DNA of 15,182 nucleotides, from positions 1 to 15,182 of the forward strand of contig CAZGJX010000098.1 in assembly GCA_964525635.1 (NCBI GenBank), given 5' to 3'. The position numbers were made by a program, and so were the translations under genes. The notes under the pieces are model-generated. The model had not been told where the DNA came from and did not search any database. It saw only the letters and a list, made by a program, of their open reading frames with translations. Of the stretch, positions 1 to 15,182 are shown piece by piece. The stretch's first letter is position 1. Each line of letters starts with the position of its first letter. This DNA comes from an uncultured archaeon. Its GTDB lineage: Archaea; Asgardarchaeota; Lokiarchaeia; Sigyniarchaeales; SOKP01.

Positions 1-49
1 TCAATTATAAATCATTCTTAGTAATTTACTTTAGAGATGATTTTAAAAA

Positions 50-214
50 ATGGTTGGATGTCATGATTTAAAAGTAGGCGATATTTTAGAATGTCCTGAT
101 TGTGGTTTACAATTAGAAGTTAAATCAGAATGTAAGGAATGTGGAGAGAATTCATGTGGTTGTGAACATGAATGTGAATTTTCTTGTTGTGAAACTCCTT
201 TAGTCAAGAAATAA
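50..214 (+). CDS. Small Cys-rich metal-binding protein (desulforedoxin-like/metallothionein-like), 54 aa; absent from the ORF track
   Basis: Manual translation: MVGCHDLKVGDILECPDCGLQLEVKSECKECGENSCGCEHECEFSCCETPLVKK*. It has 10 Cys and 2 His, arranged as CxxCG...CxxC...CxC...CC. An in-frame TAA at 44-46 fixes the ATG at 50 as the start, and a T-rich tract follows the stop. Confidence 0.85.
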   Translation: MVGCHDLKVGDILECPDCGLQLEVKSECKECGENSCGCEHECEFSCCETPLVKK

Positions 215-217
215 ATC

Positions 218-242
218 TTTTTTTTTCTCTTTCTTTTTTTTT
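218..242 (+). terminator. Oligo-T archaeal-type terminator
   Basis: Near-continuous T/C run with two long T tracts directly after the stop codon at 214. Confidence 0.6.
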
Positions 243-276
243 CAAATACTCCTTATATAGATTTGACAATGGTATT

Positions 277-813
277 TTAAATAAACTTAGATCTCTTCAT
301 TATTTCGATAATTAGAGTCATAAATACTTTTTCTATATTTTCTCCCGTTTTTGAAGAACATTCAAAATAATCAAGAATATTATAAGGTTTAGATAAATTA
401 GAAGCATGTTCAAGAGTTAATTTTCTTTCCGTAGTCAAATCTGATTTACCTCCTACAATTAAAATTGGTATTTGACCTCGCCATTCAACTAATTTATCTC
501 GAAATAGCGAAAACCATTTATCTATATTTAAAAGGCTTTCTTTATTTGTAATATCATACATAAATATTCCTCCGAAAGCACCCCGAGCATAGTTAGGTAA
601 AAGAGGTCTAAACAGTTCATCCCCGATGAAATCCCATATTTGTAGATTTAATTTTAAACCTTCAATAACTAAATTTTTAGAATTAATACTAACTCCCATT
701 GTTTTTCCTACACCTAAATCGAATTTATCTGTAATAAACCGATTAATTAGTGAAGTTTTTCCTACTCCGGAATCTCCGAAGACGCATATTTTAAATGCAG
801 CATCAAATGAAAT
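277..813 (-). CDS. Rab-like (Ras superfamily) small GTPase, about 178 aa, probable non-AUG (ATT) start
   Basis: The frame stays open upstream of the called ATG at 699 and reads (I)SFDAAFKICVFGDSGVGKTSLINRFITDKFDLGVGKTMGV. G1 is GDSGVGKT, G2 is T(MG), G3 is WDFIG, G4 is GKSD and G5 is CSSK. It also has Rab-like LQIWD and YARGA segments. The start position is inferred. Confidence 0.9.
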   Translation of the reverse strand: MSFDAAFKICVFGDSGVGKTSLINRFITDKFDLGVGKTMGVSINSKNLVIEGLKLNLQIWDFIGDELFRPLLPNYARGAFGGIFMYDITNKESLLNIDKWFSLFRDKLVEWRGQIPILIVGGKSDLTTERKLTLEHASNLSKPYNILDYFECSSKTGENIEKVFMTLIIEIMKRSKFI

Positions 814-819
814 CCTTAA

Positions 820-825
820 CCCCTC
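820..825 (-). promoter_or_regulatory. Putative Shine-Dalgarno (GAGGGG) for the Rab-like GTPase
   Basis: The minus strand reads ataGAGGGGttaaggATTtca. This G-rich island in AT-rich DNA lies 6 nt before the ATT at 813. Confidence 0.5.
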
Positions 826-1097
826 TATAAATTGGGATATAAATATTATTCTTTTAAAGAAGGAATCTTTTATATATATTCTAAATTAATTATTAATTAT
901 ATTAGTAAAAAATATTGTCAATAATAAAAGGATTGTTTATTTTAATTTTTATCAATAAATTTATTTATATCCCGATTTGTATTTGTATTGATAAAAATTA
1001 AAGAAAATATAAATATTCTTAAAATTAGATATTTCAAAAGAAATACCAATATAATAAAAATATATTAAATATAAAATTAAAAAACCAATGATTATTT

Positions 1098-2237
1098 ATG
1101 GGAAATGAATTTAAAGATTTTCATTATCCTTTCATTTTTATAGTTTTAATTATTGCTTACCAAATAAGTGCATATTGTTTTTACCTTTATTTTCGATATA
1201 AAAAGGAAAAGTTAAAGATTAACAATATTTCTTTAGCCTTTGCCTTTTTATATGGTTTTGGATTTACGGGGATTGTAATCCGTTCAATTAATAGCTATTA
1301 TATTGATGATTTGTTATTATCTAATTTATTTATTAAAATCTCACACATCTCAATATCTATAGCTGTTATTTTATTTTTGCTGATAATATCTCAAAAATAT
1401 TATAATGAATTGATTGATATACGTATCACAAGAATAGTTTTGTTTATTTCTGTTATGATATCAATTCTAATTTTCATAATTAATGATATAGCACTTTTTG
1501 AAATTCTAATTCTAATATCTCTTGTTATTGGTGGACTTTATATGTTATTTTTTCATATATTGTTAATACAAAAATCTACTGGAACTATTAGGAATAGATT
1601 GTTATCGGTGCTTATTGGAGACATAATAATTATTTTCATCGTAGTGATTGGAACTGAACGACATCCATATCTTTTTTCATCTGATGTACAAGATATTATC
1701 ACACTTCTTTCTAATCCATTAGTTATTTTAGGACAACTAATAGTTTTTTATTCAATATATGATTTTCCCATCTTTTTAGAATTTAATTGGCAAGAAAATA
1801 TATTAAATCTCTATATTCTTGACATAAATAGATTGAAAATTATTTTTCAACATAATTTTATAAAAGTAAATGAAGAAGAATTAATATCTAAGCAAAATTC
1901 TAAAAGTCATAACATAATATTTTCTGGTGGAATAATTGGGATGGAAAAAATAGTATCAGCAATGACAAAATCTAAAGAGTCAAAGATTGAAAAGATAAGA
2001 CAAGGTGAATATTTAATTTTATTAAATCAAGGTGAGAATGATTTTAATTTTCTTACATATTGCATTTTGGTTAAAAAAGATATGGTAAGTATCAGATATG
2101 TTTTAAAATTGATAAAGAACGAATTTACTAAGTTATATGGATCTATATTACAAGATTTAAAATTAATTGAGGATAAAGAGAGTCAAATATTTTTAGAATT
2201 TAATCAAATAATTGAAGATATATTTAAAACAAATTAA
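1098..2237 (+). CDS. 7-TM membrane protein with C-terminal longin-like domain (paralog A)
   Basis: Seven hydrophobic segments are visible in aa ~10-222, followed by the junction PIFLEFNWQ. The ~150-aa soluble tail has a beta-beta-alpha-beta-beta-beta-alpha-alpha pattern (ILNLYIL / IIFQHNF / FSGGIIGMEKIV / IEKI-YLILL-TYCILV / two helices), typical of longin folds. The fold call is pattern-based. Confidence 0.75.
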   Translation: MGNEFKDFHYPFIFIVLIIAYQISAYCFYLYFRYKKEKLKINNISLAFAFLYGFGFTGIVIRSINSYYIDDLLLSNLFIKISHISISIAVILFLLIISQKYYNELIDIRITRIVLFISVMISILIFIINDIALFEILILISLVIGGLYMLFFHILLIQKSTGTIRNRLLSVLIGDIIIIFIVVIGTERHPYLFSSDVQDIITLLSNPLVILGQLIVFYSIYDFPIFLEFNWQENILNLYILDINRLKIIFQHNFIKVNEEELISKQNSKSHNIIFSGGIIGMEKIVSAMTKSKESKIEKIRQGEYLILLNQGENDFNFLTYCILVKKDMVSIRYVLKLIKNEFTKLYGSILQDLKLIEDKESQIFLEFNQIIEDIFKTN

Positions 2238-2253
2238 AAACTAAAGATCTTTT

Positions 2254-3342
2254 ATGATTTTTGATAAAATTGAATTTCCCTTAGATGGACCTATAGCAGA
2301 TGTATTATTAGTTATTGAGTGGATAATTGTATTTATATATTTAGAATTTGCTTTAGTTTTTCTAAATCGTACTCTAAAATTTAAAAAAGAATTAAAAAGT
2401 CTGCAGGAAAAAGGATATGTATTTTTATTTTTAGGTTTTTCTTTAATGTGGATTTTTTTTATTATAGGAGATTATTATATGATCTCTCTTGATTTAAGAT
2501 ATATATGTCTTAACTGTGGTTATGTCTCATTAATGCTTGGGTGTGTTATTTTTTTTTATACTATTGAAAAAAATAAAATATTTTTAAAAAGATATTTATT
2601 TACATTGATATTCACATTAGATATTATTTTATTTATATTAATAATTTTTATCGATATATACTCTGGGCAGTTAATCACATTTACATTTTGGATAATTTTT
2701 CTTCTATTTTTTATTTTTTATTCAATAGAATTAGGTTCTATTTTCAAATCAAATCCGATATTAGGTAACTATAAATTTCAATATCTGAAATTAGTTTTGG
2801 GGATCATATTTCTTATTTTTGGTTTTGGTCTAACAATTGATTTTATTATAGATTTATTCGGATTAATTTCACGTGTAATAGGAGATTTATTACAAATAGG
2901 TGCAATTATATTCCTATTTTTATTTTTTATATCTATTCCTTCATTTTTAGAGTATGATTGGCAAAAGAAGGTTGAAAATATTTACATTATACATAAATCA
3001 GGATTACTTATATATGAAAAATCGTTTATAGGTGAAGATGATGATCAATATGATTCCTCTATTTCTGGCAAAATTACAAGCTTAAAAATGATGTTGGAAC
3101 ATATCAGTAAAAAAGAAGATATATCTGTTATTGAAAAAAAAGGAAAAATAATCATTATCCAACCAGGTCATTATATCTATGGAGTTTTGATTTGTAAAGT
3201 AAAGTTAAATTCACTTCAAATTCTTTTAAATAATTTTATTGAAAAAATTGAAGTGATTTATTCAAAGATCTTGGAAAAATGGGATGGAGATTTAAAGGTT
3301 TTAAGACCAATTGATAAAATTGTGAAAGATTATTTCATCTAA
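2254..3342 (+). CDS. 7-TM membrane protein with C-terminal longin-like domain (paralog B)
   Basis: Seven hydrophobic segments in aa ~17-228, then the junction PSFLEYDWQ. The tail reads IYIIHKSGLLIYEKSF...ISGKITSLKMML...VIEKKGKIIII...IYGVLI...LNNFIEKIE...WDGD, a longin-like pattern. The gene starts 16 bp after paralog A, so the two are probably co-transcribed. Confidence 0.78.
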   Translation: MIFDKIEFPLDGPIADVLLVIEWIIVFIYLEFALVFLNRTLKFKKELKSLQEKGYVFLFLGFSLMWIFFIIGDYYMISLDLRYICLNCGYVSLMLGCVIFFYTIEKNKIFLKRYLFTLIFTLDIILFILIIFIDIYSGQLITFTFWIIFLLFFIFYSIELGSIFKSNPILGNYKFQYLKLVLGIIFLIFGFGLTIDFIIDLFGLISRVIGDLLQIGAIIFLFLFFISIPSFLEYDWQKKVENIYIIHKSGLLIYEKSFIGEDDDQYDSSISGKITSLKMMLEHISKKEDISVIEKKGKIIIIQPGHYIYGVLICKVKLNSLQILLNNFIEKIEVIYSKILEKWDGDLKVLRPIDKIVKDYFI

Positions 3343-3383
3343 TTGAAAGGATAATCATAATTATTTGAAGTTATATCAAGGAA

Positions 3384-3398
3384 TTTTTTCTTTTTTTT
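3384..3398 (+). terminator. Possible oligo-T terminator after the 7-TM gene pair
   Basis: ttttttctttttttt about 40 nt after the stop at 3342. Confidence 0.4.
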
Positions 3399-3530
3399 CA
3401 ATATTTATCAATTTCTATCTTTAACAAGTTTGAGATCTATTGGTTGCATATTATCTGAGTATTATTTAATTTTTTGAAAAGTGCTTTCGTTGTTTTTCTT
3501 AAGATAATTTTTTTGCAATTGGTATTAAAT

Positions 3531-4013
3531 TTGATAGACATAAAAAGAAAAATATGTATAATAGGAGAAGGTGGAGTAGGGAAAACTTCTTTAGTCTCTC
3601 TACTTCAAGGAAAGGAGATGCAAAAAGAAAGGAGTCCTACGGTTGGTTTAGAAATTGAGGATTCTATTTTAAATGGTAATAAATGTTCAATTTGGGATTT
3701 AGGCGGGCAAGAGAGGTTTAGATTTATGTGGAAAGATTTTTTACGTAAATCTGGATTAACAGTTTTAGTTTGCGATTCAACAAAAAAGAATTTAGAAAAA
3801 ACTAAAGAAATCCTTAACAGATTTTCTAACTATATAGGTTCTAAAGTTATAGCTATTGCTAATAAACAAGATCTTGATAATGCTATGAGTCCTGATGATG
3901 TTGAGAAAACATTAGGTATAAAAACCTATGGTATGAGTGCTATTAAATCAGATTTACATAAAAGAATGCGTGAGATTTTTGAATATGAAATAAATCAAAA
4001 AGAAAATTCATAA
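3531..4013 (+). CDS. Arf-like small GTPase, about 160 aa (likely TTG start at 3531; the ORF track starts at 3474)
   Basis: G1 is GEGGVGKT, G2 is PTVG, G3 is WDLGGQERFRFMW (Arf-type GGQ..R..W), G4 is NKQD and G5 is SAI. The TTG at 3531 lies just before beta-1 (KICIIG). Confidence 0.9.
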   Translation: MIDIKRKICIIGEGGVGKTSLVSLLQGKEMQKERSPTVGLEIEDSILNGNKCSIWDLGGQERFRFMWKDFLRKSGLTVLVCDSTKKNLEKTKEILNRFSNYIGSKVIAIANKQDLDNAMSPDDVEKTLGIKTYGMSAIKSDLHKRMREIFEYEINQKENS

Positions 4014-4112
4014 TTAATTTTACTTTGCTATAGTAATCCTCAGTGATAAGACTTCTAAATTAGAATTTATATCCAATTCAAATCTTGAAGTTTTTTAAAC
4101 TAAATTACTTTA

Positions 4113-4682
4113 TTAATATCCTCGGAAAGCTCTCCCAATTATATGAGCCATTCGAACACATTCAGGCAATTTTGAATCGATACTTACTTTCTGGAATAAT
4201 TGTTCTACTTCGTCAACTTCTATTCCTATCGCGTGATAGTATATCTTTGATTTCCCTGCAGCTGTACTTATTTTAGTTTCATATAAATTACCTGCTTCAC
4301 TGATCATCTTGAATTTTTGTTTATAATTTTTAGGATATTTATTAATTAAGGCATTTTTAACTGAATCAATATCTACTTCTCGTTCAGTAACAGCGATGAT
4401 TGGTTTATTAGTCTTATTATAAATTTCTTTGATATTAACAAGATTAAATCCTCCAAAAGTTATTGTATGTGTAAATATATATTGAACATGATCTTTATTT
4501 CGTTGAATTAATTCGATTAATTTTTCTGTAGCATCATTACCATCAATGGTAATTAAATCTTTTTCTACTCTTACCATTCGTATTCCCTGACAAATAACAC
4601 CAATTAAATACGTATGAGTAGAATCCGCACTTAATTGAAATGTTGCATCATCAAATCCATAAACAATTGGATAATCTTTCAT
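4113..4682 (-). CDS. DUF99 family protein (endonuclease V-like fold)
   Basis: Motifs GFDDA, IDGNDAT, ITFGGFN and KLPECVRMAHII. Its start overlaps the upstream gene's stop as ATGA (4679-4682). Confidence 0.85.
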   Translation of the reverse strand: MKDYPIVYGFDDATFQLSADSTHTYLIGVICQGIRMVRVEKDLITIDGNDATEKLIELIQRNKDHVQYIFTHTITFGGFNLVNIKEIYNKTNKPIIAVTEREVDIDSVKNALINKYPKNYKQKFKMISEAGNLYETKISTAAGKSKIYYHAIGIEVDEVEQLFQKVSIDSKLPECVRMAHIIGRAFRGY

Positions 4683-5131
4683 GTTTTATCTTCAGGTAAA
4701 AATTTTTTTACATTCAAAAGAAGTTTATTAAAAGCATTGGAAGCAATTTCTATTTCTAATCCTCTATCAACAATATTTTTTGATAATTGATTTACCAAAA
4801 AATCAATAATCTCATTAATTGTAATATTATTATTTATCCAAACGTAAGCAATGATTGCTTCTACTGTATCAGCAAGATCATGAGCATCAGCCCTATTTCT
4901 CGCAAAATCTTTCATATTTGCTTTCCTTAACGCTTCAGCTAAAATTTTTTTACTGACTTTTTGACCCGTTCGAATAGTGATATTTTTATTATGATTTCTT
5001 GTTAAACAAATGGATTTAGCAACTGAATATGTTAAATTAACAATTCCATCTCCAATTTTAGCTAGACCTTTATCTGTACCAATTGCTTTTTGAGTCTTTG
5101 GGATATTATTAATTAAAAAAGAATAAGCCAT
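4679..5131 (-). CDS. Archaeal ribonuclease III-like single-domain protein
   Basis: DKGLAKIGDGIVNL and ADTVEAIIAY match the RNase III signature helices. There is no dsRBD. It sits in its usual position next to rpoL and DUF99. Confidence 0.8.
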   Translation of the reverse strand: MAYSFLINNIPKTQKAIGTDKGLAKIGDGIVNLTYSVAKSICLTRNHNKNITIRTGQKVSKKILAEALRKANMKDFARNRADAHDLADTVEAIIAYVWINNNITINEIIDFLVNQLSKNIVDRGLEIEIASNAFNKLLLNVKKFLPEDKT

Positions 5132-5186
5132 TATATATTGATGATTCGCATAACTTTAAAAAATTATCATTATAAGGAATTCAAAG

Positions 5187-5675
5187 TTATGTAAGATTTT
5201 TAAAAATCTTTTGAACTTGAATTACTTCATTTCTTAAATTACTGATCCCTGTTCTTAAAATCTCTTTTATTTTAAAACCTTTTTTTAATTTTATAAATAT
5301 TTTAGGAGATTCAACATTATTTTTTTTATAAGCTGCAATATCTACTCCTTCTAAAGCTAATAGATGTTTTACAAAGACATTTAAAAAGCCATGAGATTGG
5401 CCATCAACAAGAATTTCATAATTATTTTCCCCTTCTTTCTTGATTATTTGTAAATCTAGATATTTATATTCTGGGACTTCTTCTTCTTCTTCTTCGAATT
5501 CAACATCTTCTTCCTCTCCTTCCATTAGATCATCTACGGCTTCTAAATCATCAACTTTATCTTTTTTTTTCCCTTTTTCTATTTTAGGATAAACAATTTC
5601 AATTTCTTGATCTTCTAGTTCCTCTAAGTCGTCAAAACCTTCTTCATCTTTATCTTCTTCTTTTTTCTTTGCCAT
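5187..5675 (-). CDS. rpoL: DNA-directed RNA polymerase subunit Rpo11/L with acidic N-terminal extension
   Basis: The C-terminal ~90 aa (EILVDGQSHGFLNVFVKHLL..GVDIAAY...PKIFI...terminal helix) resemble Rpo11/Rpb11. It lies downstream of csl4 as in other archaea. The canonical HP motif is missing. Confidence 0.8.
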   Translation of the reverse strand: MAKKKEEDKDEEGFDDLEELEDQEIEIVYPKIEKGKKKDKVDDLEAVDDLMEGEEEDVEFEEEEEEVPEYKYLDLQIIKKEGENNYEILVDGQSHGFLNVFVKHLLALEGVDIAAYKKNNVESPKIFIKLKKGFKIKEILRTGISNLRNEVIQVQKIFKNLT

Positions 5676-5683
5676 TAAAATAA

Positions 5684-5688
5684 CTCCT
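5684..5688 (-). promoter_or_regulatory. Shine-Dalgarno AGGAG for rpoL
   Basis: The minus strand reads ttAGGAGttattttaATG, which supports the start at 5675. Confidence 0.65.
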
Positions 5689-5910
5689 AAATAATTGTAC
5701 TTATTAAAAATAGTATTTCATAAAATAAATGTTTTTTGATTTAAGTAATCTAAGATTTATTCAAACTATTGTAAATAGCAATTATTTGTATTGAAAAAAG
5801 AAAAATTGAGGTATTTCTCGAAATTTAGAATAATAAACTTCTTTGTTTTTTTTACCAGTTTTTTGATTGTTTATAAATAGTTTTAAGCTTATACTATCTT
5901 TTATCAATAA

Positions 5911-6129
5911 TTATTCTAACAATTGTTCTGCCAAATCTTTTATTCTTCCGATAGCAAGATGCTGTAGATCTCTTGGACCTGACAATTTAATTTTAATAAC
6001 TTTTCCTTCTACTGTACAATTTATATCTAAATAATCTATCTTTTTTTGAATTGATTCGAGAAACTTTACAATGTTTTCTAATTTACCAGTATTATTGTAG
6101 AATCGTATAATTTTTTTTCCTTTAGTCAT
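5911..6129 (-). CDS. Small alpha/beta protein, DUF2067-like (N-terminal domain only)
   Basis: 72 aa with a beta-alpha-beta-beta-alpha pattern (IKIKLSGPRDLQHLAIGRIKDL). It lies between csl4 and rpoL, where DUF2067 genes occur in some archaea. Confidence 0.55.
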   Translation of the reverse strand: MTKGKKIIRFYNNTGKLENIVKFLESIQKKIDYLDINCTVEGKVIKIKLSGPRDLQHLAIGRIKDLAEQLLE

Positions 6130-6173
6130 AATTTATCAAAAAATAGCTATTATTAAAAATAAATATTTTAGAA

Positions 6174-6770
6174 TTAGAATCTTAAATGATATGAAATATC
6201 TCTATAATCACCTGCTAACTTACGATTTTCTTTATTTCCACACATAGAACATTGTAATCTACTATATCCCATTTTATCTAAAGGTGTTCCACATACCGAA
6301 CAGTCAGCATGGATTACTCCAAGATTCTTTCCTGTTGTAGTTAAATCATACTCATTCTCTTTTTCTTCAATAACTTTTGCTCGAATTATATCTGTAACCT
6401 GAAAAGCATCTGTTATTTGTTCTACATATTTGTTAGATATTTGACTTACATGTATATTTCCAAAGAAATAAGAGTTAAAATGTACTTTTCTGTTAATAGT
6501 ATAAAAATTTAAACCCACAGAATATTTTCTTACAAATAAAATAGAACCTAATATAATATCACCAATTTTCACTATTTTTCTATCTTTATCTTGGTGAGTT
6601 TCTATATTAATTTTTCTTTTATCCATATCTAAAGATATTAATCCACTTTTAGTTGCATAAATGGCACCTTCTTTTACATAAGTAGAATCCTTGTCAGGGA
6701 GATATTCTTCAACTACTCCTAAATATTCTCCAGTTAACACAATATCTTTATTTTTTAATAGTTTTTTCAT
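6174..6770 (-). CDS. csl4: Exosome complex RNA-binding protein Csl4
   Basis: N-terminal VLTGEYLGVVEEYLP, S1 domain (IHVSQIS...DIIRAKV), and zinc ribbon CSVCG...CSMCGNKENRKLA. Confidence 0.95.
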   Translation of the reverse strand: MKKLLKNKDIVLTGEYLGVVEEYLPDKDSTYVKEGAIYATKSGLISLDMDKRKINIETHQDKDRKIVKIGDIILGSILFVRKYSVGLNFYTINRKVHFNSYFFGNIHVSQISNKYVEQITDAFQVTDIIRAKVIEEKENEYDLTTTGKNLGVIHADCSVCGTPLDKMGYSRLQCSMCGNKENRKLAGDYRDISYHLRF

Positions 6771-6880
6771 GAATCACAACAAAACCGAACTTTTTTCTCA
6801 TATGTTTCTCTTCTATTTATTTAAAATTTATTAATGTAAATAAATTTATTGATAATGAATATTACGATCGTTAAAATTAT

Positions 6881-7534
6881 ATGGAGGAAATTAAAATAAG
6901 AAAAAAAGATCTTATTTCTATTGTTCAAAATGTTGAAAGTTTTACAAATCCTAAAATTCAATTAGAACAATATACAATTGATGCTGTATGTGCAGTTGAT
7001 ATTATCTTTTTCGCAGGTTTTGAATTTAATGATATAAAAAATAGATTTATTTTTGATATGGGATCTGGAACAGGAAGATTATCTATAGCAAGTGCTTTTC
7101 TAAATGCTCATACTATTATTAGTATTGATTTAGATGCCAATGCTCTAAAAATTTTACAAAAAAACATAAACTTTCTTGAATTAGAGAATGTTATTTTTCC
7201 ATTATGTTGTACTGTAGAAAATTTAGAAATAAAAAAAGAAAAACTACCTAAAGACTTGAAAATTACAACAATTATGAATCCTCCATTTGGAATTCAAAAA
7301 GAACATGCTGATAGATTTTTTCTGAAAAAAGCATTTTCAATATCAGATGTTATATATTCAATTCATATAGCCAATCAAAAAGTTCAAAGATTTTTTAAAG
7401 ATTTTGCAAAACGACGACATTGGGAAGTTGATTATATTCTTCCTTATAATATGGTTCTTGAAAAAGCATTTCCATTTCATACACAAAGTAGAAAAAATAT
7501 AAATGTTGATGTGTATAGATTTTTAAAAAAATAA
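6881..7534 (+). CDS. METTL5-family SAM-dependent N6-adenine RNA methyltransferase
   Basis: PKIQLEQY, SAM-binding DMGSGTG, catalytic NPPFG, YSIH and a C-terminal FH motif. Divergent from csl4. Confidence 0.9.
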   Translation: MEEIKIRKKDLISIVQNVESFTNPKIQLEQYTIDAVCAVDIIFFAGFEFNDIKNRFIFDMGSGTGRLSIASAFLNAHTIISIDLDANALKILQKNINFLELENVIFPLCCTVENLEIKKEKLPKDLKITTIMNPPFGIQKEHADRFFLKKAFSISDVIYSIHIANQKVQRFFKDFAKRRHWEVDYILPYNMVLEKAFPFHTQSRKNINVDVYRFLKK

Positions 7535-7554
7535 GCATCTTATGCAAAAAGACA

Positions 7555-7572
7555 TTTTTTTTTATTTATTTT
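7555..7572 (+). terminator. Oligo-T terminator after the methyltransferase gene
   Basis: T9 run plus atttatttt about 20 nt after the stop, in the convergent gap with eno. Confidence 0.45.
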
Positions 7573-7656
7573 AAAAGATATTTAAAGCATTAATTATTTT
7601 TTTAATAGAATTAAGGGAAATTTAAAAAATATCTAATAAGAATAAAATAAAAAAAA

Positions 7657-8961
7657 TTATTGGAAATTACTCCAAGATTTAAAATCTTTAGGATATTTTG
7701 CATTTTCTCCTAGTAATTCCTCAATCCGTAATAATTGGTTAAATTTAGCACATCTATCAGATCTTGCTGTTGCTCCCGCTTTTATCTGTCCCGAACAAAG
7801 TCCTACAGCTAGATCTGCAATAAATGCATCTTCTGTTTCACCTGATCGATGAGAAACCATAACATTAAAATTATTTTTAAAAGACATTTTCGCTGCTTTT
7901 ATAGCTTCAGTTAGGGATCCAATTTGATTTACCTTTAATAATAATGCATTACCAGCACCTTGATTTATCGCATTTTCTAGAATCTTAATATTTGTCACTG
8001 TAATATCATCATCTACAATTTGAATTGAATTACCAACTTTTTTAGTTAATTCTGCAAAATTTAAAAAATCCTTTTCATCAAAAGGATCTTCAATAGATGT
8101 TAATGGATATTCTTTTGTTAAATCTACATAATATTGCAATAAATCTTCTTCTGTTAATACTTTTCCATCAATATCATACTTTCCATTTTTATAGAATTCA
8201 CTTGCAGCAGCATCCATAGCTAAAACAAATTCTTTTCCCATTGTGAATCCTCTTTCCTCAATTGCCTCAATTATAACATTTAACGCATCTCTCGTCAATG
8301 TCAAATCAGGAGCAAATCCGCCTTCATCACCAACATTTATTGCATTTGGACCATATTTTTTTGATAAAATACCTTTTAAAACATGATATACCTCTGATAC
8401 ATAACGAATTGCAGTAGAGAATGAATCAGCTCCAACAGGAAGAATCATAAACTCTTGTATTGAAAGATTATTACCTGCATGTTCTCCTCCATTTAGTATA
8501 TTACAACATGGAAGTGGTAATAAATAATCTTTTCTTGTTTTATTATAGCTTAACTCATAAAGATGCTCAAATAAAGGAATATTCTTTAGATTGGCAGCCA
8601 ATTTTGCAACTGCTAATGAAACAGAGAGTATAGCATTTGCTCCTAAATTTTTTTTATTATTGGTACCATCAATTTCAATCATTTTATTATCAATTAATTC
8701 TTGTTCCCTAACATCCAAACCTATTAATTCTTTAGCTAAAATATTATTAACATTTCCAACCGCTTTAGTTACATGTTTTCCTAAAAACTCATTCCCTTTA
8801 TCTCTTAATTCCAAGGCTTCTAATTCTCCTGTTGAGGCTCCAGAAGGTACAGCTGCTCTCCCCATAATATTATTTGAAATAACATCACATTCAACAGTAG
8901 GATTTCCTCGAGAATCAATAATCCATCTTGCTTTAATCTTCTCAATTTTAAAATCTGTCAT
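7657..8961 (-). CDS. eno: Enolase (phosphopyruvate hydratase)
   Basis: DSRGNPTVE, VPSGASTG, GDEGGFAP, DAAASEF, LLKVNQIG, SHRSGETED and NQLLRIEE. Confidence 0.98.
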   Translation of the reverse strand: MTDFKIEKIKARWIIDSRGNPTVECDVISNNIMGRAAVPSGASTGELEALELRDKGNEFLGKHVTKAVGNVNNILAKELIGLDVREQELIDNKMIEIDGTNNKKNLGANAILSVSLAVAKLAANLKNIPLFEHLYELSYNKTRKDYLLPLPCCNILNGGEHAGNNLSIQEFMILPVGADSFSTAIRYVSEVYHVLKGILSKKYGPNAINVGDEGGFAPDLTLTRDALNVIIEAIEERGFTMGKEFVLAMDAAASEFYKNGKYDIDGKVLTEEDLLQYYVDLTKEYPLTSIEDPFDEKDFLNFAELTKKVGNSIQIVDDDITVTNIKILENAINQGAGNALLLKVNQIGSLTEAIKAAKMSFKNNFNVMVSHRSGETEDAFIADLAVGLCSGQIKAGATARSDRCAKFNQLLRIEELLGENAKYPKDFKSWSNFQ

Positions 8962-9224
8962 AAAAATCTTGTATTTTTAGAATATTTTTTTTTAAATTTA
9001 ATATAAAAAAGGAAGGAATTGAATATTATATTAACCATCTCAAATAATAAATAAAAAAGTATGAAATATAGATAAATTTTGATTCGCTTACCTCAGAGCT
9101 TTTATATTTAAGTGATTATCTAATTTTTACATATAATGAAATAAAATCCTAATTCTCTAATAATAAATATTTTAATGTTAAAATCACTTTATTTTTAAAT
9201 TATCAATTAATTTAATAAATAGAT

Positions 9225-10190
9225 ATGTCAAACCGTCCTTGGGTAGAAAAATATAGACCTCGAGTTTTAGATGATGTAGTTAATCAAATTGGAATTCTAA
9301 AAAGATTAAAGCAATTTATTAAAGATAAATCCATGCCTCATCTTATTTTTGCAGGACCTGCAGGTACTGGAAAAACAACTTCTGCCCTAGCGATGGTAAG
9401 GGAATTATACGGGTCTAAAATGGCAATAAATCATACTTATTTAGAATTAAATGCGAGTGATGCTCGAGGTATTGATGTTATTAGAACATATATCAAGGAT
9501 TTTGCAAAAGCAAGACCTCCTATGGATATTTCTTATAAAATTCTAATATTAGATGAAGCTGATAATATGACCTCTCCTGCTCAACAAGCTTTAAGAAGAA
9601 CAATGGAAAAATATACTAAAAATTGTAGAATGGTTTTAATTTGTAATTATTCAAATAAAATCATACCACCAATTCAATCTAGATGTGTAGTGTTCAGATT
9701 CTCTTCTCTTTCAAATGAAGATATAAAAAAAAGAATTAAAAGTATCGCCCAAAAAGAGAATATCGAAATAAATCCTGATGGTCTAAATGCTTTAGTTGAT
9801 GTGTCAAGAGGAGATTTAAGGAGAGCGATAAATTATTTACAATCATGTGGTACAATCTCTAATAAAATTGACCAAGAAATTGTTTTTCGAGTAGCAGGGG
9901 AAGTACCACCAGAGAAAATAAAAGTAATATTAAATGTAGCGATACAAGGAGAATTAGAATTATCAATAAAATTATTAGGGGAGATAATTAATAATTATGG
10001 ACTATCTGGAAGGAACATTATTAAGAATATACATAGAGAAATCTATAATCTTAATATTCCAGAACTAATGAAAATTGAATTATCTAAGATTTTAGCAGAA
10101 TTCGAATATAGACTTACACAAGGGGCAACTGAAGAAATTCAATTACAAGCTTTATTAGCTAAAATCGTTCTTTTGCATGATATTGAATAA
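9225..10190 (+). CDS. rfcS: Replication factor C small subunit
   Basis: PWVEKYRP, Walker A GPAGTGKT, LELNASD, Walker B DEAD, SRC motif and GDLRRAIN. 321 aa with no intein. Confidence 0.96.
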   Translation: MSNRPWVEKYRPRVLDDVVNQIGILKRLKQFIKDKSMPHLIFAGPAGTGKTTSALAMVRELYGSKMAINHTYLELNASDARGIDVIRTYIKDFAKARPPMDISYKILILDEADNMTSPAQQALRRTMEKYTKNCRMVLICNYSNKIIPPIQSRCVVFRFSSLSNEDIKKRIKSIAQKENIEINPDGLNALVDVSRGDLRRAINYLQSCGTISNKIDQEIVFRVAGEVPPEKIKVILNVAIQGELELSIKLLGEIINNYGLSGRNIIKNIHREIYNLNIPELMKIELSKILAEFEYRLTQGATEEIQLQALLAKIVLLHDIE

Positions 10191-11003
10191 ATTATATTGA
10201 AGCCAATATTTATACTCCTGAGATTGAAAATGATAATTTAAACGGTCAATTGATTTCTTATCAATCATAAATTTTATATTTTTATCGTATTCAATATCCC
10301 ATAATATTAATCCTTTAGGATCAGCTGGTTCATATGAGACATATTCTGAAGTATCTAATAAATTTATAAATTCTGTAAAGGTAATATCTCCCATTCCAAG
10401 TTCAAGAATTTTTTTTACAATTCTTCTTATTTGTTGCCTTAAAAATGCCTTACTTTTAAACTCCAGAATCAAAGAATCATTTATAAGATTTAAATCTACA
10501 AATTTCATATCTCTGATAGTTTTTTTTTTTTCTTTACTTCTTTTTGAGAAATTTAGAAAATCATGGTTGCCTATTAATGCTCTACATGCTTTCTCCATGA
10601 CTCGAATATTAATATTATATTTTTTCTTTAAATAACTAAAGGGTTGAGGAACAATGTATTTATAATGTCTTAATATTGCATTAAATCTTGGCGAATAATC
10701 ACTAGGAACTAAAGAATATGCCCATAATCCAATATCTTTTGGTAAAGATGAATTTAACTCCATTAATACTGGTTTTTTCTTAGTTATTAATGAAAATACC
10801 GCTCCTCTGGCAGAAACATATCTATCAGTTCTACTAGCAGACTCAAACTTTGAAGATTGTGTATCATCAATATAATTCTTTTCTTTAAATTTATTAATTA
10901 GATTTTCTTCTATGCTTGGTAGTATTTTCTGTCTTTGGGATCCATAGAAATCCTTTCCTCCAATATAATAAAACTTGAAAAAAAATTTTTGTTCAGCAAC
11001 CAT
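10155..11003 (-). CDS. truA: tRNA pseudouridine(38-40) synthase TruA
   Basis: FYGSQRQ, SRTD (catalytic Asp) followed by VSA, RHYKY, GNHDFLNFS, FLRQQIRRIV and PKGLILWDIEY. Confidence 0.93.
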   Translation of the reverse strand: MVAEQKFFFKFYYIGGKDFYGSQRQKILPSIEENLINKFKEKNYIDDTQSSKFESASRTDRYVSARGAVFSLITKKKPVLMELNSSLPKDIGLWAYSLVPSDYSPRFNAILRHYKYIVPQPFSYLKKKYNINIRVMEKACRALIGNHDFLNFSKRSKEKKKTIRDMKFVDLNLINDSLILEFKSKAFLRQQIRRIVKKILELGMGDITFTEFINLLDTSEYVSYEPADPKGLILWDIEYDKNIKFMIDKKSIDRLNYHFQSQEYKYWLQYNLFNIMQKNDFS

Positions 11004-11269
11004 AATAATTATAGAATTGAACCTGATGTATATACTTTAGATTTAATTTTATTATAAATATTATTAATCATTGTTTTTTTTTATAAAATAATATAATCTG
11101 AATTTTTTTTAATGTATAACAATTATTCATCAGAATTATTCAACAAATTAAATAATAATTTAAACTAGTTGTTCTAAAAAATAAAATTTTAATTTTAACG
11201 AATTTTTTATTATCTAACTTTTATTATGTTTTTTTAAAAAGTTATATAATTAAAAATTGTAGATAATTT

Positions 11270-14200
11270 ATGTCGAAGATCATCAATACTACTAAAAACT
11301 TACGCGATCGTGTAAGTGCTAGTGTGACAATAAAGAAGCAAAACATTCTATTTTACACAGCTTTATTTTTAGTGTTTATATTAGCAATATGGTTAAGATT
11401 ATCACCATTACTTCAAGATGAACAATTAATAAAAGCCTTTGATCCTTGGATTCAATATTATAACGCAGAATATCTCTCTCAAAATGGTCCTTATGAGTAT
11501 TTTATTTGGCATGATATCAAAAGTTGGTATCCTCAGGGAATTGATAGATTTTACTTAAGACCTGGTTTAACTTTCACTGTAGTCTTTTTCCATGATATAC
11601 TTAATTTTCTTGGACTTCCTATTTCATTATACGATGTATGCTACTTCTTTCCTGCGTTTATGGCAGGATTGACAGTATTAGCGATATATTTTCTTGGAAA
11701 AGAGATTTTAGATAGGAAAGTTGGATTATTAGCAGCATTTTTCCTGGCGTTTAGTCCGGGATATATGCAAAGAACTATAGCTGGATTTTTTGATAATGAA
11801 ACAATTGGTGTTTTTGCTACTATTATGACTTTTCTCTTCTTTTTAAAAACCTTGAGAACTGGAAGAACAACTTATTCTATTTTAGGAGGTATATTTTCTG
11901 GGTATTTAGCATTGAGTTGGGGAGGATATGAATTCGTATTTTACACTATACCAATTGTATGTATTTTATTAATTCTATTAAATAAATATAATTCAAATGT
12001 TCTAATTGCCTACGCAGGAGTTCAAGGAGTTGGACTATTAATTGCTAGTTTTTACTATTTCTTTAAATTTGAAAAGTTATTCACTAGTATAGATATTGGG
12101 GGAATATTGCTCTTCACGATACTCATAATATTTTATCATATTCTTTATACTAGGAAAAAGACTATGCCCAATACGTATAGAAGAGTGACGAATTTTATTA
12201 AATGGGGAATAATTCCTACTGCTATAGTTGTAGCTGTAATAATTTGGGTGAATCCAAAACTCATTCCTTTTGGAATAGGTGCAAGACTCAATAGTGTTCT
12301 TAACCCTCTGTTCAGAAATCAAATAAATTTAGTAGCATCAGTAGCAGAACATATGCCAAGCTCTTGGAGTGTATTTTATTATGATATCTTAATTCCTCTA
12401 ATGTTATTACCATTAGGAATATACTTTTGTTTCAAACGATATAATAGTGCAGACATCTTCTTATTAGTTTTTACATTATTATTATTCTATTTTACTGGAA
12501 GTATGATAAGAATTATGTTAGTCTTTGCTCCTGCTGCAGCATTAATGGGTTCTTATGGATTAGTTAATGTGTTAAAAATATTTGGTAGTTTTCATGGAAA
12601 AAGAAAAGTAGGTGTAAGTCGTAAAAGAACAAAATTAATGAGAAGGAAAAAAACATTAGGGAAAAAGGAAGTTTATGGTGTTTATCTTATCGTTGGCTTC
12701 TTATGCCTTGTTCAAGTTACCCACGCAGTCGATATTTCCGTCCAAATGTCTTCTGGACAGATGGTTCCAGGAGGGGTTCTTCATGATTGGGAAGAATCTT
12801 TAACATGGATGCAGAATAATTTGCCTGGGGATACTGTTGTTGTAAGTTGGTGGGATTATGGATATTGGCTAACCCCAATAGGAAATATGACAACTGTTAA
12901 TGATAATGCCAATATTAATTCCTCCAGAAATGGTCTGACTGGAATGGCATTAATGCAAACAAATGAGATATATAGTGCAAAAATATTGAAATTGCTTAAA
13001 GCGGATTATGTACTAGTGTATTTTGGATTCTTATATGATGGATTGGGAGGAGATGAAGGAAAATGGCAATGGATGTTAAGAATTTGCAATGATCATTATG
13101 AGAAATATAAACGTTGGGGATTAGAAGAAGATAACTGGAAGGAAACTTCTGTATTTGATGAAGAGGAATATTATAATGATACATCTTATAGACAAGAAGA
13201 TAAATGGTTTGATAGTCAATTAGCAAAATTAATGTTTTATGGATTACCAACGGTAGATGAACCTTATGAGGGCCACCCAGATGGTAATTATGCAGATGGT
13301 ACAATTATTCAAGATTATATCAATAAAATAAATGCTCGCCCAGTTGATAATGGAGGATTCTGGGCAGATAAAATACCTACAAACGGTAATTATCAATTTG
13401 ACGTTTTTAGGCCCCCAAATCCTAATGATCCTGGTGACCCTAATGCGGGGTATTTCTCAAGCAATCTTTTAGTTAAGCTATATAAAATTGATTACACTCC
13501 ATTAGAATCACAATTTATCATTGAAGAACCACAAATCTTTGATAGTGGTTATGGAACAGTTAAAGTGAAGAATATTGGAACTAAAGAAATAATAATTTCT
13601 GATATAAAAGTTAACAATGAAACGAGAACTTTTGATATGGGTAGGTCCTTTGGTAATAATAAGCTAGAAGAAGGTGAAGAAGATATTATTTGGTTTAATA
13701 CAAGCGATGGTAGTGGTGCTTCTCTCTTCAATGAATATGATACTGCCCAATTAGAGATTACTGCTACATCAGAAGCACTCGGAGGAAGGACTTATACATT
13801 TAGTAACTCGACAAGTTATTTCTTTGTTAAAGAAGCTAAACCAGGGAATATAAAGATTATAAGAGAAAACAGTATTTTCGTGTATAATGAAACAACGGGA
13901 GTAGATGATGGATATATTGAAGTTGAGAATATCGGTGAAAATCCTATTGTTATCGATAGTTTCTATGTAAATTCAATCAATAACAAATTTACAACAGTGG
14001 ATTATATAGAAGGATCTTCTATAATTGAGCCAGGAGCAACTTCATTAGCATATCTTCCTAATTCGCCTGTTCCATTCTCAATGAGGTGGGGAAGTAATAT
14101 AATAGGTACTATGAATAATGTAAGTGTTGTAACTATGAATGATGTAGAAGATACGACAATATTTACATCAAATTTAAAGACTGATACAAAACAATATCAA

Positions 14201-14947
14201 TTATCAATAATACCACAGGAACGAATTGTTTCACCAGAATTTTATGCATTAACAGATGCATCAATTCGTAATTATATCTCTCCTGATGCATATACTAATG
14301 CTTTTACGTATGAAAATGGAAGTACTATAATCAATCTTAAAGTTAAAAATACTGGTACCAATAAAATCAGCTTATATGAATTATCTCTTCTAAATGGTAA
14401 TTGGTCATTCATAGACTCATCCGACTATCAATGGACACCTGCTGGGGGATATCTTTTAAATGTTACTGAAGAAACAATTATAAACATTAACGTTGATAGT
14501 AATGTTTTCAAGGTTAATGATGAAATTGGCATGAGTATTTCTGCTTATTTTGATGATAAAAAAGTTGCTTCTGATGCAGGATTTATATATACATTAAACG
14601 GCACTGTTGGTAGTGAGGATATTAAAATCCTTAATAAAGTTCATGGATATAATGCTTCAAGTATATACGTTGATACAGAAACTGGAAATGCAACTGGATG
14701 GATAACCGTTAAAAATGTAGGAATATCTGATTTGACTCTTAATGTCGCGGATTGTGTAAGTGCTGTGTCTTTAACTACCTCGAAGATTAATATAACATAT
14801 GGAGATATAGACTTAGGTCCTCAAGAATGTGCTATTTTAGAATTCGCTCTAAGTGGAGGTATAGATCGTTGGGACACCATAATAATTATTATTGAGACCG
14901 TTGAAGGTATATCTGATGAACTAGAGCTTACTGCTATTCCTTTATAA
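11270..14947 (+). CDS. aglB: Oligosaccharyltransferase AglB/STT3 with long C-terminal extension
   Basis: Multi-TM N-terminal half with FDPW, GFFDNE and SVAEH. WWDYG is at 12848-12862 and the DK motif DEGKWQWM at 13052-13075. The core ends at VKLYKIDY (~13495), followed by about 480 additional aa. Confidence 0.96.
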   Translation: MSKIINTTKNLRDRVSASVTIKKQNILFYTALFLVFILAIWLRLSPLLQDEQLIKAFDPWIQYYNAEYLSQNGPYEYFIWHDIKSWYPQGIDRFYLRPGLTFTVVFFHDILNFLGLPISLYDVCYFFPAFMAGLTVLAIYFLGKEILDRKVGLLAAFFLAFSPGYMQRTIAGFFDNETIGVFATIMTFLFFLKTLRTGRTTYSILGGIFSGYLALSWGGYEFVFYTIPIVCILLILLNKYNSNVLIAYAGVQGVGLLIASFYYFFKFEKLFTSIDIGGILLFTILIIFYHILYTRKKTMPNTYRRVTNFIKWGIIPTAIVVAVIIWVNPKLIPFGIGARLNSVLNPLFRNQINLVASVAEHMPSSWSVFYYDILIPLMLLPLGIYFCFKRYNSADIFLLVFTLLLFYFTGSMIRIMLVFAPAAALMGSYGLVNVLKIFGSFHGKRKVGVSRKRTKLMRRKKTLGKKEVYGVYLIVGFLCLVQVTHAVDISVQMSSGQMVPGGVLHDWEESLTWMQNNLPGDTVVVSWWDYGYWLTPIGNMTTVNDNANINSSRNGLTGMALMQTNEIYSAKILKLLKADYVLVYFGFLYDGLGGDEGKWQWMLRICNDHYEKYKRWGLEEDNWKETSVFDEEEYYNDTSYRQEDKWFDSQLAKLMFYGLPTVDEPYEGHPDGNYADGTIIQDYINKINARPVDNGGFWADKIPTNGNYQFDVFRPPNPNDPGDPNAGYFSSNLLVKLYKIDYTPLESQFIIEEPQIFDSGYGTVKVKNIGTKEIIISDIKVNNETRTFDMGRSFGNNKLEEGEEDIIWFNTSDGSGASLFNEYDTAQLEITATSEALGGRTYTFSNSTSYFFVKEAKPGNIKIIRENSIFVYNETTGVDDGYIEVENIGENPIVIDSFYVNSINNKFTTVDYIEGSSIIEPGATSLAYLPNSPVPFSMRWGSNIIGTMNNVSVVTMNDVEDTTIFTSNLKTDTKQYQLSIIPQERIVSPEFYALTDASIRNYISPDAYTNAFTYENGSTIINLKVKNTGTNKISLYELSLLNGNWSFIDSSDYQWTPAGGYLLNVTEETIININVDSNVFKVNDEIGMSISAYFDDKKVASDAGFIYTLNGTVGSEDIKILNKVHGYNASSIYVDTETGNATGWITVKNVGISDLTLNVADCVSAVSLTTSKINITYGDIDLGPQECAILEFALSGGIDRWDTIIIIIETVEGISDELELTAIPL
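13496..14944 (+). repeat. Four degenerate ~120-140 aa protein-level repeats (Ig-like beta-sandwich) in the AglB tail
   Basis: The motif recurs as VKVKNIG (~13559), IEVENIG (~13916), LKVKNTG (~14336) and ITVKNVG (~14702). Each is followed by a matching strand: LEEGEEDII, IEPGATSLA, LNVTEETII and LGPQECAIL. Confidence 0.75.
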
Positions 14948-15182
14948 AATTAACTTTACTATTTTTTTCATTATTTTTTTTAACAATTAATATAAATTTA
15001 GTTTTTTATAAATTCAAACTCTCTTTCTTTTAAGAAAGTATATCTTATTCTATTATATTATTTTAGATTAAAATAAAAGATATAATTATGCAAGATTCCG
15101 CTTTAGAATTAAAAAAAGCATATGATAAGGGTAAGTCATAGTTTCCAAAAATGATGATAAATCAGGACAGTATTTAAACGGA

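Follow-up and report, generated by a model that had tools for sequence, protein, structure and literature searches.

Fusions of a seven-transmembrane (7TM) part to a longin domain are already listed, in a catalogue, among the putative eukaryotic signature proteins of the Lokiarchaeia, and the available text of that catalogue gives a label without topology, pairing, or a GTPase link (PMC9834061). The asCOG entries 005893, 012914, and 013555 share this architecture with the two proteins described here, the comparison being by label only, and no GTPase was found among the listed neighbors of the two L. ossiferum genes so labeled. An Asgard operon of DENN, roadblock, and Rab genes and an NPRL2-like longin fused to two-component domains are described in the accessible part of a further study (10.1101/2020.10.19.343400). 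According to the available sections of another report, Asgard Rab-like GTPases lack a lipid anchor and are difficult to match to their regulators from gene layout (PMC10933270). The origin of the G-protein-coupled receptors (GPCRs) is presented as an open question in the portion available of a source that weighs a rhodopsin ancestry (PMC13466386).

The window analyzed here is a 15,182-nucleotide stretch of DNA from an uncultured archaeon of the Lokiarchaeia (genome G000). Four open reading frames were recovered at the positions and on the strands given in a preliminary description, which had proposed a GPCR-like module of two tandem 7TM-longin proteins (A and B) bracketed by a Rab-like and an Arf-like GTPase (table 1). 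The bracketing holds at this locus; elsewhere only the Rab side recurs. Gene B begins 16 bp after A. The T-tract reported downstream of B was found in the sequence, and runs of at least six T are common in this DNA. A scan for sigma-70 promoters gave 37 sites against 34.5 expected and is uninformative for an archaeon.

Table 1. Features of the A-B Locus, in Window Coordinates.
Feature	Position	Strand	Remarks
Rab-like small GTPase	277..813	-	178 aa, Lokiarchaeial family, proposed module member
GAGGGG purine-rich Shine-Dalgarno-like element (putative)	820..825	-	6 nt before proposed ATT start
Divergent intergenic region Rab/A	814..1097	.	284 bp, AT-rich
Subunit A	1098..2237	+	379 aa; predicted 7TM ~aa 2-220 and longin ~aa 235-379
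Subunit B	2254..3342	+	362 aa; predicted 7TM aa 13-227 and longin aa 240-362
T-tract, possible archaeal terminator	3384..3398	+	42 bp after B
Arf-like small GTPase	3531..4013	+	about 160 aa, non-member of module

Hydropathy, AlphaFold2 models, and BLASTP/hhalign comparisons bear out the earlier view of A and B as adjacent paralogs, each with seven hydrophobic segments and a longin-like tail. The two proteins are related over their full length (BLASTP 24% over 243 aa, E 5e-6; hhalign 99.9%, 344 columns) and each model contains seven long helices (pLDDT 91.6 for B and 80.6 for A). The modeled tails follow the longin order (beta-beta-alpha-beta-beta-beta-alpha-alpha), and structure comparison matches them to the VAMP7 longin (Z 13.0, rmsd 2.8, 114 aligned) as well as to CPLANE, Synbindin, and Mon1-Ccz1 chains, which supports the predicted longin fold. 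No Pfam or NCBIfam family was assigned to A or B; Pfam by itself gave a weak Robl_LC7 match to the tails (E 0.03) and weak, scattered longin-type matches among 95 B homologs (Sybindin 8, Clat_adaptor_s 4, Fuz_longin_1 3). A Foldseek search against the PDB returned no match with an E of 0.001 or less, the top matches below that cut-off being adaptor sigma/zeta subunits, with MglB among those of the B tail. A related longin tail is flanked by a multi-TM part on one side and a histidine kinase on the other (G000:C234), suggesting that such tails are used in sensors, and the same tail is borne by MFS transporters and single-pass surface proteins. Relatives of 530-550 aa that were checked proved to be MFS-longin, longin-kinase, or unassigned proteins, none with a GTPase domain, and a search for long B fusions (663-2000 aa), for example with a GTPase, found none at E 1e-8, which is weak evidence.

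A cytoplasmic C-terminus, as the proposed module needs, is predicted for A and B by the positive-inside rule. The Lys plus Arg count per loop is 4.6/3.2/3.6 inside against 1.0/1.1/0.4/0.3 outside in 95 B sequences, and 4.2/1.4/2.1 against 0.8/1.2/0.4/0.6 in 54 A sequences. Taken with hydropathy and the AlphaFold2 models, this predicts seven TM helices with N out and C in for both subunits. The outer half of the B bundle carries conserved polar residues (E22, D73, R82, D196, R207, and D211), and conserved outer charged residues are found in B only, being absent from A. At position 15, where Arg is found in 67% of the family, the B protein of this locus carries Ala. The neighboring gene families at A-B loci point to no ligand.

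Glycines occur in helix alpha-1 of the longin domains (G278 and G281 in A, G272 in B). Mutation of the alpha-1 glycines of Mon1-Ccz1 abolishes exchange activity, as described in the accessible part of PMC5216073, and A G278 and B G272 appear to be positionally equivalent to those glycines. Each is present in 27 of 27 Rab-linked pairs against 21/27 (A) and 16/27 (B) in unlinked pairs, a contrast that is confounded by relatedness. The alignment columns of the A and B tails contain no conserved Arg, so a role in nucleotide exchange (GEF) or docking is favored over that of an Arg-finger GTPase-activating protein (GAP).

The adjacency of A and B turned out to be near-obligate. Among 71 B copies examined, A lies directly upstream in 62, and the other nine comprise five at contig ends, one split gene, one second B in tandem, and two that stand alone. 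The gap is at most 23 bp in 54/62 pairs, and the sequence identities of A and B correlate across pairs (0.94). This pairing and the biology of longin domains suggest that A and B heterodimerize.

Of 58 pairs selected for B similarity, 27 have a small GTPase directly next to them, where the background is 3.7%, and 24 of these 27 GTPases belong to a single Rab-like family that lacks the switch II Gln. The background per gene pair (95/2588 for any GTPase, 6/2588 for the Gln-less family) comes from G000 only, and the 60 loci compared are the best-scoring B matches and biased to the clade of this locus. Kin among the compared pairs are not independent; counted by clusters of B, 12/30 (60% identity) and 8/19 (45% identity) are linked to a GTPase. 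The predicted neighborhood enrichment is thus present for the Rab-like genes beside A-B pairs and does not extend to 7TM-longin genes in general: the longin and 7TM-longin genes of G000 are not enriched beside GTPases (2/17 7TM-longin genes, both at this locus), and a GTPase adjoins 0/34 loci from distant Asgard families and 0/5 from family f2. No GTPase adjoins 31 of the 58 pairs, including the other two A-B pairs of G000, and three more pairs (L062, L074, and L084) have other GTPase families directly upstream. Seen from the Rab side, A or B lies directly beside 18/80 loci of the Gln-less family, and at the close ortholog L100 the Rab gene is present without A-B.

The Rab gene remains next to A-B across four orientations and in no fewer than 12 gene contexts: the 28 triads fall into 17 flank groups, 12 of which had at least three flanking genes compared, and the flanks change even within one genus and with A+B identity down to 30%. 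Distances in the A+B tree track those in the Rab tree (r 0.79, n=28), the nearest neighbors of the two agree in 22/27 cases, and two genomes (G089 and G083) each contain two divergent triads with a Rab gene of their own. One or two ancestral linkages could explain most triads, with local inversions leading to the four orientations. Complex prediction for A tail, B tail, and Rab gave 0.80-0.82, with partner-replaced controls at 0.00, 0.00, and 0.68 (A replaced). The last of these misses the required margin of 0.20, and the prediction speaks neither way on binding; likeness to solved longin-Rab complexes could also raise such a score.

The left gene is Rab-like and divergently transcribed, as had been described (Pfam Ras, E 1e-39), and its closest solved relatives are the Rabs Rab11, Thor-Rab, and Ypt6 (E 1e-44 to 1e-43). 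Its frame contains no ATG, GTG, or TTG upstream of the P-loop, and the start is most likely ATT at 813-811; a 140-aa fragment lacking the P-loop was rejected as the gene product. Switch II reads WDFIGD, without Gln, and G4 reads GGKSD. At the switch II position the 27 linked Rabs have Gln in 1 case, Glu in 21, and Asp in 3, the G4 Asn is replaced by Gly in 23, and switch I contains no conserved Arg. The last six residues lack Cys in all 27, and a missing C-terminal Cys is general for archaeal Rab-like proteins according to the available text of PMC4915359. The Gln and G4 changes occur throughout this family of roughly 100 Rabs, which are mostly unlinked; a quick tree placed all 28 linked Rabs inside a 47-row part, alongside 19 unlinked rows.

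The co-oriented right gene is Arf-like, again as described (Pfam Arf, E 2e-22), and follows B after 188 bp. Its start is most likely TTG at 3531 rather than 3474, and in 12 of 19 orthologs the open frame ahead of the P-loop spans no more than 10-17 codons. In the alignment its residue 6 falls at Arf residue 18, so that there is no space for the N-terminal amphipathic helix that is a criterion for the Arf family in the accessible part of 10.1101/2024.02.28.582541. The gene is single-copy in relatives and flanks 1/62 A-B pairs, and the best Arf-query score in other A-B loci is 56 bits against 346. It keeps company with the genes to its right: its orthologs lie beside endonuclease dU and RNase III-like genes in 14/19 cases and have a 7TM-longin gene within 1.5 kb in 0/19. 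Two congeneric genomes possess the triad and have the Arf ortholog next to the endonuclease dU gene on a different contig. The Arf-like gene, previously included in the module, is a neighbor through rearrangement, a bystander outside it.

The reading that we favor, with confidence balanced evenly for and against, is that a membrane-anchored longin heterodimer docks and probably activates its own Rab, with a ligand site in B as its gate. A and B would share a transcript and assemble as a heterodimer in the cell membrane, and the two longin domains would meet in the cytoplasm to build an alpha1-alpha1 platform as in Mon1-Ccz1 or Bet5-Trs23. This platform may dock the cognate Gln-less Rab, itself devoid of a lipid anchor, at the membrane and would most likely promote its nucleotide exchange. 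B, whose bundle has conserved charged residues in its outer half, is the likely ligand-binding subunit and A its partner. A signal from outside or from the membrane would then gate the GTPase, and pairs without an adjoining GTPase would use one encoded elsewhere. A more far-reaching form, which we regard as quite unlikely, posits a heterodimeric receptor of the Lokiarchaeia that is gated by ligand, has GPCR-fold bundles sharing ancestry with eukaryotic GPCRs, and activates a dedicated Rab through its fused longin GEF; such a relay would predate heterotrimeric G proteins and join the origins of GPCR signaling and of Mon1-Ccz1/TRAPP-type Rab control.

The same heterodimer might instead restrain the Rab. 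In Ras biochemistry, loss of the switch II Gln or the G4 Asn is expected to make hydrolysis slower and nucleotide binding weaker, and both are missing from most linked Rabs; the Rab could load GTP by itself, with the longin platform acting as a GAP or brake and the receptor keeping it off until ligand arrives. Plant 7TM-RGS1 acting on a self-activating G-alpha and MglB acting on MglA are analogies, and MglB is among the Foldseek matches of the B tail. The absence of a conserved Arg from both tails and from switch I of the linked Rabs, and the occurrence of the motif changes throughout a mostly unlinked family, make this fairly unlikely. About as unlikely is a Rab that hitch-hikes with a real A-B membrane heterodimer by an old adjacency inherited and duplicated with the locus, the longins serving a coat-like, kinase, or scaffold partner. 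Half of the pairs and all distant-family homologs lack a GTPase neighbor, the 7TM-longin genes of G000 are unenriched, the top Foldseek matches are adaptor subunits, and GTPase genes of MK-D1 generally do not share operons with longin genes (available sections of PMC10933270). Against such a passenger speak the persistence of the triad through at least 12 changes of flank and the pairs that have other GTPase families directly upstream.

The 7TM part might also be an anchor or a lipid-handling or transporter-like unit, with the longin dimer docking the Rab and the module serving as an effector or as a stationary mark on the membrane. Scores as high as those of GPCRs are reached by ACER3, Myomaker, AdipoR2, and microbial rhodopsins, and the occurrence of the tail on transporters and surface proteins fits this account, which we nevertheless hold to be decidedly unlikely: a CREST zinc site would need a conserved His, which is missing, helix 7 lacks the Lys, and the asymmetry of the outer charged residues fits a ligand subunit and its partner. 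Coupling of A-B to both GTPases is hardly credible; the orientation and proximity of the Arf-like gene in this genome speak for it, and its rarity at other pairs, its separate contig in triad genomes, and the T-tract after B speak against it.

The fusion type is already catalogued; the A-B-Rab triad was not found in the literature searched. We know of no native GEF, GAP, or membrane receptor that has been matched to any Asgard Rab-like GTPase. In its roughly 28 natural versions the triad puts a candidate regulator together with its GTPase. Unlinked pairs and paralogous Rabs provide ready controls for specificity, and the tails, as small soluble domains, lend themselves to direct assay. The triad also suggests how a Rab without prenylation might get to the membrane. 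If the 7TM part gates activity, the system would be a functional G-protein-coupled receptor in a prokaryote and would bear on the origin of GPCRs.

The comparison with GPCRs upholds the seven TM segments and the N out/C in topology of the proposed GPCR-like module, both as predictions, and it does not uphold the family motifs. The helix arrangement resembles that of many GPCRs and equally that of ACER3 and microbial rhodopsins. The models match the adhesion GPCR ADGRL3 (Z 13.6, rmsd 4.2, 206 aligned) and class C GABA-B (Z 11.9-12.8), helical-bundle scores (Z 10-13.6, ~200 residues) that possibly reflect a common arrangement only, and GABA-B shares an apparent obligate heterodimer with asymmetry. 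Identity to GPCRs is 8-13%, and the output of A/B is a fused longin and a Rab-like GTPase. In alignments of A/B homologs, DRY-like motifs occur in 8/95, 3/54, and 0/54 sequences and NPxxY in 0/95, 0/54, and 2/54, the TM part contains no conserved Cys, and the four weak partial G-alpha matches (PF00503) in G000 are all below the Pfam cut-off; membership in the GPCR family was rejected. A microbial rhodopsin was rejected as well, the most conserved Lys columns being in cytoplasmic loops or the tail and none in helix 7. The best structural match of B is the hydrolase ACER3. CREST hydrolases (ACER3, PAQR) have SxxxH and HxxxH zinc ligands; HxxxH was found in 3/95, 0/54, and 1/54 homologs with no His column above 39%, and this assignment was also rejected. 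HisKA_7TM (PF16927) had an atlas feature score of 0.80-0.81 (a lead only), hhalign to one member gave 0.2%, and its HMM has no match in G000.

The Asgard DENN-roadblock-Rab operon resembles the triad as a cluster of a roadblock/longin-type regulator and a Rab-like GTPase, and the NPRL2-like fusions resemble it in placing a longin in signaling proteins; as far as the accessible text describes it, the operon differs in being soluble and DENN-bearing, without a membrane 7TM heterodimer (10.1101/2020.10.19.343400). Mon1-Ccz1, BLOC-3 (HPS1-HPS4), Fuzzy-Inturned, and TRAPP Bet5-Trs23 share with A-B two paralogous longins (Z 10-13), and longin Rab GEFs share small residues in helix alpha-1 and a matched Rab-like GTPase. 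Tri-longin GEFs have three longins per chain in the available part of PMC7703760, whereas A and B each have one of about 125-145 aa. Longin Rab GEFs are soluble, whereas the A and B longins are fused to a 7TM bundle. The left gene shares its G domain with eukaryotic Rabs; unlike the Rabs of eukaryotic longin GEFs it lacks the switch II Gln, the G4 Asn, and the prenylated Cys, and the GEF activity of A-B is putative. Plant 7TM-RGS1 likewise fuses a 7TM part directly to a GTPase-regulating domain, with the difference that an RGS domain acts there on a heterotrimeric G-alpha, whereas in A-B a longin would act on a Rab.

The genes A and B are paralogous across their full length and each encode seven hydrophobic segments. 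AlphaFold2 models (input alignments of 54 sequences for A and 95 for B; pLDDT 80.6 and 91.6) show seven long helices and, C-terminal to them, a longin fold. In a structural comparison of the models with 48,161 solved chains, the tails matched the VAMP7 longin domain (Z 13.0, rmsd 2.8, 114 aligned), CPLANE (Z 13.0 and 11.8), Sec22, Synbindin, AP sigma/mu and Mon1-Ccz1. The preliminary description of two adjacent paralogs with about seven transmembrane helices and longin-like tails, and of a Rab-like GTPase to their left, holds, the tails at the level of predicted models. The membrane part matched ADGRL3 (Z 13.6, rmsd 4.2, 206 aligned), ACER3 (Z 13.1, rmsd 3.7, 193 aligned), CD97 (Z 12.9, rmsd 4.2, 206 aligned), GABA-B, GPR156 and rhodopsin KR2, although such Z values may reflect nothing beyond a common arrangement of helices. 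In both families Lys and Arg cluster in the first, third and fifth loops, which predicts an outer N-terminus and cytoplasmic longin domains, contrary to the extracellular C-terminus that was to count against the proposal.

Features of the window and their coordinates
Feature	Position	Strand	Description
Flanking genes	47-214 and 4113-11003		LysW-like zinc ribbon, endonuclease dU, RNase III-like, RpoL (long, acidic N-terminus), Csl4-like, methyltransferase
Rab-like GTPase	277-813	-	start read as ATT
Apparent ATH start	811-825	-	
A	1098-2237	+	379 aa, 7TM + longin
B	2254-3342	+	362 aa, 7TM + longin
STT3/AglB oligosaccharyltransferase	11270-14947		1225 aa; C-terminal extension of ~600 residues without assignment

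The window is the entire contig C98 of a 4.45 Mb genome (G000, 27% GC); the last three ORFs of the stretch 4113-11003 resemble enolase, the RFC small subunit and TruA, judged from their motifs. Most of the named records that hold the nearest relatives of the window's Rab bear the label Promethearchaeota, and B has Asgard clusters as its nearest in the Atlas, so the genome is of Lokiarchaeia type. Within the order, 67 of 121 genomes have a B homolog. The loci compared were 60 stretches around the top-scoring B matches, with most lower-scoring matches left out, together with 80 Rab-family loci. After removal of duplicates, A lies directly upstream of B in 62 out of 71 B copies; the other nine comprise five contig ends, one split gene, one second B in tandem and two solitary copies. 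G000 itself carries three A-B pairs.

Linkage to a GTPase was counted in 58 pairs picked on B similarity alone, excluding four pairs reached via the Rab. A small GTPase gene is directly adjacent in 27 of these (24 of the 46 with both flanks of at least 1 kb), and 24 of the 27 belong to a Lokiarchaeial Rab-like family that lacks the switch II Gln; the adjacent gene of the 27 pairs lies upstream in 13 co-oriented and nine divergent cases and downstream in four co-oriented and one convergent case, orientations that can be interconverted through local inversions. For random gene pairs of G000, any GTPase adjoins 95 out of 2588 and the Gln-less family 6 out of 2588. The neighborhood enrichment that the preliminary description proposed to test is seen for A-B pairs and does not extend to other 7TM-longin genes of G000, since this locus is the only one among 17 multi-TM longin genes that touches a GTPase. 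Clustering of B leaves a GTPase in 12 of 30 clusters at 60% identity and 8 of 19 at 45%; related loci are still non-independent, and p-values were not relied on. The 28 Rab-A-B triads fall into 17 flank groups, 12 of which have at least three comparable flanking genes. The Rab tree mirrors the A+B tree (r 0.79), nearest neighbors are concordant in 22 out of 27 cases, and two genomes (G089 and G083) each carry two divergent triads, indicating a three-gene unit that was duplicated and moved together. In one triad (L130), otherwise intact, B is broken into two frames (196 + 173 aa).

Several observations speak against the link: 31 out of 58 pairs lack an adjacent GTPase, A or B lies directly beside the Rab in only 18 of the 80 Rab-family loci, and one locus (L100) has the Rab and no A-B pair. 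That the Rab is a mere hitch-hiker beside A-B is nevertheless an unlikely reading. Phylum-wide, 58 of 201 genomes carry a B homolog. In 34 loci of five families outside the order, these homologs stand singly or as B-B tandems, and no GTPase was detected beside them; none adjoins the five f2 loci, and in one f4 locus a contig end cuts into a partial GTPase-like frame. The 7TM-longin fusion is thus Asgard-wide and predates the Rab linkage. The preliminary description had also placed the right-hand, Arf-like gene in the module. This gene is single-copy in 21 of 25 relatives, and in 12 of 19 orthologs the N-terminus leaves too little room for an amphipathic helix. No ortholog was found in the remaining 61 A-B loci (best score 56 bits vs 346). 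Among its 19 ortholog loci, none has a 7TM-longin gene within 1.5 kb, and 14 keep the two genes that come after it in the window, endonuclease dU and RNase III-like. The Arf-like gene is part of the right-hand gene block, and a four-gene version in which A-B works with both GTPases is highly improbable. The module is real and structurally striking, and consists of three genes, not four; its function is inferred.

No ATG, GTG or TTG precedes the P-loop of the window's Rab, as in 23 of 101 family members. An ATT, ATA or ATC lies exactly 12 codons ahead of the P-loop in 21 of these 23, and an ATG occupies that position in 18 of the other 78. In a 14-sequence DNA alignment, one column holds ten ATH and four ATG codons behind a purine-rich element, and the gene was read from this codon. 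Apparent ATH starts recur (L031-L041, L050, L058, L094-L103, L115, L126, L164), with ATT, ATA and ATC interchanging within one clade, possibly as a means of holding expression low. A tandem of four Gln-less Rab genes was found at L168.

Among the 27 linked Rabs, a switch II Gln is present in one, the G4 Asn is replaced by Gly in 23 and a C-terminal Cys is found in none. Longin heterodimers are small-GTPase platforms, mostly GEFs, according to PMC10933270, and Mon1-Ccz1 loses its exchange activity when glycines of helix alpha-1 are mutated (PMC5216073). In A and B, the alpha-1 glycines G278 (A) and G272 (B) show no variation among the 27 linked pairs and are present in 21 and 16 of 27 unlinked pairs. 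We consider it about an even chance that A and B form a heterodimer that docks the Rab, itself without an anchor, at the membrane and promotes nucleotide exchange on it, with B sensing a ligand. A longin platform acting as a GAP for a self-loading Rab, marginally less likely than the hitch-hiker, would suit Rabs without the Gln; no conserved Arg was found in either tail. Less probable again is a 7TM part that serves as an anchor with no sensing role. The A family (54 sequences) has no conserved charges in the bundle's outer half; in B, E22, D73, R82, D196, R207 and D211 are conserved there (62-84% of the family) and may line one pocket.

Related longin domains occur in 69 proteins of G000, 17 with at least five TM segments, ~17 of roughly 730 aa (the one examined is a TPR-longin protein), several large surface proteins in which a single TM precedes the longin, and soluble forms; in this genome, longin seems to be an output domain in general use. 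One truncated contig-end gene (L232, G000:C234:1-1628, minus) joins a multi-TM part without detectable homology to that of B, a tail homologous to B's and HisKA/HATPase. Three tandem Gln-less Rabs directly precede a 1605-aa surface protein with TM and longin (L235, G000:C133:270-7050), and a similar GTPase adjoins a surface-longin gene on G000:C199. At L073, L076 and L079, Rab-A-B is flanked on both sides by ~520-aa proteins with a Ras-family domain, one of them adjoined by a RING-finger gene. An MFS transporter-longin fusion of ~530-550 aa (L119, L134, L146, L240, L242), four genes from a Gln-less Rab in three loci, is a candidate transceptor. In family f9 (L200-L227), B-like genes repeatedly share a cluster of varying gene order with genes for an oligopeptide ABC ATPase, MFS, acyltransferase, DinB-like and DUF362 proteins, which may point to the ligand used there.

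Membership of A and B in the GPCRs (class A motifs absent, no G-alpha above the Pfam cut-off in the genome), rhodopsins and CREST hydrolases was rejected. Full-text searches, which cover few subscription journals, brought up no published description of a 7TM-longin gene pair and its matching Rab. The DENN-roadblock-Rab operon and longin/two-component fusions of Asgard archaea, as described in 10.1101/2020.10.19.343400, differ from the present module, although its supplements may list the A/B family. A and B carry one longin per chain and are hence not tri-longin GEFs. The closest likeness is to the longin-dimer Rab GEFs, as A-B would work likewise, but wired to a receptor.
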